A DNA stretch of 63,889 bases, filler included, from Circinaria calcarea (lineage: Eukaryota), in assembly GCA_051942165.1 (NCBI GenBank). It is 10 parts of 10 records of this genome, joined end to end, with 100 filler letters (N's around TTAATTAATTAA, not from the genome) between each part and the next. Parts side by side here need not be neighbours in the genome. Positions count along the whole stretch, not along the records: positions 32,061 to 38,361 come from JAVECS010001615.1; 9 more parts are not named here. One strand, written 5' to 3'. The notes under the pieces were generated by a model. That model saw only the letters and a program-made list of their open reading frames with translations. It was not told the origin of the DNA and ran no database searches. Below are positions 1-63,889 of the stretch, piece by piece. A program made the translations under genes and the position numbers. Position 1 is the first letter of the stretch. Every line of letters begins with the position of its first letter.

Positions 1-177
1 CGGTAGGTTTTCCTTTAGCTTGGAAATATTTGAGGAAGATAGTTCGAGAGAAGGGATGACGGTGTCCCCTATTGCCATGAGGGTTATCCATTGTGACGGT
101 GTGAGTACATCATCTTCAGGCGGAGGCGGTAATGGGGATGCTAGAGGAGCGATAACACTCATTTGCTGGCTCGTCAT
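1..177 (-). CDS. N-terminal fragment of a long-chain fatty alcohol oxidase-like protein (runs off the window start)
   Basis: ATG at 177 opens MTSQQMSVIAPLASPLPPPPEDDVLTPSQWITLMAIGDTVIPSLE, open to base 1. The SPLPP..LTPxQWxTLMAIxDTVIPS pattern resembles the N-terminus of fungal long-chain alcohol oxidases. Absent from the ORF track. Confidence 0.65.
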   Translation of the reverse strand, partial: MTSQQMSVIAPLASPLPPPPEDDVLTPSQWITLMAIGDTVIPSLELSSSNISKLKENLP

Positions 178-1157
178 GGCCGATGCAGGGTGCGAATTGG
201 GGTTTGAGATCCGATCAACAGAAAATATACATAGATGATACAAGTAAATGACTCAAGTAGTTGAAAAGGACCATGAAAGCGTTCTCCGGATGGGACCTTA
301 GCTAACATATGATTGAATAGTACAGATTCATTGCTAAAAAAACAGATAGGGGCTTGTACTATTCTCCCCTTCATGTCCGCGGCTACGGCTGCACGTTTAT
401 CCTTGCCGCTTGTAAGGCTGCAGGTTGGGGGTCACCTTCTAGCTGACTCTGCTCCTCCATTACTGCCCGACTGGTATGATAAGCTCCTGGAGGAATATTG
501 CAATATGGAATAAGTGCGTAACAATTCCTACTAAGAAGTGACAGGACCGGGGATCTCAATCACAGCCCTACGCATACGAAGTGGCCTGAGCCCGCAGATC
601 ATTGGATGTGCCGCCTCTCATACCAGGACACTTTCATCTTGGCCATTCTCCAAAAGTGTTATGCGTCTCCGAATTATCAGACTGTACGGGGAACTGCGGT
701 TCTACTTCTTACCAGTTTCATGCAGAGGTGAACGCCAAGTGCCAGGTAGGCCAGTAATCCTTGAAGAAACCCCTTGCACTACTCCAGGCTGTGGGCGCAG
801 CACTGTCACAAGCTTTCAACAGACAGGAGCAAGTTTAATTTCATCCTAGATCAAGTATTCCCACGTACTCGTATATAGCTGGTGCATGTATAGTTGTTCA
901 CATTGGAGCTTTCGTGCTCTCTTGGTGCTATTTCCGAGCGGTAAGTGCATGTTCTGGTGAGTAGCGCATGTCTCTTGTATAAATGGGGCGAATCAGCTTT
1001 CTATTTCAACCGCCTCTCTTGTGCATCATTAATCTCGTGCAAGGTTGTGGTAAAGTAAGCATTGTTGTAGGAGAGTATAGTAAGTCTTAACATAACACCA
1101 TTGCTATTTCACCATGTCATCACGAACCAGATGTTAGTGAAAGTTTCCTATTACTGA

Positions 1158-2994
1158 ATGGACTCTACCCAGCATTCGGCATCAAGGCCCTGTCCAAGCT
1201 CTAGGGAAAATAGTCATCGGCCTTCAGGGAGTACTGACCGACGAAGAATCTCTCAGGAAGGTCTCGAGATCGTCCAGGCTCAAGCGCCCGATGACGGCAT
1301 ACAGGTCGTCTTTCGCGACGACGGGATACAGGTAGCCTTTCACGAATCGAAGACCAACTCACGCATATACCCCCAGCGCGCAACAGGAAGAGAAGAGAAA
1401 GAAGCAATTCCGCAGCCTGATTATACTACTCACCCACGCCTTCAAACCGGCTTAGTGACTGCCACTCCAAACCCCAGATGGAAAGCTTTTCCAAAATCGC
1501 GTCGGATCATAGTCCTCATCATGCTCATCCTCGTAGCCGTTCCGGCTACCGTGATACCTCTGGTTGTTATTTTCAAACCTCGTAATAATGTGAGAGAATC
1601 AAACATGTAAGCTACTACATTTCTGATGCTTAACTGAAACTTTGATCACGGATATTTATGATAATCGAACCACAGTCCAATCACAAACTCTACACAAAGC
1701 ACTATGCCGAGTTCTAGACCGAGTCCAATACCGAGCTCTCTACCCAGCTCTGCATCCAACTCTACACCCAGCTTTACAAACACTGCGCTACTGCCTAGCA
1801 CTTCTGGTATTACCAATTCACCAAATCAGCACCTCTCGACATCCGGCGCTTTCAACGGCTCAGGCCTCGCGACATCACCCGCTATCAGTGACCGCGACCA
1901 AACACAGTTGTTTTACCAAGCTTTCACAGGCGACCTGAGGGTTGCTGCGTATAGTAACTCGGGAGTTTGGTAAAAAAGTCGGAGTTTAGGGGCGAGGAAT
2001 GTATTCAATACAACCTCAATGGCAGCTGCATGCTATGTCACAGGTGGCGTCAAAGTTGTTAGTGCTACATTTACCAATAGAAGTGTGAAAATACTAATCA
2101 TCAGAAGTGTCGAATGTTTTACTTAGATCTGTCGGGCTCGCTGCAAGATATGGTTTCAACAAATATCACTAATTCTTGGAGCCCTGGGAATATCGGAAGC
2201 TACAATTTCAAAGCTCCTTTAACACAAGGCATCGGGTTGCTGGTATTGGAGAACGCCGATTACGGAATCGGCCAAACTGGTGGCGGCCTTCGCTTATATG
2301 TCGCAAATGAGCAGGGTCTAATTCAGGAATACGGATACGACGCACATACTCATTCATGGGCCAGCGGATTCACCTTTCCCGAGAGCAACGGATATGGTGG
2401 TGTTGGCAGTGAATACCGGACTGATAATGTAACAACGCTCTACCTAGTCAACAAGAATAGTAAGCTGGAGTATTGGTGGCGCGACTGGGACGAAGACCCA
2501 ACGTTTCCCTCAGGATCTTGGAATAAAGGTAAATTGGAACTCCTTTCACCCGAATACTCGGTTCGATTTTTTCTTCCATGTTTTCGACTGGGGTCCTGTC
2601 ATGGCTGCTGGCGTACGTGGTGTACTTTTCAATACTGCACGAACAATATTCTAACATTATTCTAGGAGCAGATACTCCAATAGCAGCACATCCGAACTCC
2701 TCTATCGTAGTGGATTGGACTTATCACAAGACTTACTATCAAGAGAACAACTTTGCAATTAATGGAATTTCTTACTCCGGTGATAAGGATACCTTCGGAT
2801 GGAATTCTTCGAATAATCCCGTTACCCAACAAGCAACTCCAGGCACAGCAATAGGATGGGGTTGGTCCTCCCCTAATGCTGACAACGGGAGCCCGTACCT
2901 CGCAACTTTATACTTTCAGACGAACGGGAGCAACGTTGTTGAATATAGTTATTTCGACTCGAGTTGGAAGGAGCTTGGTGATATCGCACTGTAA
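1158..2994 (+). pseudogene. Single-pass membrane protein with S/T/P-rich stalk and fungal fucose-specific lectin-like beta-propeller; in-frame premature stop
   Basis: Exons 1158-1606, 1676-2057, 2105-2528 and 2666-2994 splice in frame through GT-AG introns. TM helix IIVLIMLILVAVPATVIPLVVIF. Propeller-like repeats QLFYQ, RMFYLD..LQD, LRLYV..IQEY, TLYFQ..VVEY. TAA at 1971-1973 interrupts exon 2. Confidence 0.65.
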
Positions 2995-4780
2995 TAGATA
3001 ACTTTAGCGGGCCCCACTTCGTCTGTCTTTAAAGCAATCCAATGAAATGTTCAACCGGACTAAAACCAATTACTACCTGATGTGTTAACCTAGTACCATG
3101 GTGATCGAAATTCTATCCTAATTATAAATGACATGGTAGCGCTACCGAACCTCCGGACCCGTTGGTATCTTTTCACTAAATCAGCTCTGGGACCAAAAAT
3201 CTTGCTATTGAGAAGCTGGCCGGCATTTATACGCCCATTACTTCAAGAGATAGACTTCGTATTGAATAATGGTAAGGATAATCTAGTATAGATTTTATGT
3301 ATTTTATAAAGCTTTTAATGGGTTATTTAATGACTTGCTACTTGCTAATTGCCAGCTCTAAAGCCTTATTGCCTATTGATTGCTGAGATCCCACCTCGAC
3401 ATAGGTTCCCTCCAAGCAGGAAGATTTCTTTACTACTTCATGAACACAGCGAACATCGTGGACGGTGACTACTCACTGAATATCCACCACTAAGTTTGCA
3501 TGAACTCTTCGACATCAAGGAGTTGGATGTCTGTACGGTGCGAGCTGTACTATTGATAGGTCTGTATTTACTGGTCATCCAAGGTAGTGTAACCTACAAG
3601 ACCGATTGGATGCATGGTGGCAGGTATGTACGGAGTAATCCATGCATTAAGGAAAAGGGAAACAGTCACAAAACGATCAGGGCGAGGCAGAATGAGGTAG
3701 GCCGTTGGCTAATATACTTATTAGGTGCTTCCAAGGACGTTACACAGCGTTTTAACCCACTAGCGCCAACAAAGAACCCTTGCACAACCCAATCAAACGG
3801 TCTTCCAGTGTCGCTGTTGAAATAAAGGCGATGCAGTTTTCCGATACCCAGCAAGTTTTGAACCGGAAGGGATCCTATTCGTCAATCAATAAGCCTGTGG
3901 TGCAGGTACAGCCTCTCTCGAAAATTTTCACAGAAATGGGCACATTAATACTGTCTCACTAACTCGGAGAAGCTCCTTGAGGAATCCACCTTTTATACCT
4001 TTTGACTAAGGAACAATAGTCCTGTTAGCACTTCGACGACGTGTAGTGAAGCAGCTTTGATCCTGTTTTATACTTGAATTTCGAAAACTAGCACGGCATC
4101 AACGTTTGGAGAGAGAATCTCGGACCAATCTCTCTACCTTTCACTCCAGGTCCATGTTGGCGTTCTGAAAAGTAACCTTTCCTTCCCGCGGTGACACATT
4201 ATGTCCTCGAATGTCAATTCATACTCGGTACATCCTCTCGCACATTACTGAGACCTTACTCTGTACTGAGAAGCTAAACAGACCTCTCCCACTATTCCCT
4301 GGACTCCGGCAGAGACAGCGGAACAGATCAAAAGGCGCGAAAGTCGCGAATCCCGGAAGGATACTTGCAAGGTTTGTTGACTTGATGATACCGCCGGTCC
4401 TATATGCCTCATATTAACCAGACACCGTGTATAGGCTTTTCCTTATCACTCGAAAAATGCAATAAGAAAGATGCATTCGGTATGAGGCGATCATTGTGGG
4501 TAGCAGGGTGTAGAAGCTAACTCAACTGTGGCTTTAAGAATTTGATAACCCAAGCAAAGGTAAGCTACGATGCGCTTGTTGGTTCCATATTCATGTAGTC
4601 ACTCACCAGTTGCTTAGGGACCGAACAAAGAACGACCCCGACGTCGACCACGTACAAGATTTAGGCCTAATAATACCTTTGAGAGGCGAGCAAGTCCATC
4701 CTTGGAGCAAAATGGCGTGTGTTGAACTCCATAATGGTAGCAACAACTGTGTGTATTGACAATTTGTTCAGGAGATCGAA

Positions 4781-5773
4781 ATGGTATTTGAGTTGCAACC
4801 AACACCGAGTGGATCAATGTATGCACGTTTCATGGAGGCTTTTCAAGTGAAGTATTGTAGAGAGTGCCGGACCTCCACATCCACAGTCGAAGATATAATC
4901 CTTTCCTGCGCGGCGTGCGAGGAAGCATATCACAGGCGCTGCTGCACCAGTCACATCGCCGATGACGCGCAATGGATTTGTGAAAGATGCAAAACCTTAG
5001 AATCACGGATCATCAGGGTGCTTAGCATCGATCAAGTCAATGGCTTTCCCCACCAAGAACATTCACCATCAAGGAAACGAGCTCGGCATAACGAAGCGAG
5101 TTACTACAGCAAGAATCCCCATGTGAAGAATCTGCAGAATTTACCGCAGAACCTAAAGTATGAGGGAGCGATTCTCCGTCTGAAGTGGCGCTTGCAATGG
5201 AACAATGCCGATTCGGAGAAAGAAGTCCAGGGGCTCAAGAACCAGATGCAGATAATGTCTCGTGACACCGCAAGTCTCCGCCGTGAGCTTGATCGAAAGA
5301 CAGGCATTCTCAAAGAAAACAACGACTTGATCAGCTGGTTAAAGACAAGGATGACAGAAGGTTCGAACTCCCCCAGCCCGTTGGAAAAGACCGTCGATGA
5401 ACAAGCCGCAACTGTGAATGGTTTGAAAAAGGAACTCGCAGATCAGGCCGCTTCGATTACTCGATTGACCGGGGCGGTGACCGAGAAAGATAACGCCATA
5501 AGCACATTTCAAAAGGAAGCCGCAAGAAGAGACGCTTCTATAGCAGCCTTGGAAACGCGCGCCGAGGGACACGGTTTTATTTGTGACGATCTGCAGAGAC
5601 AGAAGGAGAGACTCCAGCTCAAAGAGGACGAGCTACATCGGTGGGGAGAGGCGTTGGAACAGAGCAAAACGGAGCTGGTAGCGCAATTGACCGAGAGGCG
5701 GCAACTCTCCAATGTCCTCACGCAGGGCTTAGGTCAGAGCATTAGCAGACTATTGAAGGGACCCACAGGTTAG
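4781..5773 (+). CDS. PHD-finger protein with long C-terminal coiled coil
   Basis: C4HC3 pattern CRECx12CAACEEAYHRRCx12CERC followed by a heptad-rich helical region. 330-aa open ORF. Start codon uncertain. Confidence 0.7.
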   Translation: MVFELQPTPSGSMYARFMEAFQVKYCRECRTSTSTVEDIILSCAACEEAYHRRCCTSHIADDAQWICERCKTLESRIIRVLSIDQVNGFPHQEHSPSRKRARHNEASYYSKNPHVKNLQNLPQNLKYEGAILRLKWRLQWNNADSEKEVQGLKNQMQIMSRDTASLRRELDRKTGILKENNDLISWLKTRMTEGSNSPSPLEKTVDEQAATVNGLKKELADQAASITRLTGAVTEKDNAISTFQKEAARRDASIAALETRAEGHGFICDDLQRQKERLQLKEDELHRWGEALEQSKTELVAQLTERRQLSNVLTQGLGQSISRLLKGPTG

Positions 5774-6321
5774 AACTTCACGTAATAGTCGGCCCTTGAA
5801 TGTAGGGACGAAGCCGAGGAAAAGCTAGGGAAAGATGGAGAGATGCTTTCGGTTCCATTCTACTCACATTTCACGTTCGTTGGGTAGTTCTCAACATCAC
5901 ACTACGTTCGGTTTACTCTGCTTACTTAGACACCCGAATAACGAAGCCTTACGCTCTCGGCCGTCATTAGTCTCTTTATAGTGTACTGAATTATGTCATC
6001 TTCGGGTTTGCTCTCGTTGAGCCATTGCCTTCCGTGTTCTCAATCACATCTACCATGAACGCGCCACCAAGTCTGAGACTGTCAGCTTGAACCATCAGAA
6101 AGTGTTCGAGGGACACTCACAATATTGCTGGCTCGTAAATGCTATGATGCTCATAACTGAGAGCATGGTCAGTCAAGATTGAGGTGTAGAGATTGGAATA
6201 TTGCATACCTCAGTGTCCCAACACCACCAGCTGGATATTGATCAGCACAAATACCCCATGTGAATAACTGGGTTGGCCTACCTTCCAAGAGTAAAGACAC
6301 ACCGTCTGTGAGCTTCCTCCC

Positions 6322-6421
6322 NNNNNNNNNNNNNNNNNNNNNNNNNNNNNNNNNNNNNNNNNNNNTTAATTAATTAANNNNNNNNNNNNNNNNNNNNNNN
6401 NNNNNNNNNNNNNNNNNNNNN
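6322..6421. other. Artificial contig spacer (N44-TTAATTAATTAA-N44)
   Basis: Identical 100-nt spacers also at 12738-12837, 19151-19250, 25560-25659, 31961-32060, 38362-38461, 44750-44849, 51134-51233 and 57514-57613. Segments between them fall from 6321 to 6276 bp. Confidence 0.98.
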
Positions 6422-9400
6422 TCTAACCATGTCCAACTATTCAATAACTACGGCTCTTCAGAGACATTGTGTTCGGTGACGTGCAGGTTCAAAAAGGGCG
6501 ACAGTGGTACAACAATAGGCTATGCAACCCCAGCGAACAGGTGTTGGATTGTAGATACAAACGATCATGATCGACTTGTCTCCATTGGTGGAGTTGGAGA
6601 ACTTCTTATAGAAGGACGGATCATCGCTAGAAGCTATCTTGACGATCAAACAAAGACGGATGCGGCATTCATTACCAATCCTGCATGGCAGCACGATTTC
6701 CCCACCGGAGTTTTTCAGCTTCAGCGATATGACAAAACAGGTGATCTTGTCCGGTATGGTCTAGACGGCAAGATTGTTCTGATAGGTCGTAAAGATTCGC
6801 CGGTCAAACTACGCGGTCAGCGTATAGAGCTTGCTGAGGTAGAATACTACCTCCAGCGATACCTACCTGGTGTCGGGGAAGTCCCAGCTGGAATCATCAC
6901 AATACCGGAAGCGAAAGAGCGTAAAGCCCTCGCTGCTTTCATTTGTCCAGGCCCTGAGCCGCAGTTTATTAGTTCTGAGAAAACTTCGACATGGAAAAGT
7001 CAATCGGAAATTGCTGGCCCAAATAGCGTTAAAATCTTCTGCTCAGCAGAGGGTTACCTACACCGAGAGCGCGGGTACATTGGAGACTTCCTCTAGCGAA
7101 GCAGAAACTCTATTGCAACATTGGCGACGGATTTTGCCAGTCACCTTAGCGACAGTTGGTGCCGATAGTAACCTTTTTCACATGGGAGGGAATTCAGTTG
7201 ATGCCATCGAGCTTGTGGAAAGTCTGCGTAGTGACGGCTTGTATTTGACCGTCGAGGATGTCTTTCGTCATCCCACACTAAACACCATGTCCCGGATGTT
7301 AAGAGTTGATCGAAATCAAAAAGATAAGGCACCTGCACCATTTGGATTGCTTTCACATTCGGAAATTGAAGGCCTATGCATCGAGACAGCTAATCAATGC
7401 AATATCTCTCTCTCGATGATCGAGGACATCTACCCATGGACTCCACTCAAGAAGGACTGATGGCTCTTTCAATACGGCAACACAGAGCATACGTAGCACA
7501 GCATATATTTGCTTTGCCAAAGGATTGGGATTTGGTGGCTTTCAAGGAAGCCTGGAATAGAGTTGTCTCCGAAAATTCAATTCTACGTACACGGTTAATT
7601 CAAACAGAGAACCATGGGTGGCTTCAAGTAGTAGTCCACGGGAAGGTCGAATGGGATGTCCTAGAAAACGTTGAGGCCTATCGAATCTCAGCTCTAAAAA
7701 CGATCATGGACTTTGGCGATCCTCTTATGCGTTGTGGTGTGATTTCTGCTACCGGCCCTAATGCTGCTCGATTTATATGGACAATGCATCATTCCATCTA
7801 TGACGGTTGGTCCCTTCCACTCATTCTTAAAAGCGTGCAAGAAGTGTACCAACGCAACCAAATGCCAAAGGCCGGCGGCTTCAACCGATTCATCCGGTAT
7901 CTACTGGAAATCGACCGAAAACTTTCAGAAGCGTACTGGCTGTCTCAGCTTGCTGATTGGGGGGGATCAGTGTTTCCCCGTCTTCCATCTACTGCGTACC
8001 AACCACGTCCTAACAGCATAGAGCGGTTGGATGTCCATATGCCAAAAAATAGTACAGGCCTTACAGCATCGACTATCATTAGAGCTGCATGGTCCCTCAT
8101 TCTTGCACGCTATACAGCAGAGAGTGATGTCGTGTTTGGCGCTACCGTTGCTGGTCGGTCGGTTCCTGTACAGGGTATTAAAGATATCATTGGCCCAACA
8201 ATATCCACGGTACCTGTGCGCATACATGTTGATTATGAGCAAACAGTAGAAGCATTCCTTCAAGAAATTCACTCGACGGAGATGATAGCTCATGAAAAAT
8301 TCGGGCTTCAGAATATCAACCGGATAGGGGTTGGTGCTGTCAATGCCTGCCAATTCCAAAATCTACTAATTATTCAACCAATGGTGGAGCAGATTGGCCA
8401 AAGTGGGCTGGAGCAGATTGCTATTTACTCAACCGATTATCTCACTTTCGCGCTGACCCTAGAGTGCAATTTGGTCAAAGATGGAATTAGCATTGAAGCA
8501 ACGTTTGATGATTCAGTCTTTGATTGCAGGCAGATAAAGAGACTTCTCTTACAATTTGAGCATGTTTTGTATCAAATTCAAGCTGGCTTTGAAGACGGTC
8601 GGAGGCTACAAGACATTACGGTGCTGTCTTCGGCAGACAAGGAGGAAGTTTCGAAGTGGAACTCTCACTTCCCCACAGTAGTGGATTCTTGTTTGCGCGT
8701 TCTCATCCAAGGACGTGCAAAGGTTTCCCCTGACGTACCAGCGCTATGTTCTTTGGATGGTGAAATGTCTTACCGGGAGTTAGATGCGTTGTCTAGCAGA
8801 TTTGGCCATGAACTTGCTATCCGAGGCGTGGGGCCAGAGACTTTTGTGCCCCTCTGCTTTGAGAAATCACTGTGGACTGTCGTAGCGATTTTGGCAGTTA
8901 TGAAGGCTGGAGGGGCCTTTATTCATTGGATCCCTCGCATCCTGTGGAGAGATTGGCCAGTATGGTTCAATCTGTGGGAGCCTTATTAACTGTTGCTTCC
9001 CTGCAACAATTGCCACTATGCTTAAGCTTAGCCAAAAATGTCGTCTCCCTTGACCGAACTTATGTCGAACAGTTAACCGTTAGCAGCTCAGGGCCTACTT
9101 CAACTGTCAAGCCTCACAATGCACTTTACGTAACATTTACCTCGGGGTCGACAGGGAAACCTAAGGGAGCTGTCGTCGAACACTGTAGCTGCGTTTCTGG
9201 ATTTCAAGCACAGGTGGACGCAGGTTTCTTCGAAGAAAACTCAAGAGTCTTTCAGTTTGCATCGTACAGTTTTGATAGCAGCATCGAGCAGATTCTGGCG
9301 ACTTTGTTGGCAGGAGGTACCATCTGCATTCCATCTGAGAATGAGCGGATGGGTGACCTTGCCGGTGTCATGAACCGACTCGCAGTCAATCTTGCAGATC

Positions 9401-11859
9401 TAACTCCTTCAGTCGCAAGTCTACTAGAGCCTGTGGAGGTTCCAAACCTCCGTGTTCTGAGGCTCAGTGGCGAGAACGTCCCAAACACTCTGATTCAGAA
9501 GTGGGCAGGTCGTGTACGCTTAGAGAACAGCTATGGACCCAGTGAGTGTTGTGTTACGAGCGTAGCAAATTGTCAAATTTTACTGGATACAGATCGTACT
9601 AACATCGGCCGCTCGATTGGTTGCTTGACGTGGATAGTTGAACCTAATGAACCCATGAAGCTTGCACCCATCGGCGCGGTTGGCGAGCTTGTCCTTCAAG
9701 GGCCTATTGTCGGTAGAGGTTACATTAATGATGCGCCAGCAACTGCTGCGGCATTTATGGAACATGCATCTTGGTTAGATTTCAATGGTAACTTTCAATC
9801 ACGACTGTACCGGACAGGGGATCTCGCACGGTACGATAGTGAGGGAAATGTGCTTTTCGTCGGAAGAAAGGATACACAGGTTAAACTGAGAGGGCAAAGA
9901 ATTGAATTGGGTGAGATCGAATGCCTTTTGACAACGCAAGTAGCCGGGGCAGCATCCGTGGCTGTTGTGCCACGTTCTGGTGCATATTGCGATCGCATAA
10001 TAGCAGCCCTTCAGCCGCGGAATCTTGCTGGAAGTACAGAGGACTTGAACCAGTATGGAGTTCGGTTGATTCCTACAGAATTGCTATCATCCGCCGACGC
10101 GGAGATCGCACACTTGCAGCTCTATCTGGAGAAGGTCTTACCAAATTATATGATTCCTTCGGCCTGGGCTGTTGTCGAGCAGTTTCCGTTACTGAACTCG
10201 GGGAAGCTAGACCGTAAGGCAATTGGTCAATGGATTTCAAATATCGACCAAGAAGAGCGATACCCTGTTAGGACGGTTTCTTTCAATGCCCAGACTCTAT
10301 TACCTATACCATCGACTGAGCATCTGGCACTACAGCTCAGCTCAAAGATTACTATCTTGGTTGCTAACCATGATGTACAATTGGGAGCGGGTGCAAGATG
10401 ACAAGACATGGCATTGCAAAATACTGGCTTGGACTCCATATCAATTATTGCTCTCTTGAAAGATATTAACAAGGTGTACTCAGTCAGCTTAGATTTGGGC
10501 GTTCTACTACAGGGAATAACCATTCGAGAGCTTGCTCGACATATCGAAAGCACGAGAAACGGAGTTGAAACAAACTTGACTCTAGAAGTAGGTTCCACCA
10601 GATTAGATTTTGTCCAAGAAGTCGACGGTCTCAGATCTCAGTTTTTAGATTCTATGACGTATCAAAGGCATGTAACGTCCTCACCTCGGCAAAGCCTGCA
10701 GACAATCTTCCTTACCGGTGCTACTGGCTATCTTGGAACACAAATCTTACGAGATTCTCTCAATCGACCTGGAATTGGGAAGGTCATTGCCCACGTACGA
10801 GCCAAGACCCCGGAGGAGGGCATACAAAGACTAATTCGTTCAGCCAAGGCTGCAAATTGGTGGTTAGATAAGTATGCCGCTCAGCTAGAGATTTGGATCG
10901 GAGATCTAAGGGAGCCTCCTCTGGGGTTAACCACTCACTAGTGGCATAGACTATGCGGCGCCGCATTACCAGATGATTGCGTCAATATCATTATTCATAA
11001 TGGCGCAGGGGTCAATTGGTACAGCGACTATGCAACCCTCAAGAATGCAAATGTGCTTTCAGTGGCTTACCTGTTGCAAGCTGTAAAGCTCTCAAGCTCC
11101 GCCACGAAGTTCGTGTACATCTCTGGGGGGCCGCAATGGGATCGAGATTCGGAAGACGATAGCGAGGAGAGGTTCAAGGCTCAGCTAACTGACACTAATG
11201 GATATGGCCAGTCGAAGCTGGTAGCAGAGAGATTGGTAATAAGCCCACTCCGGACATCGACCATTTTTGAAAACCAGTTATCGATTATCAAACCTGGTTT
11301 TGTCATCGGCACGAGTACCGAAGGTTTTGCCGACGTTGACGATTTCATCTGGCGGATTGTAGCTGGGTCTATCTCCATCCGAGGTTACAGTGAAGAAATC
11401 GAAGCGTCATGGATATTCGTGTCGAGTACCAATGACTTCTCGGGTCACGTCCTTGGCTGTCTCGACCAGGATCAAGGCAGCTGTCAGACGGTCCACAAGC
11501 TGCTCGGCGGGCTCCTTGTCCGCGACTTCTGGAGCGTGATCACAAGGACGTGTGGGTTGGGTTTGCAGCCACTGAAACATGACGAGTGGCTGATGCGACT
11601 TCGAGCGGACGTGAACGAGAAAGGTGACAGGCACCCTTGTTACCCAATCCTGCACATGGCAGAGCAAGGCCCAGAGGTGCTGGGTGCCCGAAAACCCGCG
11701 GCTTTGGTGGACACGGGCCCCGACGCTAAATTGGTCAGGGCTATTGAAAGGAATGTCCAGTATCTCTCCGATCTCGGGTTTTTACCCGGCAAAGCCCAGA
11801 CACAGCGGCCGGCTAAGCAAGAAGGAATCTTCCAGAGAAGGGGAAGGGTGAGCGTGTAA
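6422..11859 (+). pseudogene. NRPS 3' portion, (A)-T-C-A-T-R with terminal thioester reductase; multiply disrupted
   Basis: First A: NNYGSSE, GELLIEG, KTGDL, KLRGQRIEL. T: GGNSV. C: HHSIYDGWS. Second A: YVTFTSGSTGKPKG, NSYGPSE, YRTGDL, LPNYMIP, SGKLDRK. T: GLDSI. R: LTGATGYLG and GYGQSK (YxxxK). Frameshifts near 6992, 7447 and 8924. In-frame stops at 10399-10401 (TGA) and 10939-10941 (TAG). 5' end cut by the contig edge. Confidence 0.92.
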
Positions 11860-12837
11860 CGCTCGATTCTTGAGAATTTTATATCATTCGTATACTCCTT
11901 GGGGGGTTTTTTTTATATAAAAAGTATAGAGCCATTGCATTCGAAGACAATACAGCTTGCACTTTTGATCGCTGTACCAATAAAACTGCTATGCTGCGTG
12001 TATAGCGTGTTATGTTCGAACAATGAATCCCCCCCCCCCAAAAAAACCCCCCCATGCATACGCCAAAACCTAATACTAAAACCCAACCAACCCCTTTCCA
12101 GTCCAGCTCCTTCGGTCTGCACCACAATCCTTCTCCTCCTACGAATTTACCTGGTCCTCCTAATTCAACTTCACTGCCCATCTGAGAATACTTGTAACAC
12201 GCGCAAGCGCGCAGGCCCTGAAATGATTTTTTGCTTATATATCTCACGCATTTTATTACGCCTAGGTATTGTTAATTATTTGGGTTAGTTAATTAATCAT
12301 TCGTTATTATAAAAAATACTAATTCTATTATTGGGGCGCGTGTTGCCGTAATGTTTTATTTGTTAAATAGAGAGCCAAGCATACCAGTGCGGACCACCAA
12401 CTCGCATTCACTAGCGACTCGCAACTCGAAAATTTAAAAACTTGAAATAAACCTACAAATATCACAACTCTTAATGATTTATTATGTGATGAAGATAATA
12501 CATGATGTGAATTAAGTCTATAGCTCTACATCACTGTAAACACGTAGTTTATAATTTTCTATGGTGTAGACGCCATGCTCAATGCGCTCCTCCCCAATGT
12601 AATGGCGCCACCGGTCGTGATCAGTACTGCGCGTACCAAGGGTATTCAGGAGGATGATCCGAGTGATCCCTTGTGTAACGTATGGGATCAATGGGAGCAC
12701 TGGTGATCCAAGTGATCCGGTTGATCTGGTCATGGAGNNNNNNNNNNNNNNNNNNNNNNNNNNNNNNNNNNNNNNNNNNNNTTAATTAATTAANNNNNNN
12801 NNNNNNNNNNNNNNNNNNNNNNNNNNNNNNNNNNNNN

Positions 12838-13664
12838 GTTCCGCATTGTAGGAAGGAAGGAAATCTCTATTCCCAACCACCAAAAGAAAATGGTTGCAGG
12901 AACTTCCAATTGCTTGCCCATATCCCTCCACTTCTTACTGTTGTTGGTGAAGAGACTCGAGACCAGTCCTAAAGGCCAGGGTATCATCTTTGCTACAATC
13001 TTTGGCAATAACGATCAGTATATGTCAGAGAATAGCGATGCCGGATCAAGCTCACCCTTGCGGCCCATAATGTCAACCAAACAATTTCCAACCAGATTGA
13101 GAACCAGAGGAGACTGACACCCCCAACGCTAGCTTTTTCGAACACTAGAGCGCCTAGGAGTAAAGGAATTAGGATGAGCAGTACGAGCGGCGTTATGTAT
13201 GTGAAATAGCGGACTAGGAAACTGGAATTGTGGATCTTCTTAAAAGCTTTGGCAAGGTTCGTGGAAGGATGCTCTGGCGGCCGGTACCCAGCAGTCTTCT
13301 CATGTATTGGATTTGTGTTAGCATCGAATTCATCCATCGGGTCAGACCGTCTCGACCTAGAACGATGCATTGACGCCGAACGGGTCAGATTTGCCCCATT
13401 GTGCGGCTGCTGGGATACCACCCTCTCGGCTTGGAGCAAGGCCAGATCATCGTTGAGACGATGTTCTTGAGCGCGAGCTTGGGAGGACGACGACAGCGGG
13501 TGTAGGTACTGCTGCGACTCATTGCTGGTGTTCAAGGTAATGTCATGCTTTTCTCCGTCAACGGACCCCCCGCCAACAAATGTATGTTCTTCCTCCGAGG
13601 ACGGCGAGGTAGGGTTGTTCGGGTTGAACGTGGGCTGTGGTGTGTCATCGACGGGCGTAACCAT
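12838..13664 (-). CDS. MscS-like mechanosensitive channel (Msy1/Msy2 family), 5' part
   Basis: ATG 13664, intron 13000-13055. Reads [57 protein letters not shown], typical of the fungal MscS-like N-terminal TM region. Truncated at the contig edge. Confidence 0.8.
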
Positions 13665-14597
13665 TGTTGCCCCGATGAAGCAGGTGTATAGCACTGAGCA
13701 GGTGTGGAACTACTATCTCCTATCTTAGATGTTTCAATTGGGAAGAGAGGACACGGTTTCGGCCGATCTGAATAATCGAGCAATATCGCCAGCGCAATTA
13801 CTCGTGAGCTCTGTCTCGGTTGAATGGTACAAGGTATCTGAAAGACGTGAGGGTTCGAAAATAAAGGTTGTCGGGGTTAGACGAGGGGGTTTGAACAAAG
13901 AGACGGCCTGAGAGCCGACTGCTTTGGGGAAGGAATACAGTGTATATTTGACATAACGCGAACAATGTGAATCTCGAGTGTTATTGGGCCCGCGACTTGG
14001 ACCCCGCCAACTTTATGCAGACTCTACTCGTGATTGAACTGGATTAGCCGACTGACGTGGATGGTTATTCACTGGATGACCGACCTGGCAATGTGTTCGG
14101 CCTTCCATTCTACAGAGACAGCTATTGTTGTTGACCGCCCGTCGAGATGGCGATGCAGGATGCTTATCTCAACGGTTGGGATACGCCAAGAGGGGTTTAT
14201 TCATGTTTACCTCTATATGTAAAATCCTGTTCCAAAACGAACGCCATGTCTTTGAATCACACTTCGGAAATCAACACATCGTTCATCGACTCCATAATCA
14301 CTAGTTACGATTTAAGACAAACTCATAAATTTCTGTCCTGGATAGCTCGGGTCGACCCTAGCGTTGATCCGGAACACTTCTGGATTATACCTCCCTGCCA
14401 ATTGGAACTGGCAATCCTAAGGGGCACGAGATGTTAAGGCTCGACATTTTAATTTATAGAATATTATAGAAAGCCGATAATTTTCAGGAAATATCTGCTA
14501 CTACTAATGGCGGAACTAATTTACAAAATTACATTTTAAATCACGAGCTTAAATAATATAATACGGCTTTAGTTTTTGAAAATCACGAATTACTTTC

Positions 14598-14817
14598 TGT
14601 AAGGATCCTTTACGAATAGTATAGTGATCTCACGATAAGGGTCGGTGAATTGTGTGATAATGAGCTTAATTGGTTCGCATCAGCGTATGAATTATTGCTA
14701 AGGAGTTCTCGTGTAACACTTCGCGAGGAAAACCCTTCTCGCTAAGCCAATACCTCGTGACCTCGGTGTATAGTTCCCCCGTAGGGTTCGTAGGGGTTCT
14801 CCGGTAGAGCCCTTACA
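14598..14817 (+). mobile_element. Solo LTR, family A, copy 1 (220 bp)
   Basis: Termini TGTAAGG...CCTTACA. Perfect 5-bp TSD CTTTC at 14593-14597 and 14818-14822. Strand is given relative to copy 2 only. Confidence 0.88.
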
Positions 14818-14970
14818 CTTTCCGATTCATATATAATAGAACATTATTAAGTTTAATACATATTAAATTTTCAGTACAAAGAACCTCGTAGGTGTAGGGT
14901 AATAATAAATAAAACATATAGTTTTTGACAGTCGAAATTCGATAGATTCAGAACGATTTTAAAATTCCAG

Positions 14971-15191
14971 TATAAGGGTCTCTACGCGAGAACCCCTACG
15001 AACCCTACGGGTGAACTATACACCGAGGTCACGAGGTGTTGGCTTAGCGAGGAAGGTTTTCTTCGCGAAGCGTTACACCAGAATTCTTTAGCAAAAATTC
15101 ATACGCTGATGCGAACCAATTGAGCTCATTAACACATAATTTACTGACCCTTATCGTAAAATCACTATACTATTTGTAAAGGATCCTTACA
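14971..15191 (-). mobile_element. Solo LTR, family A, copy 2, inverted relative to copy 1 (221 bp)
   Basis: Reverse complement is about 90% identical to 14598-14817 by manual alignment. It has its own 5-bp TSD TCCAG at 14966-14970 and 15192-15196. Confidence 0.88.
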
Positions 15192-15242
15192 TCCAGAATC
15201 CCGCGAGTTTCGCGCGAACAGAATTTTATGCACGGAAGTAAC

Positions 15243-15428
15243 TGTCAAACCTTTTAGGTTAGCTCCTCGGGCGCATGTTGTTCCGAGCGCCCACACGCAC
15301 ACATAGATATATTCCCTCGCTGCATGGCATGCAGCAGAGCAGTTACACATAGCAACTTATGCACGTAGTTGCGCCACTCACTCTTTCACTTATTAATCGA
15401 TGCCTATTAATGACGCCGTAGCTTGACA
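15243..15428. mobile_element. Solo LTR, family B (186 bp)
   Basis: Termini TGTCAA...TTGACA flanked by a perfect 5-bp direct repeat GTAAC (15238-15242 and 15429-15433). Confidence 0.72.
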
Positions 15429-15692
15429 GTAACGTATCTCTTTTCGACAATGTGTTCAATTAATTCATGTAGCGTAAAAAATACTGTGGTATTCAGCGAA
15501 ATAATTATTAGCGCAGGTTTTTCACAGTTATTATTATATACCGAAATAGCACCTTTAAAATTATACCGACAACTGGAATAAGTTCAAATTATGTATTCAA
15601 TATAATTCCTCCTTTTTGGCCAGAATCTTTATCATCGTTGTTGGGTATACAGGGGCGGTGGAAACCCGCGGTAATAATCATTTCGCCGGATA

Positions 15693-15832
15693 CTATCCCT
15701 TCAAGTGTTGCTCAGGCGGACAGGACCGTGCCACCCCAGCATCTGGTCCGTGCCAGCCTTACTCGACCAATCCCAACCCTGTATCCAAGCAACGCACGGT
15801 TCTGTCCGCCTGAGCAACACTTGAAGGGATAG
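15693..15832. mobile_element. 140-bp MITE-like element with 39-bp terminal inverted repeats
   Basis: CTATCCCTTCAAGTGTTGCTCAGGCGGACAGGACCGTGC (15693-15731) versus 15794-15832, one mismatch. Flanks are TA and CA (possibly a mutated TA TSD). Confidence 0.75.
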
Positions 15833-15854
15833 CATTACTAAAGAACGCCAAGTG

Positions 15855-15925
15855 AATACCTCGTGATCTCGGTGTATAGTTCACCCGTAGGGTTCGTAAA
15901 GGGTTCTCTGGTTGAGGCTGTTACA
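15855..15925 (+). mobile_element. 3' end of an LTR related to family A
   Basis: AATACCTCGTGATCTCGGTGTATAGTTCACCCGTAGGGTTCGTA..GGGTTCTC matches the distal 70 bp of the family A LTR and ends in TTACA. 5' end not located. Confidence 0.7.
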
Positions 15926-16835
15926 TGCTATATCGAGGCGGCTGTGCCAGAAGTTATTGCAGCTACAGAGTACTGTTCTATAAGGGGTGCCCGGTGCCTT
16001 GTCATCTACAGAGTGAAGACTAGAATTTCTTCCCCTTAACTTCAGTACGCTTAATTTATTGTAACATTTGATGACATGTAATTCTTGCAGGAGTCCGCGA
16101 TATCATACTGTCACTCCCGGCAATGACTTCTACTCATTCGCCTTGATAGATAATATCACTAGTTCAGATTAAACGATAAGAGCATTAGTAGGAAGGTGAC
16201 CTATTTAAGATGCAGTGCTGGTAAAATATCGTCGGAAAACCAATATATAGACACGGAGACTCGTCAGAGTCTCACAGCCGGAACTCGAGGCTGAAAACTA
16301 TGCTCGGCATCGCCTGCCGAGCAACAGCCCTATTCGTTCTTGTATACTTGTTGCAATTGTATGTCTGTAAACCAAGACATGGAGTTCTTGCAGCAGGCAT
16401 ACGATGCATGTGAGTTTGTTGTACAAACCAGATCTATCTATATGCTTGCCATGTTCCTCGTCAATTCGGCATCTTCAGCGCGGTCATTTAGGATTTACCA
16501 AAAATAAAGACTTTGCTTCTCTGTAACGGCTTCGGGTTTCCCCACTTATGTAGGGCATATCTTTGACACCGCCGATTAGTATTGGAAGTTTCGTTTATAT
16601 GTATGAAGAAGGCGAGTGGGCCAAATAAAAACTAGACTCTGGACAGGAAAACATAATCCTTGCAGTACAGAGCTCCCAATAATACTTTTGACTCTCCGCA
16701 TATTTCTGATGTGTCTAGTGTCGAGAGAAGTACGATTTAGGGTGTAAGGTTAAATAAATAGACTCTCCTCTTATGAAGAGCTAAACTACATTTTTGCGGG
16801 ACGAACAAGAATATTGTCATACCTCTGCTGCTTCA

Positions 16836-18341
16836 TCATGGATCGAAGCGGCTTAGGAGTCCTACACTCCAACCTTGCAGCGTCCTTGCTGATTTTGGAA
16901 CGGTCAAATTGCTTGACTCGAGGTTTTGTCGAATTTCCCGTAATAAGTCCTTGGGTATCTGTAGTTCCTCTAATGATGACTGATGTTTGGCAAGGATATC
17001 GGAGAGACTATCAACAACTTGGTACAGAACCTTGATTCCTCGCCTGGGACCTCCAGGAAGACCAGAAGCGGAGTACCTCAAGTCCGGGGTAAAGATCCAT
17101 AACTTGGTATGTTAGCTTGTGCTCTATGTGCCTTGCGGATTCGGCACACCAGTAATGCCTCGGTAGCCTCCTCAAGGACTCCATCATATAACATAAACCT
17201 CCTCGTACCTTGGTTCTCGATTAATTCCAGAAGGCGAGCGCAAATGAAAAGCTGCGGCTGAGGTTCTTGCCAAGCTGTGCTAGTATTAGTTGTTAAAGAC
17301 AATCTCCATTTATACAGCCGAACGCCCTGAAAACTCTCGTCCAGAATCCCAAGCGGCGAGAGGCAAGAAGTGCAGCACACGCTAGCGGTCCTGCCATGCT
17401 GAACCTATGATGAATCAGTAGCTGTACCGCGAGAGTATCCCGCATGGTCTAAGACTTAGAGGCCACGCGGTGAAATCCTAAGGCTTTGCCAGTGTCCAGC
17501 ATACCATCAAAACACGTAAACCCATGCTGCGTCCTTCAAGACATAGAGGATAAACTAACATGATGGTAGCAGCACCGGCTTTCAATCTCGGACATTTGTA
17601 TCGGTGACCATACCATTAGACAGCGTAGTTTGGTTAAAGGTCTCCTTCTTGGTGCCCTTGTATACTGACAAGTACTTGGGTTGGTGTGCAAGGACATACC
17701 TTTAGACCACAGCTGTCGTCTTCGGACGCCAACAGATGACAGCTGTCCACAAATCCCACTCTACTCTGGGCTTTGAAGCCTTCAGAAGCGGTGTACCCTT
17801 GGGATATCAGTGGCGCATGCGGGCCTGCCCCATCCTTTGGTTTGTGACAATACCAGAAATCCATCATTTCTGCCCAGTGTTCGCTAGGAAGATCTCTCCA
17901 CTCCTTGATCTGCTCGTCCAGAACACGGCTTTTGCAGAAGCGGCAACAAAACTGGGCTCCAAGTCTTAATGATCTAGCGGACCACGGAGCTTCAGTAGGA
18001 GCAATAGAATCAGATTGATCATAGCTCTGCACAATGCTTACTACCGGAAGGCGGAGGCAAAAGTGATCAGCGGTTGACCTTGGAATAGCTATCTCGGCAT
18101 TAGGATCTATGTTGGATGGAAGCTCGATCGATGCGTGTTCTCCAGCATGGCTCAGGCTAAGTGTCTTGCGATCCGAAGAAAGCCGAATGCCCGTTTCGAC
18201 ATTCTGACCGGATTGCAACTTTGCAAAGACTGTGACCAGGCGCAAACTGAGCAAGGATTCCGCGTACAGGCTGATTGAGGGCCTTTCCTCGTCATTAGAT
18301 AACTTTGACCCAAGTGAGCCTTGGCTGGTATAGGGTGTCAT
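16836..18341 (-). CDS. IPA1: HECT-like ubiquitin-conjugating enzyme E2-binding protein (Ipa1/UBE3D family)
   Basis: Exons 18341-17700, 17404-17150 and 17102-16836 splice in frame. Motifs LYAE, CRFC, WRDLPSEHWAEMMDFWYCHK, CTSC..LG, LYKW, LWIFTPDL and PKSAR.LQGW.VGLL.RF. Confidence 0.85.
17482..17659 (-). ncRNA. Intronic box H/ACA guide RNA, snR81-like first hairpin (predicted guide for U2 snRNA pseudouridine at yeast position 42)
   Basis: Inside the 295-nt intron 17405-17699. Hairpin 1: GGGCA/UGUCC lower stem, GGAGACC/GGUCACC upper stem, pocket AAGAA + GAUAC, then AGAUUG(A) 14 nt later. Hairpin 2: GCCGGUG/CACUGGC and UACCAUCA/UGAUGGUA, then AAA 14 nt after the pocket. Both boxes are non-consensus variants. 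Confidence 0.68.
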
Positions 18342-18746
18342 GACAGTTCAAATTGACATTTCGTGGGAGTGGCTCATGACCATCTAGATAAAGTGATTCT
18401 TTTCCCGTCTGCAGAATTCCGCAAAAGGTCTGACGCATAGAAAACAAATGCAGCCATGCCAAGGGTCATTGTATCAGAGTATTTTAGTCTCCTCCAGTAC
18501 AACTCTCTAGCTTCGGCTACCGGAACTCGCTCAACCTTCCCAAAAGATAAGCCCTGCTCTAATTCAGCTGTTGACAAAGTCAGTCTATCGATTATCCATA
18601 TCCATATCCATATCCTCATCTTCATCCGCATCCGCATCCGCACCGCCGTCCTGCTACAAAGTAACGCCTTGTCCTGATTGAAGTGGATCTTCTTTGGAAG
18701 TCGACAGTCGTCATTCACTACTGCTCTGGCTGTCTAAGCCATCACC

Positions 18747-19150
18747 ATGTTCTCCTCGTTCTCTTCCTTTTCCCTTCCGTTTGTCCTTCCTCGATTTCTC
18801 GGAGCCAATCCCGGTCTAGCAGTAGACATCAGACCTGTAGAGATTCATGATGTTGAGACCAATCAGGAAAGGCGCTCGAGGTCTTTGAAGCATTTACTCA
18901 AGCTCAATCATGTAAATCATTCGCTCATCTATCATCGTCTCCAGTTTCATAATCATACCCCTCATGTATGTGAGCTGTCTGGTCTAAAGTGTGGCGAGCA
19001 TGTTGGTTCATACTCATCTTCAGATTTTGGGATCCGCATACCTTTTGGGTGCAGAACCCGAGCACCTCAACCTGATCTACGAGGAGGAAGCCAAGGTTCT
19101 AGAGAGATGGCAAGATTCACCCGGGGAGGTGTCGAAGGGCGACTGGAGGG
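18747..19150 (+). CDS. Questin oxidase/AflY-like (DUF4243) protein, 5' part
   Basis: HDVET..RSLKHLLKLNHVNHSLIYHRLQFHNHTPH, intron about 18966-19023, then ILGSAYLLGA..HLNLIYEEE..LERWQDSPGEV. Truncated by a spacer. Confidence 0.75.
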
Positions 19151-19811
19151 NNNNNNNNNNNNNNNNNNNNNNNNNNNNNNNNNNNNNNNNNNNNTTAATT
19201 AATTAANNNNNNNNNNNNNNNNNNNNNNNNNNNNNNNNNNNNNNNNNNNNGGAGAGGTGGTGGTGGTAGTGGTGGTGGTCATAGTTTATTTCTTTTGATA
19301 TTGAACTAGGGAAAGGAGGAGTGATGGGAGAGAATATTTAGGGCATGCAACGGGGAGGTAACACGGAATGAGAGGCGGAGAATGAAAGAAAGAATGACAT
19401 CTTTATCACCATCTTCTTCTGACTCATATATGCTGGAATAATGGGAGGGCTAAGAGATACCAACATTGATATGGCCCTGAGGGAGCTTGAGTTTAGGAAA
19501 AGTGAGTCACATTGTTTTCCGGTCATTCCAGTAAGGCACGTGACTTGATTCTGCGGATAAGAAAATACGTGAAAAGAAGGGATTTTTAGGACGGGGTGGA
19601 GGTGCCTCTGTGTTCTTATCCATCTAGGTTCTTGAGTAATAAGATTGGGAGTCTGTGTGGTTTTTGTTACACAAAAAGCACCAAGGTTCGGAATAAAAGA
19701 CTTTCACGGTTTTCAAATATCGTAATCCTCATAAATTCTTCTACCCTGTACGAGACAGCCACTTCCCCCTAGCAAAAGCTCGAATCAAGTGTACTTCCAC
19801 TACTGCCGGGT

Positions 19812-21631
19812 TTATACACGTTCATGTTGCGCATGTACCGCTTTCTCTCCATCGTCGCTGGACTCAACATCTCGGCCCATAGCTTCTCGCCTATGTATAA
19901 CAGCTGCCATAGCCCCACTACCAGTTGCTTCGGCCAAGTCGCTATCATGCGCAACGCCAAATTTTCGTCCAAGGTACTCTGGACCGAGGAAAGTCAAGAG
20001 GATAACATAGGCATAGACACAGCCCAGGAAGATACAGATGACCAGACCATACTCGTACCTCTTGACCTTGCCTTTGGGGGGTAATGGAAACCGCTCGCCG
20101 ATCGTACTTTCAATGGTCGAACTAGCACTACTGACCAAGTTCCCGAGTTGGTAGGAAGTTCCAACCACAAAGGTTCGGAAAGATCCCTATCAGCATGTCA
20201 GCCGACTTGAAAGCTTCATGCAACGGTCAAGAACCTACAGGGGACAATTCCATTAAGTGAATCGGGATAACGCCCCTATAATCCGATTAGACGACTTGTG
20301 CGCTTGTTGATATACTAGAAATCATCTTACCAAGCTCCTTGGACACAGAACTGTTCGAAGAATGCCGCCGCTATTACGCTGTGGCTCCCGACAAACGTAT
20401 ACGGATACAAGAGAGCACCGCCAAGGATTGAGATGACGATAATGGTAAAGCGCCGTCCGAATGTTTGAGAGGCTTTTTGTAACGTTAGCAAAGGGGTTCT
20501 GCCATTCTGGTGCAAGTGGCACATACAATACCCAATTACCGTTCCACCGGTTATAGCTCCCAGATTAGCCACTACCTGCGTCACTGTCACGGCGTTGTGA
20601 GAAAAATTGTATTGGTTCGTGAGCATTGTTGGGTATAAATCCTGCGATCCATGAGACATGAAGTTGAAGCCAGCCATCAACAGGACCATGTAGGTCAATA
20701 GTAACCAATGCCTCTTCAATGCAACACGACCTTCGGCAAGAAAGGTGCTTGTCAGGTTTCCATTGGCATGACGGACTGCCTCGCGCTCCTTGAAAGCTTG
20801 AGTTTCCGGTAGACAGAGCCGGAATATGATAATCAGGACAGGAGGGCAGGCGCCGAACCAGAAGAAAGGCCTCCAACCATGAGGGGTGGTGTTGACCAAT
20901 GCTCGGGCAAATACTGTGGCCAACAGGTAGCCAAAGGCATACCCTTGCTGAAGCATGCCAGAAAGCAAACCACGTGCCTCTGACGGACAGTCCTCCAGTG
21001 CGGTGGCCGCAGCGTTACCGTACAATCCGCCCATTGCAACGCCATACAAGGCGCGGACAGCAAGGAATTGCTTGTAGTTCTGACAAAAGCCCGTTGCAAG
21101 CTCCAATACGATGAAGAGAATATTGTTCACCACGAATGGCCATTTCCTCCCGTACCTATCGGCAGCGATTCCTGTGCCAAGAGATTAACACGCTGGCATA
21201 GTTTATGGTAAGGAGTCAGCTTATACTCACCGAACAATATGGCCCCTACCGACCGGAACATAAGCACAAGAGTGATGCCCCATGTGATATCGGTGGTCTG
21301 CTTATCGAAAGCTTCGGCTAGGTCGGTGACGGTCAGAGAGACGGTGAAAAAGTCGAATGCATCCTTTTCCGATTAAGCTTTTCGGTCCGCTAACTCATGA
21401 TTGCGACGAGTAAACACCTACCCAAGTCCACCCGAGGAATCCGACGAGCCAAAAAAGCCATTGCTGGGCAGTCAGCATGCGCAAGAGACGGAGCGGATTT
21501 GGCGCCTTGGTCATCGGTGGCTTAAGGGTGGGGAGACGGGTAGCGAGGTATCGACCAATGCTAACGTGCTCCTGCTGGGTCGTCTCATACGTCGTGGGTT
21601 CATCGTGAGTTTTTTCGTTTGAATACGCCAT
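19812..21631 (-). CDS. JEN1: Carboxylate:H+ symporter (Jen1 family MFS)
   Basis: Jen signature NFMSHGSQDLYPT. Also DAFDFFTV, ADRYGRKWPF, ATALEDCP..ARGLLSGMLQQGY and QFCVQGAW. Multi-exon. Confidence 0.93.
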
Positions 21632-22511
21632 CCTTGAACCTTTTCACTTTCCAGTAGGGTGAATCAGCTCTCAACGCAACAAGAGCGAGAAAGGTTCTGC
21701 TGCAAGCAAGAGAGATGTCGCATACCTTATAAGATAAAGGCGATAGGAGCACACTTTAAGCAACGCGGGGGTTAAGGAGCCAAGGAGCCAAGGGCATGGA
21801 CCCGGCAGCAACCGTTCGGCTGCATTAGCTTCCCACTTGCACTAACTTCCAGCCGCCGTCGCCAAAATCCGTTGATCGGGACATTGTCACACTGGCTCGA
21901 CCGGCTTGACATGGTGAACCATACCCTAAAACAGAGCACTAAAGTTGCCTTTCGGGCAATCGAATGCCTGGATGAAGTAAATGCCATCACCTACGCAGAG
22001 ACACCCTTTCGGTGATGGCGGAAGATACCTTCATAAAAGCAGAAAAATCTAGATTCCCCGCCAAACCTGCTTAGGATCAATGCGTCAGGAAGGTCAGTTG
22101 ATTGGTCCGGTCCAGCTGCATAATCTGCAACAGCTCGTGTACAGGTCATGCGCGATATCCCCACCTACTGTAGTCACCCTTGCATGAGATTCGAAGGGGG
22201 GAGGTTTTTTGAAAGGGATGAGCGAACCAAAGCCAGTGTATGGACGTCAGCATTGATGAAGGCACAACCAGGCAGCATCTTACTACCACCCATTGCCGAC
22301 TTCACACATTCATCAGAGAACGAGAGGACTTCAACGGTACTAGCCTTCATTCAGCGGCGTATGTACGGAGCAGAATGCAAAGTTTTCAACGTTACCAAAC
22401 ATTCAAGCGCCGGTAGGTTGTCAGTCAATTGGGATGCGTGACCAATCTGAATTGCCAGGGCTGGGGTCGTCTAACAGACTAGACTGTTGATATAATTGCA
22501 AGAAAATATCA

Positions 22512-23957
22512 TCACGATTCCGGCGGTCGCCAGCCAGAGCTCTTCAAGCCCCATTGCACGGCATCCCAGACATCCTCAACGCAAGCTGTTGGCTTCCATA
22601 TCGGTTCGCCGCCACTGTACACGCCACTCCTCACGAGTACAGATTGCCATTCGCTTCCTTGGGGACTTGCGTACTGGTTGGCGCCTCGAATATCACTCTC
22701 AGGGTTGTCTGCTCCGCCCGTCAGCAAAATTCTGCCAAAACAGGACAATGAAGTCAGGTAAGTCCGACTCACCTCCAATCATGTACACCCTTTTCAACTT
22801 CTGCGTCGTTGCTGTAGGTCCTATTATATGCGGCCGGTGAGACTCAAGTTTCTTCTCAGCAAAAGCGAACGTAATCTCGTAAGGCTTGCCACACATCCTC
22901 TTCTGAAGGCTTATCCCTTTTTCCTCTCCACCAGTTATAGCCCTCCATACGCCTTCAAATGCCTCCCTAAATCCGCCCTGCCCTAATCGCGGTAAGTGAT
23001 AAGCGGCTGCCCACAATAGATCCGGATTTGAGAAATATAGAGGCGGCTGGCGGTCTTGCTGATAACCCCGATTCGGTAATGTAGGATCGTTGTTGAGAGA
23101 AGAATGTGTGCCAAGGTAGCCGCGGTGAGACAAAAGGAGATCAAGAATCAGCTGCGTGTCAAGAGCCCAGTCACGGGGATCGTGGAAAATAAAGACCGCG
23201 TCTATCTTTAGAGAGTTGGGTAAATCGGGATGTTCCGGGTCATAGAGGGCTTTCGGGAGCGGCCGAGCAAAGGAAGCGTAGTAAGATGCGAAATGTTGAG
23301 AAAAGGGCCAGATTGTGGGATAGGCATTTATAATGTCGGCGGGCGTAATGACATTGGCAAAGCCGTATCTGATGGGCATCCATTAGTTTAAGATGTATCC
23401 AATAGGCGTAGGGACAGGTAAGCTAACACCTTACTTCTCCGCTACTCGACGACATTTATCGCCATCACCTCCGGACACCAGAATGCACTTGTCCTTGAGT
23501 GCTTGTTGGGTTTCATTGCCGTGAACCAGCTCGGCAAAGGGTGTATGGCTTTGAATAAAGAGGCCAGGATCCAATGGTATCTTCAGACGTTCGCTGAGCT
23601 CCGACACCCGTTCAGACTCATGCTTGCCTCCGCCGTTGGTCAAAAGGATGAAGGGGATACGGTGGACTTGAAGGTACTTCAGCGCTTTCGTCGCGCGAGG
23701 GAGAGGCTTGGAGCTCCGTATAAGGACGCCATCAATGCTTTTTAGTAATAAGCACTGGTTTTTCGTGGTGGTTTGAAAACATACTCGAAAGCGAATGCAA
23801 AGTCCGGGACCTTGCTGACAGAGACATCACTAGCTGCAATGAACCATCTTCTGTACTTTATATGACGAGGTTTGTACCCTTGATAAGAACATGAAAGCTT
23901 GGAAATGAACCATGGCAATCTGATTGAACCTGACGTGTATCGCAACGTACCAGCCAT
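22512..23957 (-). CDS. HAD-superfamily IIA hydrolase, CECR5/HDHD5-like
   Basis: Spliced FAFAF/DIDGVL motif I, ILLTNGGG, FIQSHTP, DPRDWALDTQ, FSNPDLLW, GKP and YMIG/DNPESDIRGAN. Basic N-terminus suggests mitochondrial targeting. Confidence 0.9.
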
Positions 23958-24864
23958 TACTACTGGGAAAAGTTGGTTTCGGGTATGAAGACGGAGGTGT
24001 ATTGGCGTGAACAGAGGCGCTGGCGAAAGCGGTACAAGACCACGCAAACGTAGCAGACTGTGAGAGAGGAAGTTGGGTCTGGGATTTGTAGCTTACAGAC
24101 TCTAAGAAGGGAGCTGTTCTAGGGTTTTCGTGGCTTACAGGTTGCCTCCCGTGATGGTACGCGATTGTTCCGTCGCATAGAATACTTCAGGCCCCGCCCC
24201 CTCACGAAGTTTTAGATACAGCAGAGTAGATAACCGAGAACGTCAAATGTTATCAAGCCCCTGGTACCCTAAAATAAGAATTGGTTCTCTACTCCCACAT
24301 GGCGGGTAGGATTGGTGGTATTGGATATTTCCGGATTCTATAATCAAAGCCCCTTCCCCTTTGCCTTTCCTTTCCTTTCGCTGCAATCCTCAAATTCCGT
24401 CCCCATCCCCATCCCCACCCACTTTACCACACTAAATGACGAGAAGGACGACTTTTAGTTTGGAGGCACTTTCTTCTGTGCCATTACCACTCATGCCATA
24501 CTGTATGGAGTTCCAGTGGCCTAAGTAACGCAGCAACTTGGGAATTGGAATTGGGCTTTGGTGAAGTATTAACGGTCTGCTCTCTAGTCTAGCCTCTATG
24601 TTGGTTATCTTTGAACATATCCCAGTGAGGATTTATTTTACGAGTGGTATGCTTGCTGATACGTGTTTTCAGTTCCATGATGCAACGGGCTTTGACATGG
24701 GCTTTGACATGGGCTTTGTTTCAGAACCGGCGATGTTAGATGCGACCATCAATATAACCTGTGGTAATAGACACCAGGGGTCTGTCGTTTCTTCCACTTC
24801 TCTATCTTTGCGCTGGTCCAAGGTCGTTGATACACGTGGCGGATTTCATCTTGTGTCGCCTAGC

Positions 24865-25559
24865 ATGTACTATTCTTCATTGCTCGCCTTGCTTCATTTT
24901 GCTACAGCATTATCGAGAGATATCGTCATGGCTGGCAACTACCAAATACAGCAGTGCGGCAACCAAGCAGGCGTGGTAAAAGCTAGCTTGGACGACACCT
25001 ATAACTATCTTCAGAGAATCATTCGTGCCGAAGACCGGCACAGTGCCCCATACAAAGCATTCCTCAGCGGCGTCGATGTGGCCGAGACCAAAGCCCTCTT
25101 CTCGCGAATAGCAGCGGGCAAAAACATCACCACCCCGATGAGCCCTAATTACCGGCCTGTCATTGTGTGCATATCGCGTCCTTCTGATCATTTCTGGAAA
25201 AAATGCCTTTACGGCCAGAGAACTGCGGGGTTCCATATCAAAGGTAGTCATATTGCTTTTCTCTGTCCGCTGTTTTTTCAATTGAATCCATGGCCCATCC
25301 ACCACGACTGTAACGTGGTCACTTCGAGAAATACCAGGCTCGCGGGTCACGATCTGCATGCCACAAGATACACCCATCTGGTCCATGAGCTCGTCCACAT
25401 GTATCTAGGAAAACCAGGGTTGGAACCAGAGGCATATGAAGCAAATGCCTGCTTGGCGTTGCCCCCGGCCAAAGCGGCAATCAACGCGAATAACTATGCG
25501 CTTTACGCTGGAAGTGAGTATAGCGAGCGGGCTACCCTATATGGCCATCATGCTTACAT
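24865..25559 (+). CDS. Secreted zinc metalloprotease, M35/aspzincin-like; 3' end at the contig edge
   Basis: Signal-like MYYSSLLALLHFATA, IAFLCPLFF, HELVH (HExxH) and INANNYALYA. Donor GTGAGT near 25514. Confidence 0.7.
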
Positions 25560-26054
25560 NNNNNNNNNNNNNNNNNNNNNNNNNNNNNNNNNNNNNNNNN
25601 NNNTTAATTAATTAANNNNNNNNNNNNNNNNNNNNNNNNNNNNNNNNNNNNNNNNNNNNGAGCGCCAACCTTTGGACTGATACAGAAGCTCGAATTATGA
25701 CCAGTCGAAGCATGCTAAGTGGAATCATAGCTGCAGAGTGACTCTCAGTCCGTTCACAATCTTCGCCAGACCGATGCATGAATCCATAGAGTAAGGCAAT
25801 CCCATATATCACATCAGCACACAGCGATTGAGATGATATGACGAGCAAACCGAAGGCTTCGGATGCTCGGATACCAACCAACGTTCTAATCCTGTAGGTG
25901 CCATGGCCAGCTGTATTGAATCCCGAGATGATGAGAGTTTGCCGGTGTCCCGCTGTCTTGTTCCTCTGGGAACCGAAACAGTGTGCATAAATGATGTTTG
26001 GTTCAGTGCACCTGGTCCACGAGATGGATATTGTTAGTGGTGTATCTGTGGACC

Positions 26055-26747
26055 TTAGGACATTGGACCTAGGAGGGCCAGCGCACTCTCAAAGGCTTTG
26101 ACAACCTTGACGTCTACAAGTTCATGAAATTAGCTGCCTATATACGACGGTTTTCATAGTTCAACTTGCAGTGTAGCCGTTTTTCTTCTATACGGTGTTC
26201 TGCTCCCTGCACGTAACTTATACGGGTCTTGAGTCTAACGGTGGTGTAAGCAGGAACAATCAGAGCAGTAAGGAGCTTACATACCTCTTGTGAGATCTTT
26301 CGTTCTCGTGTACGGAGGTGGTGGACGCCCACGTCTCAAACAACTTGGATATAAGTTAGCCGTATGGTGTAGGGTCTCGGTGCTGTGAATGTCAACGACC
26401 TTAATCCAGTAATTGAACTCCTGGTAAATAGCCTGTTCGGCTTCCTCGCATTCCGATATCTTCTTAAGATATCTTTCCTCAAGCTGCTCCCAGTCAAAAG
26501 GCTCGATGGCGTCTTTGGGGTCACCCATCTCAGTCAAAGGAGACGGGTCAGCCATCGTGTGTTGATCTCTCTGCCTTGTGCCAGTAAGGGGCCCTGTGGT
26601 TGCTAAACTTCGTGGCTGGCCAGATTGAAGCTGGGAGTTGTGATTTACAAGATCTGAGTCCGCCTCTATTGGATTCGCGCTATTGCTCGTTCTTTCGAGG
26701 AGAGGCTGTGCTTCGCTATCGTTTGTAGCTTTATCAGAACTTGCCAT
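26055..26747 (-). CDS. Small coiled-coil hypothetical protein
   Basis: Four exons join to FDWEQLEERY..QEF..K/LFETWASTT..HENERSHKR/LKTRISYVQGAE..EEKRLH/YVKVVKAFESALALL. Last intron (26114-26169) is GC-AG. Confidence 0.75.
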
Positions 26748-27157
26748 GGCCACAGATACTGTCTATCCACATCTCAACATCAATACGAAAGATTGGTTAC
26801 TATCAAAAGTATAGGCCGTGCATAACCAGCACGTCGTTTAAATTTGTGCCTAGAATCCTTGTCAGAGGTCGATTGAAGCTACCGCGTCGCTCCAAAGGAC
26901 CGAAGGAAGACCTTCCAATCAACAATCTAGATGGGTAGGAGCGTAGTATTCTTCCTTGAACAATAGTAGCGGTTGAATGTTGAAGGTGCTTTACATACCG
27001 TACCATACTATCTAGCGTCCTTACCCCGGATTATCAAAATAGTTTTAGCCTTATGGTGCATCACTACCGAGTACCTTACCTTATTCTGGATTAAAGGTAT
27101 TCATACTTCGTAGAGAGTAAAGACAATACATAGATAAGCAAACAGCATTCTTCCAAG

Positions 27158-28052
27158 ATGTCTGCTATCGGTCCAGAACTGCCACCTCACTTAGTTGCAA
27201 AGCGAAAAAGACAACAAGAAGAGCCAATTGATCAGCCAGTCTCGACTCGTTCACGCAGCACGTCTTCAAGTAGCGGTGCTGGGGAGAAGAGGAGATGCAT
27301 CATAGGTCCATCCCTACCACCAGCTGCCTTGAATGAAAGACCTCTCGATGACCCGGATTCCGATGCCGGCAGCGACAGCGACAGCGACCTAGGACCAGCT
27401 CCGCCTCCTGCGACGGGTCGTCTCGATCACCGAGCAGGTCTGCAGCATGGTAACTCTGGTATGGATGACGTCTTGGCTAAAGATACGGTCAAGAAACCTC
27501 AGCGAGAAGAGTGGATGCTTGTACCACCCAAGCAAGACGACTGGACGTCCCGAGTCGATCCTACCAAACTACGGAATCGAAAATTCAATACGGGCAAGGG
27601 TGCTAAGGCGCCGTCACAAAGTGGATCCGGTGATAATGCACTATGGACCGAAACGGCGGAGCAGAAGAGACAGAGACTGGAGGATGAAGTTATGGGTGTG
27701 AAGAAGCCCGCTCAGTTGGACCAGGATAGTAAGAAAGGCGGCAGAAGTGAGGCCGAAGCCCGGGAGACGGACAGAAGGATACGGGAGTACAATGTAGGGG
27801 ACTGCAGATCTAGGACTAGAAGAACTATAGCTGACATACCCTGTTTCATAGGAGAAGAATCGAAATTCCTCACTTTATAGCGAACACAAAAAGGCGACCC
27901 CAAAGGAACAGGAGGATGATCCAAGCAAGCGTGCCTTTGACAAGGAGAAAGATATTGGAGGTGGCATGAAGATTGGGCATGCTAAGAAGAAGGAATTACT
28001 GAGCAAGGCGGCGAATTTTGGATCAAGATTTGCTGGAGGAAACTATTTGTAA
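27158..28052 (+). CDS. GPALPP1-like / DUF3752 protein
   Basis: IGPELPPHL, IGPSLPP and LGPAPPP repeats, REEWMLVPP, LWTETAEQKRQRL. After an intron (about 27793-27851): EDDPSKRAFDKEKDI..FGSRFAGGNYL-stop. Confidence 0.88.
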
Positions 28053-31000
28053 ATCACACGATACCCCAACCGTTACGCATAAAGAATTGCTCTAGCTTTC
28101 ACAAATATCACTGACTCAGTTCGAAGTATAAGCCTCGACTAGGCGCTCATGCCTACGTATTGGTGGTTACCTTCATACTCTTTTCTTCTTTAAGTTGCTC
28201 ATATGGCTATATCCATTCACTATACCGAACAGATGAGCAATTTTTAACCGCTTTTCCAACTGTTGAGGACCGGAGACGAACACTAATATCTTGAGACCTA
28301 TGTAATTCGGCGTCCGCTTGGCCTGCAATAGGCCTTCACTGCTGGATGGCTGGTTTCAAGTTCCCAGCAAAGAAGGTTATAGGTCACATTCACTCCTTCA
28401 TTATTGATCAACGGATTCATACAAGTTCCTCAGGATGATATTTTTCATTCTAGTGTTCCTTTATATTGATTCATTTGGGTCGATCCCTACAACCACTGTC
28501 TATATAACGTCTGCATGTCGCCCACCAATTTCCCTCCAATAACCTTACCATTTACCACAGGTTTACTTGCAAGGTCCACCACAAAGCAACTATCCAAATC
28601 GACCAGCAAAGCCCGCGGTGTTCCTTGGATAAATCACTCAAAGTGAGTTCATCTATAACGGTAGATAACAGGACCCTCATGAGAATTACCCATACAGTCC
28701 TCCCCATTCTTCCCACACGCAAGTCAAGCACGCAAACCAAAAAGGGCCTTTTAGCCAGCCCGGTCATGACATAGCCAAGTGATACTTCCTCAAACCTCCC
28801 AGTTGCGCGAATTGAGAGTATCTGCCATGGCAGTCCCAACGGGCGTACGCGATTGGCTACTCATCGAGAACTCCGCCCTGGCGGTGCTATACATCTGCAA
28901 GACGTCACATCGCAGCCTTTATGCATTCCCAAGGCCTACAAACCCTGGCCACCGGCCAAGATATGCAAATACGGTTTGGACACTTGAGGCAACCCAGGAA
29001 CGCGGGGAAAAGTCGCTGGGTGCAGATCGATCGAATCAAAAGCCTTACCTGGCACTGGACGCTTCCGGGCGCTGGGAATATCACCGCACAGCTCATATTA
29101 CGCGACTATCGAAACTGGAAGTCAACTTCGCCGGCCGCACAACTCGATTTCACGGACGAGTACCTTAACGATCTATCGGCTCCTCACGGGGAAGGACATC
29201 CGAAGCGAGGAGGGATCTACGTAGGTTGTCTCCAGCCGGGATGTTTTGCAAGCCAAGGTCACATTGCATCTCGCAGGAACCATATAGACCCGGGAAACCA
29301 AGCAATCTACAATGGACTCTCAGCGGAGCGGAGGTTGGAGATATTTGGTACAGGTTGACAGAGGATTCTTGTCCGAGCCAGCACTACACGAATACAGTGT
29401 GAAGTCGGGCAGGTGATAGAAAGGACTTTGGATTTATGGTGGTGTTTTTAGACTGTACTGTTTAGAGAATGGCTTTTGATTTAGAATTGGATCATGCAAT
29501 TTGGGAGTTTGCTGGCGAGCGAGTTTTTGGAGATTCACCTAACGGCCTTTTGTGGATTCTGCTTCTTTCTTCTTTTTTTTCAAAATTTGGATTTTGCTAG
29601 GATGCGAGTTTGCATGGTTTTGGACAGACGGGGGCCCTTTGGTTTAACTTGGATCATAGAATATCAAGCGAGTCTGCTGGCGAGCGGGATATCTACACTA
29701 ATAATTATTTCAGAGGAACACAGATCCTCATGGGTGGTACGAGAAAGCAAGCGTCAAATATCCGATTCAATGTCGCGAATCAACGAGGCCTGAAACGGAT
29801 CATAAGTCCTATTTGGGTTTCCTTCCCCTCTCTCTGCAAAGCATATACCTCCGTATTCACCCAAAACACTCACGGCAGCGTTTATATCTACGTATACTTA
29901 TTCTCATCACCTTGTACTAAGGAAAGACCCTCCATCAGCGGTGCCCGGATATTTCCAGCTGTATATCCCCCTTCCTTTCTACAAACGTTTACGAAAAGTA
30001 TACCCTAGCAGCAATATTTATTCCCCTCAATTTTATATAGCCAACGAGCCATACAATCACCTCCCTCAATCACTCTACCCTCGACGACCTAGAGAGAGTA
30101 ACCCGCGATCTGCGGTAGAGGGTCTGGGGGGTTATATGATTTACTATGCCCTGTTTGGGGGGGGGGAAGTAGGATATATTATAACCCTCATTCATTCCCA
30201 AATTTCTCTGCGTCCCGGTACTTTGTATGGTGATTCAAAATCTTCACCGGGCTCGTTCATTGAGACTAAATGTAGCGCTTGGTTGCAACCAACTGCATTC
30301 GCTTGGACTTCCAAGGCGCGCTTCCGGGGTGGCCGTAAATTCTTCGACCACAGCCTCGTAGTGCTCGCCTTGCGGATGGGGAACTGGCATGGATTTCTGA
30401 GCGATGGAATTGTGTTACACGTGCTGGATGGCAAAATTGAGATGGGTGAAACGTTCGTTGGTCATGAGGGGGTAGAGGACGGTGATTGGCGAGTTTTTCA
30501 TGTTTCTGGCTGTTCGACGTGCTGGACGTCGGTCCCTGAGGGCATGATGTTGTATGTTGGGGGTTGGGGGGGGTGACTGTCTATGGCTTTGAGAACGGCT
30601 AGTGCTTGTTGGAGTTAAATGGGAGAAGGGATTCCGCCGGGACTGAACGACCGAATTTGATAGTAGGAATAAGTGGTGATACGTGATGATGCTGTAGGTG
30701 GATGGACATCATATCAATGCTGGCAAGGGTAGCTCGAAAGAGGCTAATTTGTTTACAATGAGTCTCCTTGTCGAACGACCTGGATGGTGGAAATCTGAAA
30801 GAAGCTGTTTACAAGGCATTGAGAGAGTATAACGAGACATTATATAGACACCCCGTAGCAGCAATAACGCCCTTGAAATGGATGAATCTTGCACTAAATA
30901 AATCAATACCCGCTTTCAGAAGACTTCGCAGAGACTCACCATTGCGCAGCTCCTATTCAAGGCGACACACGCACAAAACATGGGGTACGTGAAACTTGAA

Positions 31001-31606
31001 CGAGGGGAGCTGTGTGAGAGAGAGTACTCTCCTTAGCTTGCGTTGGTAAAGATCATTCATACTCTGACATGAAAGTCTTGAAAATGATTGACGTGATCCA
31101 GTGTTACCTTACCAAGATTACCTGGTGAGCCCCGGATATACCGCCAAAGCCTCCACTTATAAATTGTCTTATTATAAAATATCCAACATAAATCAAACTA
31201 TGGTTCGAACATTCTCAACCACTGGAGACCAACATGAGAGTGGTGACCCCTAAACATAAGGAGGTTATGGGTTCAAGACAGAAGGCTTGTACTAAGACCA
31301 AATTACCCGTGTCTAACGCAACATGATATCTGATGGAATGCCTTAATCATTCAGACATGCCCCCTAGATATGAATTCGTTTGGTCAACTTATACTCTTAC
31401 ACATGTAATAAGTTTCATACAACACAAATTCATCTGAAAGGCCATACATGATAGAAGCTTATTCCCGACCTAGCTTCAAGGATATGTGAAACTTCACAAT
31501 ATTCGGAAAATTGCCCATAGAAAGTGCGGGTTAGCACAAAGAAGCTTAGGCCGATGATTGGTGGTATAACATGTATACAAATAACATTCCCTGAATTCAT
31601 TAACTC

Positions 31607-31960
31607 CTACTTCTGAGCGCGCGGACCAGCAACACCAGCACCGATGACGCTTGGCAAGTCTTCCTGCCCGATACTGTACAACATACCAATACCCCAAGAT
31701 ACCGTCGCAAGCATTGCAATCGTAAACCCGGCCAAAAGGAAGAATGGCGCACTGACGTCTTTCTTTTGACATGCTGGACCTCCCCAGTGCGTTGTCTTGT
31801 TCGACCCAGGTGAATTCATACGTGTCGAGCCGCAACGGCAGGACCAACAATCGGTACCGGCACCCTCTGTTGTTCCATTTTCGGTAAATTTCTTGTAGCA
31901 ACTTCCGTGGCCGCTGCAGTTCAGTGTCGCCGATACGCACAAGCTTTCGGTAGTGTGACA
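31607..31960 (-). CDS. C-terminal fragment of a DUF3844 / Vps3844-like membrane protein
   Basis: CSGHGSC, C.C, KTTHWGGPACQKKDVS, a TM helix and LYSIGQEDLPSVIGAGV. Confidence 0.85.
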   Translation of the reverse strand, partial: CHTTESLCVSATLNCSGHGSCYKKFTENGTTEGAGTDCWSCRCGSTRMNSPGSNKTTHWGGPACQKKDVSAPFFLLAGFTIAMLATVSWGIGMLYSIGQEDLPSVIGAGVAGPRAQK

Positions 31961-32184
31961 NNNNNNNNNNNNNNNNNNNNNNNNNNNNNNNNNNNNNNNN
32001 NNNNTTAATTAATTAANNNNNNNNNNNNNNNNNNNNNNNNNNNNNNNNNNNNNNNNNNNNGTGGAAGGGGGGGTTAGATGGTCTGTTTTGTCTTAGAAGA
32101 TAGGGTTAGGATGTAGGGGGAGAGTCTGGTGTGCAATGGAACAGGGCCTTTATTATTATTTTCCAAGGCGCGAGTATAAATTAG

Positions 32185-33261
32185 TTACAGAGAGCTCTTG
32201 CTTCCCGAACGAAGTTCATTCACTTCACCACCACCTTCCCCTTCTTCCCCCCTATCCGGTTCCTTCCCCGGCGCTTCTGCCTTTTCCGGACACGCATCCA
32301 ACTCGTATCCCTGCCATGATCCCTCTAATTCCTCCCGCAAAGCATCCTTTTCCGTCGCAACTGCATGTCTTCCGATTTGCGCGTTGCCCCTTTCATCCAC
32401 AACGGTTTGATATTGTAGCAGGAGGGCGTCATAACGACGCCTTTTCCGGAAGATGAAGATGGAGAGGAAGAGTGCGCCTAGGAAGAAGACGATTAAGAGG
32501 GTAAGGATCGGGGCGAGAATGCGGGGAGGGAGCGAGGAGGAGGTATGGTTTGGCGCTTCAGTTCCTTGGGTGGAGGTAGTTGCGAGAGGCATGGATAGTG
32601 TGGAGGTTGGTAGAATAGTAGCGGGAGACGAAAAGCTGGATTGAGTTGCAGCAGCTTGGAAAACCACACCCCACGTTTGCGGTTGTATGCCATCAACTTT
32701 TTGGATGTTGAATTGGCCACTCGAGTAGAACGAAGAGTTTGGATTATTTATAGGACCTTGCTGGAGGTTGAAGTTGGACAAATTGAATGGTCCTCCATAG
32801 TTCAAGGGAACCGAAAGTGTACCGTTGGAACCAACCGAAGTATTGAAGACTATGTAGATGCATAAAAGTGTCAATACATTATTTGAAGACCACTGAAAGA
32901 GTACGTGTAGAAGCGCCTTAGGTCAAACTATAAGTGGACCTTGAGTAAAGAAACAAGAAACATAGATTGGATCCCAGTGATTCATAGAGGCACTAGTTTA
33001 GATCTACCAAGTAAAGTTTGAGTACATACCCAAAATCTGTTTGAAGTTGGGAGCAAGACCCGTGGTGAGCCAAAGCATGAGGCATGGCGATGTAAAATTC
33101 GGAGCATATGATTCCCACGTCACATTAAGGGTATCAAGGTAATTGTAGGTAGTTTCGCTTTGCGATTTAGTAGGATAGAGGAACTGGCCATATGGACTAT
33201 CTGATCCAGCAAGGCACTGGCCGCATAGTAGTAAAAGGAGGATATATGCAGGAGCTATCAT
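32185..33261 (-). CDS. Mid2-like single-pass cell-surface protein
   Basis: Signal peptide MIAPAYILLLLLCGQCLA, intron about 32850-33029, S/T-rich stalk, TM ILAPILTLLIVFFLGALFLSIFIF then RKRRR and an acidic tail. Confidence 0.7.
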
Positions 33262-35407
33262 GACTGTAAGCCGACGGAAACTTGCGTCTATTTCTCCATT
33301 AATGAGGATAGCTCGGGGGCAACCCTTCAATAAATGTAGCTGTACGGTACCGAGAGTACATTAGCGGCAAGGACAACCAGTGAATAATAGTTTGTGCCGG
33401 TCAGTAGAACGGGGCAAGAAAGCGATACCCACGCCGTTATGCGCAACTGCAGATCAACGGGTAGATGTGAAGGGGAATGGGGGGTGTTGCGCAGTGTCTC
33501 ACCATTAATTCTTCGAACACCGTTGGCCCGCCAAAAAAGCTTATGTTCTAGCCGCGCCATCCATTGGAAACAATGAGTAAAGTAGAGTGGGTTAAAATTA
33601 GTGACGAAGACGGTAAGTTATAGGAACTCAGAGATTGTCATCGCAAACTGATACTCAAATTCCGGAGTAGGGCAAACAGAATGATGCATGCAAAGGTCTA
33701 GTAGGAATATACAACCGCCGATCCGAGGCACCATGGACAAAGCATGAGGCTGTCAGCCACACACACAGAGAGGCTGCTCCGGGCTCTCAAATATATTTCC
33801 GGCGGCAAAGTGCAAGGCCTCATCACTTCCGAATGCTAACCAACACTTATGCAGGTGATTGTATGCAAGCCTATGGCTTGTCCCGTAATGCGAGACATCT
33901 ACCCCACAACATCGGAAGTATACTTTGGCGACGTCCATACTGACTTGTGGGGAGATGAAGAGATCGGGGCGTTAAGTGTGGGCCGTATTGTTTGTGGCCA
34001 ACTGCTACTTGTGCTGGTTCTAGAGATGTCGAGTCCAGGTCTTGAGCGCGTACCTGATCGGATGCAAGAGTCCCTTGAAGACATCTTTTGACCGCTATAC
34101 AAGAAGTCTTGGGTCAAATTGCCTGTAATGCGGGCTGAAATGATCTTCCCTAACAAACTAGTCATTCCATTGGGTAAGCAGAATCAAAGGAGGCGTAGTA
34201 GTAGGCTTAGTGTTCGAGTACACTGCAACTTCCATTTGCACCTCCGACCATGCATGGCAAGAACATGAACCAACAAAGGGAAACCTAGCATGGGGTTTAG
34301 GGTGCCTTCTCCATGGTGTGGCTATACAAGCCGCTGATGTTTAGAAGGATCTGGCGCAGTCGCACCAGAGTCGGTACAGGGAATTCAACCGGTGCTTTAA
34401 CATGCATACTTCATCATTCGTACAATAAAGAACAGAGCGATTCAGATTTTACAGTTCATTTGTCTGGGTTGAAGGGAAAGAAAAGAGCTGGCGTACAAAC
34501 TGCAGGACCATGTCAAAAGAAAAGCTTAGAGACACATAGTCGCCTAGAATAAGCCTCTCGAAGATGAAGCTGTTGGATAACAGAAGTCATTTCGCATCAA
34601 GTGATGATAGCATCATGCCCGATGCATGCGCCTTACCCGTGTGTGATAGCTGTTCCAGTGCTGCTGTATGCACCAGACTCGGAGGTGGCTCAGATGCCTC
34701 CGCCTTCACCAGCGTGCAGAAGCACTAAGTGGACGTCTGGCGATGGTCCTTGTCAGAGACATTAGCATAATGTGATCACAATCCTCGATGGTTTCCGATG
34801 TTGTTCGGATATCTGAAAGGTGGCCTGTATTCCGAGGTGGAGGATGAGCAGCAAAGTAGTGTTCACCCCGCTATACCTTCCTACTCCCCTCACCGTCCCT
34901 GTTGTACAAGAAAAAATGGGACGCCCACCGTATTTACTTGCCTAAGTATAGGCTCCAAATTTGTGAGGACCCCTTCTAACACTAGGGCTCTTCAGGCGTA
35001 AATTAGTGGGTGTGCCTACGGCGGGGTGAATTTTGCTGTCGCATGTTTTCTGTCACCCGCGTGGCAGCCTCTTATTAACTTCTAACATGGACATAAATCG
35101 AGATGATAACCCTAACTCTACAGCGAATACATTTTGCAGCCGAGAATACGAGATGCACTGGAGAGTTGTTTTAGGATAACATGGCTGATGGTGTGTGAAT
35201 GAGTAGGTCCCCGAGGCAATTTTCTGACTCAACGTTGTCGAGACAAAAACATTCAAAGCGCCACATTTCCTTCCTAAACTAAATCTCTTACTACTCATCG
35301 TACGCTCAACACCTTTGACGCATCGGTCTTCCCTTGGTCCAATAGGTTTCCTCTTTACTTGATAGGTCTCGCCTTTAAAGGGTCTTCTCAAGAACTTATC
35401 GAGTAGG

Positions 35408-37195
35408 ATGCCTACAACACGTATCACACTTTCTTTAAATAGCAAGCAGTCCCAAAGGGCACCTCTACTCGTATCATCCTCTACATCTCTTGATCCTACA
35501 AGCAATGACTCGTGCCGTGCTCTTGTAATCAAAACGGCCCAATCAAAGCTCCGGCTAAAGAAAGCATCTCGTGTCTTTGTGGCCGGTACGGGCAAAGAGC
35601 TTATCAACGAGTTCGACTGGAAGCATGCCCTCAAAGACGACGTGGTACTGCTAGTATCTGCAGGTGAGGAATATGTTGGCCTGAAGAAAGAGGAACCGAA
35701 AGCGAGCGATGATGACCCAACGGACATGGTGTCGTTACGCTTAGGAAACCCGGACTGCTCCATTGTCAATCTCGCTGATAGAGCCACCATTGACCCTTTA
35801 TCAATCACACAACTCGAAACCACAGCACATACCCTACCTGGGATTATCCATGCCGTTGCTCAACCAGATCTCCACCCAGGTACCAAATTCCCTATCGGTG
35901 CCGTATTCGTTTCGGATGGATGGATACACCCACCATTGATCGGTGGTGATATAGGCTGCGGCATGGCATGGTACAAGACGAAGCTCACTCCATCTCAAGT
36001 CGAAGGGGAAAAAGGAAGGAAATTAGCCGAAAAATTGCGTAGAGTCGAAGGACCATGGCGTACACAACAAAACAGGCTCACCTGGCTGACCGATTCTTCC
36101 ACAAGCGAGAGTTTTACTTGTCACAGTGCTGGGGAAGAGTGGGATGCCTCCCTCGGTACAATTGGCGCCGGTAATCACTTTGCAGAACTTCAGGTTGTCG
36201 AAGAAATCCTCGACGGCAATTGGAAAACCAACAATACGTTCAACCCTCAGCAGATACTCAACGAAGGCGAAGTCGTTCTCCTCGTACACTCTGGCTCTCG
36301 AGGTTTCGGTGGTGATATTCTTAAACGCTATACCTCTGACGACCGTACCAGTATGCGTTCCTCTGACCCCGCTGCATCCAATTACCTCGAAGAACACGAC
36401 CGTGCCTGCGCATGGGCAGTAAGAAACCGTGATCTGATTGCACTCCGCTTCCTCGCCTGTATCGAGCCTGGACAGGAATCGTGGGATCTTGGCATCAACG
36501 ACCCCAACTCCTCAACTACAGCCGAAGACATTCAGACCGCCGCCCGTGCGGTCGAATGCCGAAAAGTCGTTGACATCTGCCATAACAACGTCGAAGCCAC
36601 TTCTTGGCCGCCATCTCCTTCCTCCTCCACCGCCAATGCCACTTCCTCCAAACCTCGTGTCTTCATCCACCGTAAAGGCGCCGCTCCAACCCATCATCTC
36701 CTTCCATCCTCTACCACAAACCCCTCCCACCAACAAACCCAACCACAACCCCTATCCATCCTCCCTCTTCCCGGTTCTCGTGGCACCCCAACCCTTATCC
36801 TCCACCCTCTTCACACACATCAAAACAGCTACGGCCTCCATCACGCCCTCAGCCTCGCCCACGGCGCCGGCCGTGCCCTCTCCCGCGCAAAAGCCCTCGC
36901 TTCCCTGCCCGCCAAATATAACCACAAACCGGATGACCTGCTTCGTGGCGATTTCGTGAAGACGAACGCAAAGGGAAATAAGAATGTCGCGAGGGATGAC
37001 AGTGGGAGAAATGAAGGGGAAAAGGTGAAGGGGGGCGTGTGGGTCGTTTGCGAGGAAAAGGCACTGGTGTGGGAGGAGGCCGTGGAGGCGTACAAGGATG
37101 TTTGGGACGTAGGGGCTGATCTGGTGCAGGCGGGGGTGGCGGAGAGAGTCGGCTGGTGTAGGGGAAGGGTGAGTTATAAAGTTAGAAAGTCGTGA
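35408..37195 (+). CDS. rtcB: RtcB-family 3'-phosphate/5'-OH RNA ligase (release-factor-H-coupled type) with extra N-terminal domain; intronless
   Basis: Catalytic motifs in order: QPDLHPG, GGDIGCG, LGTIGAGNHFAELQ, LVHSGSRG, HNNV, IHRKGA, LPGSRG, SLAHGAGR (guanylylated His), EE..EAYKD and C-terminal SYK. Confidence 0.92.
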   Translation: MPTTRITLSLNSKQSQRAPLLVSSSTSLDPTSNDSCRALVIKTAQSKLRLKKASRVFVAGTGKELINEFDWKHALKDDVVLLVSAGEEYVGLKKEEPKASDDDPTDMVSLRLGNPDCSIVNLADRATIDPLSITQLETTAHTLPGIIHAVAQPDLHPGTKFPIGAVFVSDGWIHPPLIGGDIGCGMAWYKTKLTPSQVEGEKGRKLAEKLRRVEGPWRTQQNRLTWLTDSSTSESFTCHSAGEEWDASLGTIGAGNHFAELQVVEEILDGNWKTNNTFNPQQILNEGEVVLLVHSGSRGFGGDILKRYTSDDRTSMRSSDPAASNYLEEHDRACAWAVRNRDLIALRFLACIEPGQESWDLGINDPNSSTTAEDIQTAARAVECRKVVDICHNNVEATSWPPSPSSSTANATSSKPRVFIHRKGAAPTHHLLPSSTTNPSHQQTQPQPLSILPLPGSRGTPTLILHPLHTHQNSYGLHHALSLAHGAGRALSRAKALASLPAKYNHKPDDLLRGDFVKTNAKGNKNVARDDSGRNEGEKVKGGVWVVCEEKALVWEEAVEAYKDVWDVGADLVQAGVAERVGWCRGRVSYKVRKS

Positions 37196-37549
37196 TGGTA
37201 GTGCGTGTAGGTGTACGTATCAAAGTTTACGGGGACCGCCAACCGTATGATAGTACGCTCTCAAGCTAGAATAATGTAGTAAATCAACCAAAATCAAATC
37301 AATCATGCAAACCATAAAACCGACCATACGAAACTCTTCCAGAATTCTCACCGTTGAAATTTCCCTAATTTAGAGGCTGTGTGTGGCACCCGGCAAGCAC
37401 CACCCCAAGCACCACCCCCAAAAAAAACCACCCCCTCAACCGTATTGAAAACCTCCGTCTCTACACATCAGCAGCGCTGACTTATCCTCCAAGAATCCCC
37501 AATTATCCCAAATTATCCCAAAAAGGAGGAAAAGAAAAGACCAAAAATT

Positions 37550-37646
37550 TGCTTCCAGACGGAGTCGAACCGGCGACCTCGTCATTACCCCCGATTCCAA
37601 ATCATGTGGTACTAGTGACGCGCTCTACCAACTGAGCTATAGAAGC
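37550..37646 (-). tRNA. tRNA-Thr(AGU) with 24-nt intron
   Basis: Acceptor GCTTCTA/TGGAAGC-A. D arm GCTC-AGTTGGTA-GAGC. Anticodon stem CGTCA/TGACG with CT-AGT-A. Intron 37586-37609 at the canonical 37/38 position. T loop TTCGACT, with one C.U mismatch in the T stem. TTTTT Pol III terminator downstream. Confidence 0.93.
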
Positions 37647-38491
37647 TTTGATTTTCATGGCATGAAGGGTTTAATAACAAGTTTTATTTCATTTTGCAAA
37701 ACAAAAAGACACTTGGGCGATTGATTGGTAAAGATTCTTCCACGCAAGGTATTTTCACACATAGATAGATATGGTAGATATACACATTCCTACGTGCAGA
37801 AACAATAAAAAAAAGTGGTAAATGTCATGCTTTCTACGGAAGAGTACCGCCTGTACCATACCATACCGGGTATACAAAGAGCCATGTAGTGTAAATGCTT
37901 TTATACCCGAAGCTAGATACCCCGACCTCGAGCAACGGTACGAGCTTTTTTACCAAGATTATTATAGGGAATCGAAATGACATCGTCCACAAGGGACATG
38001 GAAACGTGAATTGTCCTTTTCGGTAATCAGAAGGGGGCGAGTAAGCTACCAGCAATCTGGTTCTATGGAGAGGGAAAAGCAATAGTGGAAGGAAGAGGCG
38101 AGAAGGCTTGGTGCAAGATTCCGTGGACGGAGTGGGTTTTCTATTATCTTGGCTGCCTACTGTAAATGGATCCGTGTGTAGGAAGATCATTTCGAAGCCT
38201 CCATGTTCCGGGCATTATGCAATCGACTCTACTGTAAGCAAAAGCACATTGATGCAGACGCAATCAGAACCGAGGATCTGGCATTTCATTCCCTATCTGA
38301 ACCGTCTTTTGCAAAAAACACAAAAACACCCGATCGTACCACATTGAACACAGTCCGCCAANNNNNNNNNNNNNNNNNNNNNNNNNNNNNNNNNNNNNNN
38401 NNNNNTTAATTAATTAANNNNNNNNNNNNNNNNNNNNNNNNNNNNNNNNNNNNNNNNNNNNTTTTCCCATTTGAAAAACAAAACAAAAGTC

Positions 38492-40311
38492 CTATAGCTT
38501 CGCCCTCACCCCCTTCTTCGCCTCCTCCTGCGCCTGCAGCTTCAGCACCCTCCTCAGAATCTTCCCGCTCACGCTCTTCGGAATCTCATCCACAAACCTG
38601 ACGCCTCCCCGTAACCGTTTATGATTCGCCACCTTGGCCGCCAACCATTGCACAATCTCGTCTTCGGTCTCCTTGCTCGCCCCAACGCCCTTTTCCGGTA
38701 CGACATAAGCCCGCGGCACTTCTGTGGCCTGCTCCTCGTCGGGCACACCGATGACCGCGACATCGTTGATCAGGGGATGGCTGACCAAAAGTCCTTCTAG
38801 TTCCGCCGGAGGGACTTGGAAGCCTTTGTACTTGATTAATTCCTTGATGCGGTCTGTGATGTAGAAGTTGCCATCTTTGTCTTGGTAGCCGACGTCGCCG
38901 GTTTTGAAGTATCCGTCTTCCATTAAAGCGTTCTTGGTGCCTTCTGGGTTGTTTAGGTAGCCTTTGAAGACGTTTGGGCCTTTGATCCACAGTTCGCCGG
39001 GCTCTCCAATAGGGACTTCGGTTCCCTCAGGTGACATGTATTTGGCGGTTTGATTGGGTAGCATACGACCGACGGCGCCGATTGTAGAATACCATAATTC
39101 CCATGGCTATTTGAGATTTAATACATGATTAAAACTAATTTAGAGGATAGAGACGACCAACTTGTGTATGAGTAGTAGGGCTAGTTTCGCTTAAGCCATA
39201 ACCCTGTTTGACTGGCACCTTTAACCGTTTATATACAGCGTCCACCAATTCTCGTGTCAGAGGAGCAGCTCCGGAATTGAGCATTTTGAGAGTGCTGAGA
39301 TCATACTTATCGACAACGGGATGCTTTGAGAGTAATAAAACCGTAGGAGGAACGACGTATGCATAAGTGATCTTGTGCTTCTGAATGATGGCGCAGAACT
39401 TTTCAATCTCGAATTTGGGCATTATTACTAAGGTCAAACCGCTATAAAGAGATTGATGAACCAAGCAGTTGAGACCTGCTTTAGATCAGCTATAGGTGCG
39501 AGAACAAGTCAATCAGTAAAACTACCGTATATATGGAAAAAGGGTAGATACGCGAGAATATTATCCCCTTTACCATCTGGGCCGCCATTCCAGCTGACAT
39601 TGTCCGATTCTCCCACCTTGAGCATTAAGATGTTGGATGTTATGTTTTCATGGCTGAGCATGACCCCTTTCGGATAGCCTGTTGTTCCAGAGGAGTAGAC
39701 TAGAAAGGCCAGATCCTCCTTTGGGTTCATTCTGGTCCGGCGATATCTCGATGTTCCTGCTACATTTCTTATCGACGTAAAGTGCTTGAATCTGACCGTC
39801 TCGTCTCGCTCATCCCCCATCAAGATGATTCGATCCTCGGGTATACCGATTTGTTTCGCAGCCTCCCGGGCAACCGGAAGAAAGGGCTTTTGCGTCACTA
39901 GAGCCTTTGCCCCCGAGTCTCTCAGCTGGAATGCGAGCTCGTTGGCGGAATAACTCGGGTTTGCGGGAGACACAATGCCTCCTGCCCAGTGAGCTCCCCA
40001 TGTCACACTGGGCATATCGACGCAATTGGGCGTAAAGAGGCCCAGCACATCGCCCTTCTGCCACTCCCATACCGACTTAAGCCCTTTGCCAAAGTCAACC
40101 GCTGTCGACTTGACCTCGGCGTACGTATAAGAGCGATTGGTATCAGCATCACGGTAGATGACTGTTCAGGATGCGTGTCAGTTGAGGTCGTTTAATTCTC
40201 CGAGGGCCTACCTTTGTCGTCTGGAAAGTGTTTGTCCTTTCGTTCAAAGAGGAAACCCCACAGATCGGTGGTCGGCACTTGGAAGGGCGGATATGTGGAT
40301 TCTGTAGGCAT
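38492..40311 (-). CDS. 4-coumarate-CoA-ligase-like / phenylacetyl-CoA ligase, peroxisomal
   Basis: YSSGTTGYPKG, LPFFHIYG, QGYGLSETSP, GELWIKGPN, FKTGDVG, DRIKELIKYKG and PKSVSGKILRR. C-terminal PTS1 AKL. ATG 40311. Confidence 0.92.
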
Positions 40312-40599
40312 ATTCTATACAATACAACACTGAGGAGCTTCAAAGGAACTTTCCAATTGCAACTCAGGTCAGCAGAGAGCTTGCTGAAGCATACAATTGA
40401 CTATATCACTCCAGCATGACATAGTGGTAGAAAACATATCAACCCCATCACTATCCAAATTACGTCGTGTGGGGAAATCGCATTGAACTATTTCGAAGAT
40501 GCCGAACGACAAGGCAGGGGTCGGGATATGATAGAATAATTCCATGTCTTGAGACTCGTCTTTACAAAGGTACGGCGAATTGCAATCTTCCTAATACCC

Positions 40600-41620
40600 A
40601 TGGCGACATTACGGTCCCCTACCCTCCGTTACCTATTCGGAGGCCGCTCTCAATGTCAGCGAGGTGTTCAGCGTAGGTGGGCCCAAGTTCACGATGTGCG
40701 CTTTCTTGCCACTCATCGACAGCCCGACCGGGTCATTGAGAAGTACAAGGAGAAGCTAGATAGAAAGGCCAGAGAGTACGCCGGTTTGGTGACCGCCCGC
40801 AATCATTGCTTCTCTGACCAAAGGCTAATTACGACACAGAAAAGGACTGAAAAGCGTGGACGAACTAAAGGAAGTCTACAAGGACAAAATCCAGAGTCTC
40901 AAGAAGAAAGCCACCATCGTTACCACCCCTTCCCCTTCCATCCCATCAACATCACCCTTCCCCCGGCCTCCCCCAGCACCTCGGATACCTCTCAACCCTC
41001 CTTCGGACCCTCTATCACAACCTACCAACCAGCCTGCTCCCCCAAAGGTCTCAAACTCTCCCGGCGTAAAGACCCTTTCCTCTTTCATCGACATCCCCAA
41101 AACCCTCGAACTCCCCCAGAAAGAGATAGAGTACATCTGGCGGCTGCGACATGTCTCCGCCCCGCAATCGCTCTGCGCGACCATCCCTTACTCCACCTAT
41201 AAACGCATCGAATCCACCGCTCGGCGGCATCCGCAATTCATCCTTCCGCTGCTTCGTGAAGGCCAAGGCGCCGAGATCCATTTTCTACAGTGGACCTTTC
41301 CATCACCGACAACTACAACCGTTCTGTTCACGCACCTTGCAGAATTCAAGCTGAGAGGGGAATACAGTCAACCGCATACCACCGTGACACATCACCTGGA
41401 TCTTGCCGGACCCAAGGACCTGGTACTCCTACAAGGCACCGTGGTTGAGGGCAGAGGGGTAACCGTAGATGAAGGAAAATGGTTATTGATGTGTTTGCAA
41501 AAATTCTATGGCGGTGGGGAGGATAGAGGGGAGAGGAAGAAGCTCCTGGCACAATTCAGTCGGGGAGACGGAGGGTTCAAGGTAGAAGAATTATTGGAGG
41601 AGGCGGAGAAGATTGTATGA
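40600..41620 (+). CDS. ATP11: Mitochondrial F1-ATPase assembly factor
   Basis: QRRWAQVHDVRFLATH..KYKEKLDRKA, intron about 40776-40840, then VKTLSSFID, IWRLRH, PQFILPL, EIHFLQW and LLMCLQKFY. Confidence 0.92.
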
Positions 41621-42546
41621 GTAAATATATTAAGGTTAGGTTCACGATGGATAAAACACTGTGTTTGATCTATCTGACTGAATTCCAGTTGGACGGCGCA
41701 ATGAAGAAGGCAGGTTTTATCTCCCCTAAAAAATGGTCTATGGAAATGGACTTCATATCTTAAAATAGAAAGTATTTTCTATCGGCAAAAGAATCAGCGT
41801 TGCAACTAGATAGAAACTACCTTTTCAAGTATGCCTACATACTCTGTTTCCATACACGCATATTTGTCTCCTATGGCGGATGGATAAGACTGTCAATTCT
41901 CGTCTGATCTTGTGCCATGTTTACCCCGTCCAGCACATACCCCTGGTCTAATCTTGTCCTAGGTCACTTCTGCATACAGTTTAAATGCTCCCATGGGCCT
42001 CCATTTCCGCGGCGTAAATGCGGCAGCTGATATGCAGTCGAATGGTGGATTGCACTAGAACTCGGCCACATTCCTGCGTGGGTCAGGTATCACCGCACAT
42101 GGCTGCATGCTTACCCTACAGCTTCGGGACGCATACCCCTCGTTGAACACGTATACACACACACACACGCCTCATACGGTAGATTTGGGGTGGGACGGAC
42201 GAATGCCTTCCCGCTTCTATGACCGTTGCTGAGATTCAAAACCAATTTGTGCCGCAAAGCTGCCAGCAGTGGATTCAGTGCAGTGGATAATGGCAGTTTA
42301 CTGCGAAGACCAGTTCACGGTGCATTTTGGAGTGACTGCACTGTACTACACCGGCTGCACCGTTGGCAGCCTTGTTTACCCGTTAAAGGCACAGCAGTTG
42401 TGGAGGCCTTTGTGCAACGATGCTGGAGATTAATAAATACAGAAGCAATGATCCGCGGGAAGATGGCTTTAATAACGCACCGCTATTTCTAGTCCAGCAA
42501 GCTTTTGTCCCTTAATCCCGTCCTTCGTTCTCGGGAGTGATAAAAG

Positions 42547-43589
42547 ATGGGATCCTTCAAGTTCTCCCAACATGAAGTTCGAACAGAGCTGAATAAGGTA
42601 TGGGATGAATCGAGACTTCACAGGCCCCCACAGATCGCGAGTCTGTCCGACGCAGCAGGCTGATATCGTTCCAGCAATGGATCAGGCCAGACTGTTCCCG
42701 ATCGTTGTCATATCATCTGTATACACTCTACCTCTTTACTTGCAACAATCTGAAAGATATTGTTATCGTGGGCTTTTCGTTCGGAGTTCTCTGCACTTTG
42801 GCCAATCCGGTCATCGGCTTCAATGAGAATATAAGTCTGGTGGAGACCCTATACAAGGCGCCAGCGATGCTGTTCTGGTCTTGGATCAACCTCCTCCTAT
42901 TCAACCTTCACAACCAACGCCATGACGACGCAATCCGCGAAGATAGCATCAACAAGCCGTGGCGGCCCCTCCCAGCAAAAAGGTTGACCGCTGGAGAAGC
43001 AACTAACTTGTTATACGCCACATATCCGGTGGCATTACTCTCGAGCGTTTATTTCGGGGGTTTTGGGCCATGCTTGGCGGAAGCTTTCTGTTGCCTCTGG
43101 TATAACGAGTGGGGAGGCGCCGAGAACCCAGTTCTCAAGAATTTTTTGAACGCAGCAGGATTTACGTGCTTTCTAGCGGGACCGTTAGAGATCGCTATCG
43201 GTAGCACAAGCCTTATCCACTTCAACAAGGCGATGCAATGGTTGGCGGTGATTGGATCGGCTATCTTCGCGACGGTTCATACGCAGGACTTTCGGGATCA
43301 AGCCGGGGATAGAGCACGGGGACGGCGTACCATACCACTTGTCATCGGCGACGATCCTGCCAGATGGAGCGTCGTAGTCGCTGTGGTTCTATGTTCCTAC
43401 GCAGGGGGCGCATTCTGGCGGCTGGGGATCATCGGCTTTGTATGGTCAGCGGTTCCAGGATGCATGATGAGTTACAATCTCCTGCATCGAAAAACAGTAC
43501 AAGGGGACATTCTGACCTGGAAGATTTGGCCGATTTGGATAGCGTCTTTCTTTTTCCTCCCCCTGATTAAGATGTACTCGAGCATCTGA
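42547..43589 (+). CDS. UbiA-family prenyltransferase / membrane terpene cyclase-like protein
   Basis: NQ....IREDSINKPWRPLP and QDFRDQAGDRARGRRTIP motifs with multiple TM segments. Inferred first exon 42547-42597 and intron 42598-42674 supply an in-frame ATG. Confidence 0.82.
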
Positions 43590-44038
43590 TTGAGTATGAC
43601 TGCATCTAAGGGAAATATGGACGAAGGGAAAGGAGTAGATCTAAACAGTAGAGGGTGAAAAGACGTTGTCTGCTGGTAAAGGAGAGGCATTTACTCGATG
43701 ATCAGATTGCTGGAAGTCGCCTTGTAGACTTATTAGGTTTAGCGTTGGTGTCATTCATGTATCAGTAGCGAGTTTCCCACATAGCAAACCCACAGCCGTT
43801 TCACACATATTCAACACAGATGTATCTACCTTCTGTTGTGAAGCAATAAGAGAGCCGAAGCCCAAAACCAACCCTTGATAACAGGGAAACCACATTAAGG
43901 TCAAACCATGGCGGCTTATGCCTTACACCAGAGCAAACATAAATAGATTGCGGGCCCAGTTGAAATTTAGGTGGAATAAGATACGAAAGAAATCTTACTG
44001 AATCACAGCTTAATTGTATGTTTTTTTATACCGGTGCT

Positions 44039-44749
44039 TCAACAATTTTCAACATCCCATTTACTAGTTACCCGGATAGTATTGTCAGGCAATTCTCTAT
44101 CTGGAGGAACAATGCCCGAAACCCTACTTCCTGGCTTTGTGCTCCCGATAACCCCTACCGAGTGGTCTTGGCTGGCTTCCAGATCCGCGAGCGGGTACTG
44201 AAGATCGTTGAGTTGCTGGAAGTTTCTTGTTTCGGGACTGTTGACGTGATCATAAGGCCGTGGATGATAAGTATACCATCTGCGCTTTCCGTGGGAACGC
44301 TTGCTGGAGGCTTTGGACCATGCTAGTCTTTCTGTTCGAAATAACTTCTGCAGGACTGGTCGCAAGGTTGGGAGACACGCGTTAACGACCCCCAAGGTTG
44401 GCTCAAGTACGCTCCAGCAGGCTCCGGGTGTCACGGTGTATGTAAGGTTAGATAGATCCCAGCGTTTAAGCCAAATAATTCGCTGAAGAGAGATTACACA
44501 AATACTGCAGTGGACTTAAGTGTCAGCGATTCTGTCGAGTTTTGACAAAAGGGTAGATTGCATACACCACGCCTAGGCTGAACATTCCAGTAATCCCAAT
44601 TTTCTTAGACATAGGCATTTTCAGCTGCCACAGCATTGGCATTGGAAGGGCCACCACAAGAGCGTCGATAAGCAAGTTTGTGATACCTGCAACCAAGTAT
44701 GCTAGATTCGCGTTTGCACACTCTCCTGGAATAGTTTTGTTCCAGTTAT
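44039..44749 (-). CDS. PTH11-like (fungal rhodopsin domain) integral membrane protein, 3' part
   Basis: WNKTIPGEC, NLLIDALVVALPMPMLWQLKM...KKIG...FSLG and WSVLEPTLGVVNACLPTLRP. Confidence 0.88.
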
Positions 44750-44849
44750 NNNNNNNNNNNNNNNNNNNNNNNNNNNNNNNNNNNNNNNNNNNNTTAATTA
44801 ATTAANNNNNNNNNNNNNNNNNNNNNNNNNNNNNNNNNNNNNNNNNNNN

Positions 44850-45692
44850 AAGCTGAAAGGGCTCTTCATCTGAGGCCGTAGTTACGACTATGTTGAATTC
44901 GAGTTCGCTATCAGGAGTCAACTGACTTCCAGGATCGCCAAGATCCAGACGTATACTGGTAGAGTGTGTAGAGTGATTATGACACGACCATGCACTCGAT
45001 AACGTATCATAGAGGTCCTGCAGGGTACTTTGCACAGCGCAAACATGACGGCTTAAGTTTTGCGTAGTTCGCCTAGAGTAGTTGCAGCTTAAGTCCTCTG
45101 CTGCAAAAAGCAGTGCTGATCCACAGATATATATATCAGTTTTCGAGGCGGCTTTACTTTGAATGCGTAAAGCGCAGAACAAATCAACATAGCTTTTCAA
45201 GTCTACTAGCAACGTTGGCGTGCGGTTTTGAGCGCGGTCTGACAGCGATATTGAGCAATACAATTTTCGGAGCACAACTTTGGCCGTTGTATCTGATCCC
45301 TCCAGCTGTTTTAATCCATAATACAGCTCCCTCTGGGTTGTCTCCATACACTGCAATGTTTTCATACATAATATATGACAGCGTCCCATACTGTTTGCAA
45401 GCTCTTCCTCAACAATGTTGTCTGTCCATACTGCGTGATTCTCGTTTCCCAACAAATTGTCGACTTGCCGAATGTTTCCTACGACTGTATATAGGAGAGA
45501 ACGGCATTCGTTTGCGAAGATAGCCCCTTGAATATTTATCTTGGAAGAAAAGTCTTCAAGTTTAAGCTGGAGGTTGGAGAGCGCTCTGCAGAGATGCGAG
45601 ATCTTCCCAAACATCTGATGAACCTGGAGAATATGGGTCACAAGTCCACCTTTGATACCCGTTCGATTTCCTGTCCGATCCAATGTGGTCAT
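44850..45692 (-). CDS. Hypothetical protein with helical N-terminal domain, 5' part
   Basis: 280-codon open frame to the contig edge containing QGAIFANECRSLL..H.VW.D..EEEL and LYDTL..WSCHNHSTH..IRL. Function and start are uncertain. Confidence 0.55.
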
Positions 45693-46173
45693 GATTGCAG
45701 CCCATCCCTAATCCTTCCATATTAGACATGAAGAGCCCAGGTGGTTTTTTTTTTAGCTTACCCGAACGTGTAGGCAAGCGGTAAAGTGCTTGCTGTATCC
45801 AAAAGGCTGCGCAAATCGCGAGGTGAATAGTCTAAATACGATGGTGAAAACAATGAAGAGGCAATTGATGAATGAAGTTGAAAATAGTTATTAGTGCGCC
45901 CCCCACCTGAGGCATCCTTTAAGAGGGTAATTGAAAAGCTGGTGTGACTGTAGCCTTGACTAGCCAATAAGCAGTTAAGGCTTGTGACCGGAATGCTGCG
46001 CCTCCAAATTGCTAGGATAGACAGTACTAGCACTGAATGCAAGGCTATGTCGCTAACTGCATTAGCCCGAACACTAACATCAACTAGCTGGTTTAATTGG
46101 CTGGTTTCATTGTCCTTACCAGTTATGGGAAGATGTTAGGTAGGGAAGCATACTGGGACTCAGCCAATCCATA

Positions 46174-46400
46174 TTGTGGTCGGAAGGGAAACAAACCATA
46201 GCTCGGCGCTAGTAGATCAAGGCCTAGTTCAGTTAAGCTCCGGAAAAGCTTTATTATTTACTTCTAGTATCTCGTATGCATACCATTAGAACCAATCAGA
46301 ATAGAAAATGGAATTAAAATACCTGAAAATTTTAATAGTCTGAGTAGGGATTTTAGTGATTTTAGCGCCGAGCTATGGTTTGTTTCCCTTCCGACCACAG
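46174..46400. mobile_element. TA-flanked MITE (227 bp) with about 38-bp TIRs
   Basis: TA|TTGTGGTCGGAAGGGAAACAAACCATAGCTCGGCGCTA ... TAGCGCCGAGCTATGGTTTGTTTCCCTTCCGACCACAG|TA. Confidence 0.85.
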
Positions 46401-46466
46401 TATATTGGTTTCTTAGCCATAAGGGGTCATGGTACCTCCGAGGTTCCGCCGGAATAAATTTGTGTA

Positions 46467-46620
46467 CTATGGTCGGAAGCGTATTAGTCGTTAGCGCCAT
46501 GCTAAAGCAATTAAATATTATGATTAATTTATTAATTTTTTAGCTAATAATTAAGTTCTAGCTCTATTGGGCAATGATTTATTAGTGCCGCGCTAACGAT
46601 TAATACGCTTCCAACCACAG
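46467..46620. mobile_element. TA-flanked MITE (154 bp) with related termini
   Basis: TA|CTATGGTCGGAAGCGTATTAGTCGTTAGCGC ... GCGCTAACGATTAATACGCTTCCAACCACAG|TA. AT-rich core. Enclosed by a further 26-bp inverted repeat (46426-46451 / 46637-46662). Confidence 0.8.
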
Positions 46621-46714
46621 TAGTAAATAATGTGGTCGGCGGAACCTCGGAGGTGCTATGACTTATGCCGCCCCCTGTGAACGGTTCTGGCAACTTTCAG
46701 CTCGTTTGTTCATA

Positions 46715-46860
46715 CTATGGTCCGAAAGAAGAATAATATTAGCGTGGTATTAATAGATTAATACTTAAAACCTCTATATCTACCAGTAAGATCGGTCAAA
46801 TAACCACAGAATTTAGTTATTTTAGCGCCGAGCTAACGCTATTTTCTCTTCCGACCACTG
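46715..46860. mobile_element. Degenerate TA-flanked MITE (146 bp) with related termini
   Basis: TA|CTATGGTCCGAA..TTAGC ... GCTAACGCTATTTTCTCTTCCGACCACTG|TA. Confidence 0.6.
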
Positions 46861-47213
46861 TATGATCCGGCCGACGGAGGTTAAGATACTATGGTATCGC
46901 TGGTAGCCACGCGGATGACAAAAAAAGTGATTAGTTTTCCATTTTACCTGCCGACCGTGGCTCTCACTAACAACGGGCGTAAAGCCCCCGGAATTCAAGG
47001 CTGACCACTATTTTAGGGGCCTTTCTTAGGCGAGCAATACGGTGGGGAAAATCAGAAATTAAGGATTTTGGATCTCTGCAAGGGGTAGGCGAAGGCGCTA
47101 GCTAGGATAGCCGTACCATAATGTTAGTAAACACTTGTTTTGATTACGCGTATCCCGATTTTCGTCGGGGAATTTCGTCCACCTTTAAGACTTTTTCAAT
47201 CATTACTACCAAT

Positions 47214-47408
47214 ATGGTTGAGGCATTAACTAGCCACCTAAGAAGTAATATACTTTATATGATACGATCCGGAGCATCTGCTAAAGACATATTCATAGCT
47301 AATAAAATCTCTTTACGGCAGGCTCAACGAATGCGATGGAATCTCATGTATTGCAGTGTAACGAAAACTCGTCATCTTGGAGGAGCAAGTTCTGCACTCT
47401 TCAGATAA
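47214..47408 (+). pseudogene. Remnant of a Tc1/mariner-like transposase N-terminal HTH
   Basis: MVEALTSHLRSNILYMIRSGASAKDIFIANKISLRQAQRMRWNL resembles the HTH start of fungal Tc1-like transposases. Lies inside a MITE cluster. No DDE domain follows. Confidence 0.45.
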
Positions 47409-47504
47409 TCCGCTTGCTTGAGATTCCTATTTGGCTCTTGCTCTGGGCAATCTATATGAATTGCTATGTAAAGTGATCAAATTAACTAGGCGCTGAAGTT
47501 ACTA

Positions 47505-47698
47505 CTGTGGTCGGATGGAAATTGTTCATAGCGGCGCTAGAGTCACTAGAATCCTCACTCAGATTATTAAAATTTTCAGATATTTTAACTCCATTTTCTA
47601 TTCTGATTGGTTCAAATGGTATGCATACGAAATACTAGAAGTAAATAATAAAGCTTTTCCGGAGTTTAACTGCGCCCATTGATCTACTAGCGCGGCTC
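47505..47698. mobile_element. Inverted, one-end-truncated copy of the 46174-46400 MITE
   Basis: Starts TA|CTGTGGTCGGA and matches the reverse complement of about 46206-46400 (e.g. CCATTTTCTATTCTGATTGGTTC and TACTAGAAGTAAATAATAAAGCTTTTCCGGAG). Confidence 0.82.
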
Positions 47699-48494
47699 TG
47701 CCACCCCGCCTTGGATCCATATAAATTGAGCGCGACAGTCATTTACTCCCGCTGAGAGTGGCGAATAGCTCCGAACTCCTTTCTCAACGGAGGATTTTCA
47801 GACTTCAAAACGGGTGATCCCTGGCACAACGTGCGCAGTTCTTTCAAGTAAGTTTAATTGCTGTTCAACTGCTTTTAAACGCCACTCGATTTACAGACTG
47901 TCATTCCCACAGTGCTGTTGCTACCCGTGCATGTGGGTACCCAGGGAGCAAGTTCGGTGCATGTATCATTTTCTGACACTACCCAGTACACTATACTTCG
48001 TTACCTCGAATACTTCATACAATACCCTGCCATTTCAAAGCCCTTAAGCGTCTAAAGTTATCGGAGGCCCTTAAAGACATTTAGTTACAACAACGGCCCA
48101 GCACTTGCAGTCATCACATCTCAAAGAATAGGTTTGTGAATACCCTCTATGCGGACACAGCTGGCCATCCACAAAAGGCTAACAGACTTGGAAGATCCCG
48201 GTCCACACCTTACCTAGTATATCCGCTATTTCTCTCAGTTTTCTCTAAGTTACGTTTTTATTCGATCGCCGCAACCTTCCTGCGCCAACGTCGAACGGAT
48301 CAGCCTGCAGGACCATAACCTTCCGGAACCACTGTTCGCACATCGAGATTAGGCAAAAGAAGGGAACACACAACATACGATACAGACAACGTATGTCTAG
48401 TATTGCACTTTAGCATTGGCTAGGAATAGTAAGATAGGTCCTGAATACTTGCGTGGCGGTCGTGCTTCCGGGTTTGCCAGTGTCTTAAGATAGC

Positions 48495-50792
48495 ATGGCC
48501 ACTTATCAGCATGCAGGTATTCATGGGCAACCGCCTCATCTAACTACAGATAAACCCGGTCCCAAGATATCTGGTATATCTGACGTTGGAGGATGGCTGG
48601 ACCAACTCCCTAATATGTCCTGGCATCATAGCAACGGATTTGTCGATGACTTAATCTGCTTAATCATTACGCGCTTCCAGGAACTGTTTCCTGCTGCTGA
48701 TTTAAGTGACCGAGGTGCTCTACAAGAACAGGCAAGAAGATTGAAACTCTGGAAAGACGGGAAAGACGTCCTTGATTCAAAACTTGGTAACAGCCGAGAT
48801 TTAACATCTCAAGTTATTGATAACTTGATACACCTTACACAAGTTCAGGTCCAAAGTAAGATATCTGCTTTACTATTATATAATCCTAAATAACTTTTAA
48901 CAAGCACTGGTGTACCGTCAACCTTCGCTAGAGCAGGGTCTCATTGATAAACTCGATCAAACTATCGAGCAGGCGTCACAGATTACGGGCACCAGCTCAA
49001 ATGCAAGGAGACGCTGCTTAAAACCGAGCTCAGATTACTCTGCTGGCTCACTAACAGCCGAGGTTGATCAGATTACCAAGATTATCGATAACCTTTACAA
49101 CATATCTTCAGCTGTAGATCGCCTTTCTGAAACCAACGACAGCAATGAATCAAAGCGTCTTCAAAATGGTGGAATAGACAGTTATATCGACCGCTCCATA
49201 CCCTTCCTATGTATTATCGAACAGACTTACCCCCTCGCATGCAGGTCGACCTCCAGAAGACTTGCCGAAGCCATGTGGCAGCAGATACGACGTTTCCGGT
49301 ACCCTTCTGCTACACTCAGCGGCCACCCGATGTCTCAGAATAACGTCAACCTTGAACATATCTCAGACAACAATTATTCAGAACCTTGCGACGAGGAAAA
49401 TCATCTCAGTTCATCTGACAGTGAAACCGTCCATTCCAGCTCTGTATTTAGTCGGCCTTATAGCTACGACGACACTCTAACTGATATTCCAGCATCTAGC
49501 TCTGAGAGATTGGCCGGCGGGGGCTTTACTGAATACAATCACCCAAATGCTCCTGATATCGGACAGGCGCTTTGCCCTGTTTGCGATGTTAAACAGTCAA
49601 TGTTGGGAACAGATGTAGATATGAAGTAAGTTGGGTGAATCTTATGGTTTCAGTTCGTCAGTGGTGCCCATAGCTTATCAAAGATTAGGAAGCACATACT
49701 AGATCACTTTCGGCCATACACTTGCACCTCCACCAACTGCCAAGACGGCCTTCCATCTTTTAGTTCATGGGAGAAATGGATGGATCACGAGTTCTCAGAA
49801 CATCATATCCAGTATAAATGGGAATCTCAGTATTGTCATTCTATTTTTGACCAGCCATCATCATTGCGCGATCACCTTATTCAAGCACATGAGATGAAAC
49901 CAGACAACATCTCAGGAAAGAAGTTTCTGAAGAGATCACGACGGAAACTGCTTTTACCTATACTGGATAAGCGATGCCCTTTTTGCCGTAACGGGGCCTT
50001 CACAACTCAGGAAAACTTCGCGCACCATGTCTGCAAGCATATGGAAGATATAGCCTCATCCATACTCTCTTCAAAATACCCAAGGCTTGAACTGAATAGA
50101 GCGAGTAGTCAGGGAAATTCAATCACACATACATCAGGATGCCTTCCACTATCGCCTACAAATCCCGGATATTACCAACGGCCGAACAGCCTTAATAGCG
50201 CTCAAGACTTTGTTCGTGATGTGTTTATGTGGAACGTAAACCGCGAAAAAAAGGTTCCATATTCCGCACTCTTCGATACCGGTTCAAACCAGTATAACTT
50301 CATGGTTCGTAACGACGCTTTGGAGCTGGGCTACGATATTATGTCTTCATCGGAAAAGATACAGCTTAAAGGTTTGAACAACCAAGAAATGAGGATAAAT
50401 GAATATGCAATACCTCGCTTCTATGTACTTGATGGCCGTAGAAAGCTATGGATCAAAAAGCCCCGTTTTTACCTGGTGGACGAGTTACCTGGAGGAGTTC
50501 AAATCTTGCTTGGACATGAATTCATCAGAGTACAAATGTGTAACTTTTGATGGATATTGGCTAGTCATTCATAAGGATAATCCCTCTAAAAGTACGTCAC
50601 TAATTTCAAACGGAGGCTGGTACAGTGTTAACCTCATATTTAGAGCTCAGCCCCGAGGAACAGATACGGTACGACGCTCAAAAACGTGACGGCAAACAGG
50701 ATCGAGAGCGAAGGCAGGATCTTATCAAAGCTCAGCGGGATCAGCCAAACAGGGAAAAAAGTGGTACACATAAGGCAAAGCCGGATACATAG
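48495..50792 (+). CDS. C2H2 zinc-finger protein fused to a C-terminal retropepsin-like aspartic protease domain; probable frameshift near 50528
   Basis: Introns 48856-48904 and 49626-49688 join in frame. Fingers CPVC..KHILDHFRPYTC..C..W.DHE..H, C..F...LRDHL..H and CPFC..HVCKHME. Protease motifs ALFDTGS and ILLGHEFI. As read the frame stops at 50550. A shifted frame plus intron 50592-50643 gives a charged tail ending at 50792. Confidence 0.65.
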
Positions 50793-51554
50793 CATCAAGA
50801 AATCGGTAGTATAGGAAGTTCGTATGTCAGACGGGCTTCCACGCTGATTTATAGATAGCGGACTCCTACTTCCACATCTCAAATTCGGGACGGTCTACCA
50901 AAATTCACGATAACGAGGCTATGGATGAAGGAAAAGGACTAAGGAGTTAGGAAAGCGATTGTTTATACAGGGCCGGAGCGTTTACTTAATACCCCTTTTG
51001 GAGTTTTGTTTATCACGTGTCATTAATGGTTGGAGACCATTGTAGAAATATTTGATACACATATAAATGCGAGTTTCTAGTACAGAACCTCTGCTCAAAT
51101 ATCGTTTTCGCTGGGCCAGTTGTTTAAATTAGGNNNNNNNNNNNNNNNNNNNNNNNNNNNNNNNNNNNNNNNNNNNNTTAATTAATTAANNNNNNNNNNN
51201 NNNNNNNNNNNNNNNNNNNNNNNNNNNNNNNNNGATTTGTGCACCTTACGGAGGCACAAGGTAGCCTACCCAACTCATCTTGAAACAGTCTTGTGAGCAG
51301 AAGAAGCTTTCCTTGCCCAAGTCTCGACATTTTGGGCACTGTAGCGATCCAGCCTCATTGGTACAATCAAGTCCGATGCACTGCTTCTGGGATACCGTTG
51401 CCGTCGCCATAGCCCTGATGGTACTTTTCGTAGACTATGTAAGATCTCGAGGGAAGCAAATATGTTCGATGTACGCTGAAATTCTGCCTTGAAGTGGTGT
51501 GGGTGTACCCGGTGCAAAAGATGAGCATTGAAGGGTCCTCGAGGTGAGTACAAC

Positions 51555-52174
51555 GAGTCTACAACATGCCACCCCCCATTTCTGAGGTAGCTGGCTTTCG
51601 CTTAAATTTTTGACATCTCGAAAAAATGCCACCCACGATCCGCTAATTATTAGCTCTGTATACTAAAAGGTACTAAGGATTTTAAAGTCAGCGATTTACG
51701 TAGCTAATCTTTAGCTTTTTGCACCGCCCAAGCACTGTATCTAAAATAAAAGGTGGAATAAAGTATTAATAGGGTCGAGTCCATTCTCTTCGGGCCGTGC
51801 GCAATATGTGAGTCACGTTATCTAAAATTGTACCTAAAATAAGAGATGAAATGGAGTATCAGCAAGGTCTCTTCTGGCAGTGGCGCAGCGTATGGTTTAG
51901 AGTATCTAAATTGGTATATAAAATAGTACCCAAAATGATATTTAAAATGATATGTAAATGGGTACCCAAAATGATACTTAAAATAATATGTAAAATGGTA
52001 CCCAAATTGATATATAAAATGATAGGTAGATAAACTGATTGCGCTAAGCCACGCTAAAATCGAATTCATATTAGCTTCACTTTGGGGTAGCTGACGTTCG
52101 CTTAAATTTTTATGCAAATTATGCAAGAAAAAAGCCAGCCACCCCAGAAATGGGGGGTGGCACGTTCCGGACTC
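51555..52174. mobile_element. 620-bp non-autonomous DNA transposon (Mutator- or hAT-type TSD)
   Basis: About 44-bp TIRs: GAGTCTACAACATGCCACCCCCCATTTCTGAGGTAGCTGGCTTT versus 52131-52174. Perfect 8-bp TSD AGTACAAC at 51547-51554 and 52175-52182. Confidence 0.85.
51908..52026. repeat. Degenerate 12-bp tandem repeat (about 10 units) inside the 620-bp element
   Basis: Units resembling AAATGGTACCCA, AAATGATATTTA and AAATGATATGTA with 12-bp periodicity. Confidence 0.8.
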
Positions 52175-52588
52175 AGTACAACTTTTGCTGGTGAGCTCCT
52201 CGGAAGATCTACAATTGGCGTGATCTGCCAACCTTATTTCGCCATCACAACCGCGCCCCGAACATGGAGGAAGCGTCTAGTGTCACAAAGTGAAGAATGA
52301 TCATTATTCAATAGAAGCCGAGATAGCGATGCTGAAATTCGGTCCACTGTAAGTAAAAAGCTTCCCCTAATAATTCCATACGTCCCCAAAAAAACTAGTT
52401 TCATCCCTATCGTAATCCGCAATACCCAACGCAACAGGTAGGTCAAACTAACTTATAACCTTTCTCTTGCTATGCATGAGTTCGCATGCTTTGCCCTACG
52501 CCAGATGAGCAAATGCGCCAACAATCGAGATATACTAGTTCCTGAAAGTATTGCCGGTTAGTTTAACAAATACACATCCACTCTTACA

Positions 52589-54457
52589 TCACCGCATAAA
52601 TCGCTCGATAGCTGCATCATCGTGGTCATCGGAGCGATCTCGAGAACTGTGGGCGAATCCTTTCCGCTCTTCCATTTCCATACCTGGGTCGTCGAGACTC
52701 GCATGTCCATGATCTCCTAAGCAGTAATTCCCTACCAGACAAATTGTCCATCAGTACCCGGCGTGGTAAGTTGAAGCAGGATGTAGATGTATTGACTAAC
52801 TTGTAGGATTCTTTCTGACCACATACGTGGAGACAGTAAAATTTACTACCTTCCAGAGCGCCTGAAGCAGTACAAGATCTGCCAGTAAGATTGAGAGGAA
52901 CAGCGAGCCACCGGATTTACGTTGAGGAACCTGGCAGAGATATTTGGCGAATATGACGGATGGTGTGATCTCGACCTTGCCTGTTTGGCTACCGTAAATA
53001 TCATAACTGGTTCGTGCTGGGCCTGGTTTCGCATTGGATTGCCCGTTGGAGACGATGGTTGTGATGTTTTTTGTGAAATGCTGCAAAATTTTGGTGTCGG
53101 AAAATATATTTTAGTCGAAGTTTGGCCAAGATCTGCCATGATTACAGAGTATAACGCTTTGGCAAGACTGTCAGCTGGGAGCCATATATTAGGATATATC
53201 CCGGTAGCGCTCCAACCAGTTATGTTGGGGACATCCGTGCCAGGAAAGATAATCTCAAAATCTCCAAGCCCTTCTTTGACAAATCGGTAATCCAAATCAA
53301 AGAAGTCAAGCCTGCTGATGTCCTGGATCATCTCATTCCGACTAAAGTCTGCACAAGCAAAGCATCAGCGATCAACGCCAAAGGTACGCACCGAATGACT
53401 TCAATGTATACGTACATATGGTGCCCTTTCTGATTGGTGTTTTCTTGTTGTTGATATCATCTCCTCGAATATCTTGCATTTGCATCGACAGCTGTGCCCA
53501 ATACGCTGATCTGGATCCAGTAAGCTTGGCCCTTTTTGCAAGTTTGTTCATTTGTGGAGGACAACCCACAGCATAGACTCTCCCCACCATAAAGCTGCAC
53601 TTGTTTTGCTGTTCGTCCTCAGGAACTTGAAGAGGCCTTGACCGTTGAAGCTAATACCTGCAGGTACGTAATTGTAGGTAGCTGTCAAGTTGATTATTGC
53701 AGAACCTGCTGCACCTGCCACGGTACATGTAGCAAATGCCTAGAGGGTATATCAGACCTCAGCTGACGGCGAGACTTAACAGAACACAATGAAGCTGGTG
53801 ACTTACGCGCGCTTCAGGACCCCATTGGTTCCAGCCATATTGTATTGCGGAACGGTCCTCAGCCTCCATATCGATATGAAGGACGTTAACCATGCAATCT
53901 TGTAGCGGGTTATTATAATATGTCAATGATGAAGGCAGGCTTTCATCCTTGTCACTTGAGGGTTGTCGAACATCCGTCAAAGTATATATAAGTCCGTATT
54001 TGTCAGTAAAGATGTCTGATACAAGATTAGTCGTAAGGCTGTATCTTCAACAGAACTGGATAACAAGTACTGCTGTTCACTGAAATATCCTGGGACTCGC
54101 AAATTGGGCGCGCCTTAGTCAATCCTCTTGTTAATTTTTCGGCGTGAAGTTTCTTAGGTTGTATAATAGCAGGCGTACCTTGCTAGTAAGATAGGTAGGT
54201 AAATTCTTGAACCATGGACCTTGCGTAACGGTGACATTTGGATTTGTTGAATACTCAGCGCTGGACAACAAGTCAGCTTTTCTGTCGTTCTTGCACATAT
54301 AAATTGACTTTGAGTACCTTAGATAGTATCCGTCCAGAATGAGGTTCAACATAGAGAAGAGAACGAGCGCGATAGTGCCCCCAATAATAATCGCAGGTGT
54401 GAACCATCGAAACGGATATGGTCTTGAGATATTGTAGCTGAGTAGGGACGAAGCCAT
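52589..54457 (-). CDS. Multi-exon hypothetical membrane protein with one frameshift
   Basis: N-terminal YNISRPYPFRWFTP + TM, LTYYNNPLQDC, LWWGES, LYSVIMADLGQ and YLCQVPQRKS..LFLSILLADLVLLQALW. Frame shifts in the A-run near 53109-53112. Confidence 0.7.
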
Positions 54458-55216
54458 TATTGCCCGAGTAGGGGGTCTGAGTATTGTTAGAGGTCAATAC
54501 TGGATAGAAATTTGTAGAAGGTATGTCAAGCTTTCTGATCTATGTAGATGTGGTACAAATTCTGAACAATGTGCTATCATTCCCCATGCCATAGCTCACT
54601 TGTAGCGCAGCAAGCCACAAAATGCACGGAGAGAAAGAGGACGGGGAAACCACCAGGCCACCAAAAGCAGCGCTAATGGGATTTGAACCCAATCTTGGTG
54701 ATATCTTTCGTACACGCACAGGCGCTCTCATGGGGTACAACAACTGAACACTTTTCATGCGGTGCAAGAGGCCAAAACGTGAATCTATTGGCTCCGACTA
54801 AGGACGCCATATCAAGGTTCCATGGTAAGCAAACGTAGGAGGATTTTGCTGCTTTCTGACGCGTTGGAATTGCTCCGCCACTGCATTAAGCCCGAAAGCG
54901 TGGAGGCCGAATGCAGAGTGAGGCTAGGTACTTTCAGAGATTTGGAGCAATCTCGGCCCCTTTAGAGGAGGAGAAATTTAGGAAGCTACGGCCTTATGAA
55001 GAGGAATCATAGCAGGCAGAGTGGCCTGCTTTGAATTGTCCTGTTGGAGACTTAAGCACCTTGTTATATTGTACGGAGTATTTGCAAGTGGTATTATTTT
55101 GTCCTCTGGGGAGTGATGGGACGAAACAAACCTACATACTCCGTGATACATAGTGCATTAGCGTGCCCGGGCGGGAAGATTGCAGATTGCCGATTGCCGA
55201 AGTTGAAAATAGATTA

Positions 55217-55493
55217 CAAAGGGGCCGGTTTTAAGTCTCCGCGCACGGGGACTCTGTGCCGAGGTAATTTGTATAGGCGTAATTCTAGTATACAACATGA
55301 AAAGTAGAACGAGTCATTGGATACATTGAGCGCATGCCTTCGATACTTGAAAAGACCATACAGCGTGAAGGCGAGAACAATTTTCATTGGTTGATTCATA
55401 TCGAATTTGAATATCAAACAAGTGGTGTTGCGATATTCGAATACCCAGCCATAATTTGGGTGCCTGTGCGGAGACTTAAAACCGGCCCCTTCG
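55217..55493 (+). mobile_element. 277-bp internally deleted Tc1/mariner element
   Basis: TA|CAAAGGGGCCGGTTTTAAGTCTCCGC ... GCGGAGACTTAAAACCGGCCCCTTCG|TA. Internal frame YIERMPSILEKTIQREGENNFH resembles the extreme C-terminus of fungal Tc1-like transposases. Confidence 0.82.
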
Positions 55494-55727
55494 TAGGTCA
55501 CCTGTATCTAAGCCTTGTGCTCTGTCCACTTAAGGATTCGGGTCGAGAGTACAATGGCGTATCGACCTGACTAAGCAATCCTCTTGGAAGAACCAATCAC
55601 AGCAAGGCGGGAAACATTAGTCCAAATGTACATATGGATAACCTATGGAAGGTTAAAATCGGGAACGACACCGTCCGACTATTGAGAGGTGACTACATTA
55701 TCCTATTAAACGGCACCCGATGAAGTG

Positions 55728-57513
55728 ATGGCAAGTAACAGGCAAAAGATTCTTGTTGTTGGTGCTGGACCGGTTGGTGCTCTGGCAGCTCTGTATGCCG
55801 CTGTTCGTGGGGACGACGTCGAGCTCTATGAGCTTCGGGGAGGCAGGTCAACTTTCTTTATACCTCTAGGCACGGAAGAAAGTCTGGTCCAATGCTGGTT
55901 CAAAACGAAGATATCATACGAGGTCATTTCTTTTGTTTCCAATCCTCTTACCTACTTGGAAATCCTGTCCAAAGATAAGACATAGTTCTGCAGAATAAGA
56001 TATGCACACAACATGCCCATATATCCAGCCGTCGTTCCTAGTTTGTCGTGGATGGACTCTGGTCTAGAAACTGGATGCTCTATTATTGACATCAGCCCAG
56101 CTTCTGTATTCTCACTAATCTATGTTCGAATAAAGACCTTCGAGACCCCTCAACTACCCCTTTGAACTTCACCAAATCCATCAACCTTGCTCTCTCAGAG
56201 CGCGGGATCAACTCCATGAGAAATGCCAAATGTGACGGCCTTATTGAAGCTGTGCTGGAGGAGACTATACCGATGTATGGCCGCATGATCCATGGGCGAA
56301 GGAAGGCTGGTGAACTCTATCAAGAGCCTCAAGCATACGATGTACATGGCCGAGTGAGTACCGACTTCCTTCAACAAGGAAACAAGAGGATTAAACGAGC
56401 ATAGTTCATTCGAGCCGTTGATCGTGCAGGTCTTAACAAACGTCTGCTCGACGCCCTGGAGAAAATGCCCAACGTAACTTTTCATTTCAACCACAAGCTC
56501 ACGGGTGCCGACTTCAACAAGAACATTGCCTGGTTCGAGCAGCGTTCCCATGCACCCAAAACTGACCATGCCCAAAATCCTACCCAGCCTTCCCTCAGCA
56601 AGTCCGACCAACACCGCGCAAAGGAAATCGAAGTTACCTTTGACTTCATGATTGGTGCCGACGGCGCCCATTCTGCAGTCCGCTACCACCTCATGAAATT
56701 CTCCCGCCTCAACTACCAACAAGAATACATCGACACCCTTTGGTGTGAATTCCATATTCCTCCTATCCCCCCTCTGGCGTCGTCCCCGGACCCTTCCCAC
56801 ACCTTCGCCATATCTCCTAATCACCTGCATATCTGGCCCGGCGGCTCCTTCATGTTCATCGCCATTCCATCCCTCGACCGGTCCTTCACCTGCACCCTCT
56901 TCGCCCCTTCCTCCACCTTCTCCTCACTCGAATCCTCCCCCACCACCACCCTCGCCATCTTCTTCGCCACCAATTTCCCCGGCGTCAGCCCCGAACTCAT
57001 CTCCCCGACCGATCTCCTCGACCAATTCACCAGCAACCCGCACCTACCCCTTATCAGCATCAAATGCACGCCCTACCACCACGCCTCTAGCGTCGTCATC
57101 CTCGGCGACGCCGCCCATGCCATGGTCCCCTTTTACGGCCAAGGCATGAACGCCGGCCTCGAAGATGTCCGCGTCCTCTTCGATTTTCTCGATGCCCACA
57201 ACGTCTACACCGCCCACTCGACTCTCGCCCAGCGTACCGCTCGCGCCGCTGCCCTGGAAGCCTACACGGCCCACCGCACGCCCGACGCCGCCGCCGTCAA
57301 CGATCTCGCACTGCGCAACTACACGGAAATGCGCGCAGGCGTCACGTCGCCGCTGTACAAGGTCCGCAAGACGCTCGAGGAGAGCGTAGATCGGTGGGTG
57401 CCGGCGCTCGGGTTCGCGACGCAGTACAGCCGGGTCAGCTTTGCGAACGAGCGGTATAGCGAAGTGGAGAGGGCGGTGAGGAGGCAGGGGAGGGTGCTGA
57501 TGGGGTTGTTGGG
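55728..57513 (+). CDS. BNA4: Kynurenine 3-monooxygenase (3' end truncated)
   Basis: [55 protein letters not shown] and [22 protein letters not shown]. Introns 55843-56135 (GC-AG) and about 56354-56404. Confidence 0.95.
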
Positions 57514-58935
57514 NNNNNNNNNNNNNNNNNNNNNNNNNNNNNNNNNNNNNNNNNNNNTTAATTAATTAANNNNNNNNNNNNNNNNNNNNNNNNNNNNNNN
57601 NNNNNNNNNNNNNTACCCATCCCATCCCCGTCCCTTACCATCATAGTACATCTCTCCTCTCTACTACCTTGCTCTCCTCCCTACTACTCTACTATGCTCT
57701 CATTCCTCAACGAGCCCCAGAGCTTGACTACATATATTCAACAATGAATGCAAATGTCACCGTCTCCTCGTCTCCTCCATCTCTCAACTCTACCTCCTCT
57801 CCTCTCTCTCCCAACTCCTCCAACGGGGTCTCAAAGACCAGCATAAAATTTCTCGATCAAACACACATGAAATGAAGGCAAAGCACAGTAGCCAACTTCA
57901 GATATTCTACGGTAGGACATCAACGGGGGATGCGGGTCGAGTGGGCGCGAAGGTAGGGGCACGAAGACGGAGAACATCGAGGATAAGGGGAATGACTAGC
58001 CCCCCAAGTGGGGATTTTTAGCAATTTCAGGGGTTTAGAGCTGGAGATGAATGATCAAGATCAAGATCGAAGTAAGGAGGGGGAATGCTTTGGAAGTCAG
58101 GTAGAGTTTGAAAGATACAACTGGCATCTAGCATCTTCCATCCGACTACCTTGAACCATAATCTTTTCTAAGTCATCAAATTCCCTATCTCATCCTCCTA
58201 CTCCTACTCCTACTCCTTTCCCACCTATCCTCTGCCCTTCTGCCACCCTCATAAGCGCGACAACTATGAAAAGGACTCGAAACCGAGAACCGAAAAGGAT
58301 AACCGCACAATCTACGCAGAAACACTTGGCTTATTATCATCGTCATCATGTTCATTATCAGATATTATCCAACTATTTCCAAATTCGATTTCAAGCACAA
58401 GCAAGTGGCATGAGCAAGAGCAAGAGCAAGAGCAACTTTTTCTTCCCACTTCCCCCTGTCGACCCCTCTCAAACCAGGGGACCACAAGGAGCACAGGGCA
58501 GTCTAAAATACAAACATCGAGTTGCCTCCCTTATCGGGTAAGCCCCTTAGCAGCTAAAAAGGACATGGCAAGACTCGAAGATAAAAAACAACAGAGGCCG
58601 TTAACAAAAAGTAATTTGGTGATGGTACAAAGCAAGAAAAAAGGTAATTAATGCTCAGGCCCTGCCTGGCAGATAGTGCGTGCTCTAGTCAACATTCCGG
58701 CAAAACAGAAGTAAAACGAGAAACGCTCTAAATGCCATGCGTGAACATCATCAATGCCAACTGCCCCAGCCCCAGCTCCCGCCTCCTTTCCTCCAGACAC
58801 AGCAAAAGGCCCCGAAATCGCACGCACATACCACTCAAGGTCTAAGATAGAACGACTAGATATGCAGAAACCACTGGACGGTGGTTTAAAAATATCAGAC
58901 ATTCGTAATCTTTGGACCGTACGATGGTTACGCTC

Positions 58936-60224
58936 TTAAGCGGCAGCAGTAGCAGGAGGGTCGTTGGCTTGTACGACACCGTTCTCCGTGAGTGGCTCGG
59001 TACCAGCAGCCTCACCATCGATATCTTCCTTGCCTGGGCTATCAATGGCAATCTTGACAGCGATTTCACGACCTTCAATCTCTTTTCCGTTCATTTCTTC
59101 CACTGCCTTATTTTGCATCTCCTCCGATTCAAGTGTGACGAATCCAAACCCACGACCTTTACGCGGCTCGTTGCGGGCTCGAAGCTTCTTGACCATGAAG
59201 GGCGGGATGGGTCGAAGCGCAATTTTCGCGGCAGAAGGATTGTATGGGGCAAATAACTCCTTAAGCTGTTGCTCTAATCAGTACCGGTGAAGGAGAAGCA
59301 AAGGTAATGTAAGATTCGTACCTTTTCCTCGCTTAAATCATAAGGAAGATTGGCGACCATGACCTTGTTCTTTGATGGAATGCCGTCTTCGGGAGGTCCA
59401 CGCTGCTTGGGTTGACGAGGAGCACGTGGCTTGGCTTCCTTTCCAGCATCCGTAGCCGGGGCGGCGGCTTCGTCAGCCTTCACCTCGTTAGTGGTATCCG
59501 TAAGCGGCAAAACCTGCTCAGGTAAATTGGTCGGAACATTAGTTGGAGCATCGCCATTAGTTTGGCGCTGTAGAACCACCAGATTAGCTCTCGCCAAAAT
59601 CTTCCGCATAAGAGAGAAGATGCTCTTACGCTACGACCTCCACGGCTGAATCGTCCGCCACGACCGCGACCACGTCCACGGCCACGACCCGAATTGCGAC
59701 GACGTCCACCTTCACCTCCGCTTACTCCTTCACCACCACTTGCAGCGGCTTCAGCTTTCTCAGCCGCGGTTTCTGGCTTTCGGGCAAGCTGGACAGAAAC
59801 TTTGCGTTCAAGGATTTCTTTTCCGGAAAGCTCAGAGATGGCACGCTGAGCTTCAGTGGCGGTGGACAGATCGACAAAAGCATACCCGACCGCACGGGTG
59901 GTACGCGGGTTAGTTGGGATGGACGTGGATTCTCTGGGTTCGCCCAGTCAGCCTCATATGTATATGGTGTCAAGCGGCTCGGATCGTCACTCACACAAGG
60001 TAGCCCTTGAAGAATTCCTTGAGATCCCCCTCAGTGGTCGCGTACGCCAAGTTGCCAATGTACAGACGACGTCCCTCAGCAACGATGGCGAGGACAGCTT
60101 CATTCTGAGCTGCGTTGATAGGTTCACCACCGGTCAGGTTGTTGGCTCCGGCATTCGGTTCGTTGAGATGCTCCTGAAGGTTGGTGTTGGCCAAAGTATT
60201 GGTGATATTCTCCACTGCAGACAT
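58936..60224 (-). CDS. Two-RRM RNA-binding protein with central RGG box (Sbp1/Rnp24-like)
   Basis: RLYIGNL, VGYAFVDL, GRGRGRGRGRGGR, VMVANLPYD and RKGRGFGFVTL. Multi-exon. Confidence 0.85.
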
Positions 60225-60938
60225 GTTGACTGGGGTGCTTGGGCAAAGGTGGAAGGATCTGCTTGAGGTTGTAGTGAAAGCGTATCTTGCTGCGAGATGA
60301 TCTTGATCGAGGGGGAAGGAATAGGGTAGCTACGTGCCCTAGATGAAGGTTGAAGAGGAGCTGAAGTGGAAAGTGATTGACTCGATGGACTTTGTCTTGA
60401 TGGATGAAGGCTTCCTTTTAAAAAGTGAAGAAGGGGCACATCAAAATTCACAATTCACTAGTAACGGCGGTGCTATGCCTGATCTGGCTTAGACTGGTTG
60501 AAAGCCGAAATCTTTTTTGTTTTCTCGGGAAGCGGAAGGGGCGAAGGCGGCAAACAAGCGACAGACGAGGCGACTTCATATATTCTTCGTGATTGCTTCA
60601 CTTCAGATTAGAGCAAATGCAGTTGGGTGTTGATTGGGGGCTTCATGTGTTGAGAGGATTCCTTGTCAGATTTCCTACAATGTATTTTGGGCAGTGCCTT
60701 TGTACCTGATACCTAATATGTATCGATATTCCATCACTTTCTTTGAAATTGTGTTAACTACCTTCCTACAATTTTTGTAAGATAAAAACTTTCGCGTCAA
60801 AGCAAACGCCACTCTACCCTTTTGTACATCTAATTGCAACATCTAATAATTGGTTCGCTTACCATTAATAAATCGTAACGCGAGAGTCCTCCTCGATCCT
60901 AACGAATTACTGGCGAATACGCCAGCGAACCCTCCACA

Positions 60939-63051
60939 ATGGCAGCACAGTCAGCGGAGGAGAATCGTTCAGCACTTGTACTTTATGGATCCGAGACGGG
61001 CAACGCCCATGATGTTGCCGATGAAATAGGCCGTATGCTGGAGCGGCTACGTTTCTCCACGTATGTGACTCATCTCGATGCTGTCGATCCTGTCTGTTCT
61101 CCCGGAGGATTCCATACTTCATTGAGACTGACATGGCGCGTAGGCCTCAATGGTCAACCATAATATTGTTGTTATCACTGTCTCCACCACAGGTCAAGGC
61201 GATCTGCCCCACAATGCTAGAGTTTTCTGGAAGAGGCTCCTACGGAAGAAGTTGAGCCCAAAACACCTCGAGGGTGTTAATTTAACTACGTTTGGCCTAG
61301 GTGATAGCTCCTATCCGAAGTGAGTCGTTGATGTTGACTCAACGAAGTCGTTGCGCTGACTTTTACAGATATAATTGGGCTGCGCGTAAGTTGCACAAAA
61401 GGCTTGCTCAACTTGGCGCCGAGGAGATATATCAAAGAGGTGAGGCAGATGAGCAGCATCCGGAAGGGTACAAAAATACATCTACTCCTGAATGTCCACA
61501 GAGGCTAAGCTGAATGTACCCAGATCCGATGCCAGTTTTCTTCCGTGGTTGAGTGGCCTACGTCAACACCTTTTACAGCTGTTTCCGCTTGGCCAGGGGG
61601 TAGAACCTATTCCTGACGATCTTCTCCTTGAGCCGAGATGGACCCTTGCGCTGGATCATCCAAACAGCGACCTTGGCCTAACGAGTCATAGTGTACCTGG
61701 TTTTGAGAGTTGTTCTGGTATGTCCGCAAAGGCACATTTTGGTGAAGAATCAGTGATGCCCATCAATGGCAGCTATGCAGGTGACCAAACATATGGCAAT
61801 CACCTAAGAGTTGTACTTGAAGAGAACCGACGGCTTACCCCTGCAGATCATTGGCAGGACGTTCGGCACCTTGCTATGACGGCAGAAGATCAAGTGTCAT
61901 ATAAACCTGGGGATGTCCTTACTATATACCCCAAGAATCCACCTGACGACGTCGAAACTATTTTGAGGCTCATGCATTGGACGGACATTGCAGATTTACC
62001 CATACACTTCGAGCGGTCGAGACCAGCCCAAGATCACATCGTCTGCCCTCTCCCCAATCGAGATTTCTCTGGATCACTGACACTCCGAAATCTGCTAATA
62101 AATCACCTGGACATTAATGCAATTCCCCGCCGTTCATTCTTTTCCATCATAGCACAATTTACAACCGATCCTTTTCAAAAGGACAGACTCATTGAGTTCA
62201 CCAAACCAGAGTATCTTGATGAATTGTATGATTATACCACTCGGCCCAGACGCAGTATTTTGGAGGTCCTTCAGGAGTTCGATACCGTAAAAATCCCTTG
62301 GCAATGGGCTGCAAATGTTCTGCCTGAACTTCGAGGCAGGCAATTCAGTATTGCAAGTGGTGGTCAACTTAGGACCAGCGGATCATCTACACGGTTCGAG
62401 CTACTGGTTGCAATTGTCAAGTACAAGACGGTCATCAAGAAGATTCGAGAAGGAACCTGCACGCGATATATTGCTGGTTTACCCGTCGGTACTTCATTGC
62501 AGGTAACTTTGCAAGAAGGTGGCTTGGGCATAAGTCAAGGAGATGCGAAACGGCCGGCAGTTATGATTGGGCCTGGTACTGGCGTTGCCCCGATGCGGTC
62601 TCTGATCTGGGAGCGTTTGCAGTGGGATGAGCAAATGGCCAAGATTAGTCAGGCTGGCAATAACTCGTTAACCAATGGTTATAATGGTATCGGTAAAAGT
62701 GTGCTTTTCTTTGGCAATAGGAACTACGAATCAGATTACTTCTACCAACGTGAGTGGCAAACGTTGGAAGAGAAGATGCCGTTACACGTCTTGACGGCCT
62801 TCTCTCGCGATCAAAAAGAAAAGATATACGTCCAAGCCATTATCAAAGAACAATCCAAAACAGTCTTCGATGCCTTACACATTTCCCGGGGCACAGTCTA
62901 CATTTGTGGTTCGTCGGGGAAAATGCCACAAGCAGTTCGCGAGGCTTTAGTCGAAGTCTTTCAATCCGAGGGAGCTATGGAAAGAGATGCAGCTGAAGCA
63001 TACTTGTTGAGCATGGAGAAAGAAGGTAGATACAAGCAAGAAACATGGTAA
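60939..63051 (+). CDS. TAH18: NADPH-dependent diflavin oxidoreductase 1
   Basis: LYGSETGNA, STTGQGD, FGLGDSSY, HWQDVRH, RQFSIAS, MIGPGTGVAPMRS, FFGNR, AFSRDQ..YVQ, YICGSSGKMP and RYKQETW. Confidence 0.95.
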
Positions 63052-63132
63052 ACTAACATGTCGTTGTCAAGCCCTACCAAATCAAACAGAGCCACTTTCG
63101 AATCAAGACCGAAAGAAAAAATCGCTCTCCAA

Positions 63133-63889
63133 TCAAATCCAGTCGTACAACTTCCTCCTCACTCTTTCTAACAATATCAACCCTCTCGCCAGCGGTAATC
63201 TCCCCTCTTCCTCTGCGTCCTTTTCCGCTTCTCTGTTCCGATAAAACTCCTCAATCTTTCCCCCGTCCCTCACAAGTACTTCAACAGCCCACCTAAGCGT
63301 CTCCCCAACCCCTCCGTCTAACCCAGGCTGCATCCGAATCCTCAATCCATCGCAAACTGCCTTGTTTGGAAACCCTTCCACGTCACCATATTCAAACAAC
63401 GGCGCATACTCTCGCACATAGTTCCGCCACACCACATTCTCGAAATACGGCCGCGTGCGCCAGAAATATTCTCCCCCAACATGCAGGCCTGCGTATTCGG
63501 GACGCGAGAGTCGCCGAGAAAGCGAGGTAGCTCTGCTACTACACAGGAAAAGCTTGATATCCAGCAAATCTCGTATCTCAGGATCCGGGTAGAGAAGTGC
63601 ACCATCGACTATACCGACCACTCTCCTACTCGCGAAAACACCACTCTTTGACAGTATATCTGCAAGCTCGGCTCTCATCTCCACTTCTACCCCCGGTAAT
63701 CTCAATGCGTTTTCTCTTTCAGTCTCTACATCTTGTGCGCTGCGATACCGTCCCGGTAAACGCCCCTCTCGCTTTGCGTACTGTAGTATCCGTTTGAAAG
63801 CTACCATATCATACGCGGAGGCGCAGTCGGCGTCATACTCCTCCTCCCTTCCTTCTCCATCAGATCTAGATCCGTTTCGAGAGTGAGAG
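63133..63889 (-). CDS. Nicotinamide riboside kinase-like P-loop kinase, 3' part
   Basis: Frame is open to the window end (..EYDADCASAYDMVAF..). Contains IVDGALLY, LLDIKLFL, RRLSRPEY and FW....YFENVVWRNY. The P-loop would lie beyond the window. Confidence 0.7.
   Translation of the reverse strand, partial: SHSRNGSRSDGEGREEEYDADCASAYDMVAFKRILQYAKREGRLPGRYRSAQDVETERENALRLPGVEVEMRAELADILSKSGVFASRRVVGIVDGALLYPDPEIRDLLDIKLFLCSSRATSLSRRLSRPEYAGLHVGGEYFWRTRPYFENVVWRNYVREYAPLFEYGDVEGFPNKAVCDGLRIRMQPGLDGGVGETLRWAVEVLVRDGGKIEEFYRNREAEKDAEEEGRLPLARGLILLERVRRKLYDWI

Follow-up and report, generated by a model that had tools for sequence, protein, structure and literature searches.

The lichen-type fungus Circinaria calcarea is predicted from its genome sequence to encode an intact RNA ligase of the RtcB superfamily. 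The protein belongs to an old RtcB2-like lineage, retained patchily among eukaryotes, to which the bacterial PrfH-coupled RtcB2 ligases are most closely related. A conserved N-terminal domain of predicted beta-grasp fold is the main structural difference from the bacterial enzymes. Identity, lineage and a role in RNA repair by ligation, taken together and leaving the substrate aside, are assigned a probability of about 70%.

Gene structure and domain organization

The window, i.e. the whole stretch of DNA that was analysed, comprises 63,889 nt in 10 joined parts with 100-letter fillers. The part from JAVECS010001615.1 (positions 32,061..38,361) contains the ligase ORF. According to the ORF listing of the window, this ORF lies exactly at 35408..37195 on the plus strand, begins with ATG and encodes 595 aa with no internal stop, as an earlier note on this DNA had read it. 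Its match to the Pfam RtcB family (PF01139; 180.1 bits, E 1.1e-52) is far beyond chance, since the cut-off is 27 bits. Over its whole length, M1 to C-terminus, the product is collinear with 16 fungal orthologs; the gene is therefore intronless, which had likewise been proposed, and the start codon is correctly assigned. The domains are arranged as follows.

35408..37195, plus strand: whole gene, beta-grasp plus RtcB2-like RNA ligase; single exon, 595 aa plus stop
35408..35692, plus strand: predicted N-terminal beta-grasp domain, residues 1-95 (AF2 model, VIA-align, domain HMM)
35693..35761, plus strand: acidic linker of low confidence, residues 96-118 (pLDDT <50 at 92-110; length varies among orthologs)
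35762..37192, plus strand: RtcB catalytic domain, residues 119-595 (Pfam, NCBIfam, Foldseek)

Active site and catalytic domain

The catalytic domain carries lineage-specific low-complexity inserts at about 425-450 and 505-540, seen as low-pLDDT segments. The RtcB motifs listed in the earlier note were all recovered and their positions mapped by alignment. Together with the PF01139 match, the alignment of every catalytic residue bears out the description of the enzyme as catalytically complete. The main sites are given below.

35948..35959, plus strand: D181-I-G-C184, Asp and Cys of the metal site (E. coli-type D75/C78); alignment, invariant in 63/63 rows
36173..36178, plus strand: N256-H257 of the GNHF motif (E. 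coli-type N167/H168); alignment
36287..36289, plus strand: H294 of the HSGSRG motif (E. coli-type H185); alignment
36581..36583, plus strand: H392 of the HNN motif (E. coli-type H281); alignment
36779..36781, plus strand: R458 in PGSRG, an RtcB2-family signature; R in 58/58 RtcB2-family rows, M in 5/5 RtcB1-type rows
36860..36862, plus strand: H485 of HGAGR, the guanylylated-histidine position (P. horikoshii H404, E. coli-type H337); alignment

Aligned with P. horikoshii RtcB, D154 corresponds to D65, H156 to H67, D181 to D95, C184 to C98, N256/H257 to N202/H203, H294 to H234 and H485 to H404. Relative to a 408-aa Escherichia RtcB1 paralog (L081), the equivalences are D181=D75, C184=C78, N256=N167, H257=H168, H294=H185, R298=R189, H392=H281, H485=H337, R489=R341 and R493=R345. 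All ten positions mapped onto this paralog are invariant in 63/63 aligned rows. The mapped residues are presumably, as in the RtcB literature, metal ligands and the GMP-histidine. The AF2 model of the whole protein (pLDDT 74.4) was matched by Foldseek to human RTCB (8odo_A; E 1.2e-24, TM 0.53/0.62) and to P. horikoshii RtcB (4dwq_A; E 1.1e-22). The protein would be an active, GTP/Mn2+-dependent ligase that joins RNA ends with a 3'-phosphate or 2',3'-cyclic phosphate to 5'-OH ends.

Relationship to RtcB2 and to canonical RTCB

The motif forms are those of RtcB2, as had been suggested from their wording: the ORF reads PDLHPG, GNHFAELQ, HRKGA and PGSRG, whereas the counterparts in RtcB1 paralogs are PDVHLG, GNHFIE, TRKGA and PGSMG. 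The best NCBIfam models of the ORF are of the PrfH-coupled RtcB2 type, and both score below their curated cut-offs (NF007153, 260.6 vs 407 bits; TIGR03073 release_rtcB, 207.2 vs 271.8 bits). The closest similarity is not to archaeal/metazoan RTCB: the solved archaeal and human proteins match the ORF weakly, with 74 and 68 bits, compared to 260 bits for the RtcB2 model.

The alignment of 63 rows consisted of 33 eukaryote-type, 25 bacterial RtcB2-type and 5 RtcB1-type rows. A 58-row clade holds the ORF and bacterial RtcB2 apart from the RtcB1 paralogs (SH-aLRT 99, stem branch 1.2), and FastTree recovered a 150-row RtcB2-family clade including the ORF with support 99. The non-RtcB2 rows of these trees are bacterial RtcB1-type paralogs only, with no named RTCB sequence among them. 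The earlier note had weighed a grouping with vertically inherited eukaryotic RTCB. Grouping with canonical RTCB is not what was found; the gene does seem to be vertically inherited, within a eukaryotic lineage of its own.

Bacterial RtcB2, as encoded in the rtcB2-prfH operon of E. coli ATCC 25922 (PMC9304027, as far as the accessible text goes), has the clade, the motif forms and the complete set of catalytic residues in common with the ORF. It differs in length (about 370-390 aa vs 595 aa, owing to the added N-terminal domain and the low-complexity inserts), shows only 28-35% identity over the ligase domain and reads HGAGRKW at the motif that is HGAGRA(L/M)S in the fungal proteins and HGAGRAL in the ORF. 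Its host is a bacterium with a PrfH partner, whereas the host of the ORF is a eukaryote with no PrfH in the window. With canonical archaeal/metazoan RTCB (HSPC117) and E. coli RtcB1 the ORF product has the fold (Foldseek E 1e-24 to 1e-21) and the catalytic residues in common, and presumably the reaction chemistry too, but these proteins form a separate clade with GSMG/TRKGA instead of GSRG/HRKGA. There is no hint of archease or DDX1-complex dependence of the ORF product.

Of the 80 nearest bacterial loci, at least 47 have PrfH directly downstream (47/57 downstream ORFs tested). An HMM built from 47 bacterial PrfH sequences had no match at E<=10 in the six-frame translation of the 63.9-kb window, in agreement with the previous remark that no PrfH-like ORF is visible on the contig. 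PrfH is reported from bacteria only in the accessible text of Tian et al. 2022 (PMC9304027). The coupling that defines characterised RtcB2 is thus absent here, and the substrate specificity of RtcB2 is therefore not simply transferable to the fungal enzyme.

Phylogenetic distribution and origin

More than 100 full-length orthologs were found with 52-83% identity, confirming the hint that related fungal proteins sit in databases; among the matches listed, the organism named was always a fungus. The names given to them include 'release factor H-coupled RctB family protein' and '3'-phosphate/5'-hydroxy nucleic acid ligase'. Relatives were found in five fungal phyla and, outside the fungi, in Amoebozoa, a liverwort, Discoba and a ciliate. 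One group of 18 rows (support 93) is made up of 12 named fungal rows, the window's own and 5 others, and includes no named non-fungal eukaryote; inheritance within fungi looks vertical.

Forcing the 33 eukaryote-type rows, 11 of which had been assigned to that class from their tree position after the tree was seen, into one clade gave a slightly better likelihood than the free tree (lnL +2.77, p-AU 0.555), and such a clade is not rejected. The eukaryotic rows are sister or basal to the sampled bacterial RtcB2 and not nested among them, in a tree whose root is set by the long outgroup branch and in which the deep order of the eukaryotic rows is without resolution. Given this position and the breadth of the eukaryotic clade, a bacterial origin, if there was one, would be ancient, and the tree does not fix its direction. 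The earlier proposal of an additional RNA-repair route of probable bacterial origin in this fungus is not supported: the gene sits in a broad eukaryotic clade, named fungi of five phyla cluster, and eukaryotes are not nested in bacteria.

The existence of fungal RtcB2 is already in print, its function there being a prediction: Tian et al. 2022 counted 98 eukaryotic RtcB2s, mostly from fungi and plants, and predicted 40S repair (PMC9304027). These are almost certainly the same group as that of the ORF. The accessible part of that paper gives the count and the prediction, without domain architecture, phylogeny or experiment. What is added here is that the family is pan-eukaryotic, has as its defining feature a beta-grasp fusion that the sampled bacteria lack, and stands beside the bacterial PrfH-coupled group, not inside it.

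The N-terminal domain

The AF2 model of residues 1-110 (pLDDT 89.6) has strands at 3-10, 17-23, 55-58 and 79-84 and helices at 36-47 and 68-74, and a conserved basic helix end (K47-L48-R-x-K-K) is present. The fold call rests on VIA-align, where the domain scored Z values of 10.2, 10.0, 9.1, 8.8 and 8.7. The highest belongs to FSP27 CIDE-N (rmsd 2.1, 78/82 residues), followed among others by DREP3 (10.0), a PKC-iota/Par6 PB1 entry (8.8) and a DCX domain (8.7). Foldseek returned nothing at E<=0.001 for the domain, with a best E of only 5e-3. The model comparison indicates a beta-grasp domain of the CIDE-N/PB1/DCX type. CIDE-N, PB1 and doublecortin domains share the fold with it, at a sequence identity of only 12-18% and with no profile-family match. 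For residues 1-125, Pfam gave no family at E<=1 and a protein atlas search no usable match; sub-threshold KHA matches appeared in two distant relatives (P0174, E 0.24; P0199, E 0.052). The function of the domain is not deducible from the fold alone.

An HMM of the domain matches 26 of the 33 eukaryote-type rows, none of the 25 bacterial and none of the 5 RtcB1 rows. The domain was seen in fungi, Arcella, Riccia, Naegleria and Ploeotia. It had been overlooked in the earlier note.

A homodimer prediction for the domain, made with no alignment, gave a score of 0.00 (mark 0.32), which speaks neither for nor against self-association. A search among proteins <327 aa yielded 47 matches, all from close relatives (52-77% identity), 8 of them with PF01139. 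Many of the short matches lacking PF01139 are about 100-130 aa long and lie on long contigs. In the nine short matches examined, homology extends to just past GEE(Y/F)VG and is followed by a stop or divergence. The short matches are more plausibly exon-1 ORF calls of intron-bearing orthologs than separate genes for the domain.

Genomic context

An AMP-binding gene at 38492..40048 on the minus strand is divided by GT..AG gaps into three exons, which match successive stretches of the Pfam profile (50-219, 227-330 and 348-384). An ATP11 gene lies at 40856..41620. Rfam detected a tRNA at 37550..37646 on the minus strand that ARAGORN missed and whose anticodon loop carries an insert of 24 nt; this intron-containing tRNA-Thr gene is 355 bp downstream of the ligase ORF. 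The fused model P0080 prompted a look at synteny with an Arf gene, for which a tblastn search of the window was empty.

A recent horizontal acquisition from bacteria by Circinaria calcarea or close kin, or an assembly contamination, could be suspected given that the nearest characterised relatives are bacterial. FastTree, moreover, places a sequence from a Francisellaceae MAG (L001) at the base of the eukaryote-type group, where the branching order was not resolved. Under a site-heterogeneous model, however, L001 joins the bacterial group, and identity to bacterial proteins is only 28-35%. The orthologs span five phyla of fungi and four eukaryotic groups outside them, and the beta-grasp fusion is common to eukaryotes only. 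Contamination is argued against, as it had been before, by the three-exon gene with its GT..AG gaps and by the intron-bearing tRNA; the GC content of the ORF is also like that of the window. Recent transfer or contamination is largely refuted already and retains next to no credibility.

RNA-sealing ligases in fungi

Reviews describe the major fungal phyla, in the passages accessible, as being without RtcB-type ligases and as relying on Trl1 alone (PMC13247085; PMC12699882). Partly for this reported lack of RtcB-type ligases, Trl1 is pursued as an antifungal target (PMC10946435, accessible text). A text search of a 2026 preprint on fungal tRNA ligases found no mention of RtcB homologs. Because a conserved, catalytically intact ligase of RtcB2 type is encoded there, a second RNA-sealing chemistry is probably present in many fungi. 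This raises the questions of which breaks are mended, which toxins or stresses make them, and whether the ligase might blunt inhibition of Trl1.

Possible function

The protein is best read as a member of a eukaryotic RtcB2 lineage in which a beta-grasp domain is fused to the ligase and which would work without PrfH, mending endonuclease-broken RNA in parallel with Trl1. The likeliest substrate, for which the odds nevertheless fall somewhat short of even, is small-subunit rRNA cut near the decoding centre, following the prediction in the accessible text of Tian et al. (PMC9304027). With this substrate, Dom34/Hbs1/Rli1, the general rescue factors of eukaryotes, would take the place of PrfH and split the stalled ribosome, and the beta-grasp domain would act as a protein-protein or ribosome docking module. 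A more specific and still doubtful model is that of a PrfH-independent ribosome repair operating since early eukaryotes: once the rescue factors had split a ribosome damaged in its 18S rRNA at or close to the decoding centre, the domain would bring the ligase to the 40S subunit or to a partner and the break would be resealed. According to the available portion of PMC9304027, cutting of the 18S decoding centre is not known for any eukaryotic toxin. Sarcin-loop breaks in yeast ribosomes are, as far as the preprint is accessible, repaired by Trl1 in vitro (10.64898/2026.05.26.727988), so that a second ligase would be without evident need. If the ribosome-repair model is true, fungi, plants and protists face undiscovered colicin-E3-like ribotoxins.

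The protein might instead have drifted to a non-ligase or altered activity, such as 5'-phosphate capping, or to a regulatory or scaffolding role. Paralog-specific activities exist in the RtcB family; a 2015 paper by Maughan and Shuman, judged by its title, reportedly describes one (nucleic-acid 5'-phosphate capping by Myxococcus RtcB3). The beta-grasp domain is also of a protein-interaction type. All catalytic residues are, however, invariant among phylogenetically very distant proteins, which favours the ancestral chemistry and makes such a drift highly improbable. Equally small is the probability that the protein is the tRNA-splicing or HAC1-splicing ligase of the organism in the role of canonical RTCB. 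The chemistry of RtcB suits the products of the splicing endonuclease, and an intron-containing tRNA-Thr gene is located just downstream, but the protein does not belong to the RTCB type (it scores 68 bits against the human protein and has GSRG in place of GSMG) and a three-domain Trl1 is described from fungi of three phyla (PMC10946435, accessible text). A ligase for broken tRNA or mRNA, serving as a one-step back-up of Trl1 for tRNAs cut by anticodon nucleases of the zymocin/PaT type or by stress RNases, carries more weight while still being rather unlikely. RtcB enzymes generally join tRNA halves, E. coli RtcB is able to stand in for yeast TRL1 (PMC10946435, accessible text), the active site is complete, and without PrfH the sole link to ribosomes is gone. 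Against this stands the membership of the protein in the RtcB2 family rather than among the tRNA-active RtcB1 or RTCB types, and bacterial RtcB2 is reported to be specific for damaged small subunits (PMC9304027, accessible text).

As a eukaryotic RtcB2-type repair ligase, the enzyme would act in the cytosol or nucleus, since the conserved sequence enters strand 1 of the domain at its very N-terminus, with no space for a presequence ahead of it. A mitochondrial location with a role in mitoribosome repair was set aside because, in the model, strand 1 of a folded domain is formed by the strictly conserved N-terminus itself.

The ligase gene and its active site

The window protein is an intact RtcB2-family ligase with a protein-interaction-type domain, and it lies without PrfH in the 63.9 kb. 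Its ORF (35408..37195, + strand, 595 aa) opens with ATG; the coordinates in the earlier note are exact, and the RtcB identity is confirmed by Pfam (180 bits, E 1.1e-52). Solved structures are matched modestly (P. horikoshii RtcB, 74 bits; human RTCB, 68 bits). Because the protein is collinear from first to last residue with 16 fungal orthologs (alignment A1), the gene is intronless and its start codon correct.

Catalytic positions were located by alignment to solved RtcB/RTCB and in a 63-row MAFFT alignment, numbered after L081, a 408-aa Escherichia RtcB1 paralog. The correspondences (window protein = L081) are D181=D75, C184=C78, N256=N167, H257=H168, H294=H185, R298=R189, H392=H281, H485=H337, R489=R341 and R493=R345; H485 also aligns with P. 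horikoshii H404. All ten columns are invariant (63/63 rows), so the full active-site set noticed earlier stands. The functional roles at these positions (D75, C78, H337 and others, L081 numbering) we take to be those of the RtcB literature.

Genomic context of the ligase gene

The contig carrying the ligase gene is eukaryotic. The features surrounding the gene are:

27158..27880, + strand, DUF3752 protein
37550..37646, - strand, tRNA gene (Rfam 51.7 bits), anticodon loop with 24 extra bases
38492..40048, - strand, AMP-binding enzyme gene (acyl-CoA synthetase/4CL-like), at least 3 exons, next gene downstream of the ligase
40856..41620, + strand, homolog of ATP11 (F1-ATPase assembly factor)
42705..43589, + strand, fragment of a UbiA-family prenyltransferase

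The AMP-binding gene is split into three ORF pieces that follow one another along the Pfam profile (positions 50-219, 227-330 and 348-384, plus the C-terminal domain), and the gaps between them start with GT and end with AG, as short introns of ~44 and ~70 nt. Together with the Rfam tRNA, this spliced gene supports the argument against contamination made in the earlier note. The ATP11, UbiA-family and DUF3752 genes are ordinary eukaryotic neighbours, and the GC content of the ligase region (0.48-0.50) is inside the window's range. The tRNA, encoded on the strand opposite the ligase gene and 355 bp downstream of it, is read as a putative tRNA-Thr(AGU) with a 24-nt intron 3' of position 37; ARAGORN reported no tRNA at 37550..37646. 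That an RNA ligase gene lies so close is probably coincidental. The window's most extreme bin is 56001..58000 (GC 0.52), with a strongly negative GC skew (-0.239).

Relation to RtcB1, RtcB2 and PrfH

The top two NCBIfam models for the window protein, NF007153 (260.6 bits) and TIGR03073 'release_rtcB' (207.2 bits), are both of the PrfH-coupled type, with scores under the curated cut-offs of 407 and 271.8, respectively. PDLHPG, GNHFAELQ, HRKGA, PGSRG and SLAHGAGR occur in the window protein as in every RtcB2-family row shown, in agreement with the RtcB2 wording recognized before. RtcB1-type paralogs, in contrast, carry PDVHLG-like, GNHFIE, TRKGA and PGSMG motifs. Similarly, position 458 is R in 58/58 RtcB2-family rows and M in 5/5 RtcB1-type rows. 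At window residues 485-491 of the alignment, HGAGRKW is found in bacterial RtcB2 and Naegleria and is absent from the fungal, plant and Arcella proteins. This difference from the catalytic histidine onward may matter for how a substrate or partner is recognized.

With each prokaryotic species represented by a single genome, a pattern scan yielded 80 bacterial loci with 28-35% identity to residues 120-595. Adjacent ORFs were compared with NCBIfam, 57 directly downstream and 3 upstream; the other 23 loci lack a suitable downstream ORF or the sequence ends too soon. PrfH scored above its cut-off in 47 of the 57 downstream ORFs and in none of the 3 upstream ones. A six-frame search of the 63.9-kb window with an HMM of 47 bacterial PrfH sequences gave no match at E<=10, in agreement with the earlier note, which saw no PrfH-like ORF on the contig.

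Distribution and phylogeny of the ligase

Of 8000 candidates scored in a word-indexed search, 5967 proteins reached E<=0.001. The 120 matches listed all carry PF01139, share 52-83% identity and are nearly all full length; among them, the organism-labelled rows are all fungal, chiefly Lecanoromycetes and Dothideomycetes, which makes a lecanoromycete the most likely host. When the cluster representatives were searched exhaustively, 2613 matched at E<=0.001, 185 of them at E<=1e-30. The 30 representatives looked up by organism include Ascomycota (Vezdaea, Ascobolus), Basidiomycota (Tilletia), Actinomortierella (Mortierellomycota), Basidiobolus and four chytrids (Zopfochytrium, Blyttiomyces, Chytridiales sp., Phlyctochytrium), as well as the non-fungal Arcella (Amoebozoa), Riccia (liverwort), Naegleria and Ploeotia (Discoba), Ancoracysta, Euplotes and EukProt/MMETSP transcripts.

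A FastTree phylogeny was built from 159 rows: the window protein, 42 of the 80 bacterial loci (hand-picked for spread), 9 RtcB paralogs from five bacterial genomes and 107 of 155 candidates, after removal of those <340 aa or without GNHF or H[GT]AGR, by which Ascobolus was wrongly lost. The RtcB2 family comprises 150 rows (support 99) and contains a 90-row eukaryote-type group (support 95), with L001, from a Francisellaceae MAG, at its poorly supported base. In an IQ-TREE analysis of 63 rows (LG+C20+F+G4 by PMSF, short search), the family comprises 58 rows (SH-aLRT 99, stem 1.2); the 25 bacterial-type rows, L001 included, all group together (support 86). The window protein, all 12 fungus-labelled rows and 5 unlabelled ones form an 18-row group (support 93) with no row labelled as a non-fungal eukaryote; the remaining eukaryotic rows are a basal grade whose branching order lacks support. 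Forcing the 33 eukaryote-type rows, of which 11 are unlabelled and were assigned after the tree was seen, into one clade raised lnL by 2.77 over that of the unconstrained search (p-AU 0.555).

Of the comparison proposed in the earlier note, bacterial RtcB1 and RtcB2 are covered and place the window protein in the RtcB2 family; no named archaeal or metazoan RTCB is among the rows, and the root rests on a long outgroup branch. Judged from these trees, the ligase lineage is probably an old eukaryotic one beside the bacterial PrfH-coupled group and appears vertically inherited within fungi, which speaks against the bacterially derived route in this fungus suggested earlier; any transfer between bacteria and eukaryotes would be ancient, whichever way it went. 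L001 has an rtcB2-prfH pair (RtcB2 at 3953..5086, prfH at 5083..5727); its RtcB2, flagged as atypical in amino-acid composition, is placed with eukaryote-type rows by FastTree and with bacteria under the site-heterogeneous model.

An N-terminal beta-grasp domain

Every one of the 17 rows of A1 shows conservation of residues 1-95, and a 50-row alignment has little or no variation at M1, N11, K47, L48, G62, S84, G86 and G91. Modelled alone (pLDDT 89.6), the domain has the order strand-strand-helix-strand-helix-strand. Compared with 48,161 chains by VIA-align, it resembles CIDE-N of FSP27 (Z 10.2, rmsd 2.1, 78 residues), DREP3 (Z 10.0), Drep4 (Z 9.1), a PB1 complex entry (Z 8.8) and a DCX domain (Z 8.7); Foldseek matches are like in kind, with E only ~5e-3.

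The domain HMM matches 26 of 33 eukaryote-type rows, 18 of which belonged to its seed. The 8 outside the seed are a chytrid, Actinomortierella, Naegleria, two EukProt rows and three unlabelled rows (one marginal, 7.5e-4); the 7 missed are Basidiobolus, Ancoracysta, Euplotes and four unlabelled short rows. None of 25 bacterial and 5 RtcB1 rows matched. Since the fusion is common to fungi, Amoebozoa, a plant and Discoba, it argues for a single origin of the eukaryotic ligase lineage.

Nine ORF calls of ~92-132 aa (P0285, P0291, P0302, P0314, P0324, P0286, P0290, P0322, P0309), on contigs of up to 1.1 Mb, hold the beta-grasp domain only and end or diverge past GEE(Y/F)VG. Each is probably the first exon of an ortholog that is interrupted by an intron at the domain boundary, unlike the ligase gene of the window. 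Models P0157, P0141 and P0080 have a histone deacetylase domain, an arrestin-N domain or an Arf GTPase ahead of beta-grasp-RtcB and are most likely merged neighbouring genes; tblastn found no Arf gene in the window.

Previous reports and possible function

The ligase gene adds one member to a group that databases already contain and that has been mentioned in print: Tian et al. 2022 (PMC9304027) count 98 eukaryotic RtcB2s, mostly fungi and plants. Three things appear to be added here: the fusion to a beta-grasp domain, a pan-eukaryotic spread in which the fungi are monophyletic, and a position as sister to the bacterial group instead of nested in it. The available text of Tian et al. has no mention of the beta-grasp domain, and a full-text literature search for RtcB with 'beta-grasp' returned only papers that, by title, are on other subjects. 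Fungi are still described, in the text available from PMC13247085 and PMC12699882, as largely without RtcB-type ligases; the RtcB2-type family in fungi is therefore under-appreciated rather than new to science.

The window protein is predicted to be active as a ligase, cytosolic or nuclear, and to serve in repair. Tian et al. 2022 predict 40S repair, with neither a toxin nor a PrfH equivalent known according to the text available. Following them, the 40S subunit would be the leading candidate substrate, at a probability of about 35-40%; the chief alternative role for the ligase would be tRNA repair. For the large subunit, Trl1 is reported to reseal sarcin-loop cuts in yeast ribosomes (2026 preprint, available text, 10.64898/2026.05.26.727988), which weakens any case that a second ligase is required there.
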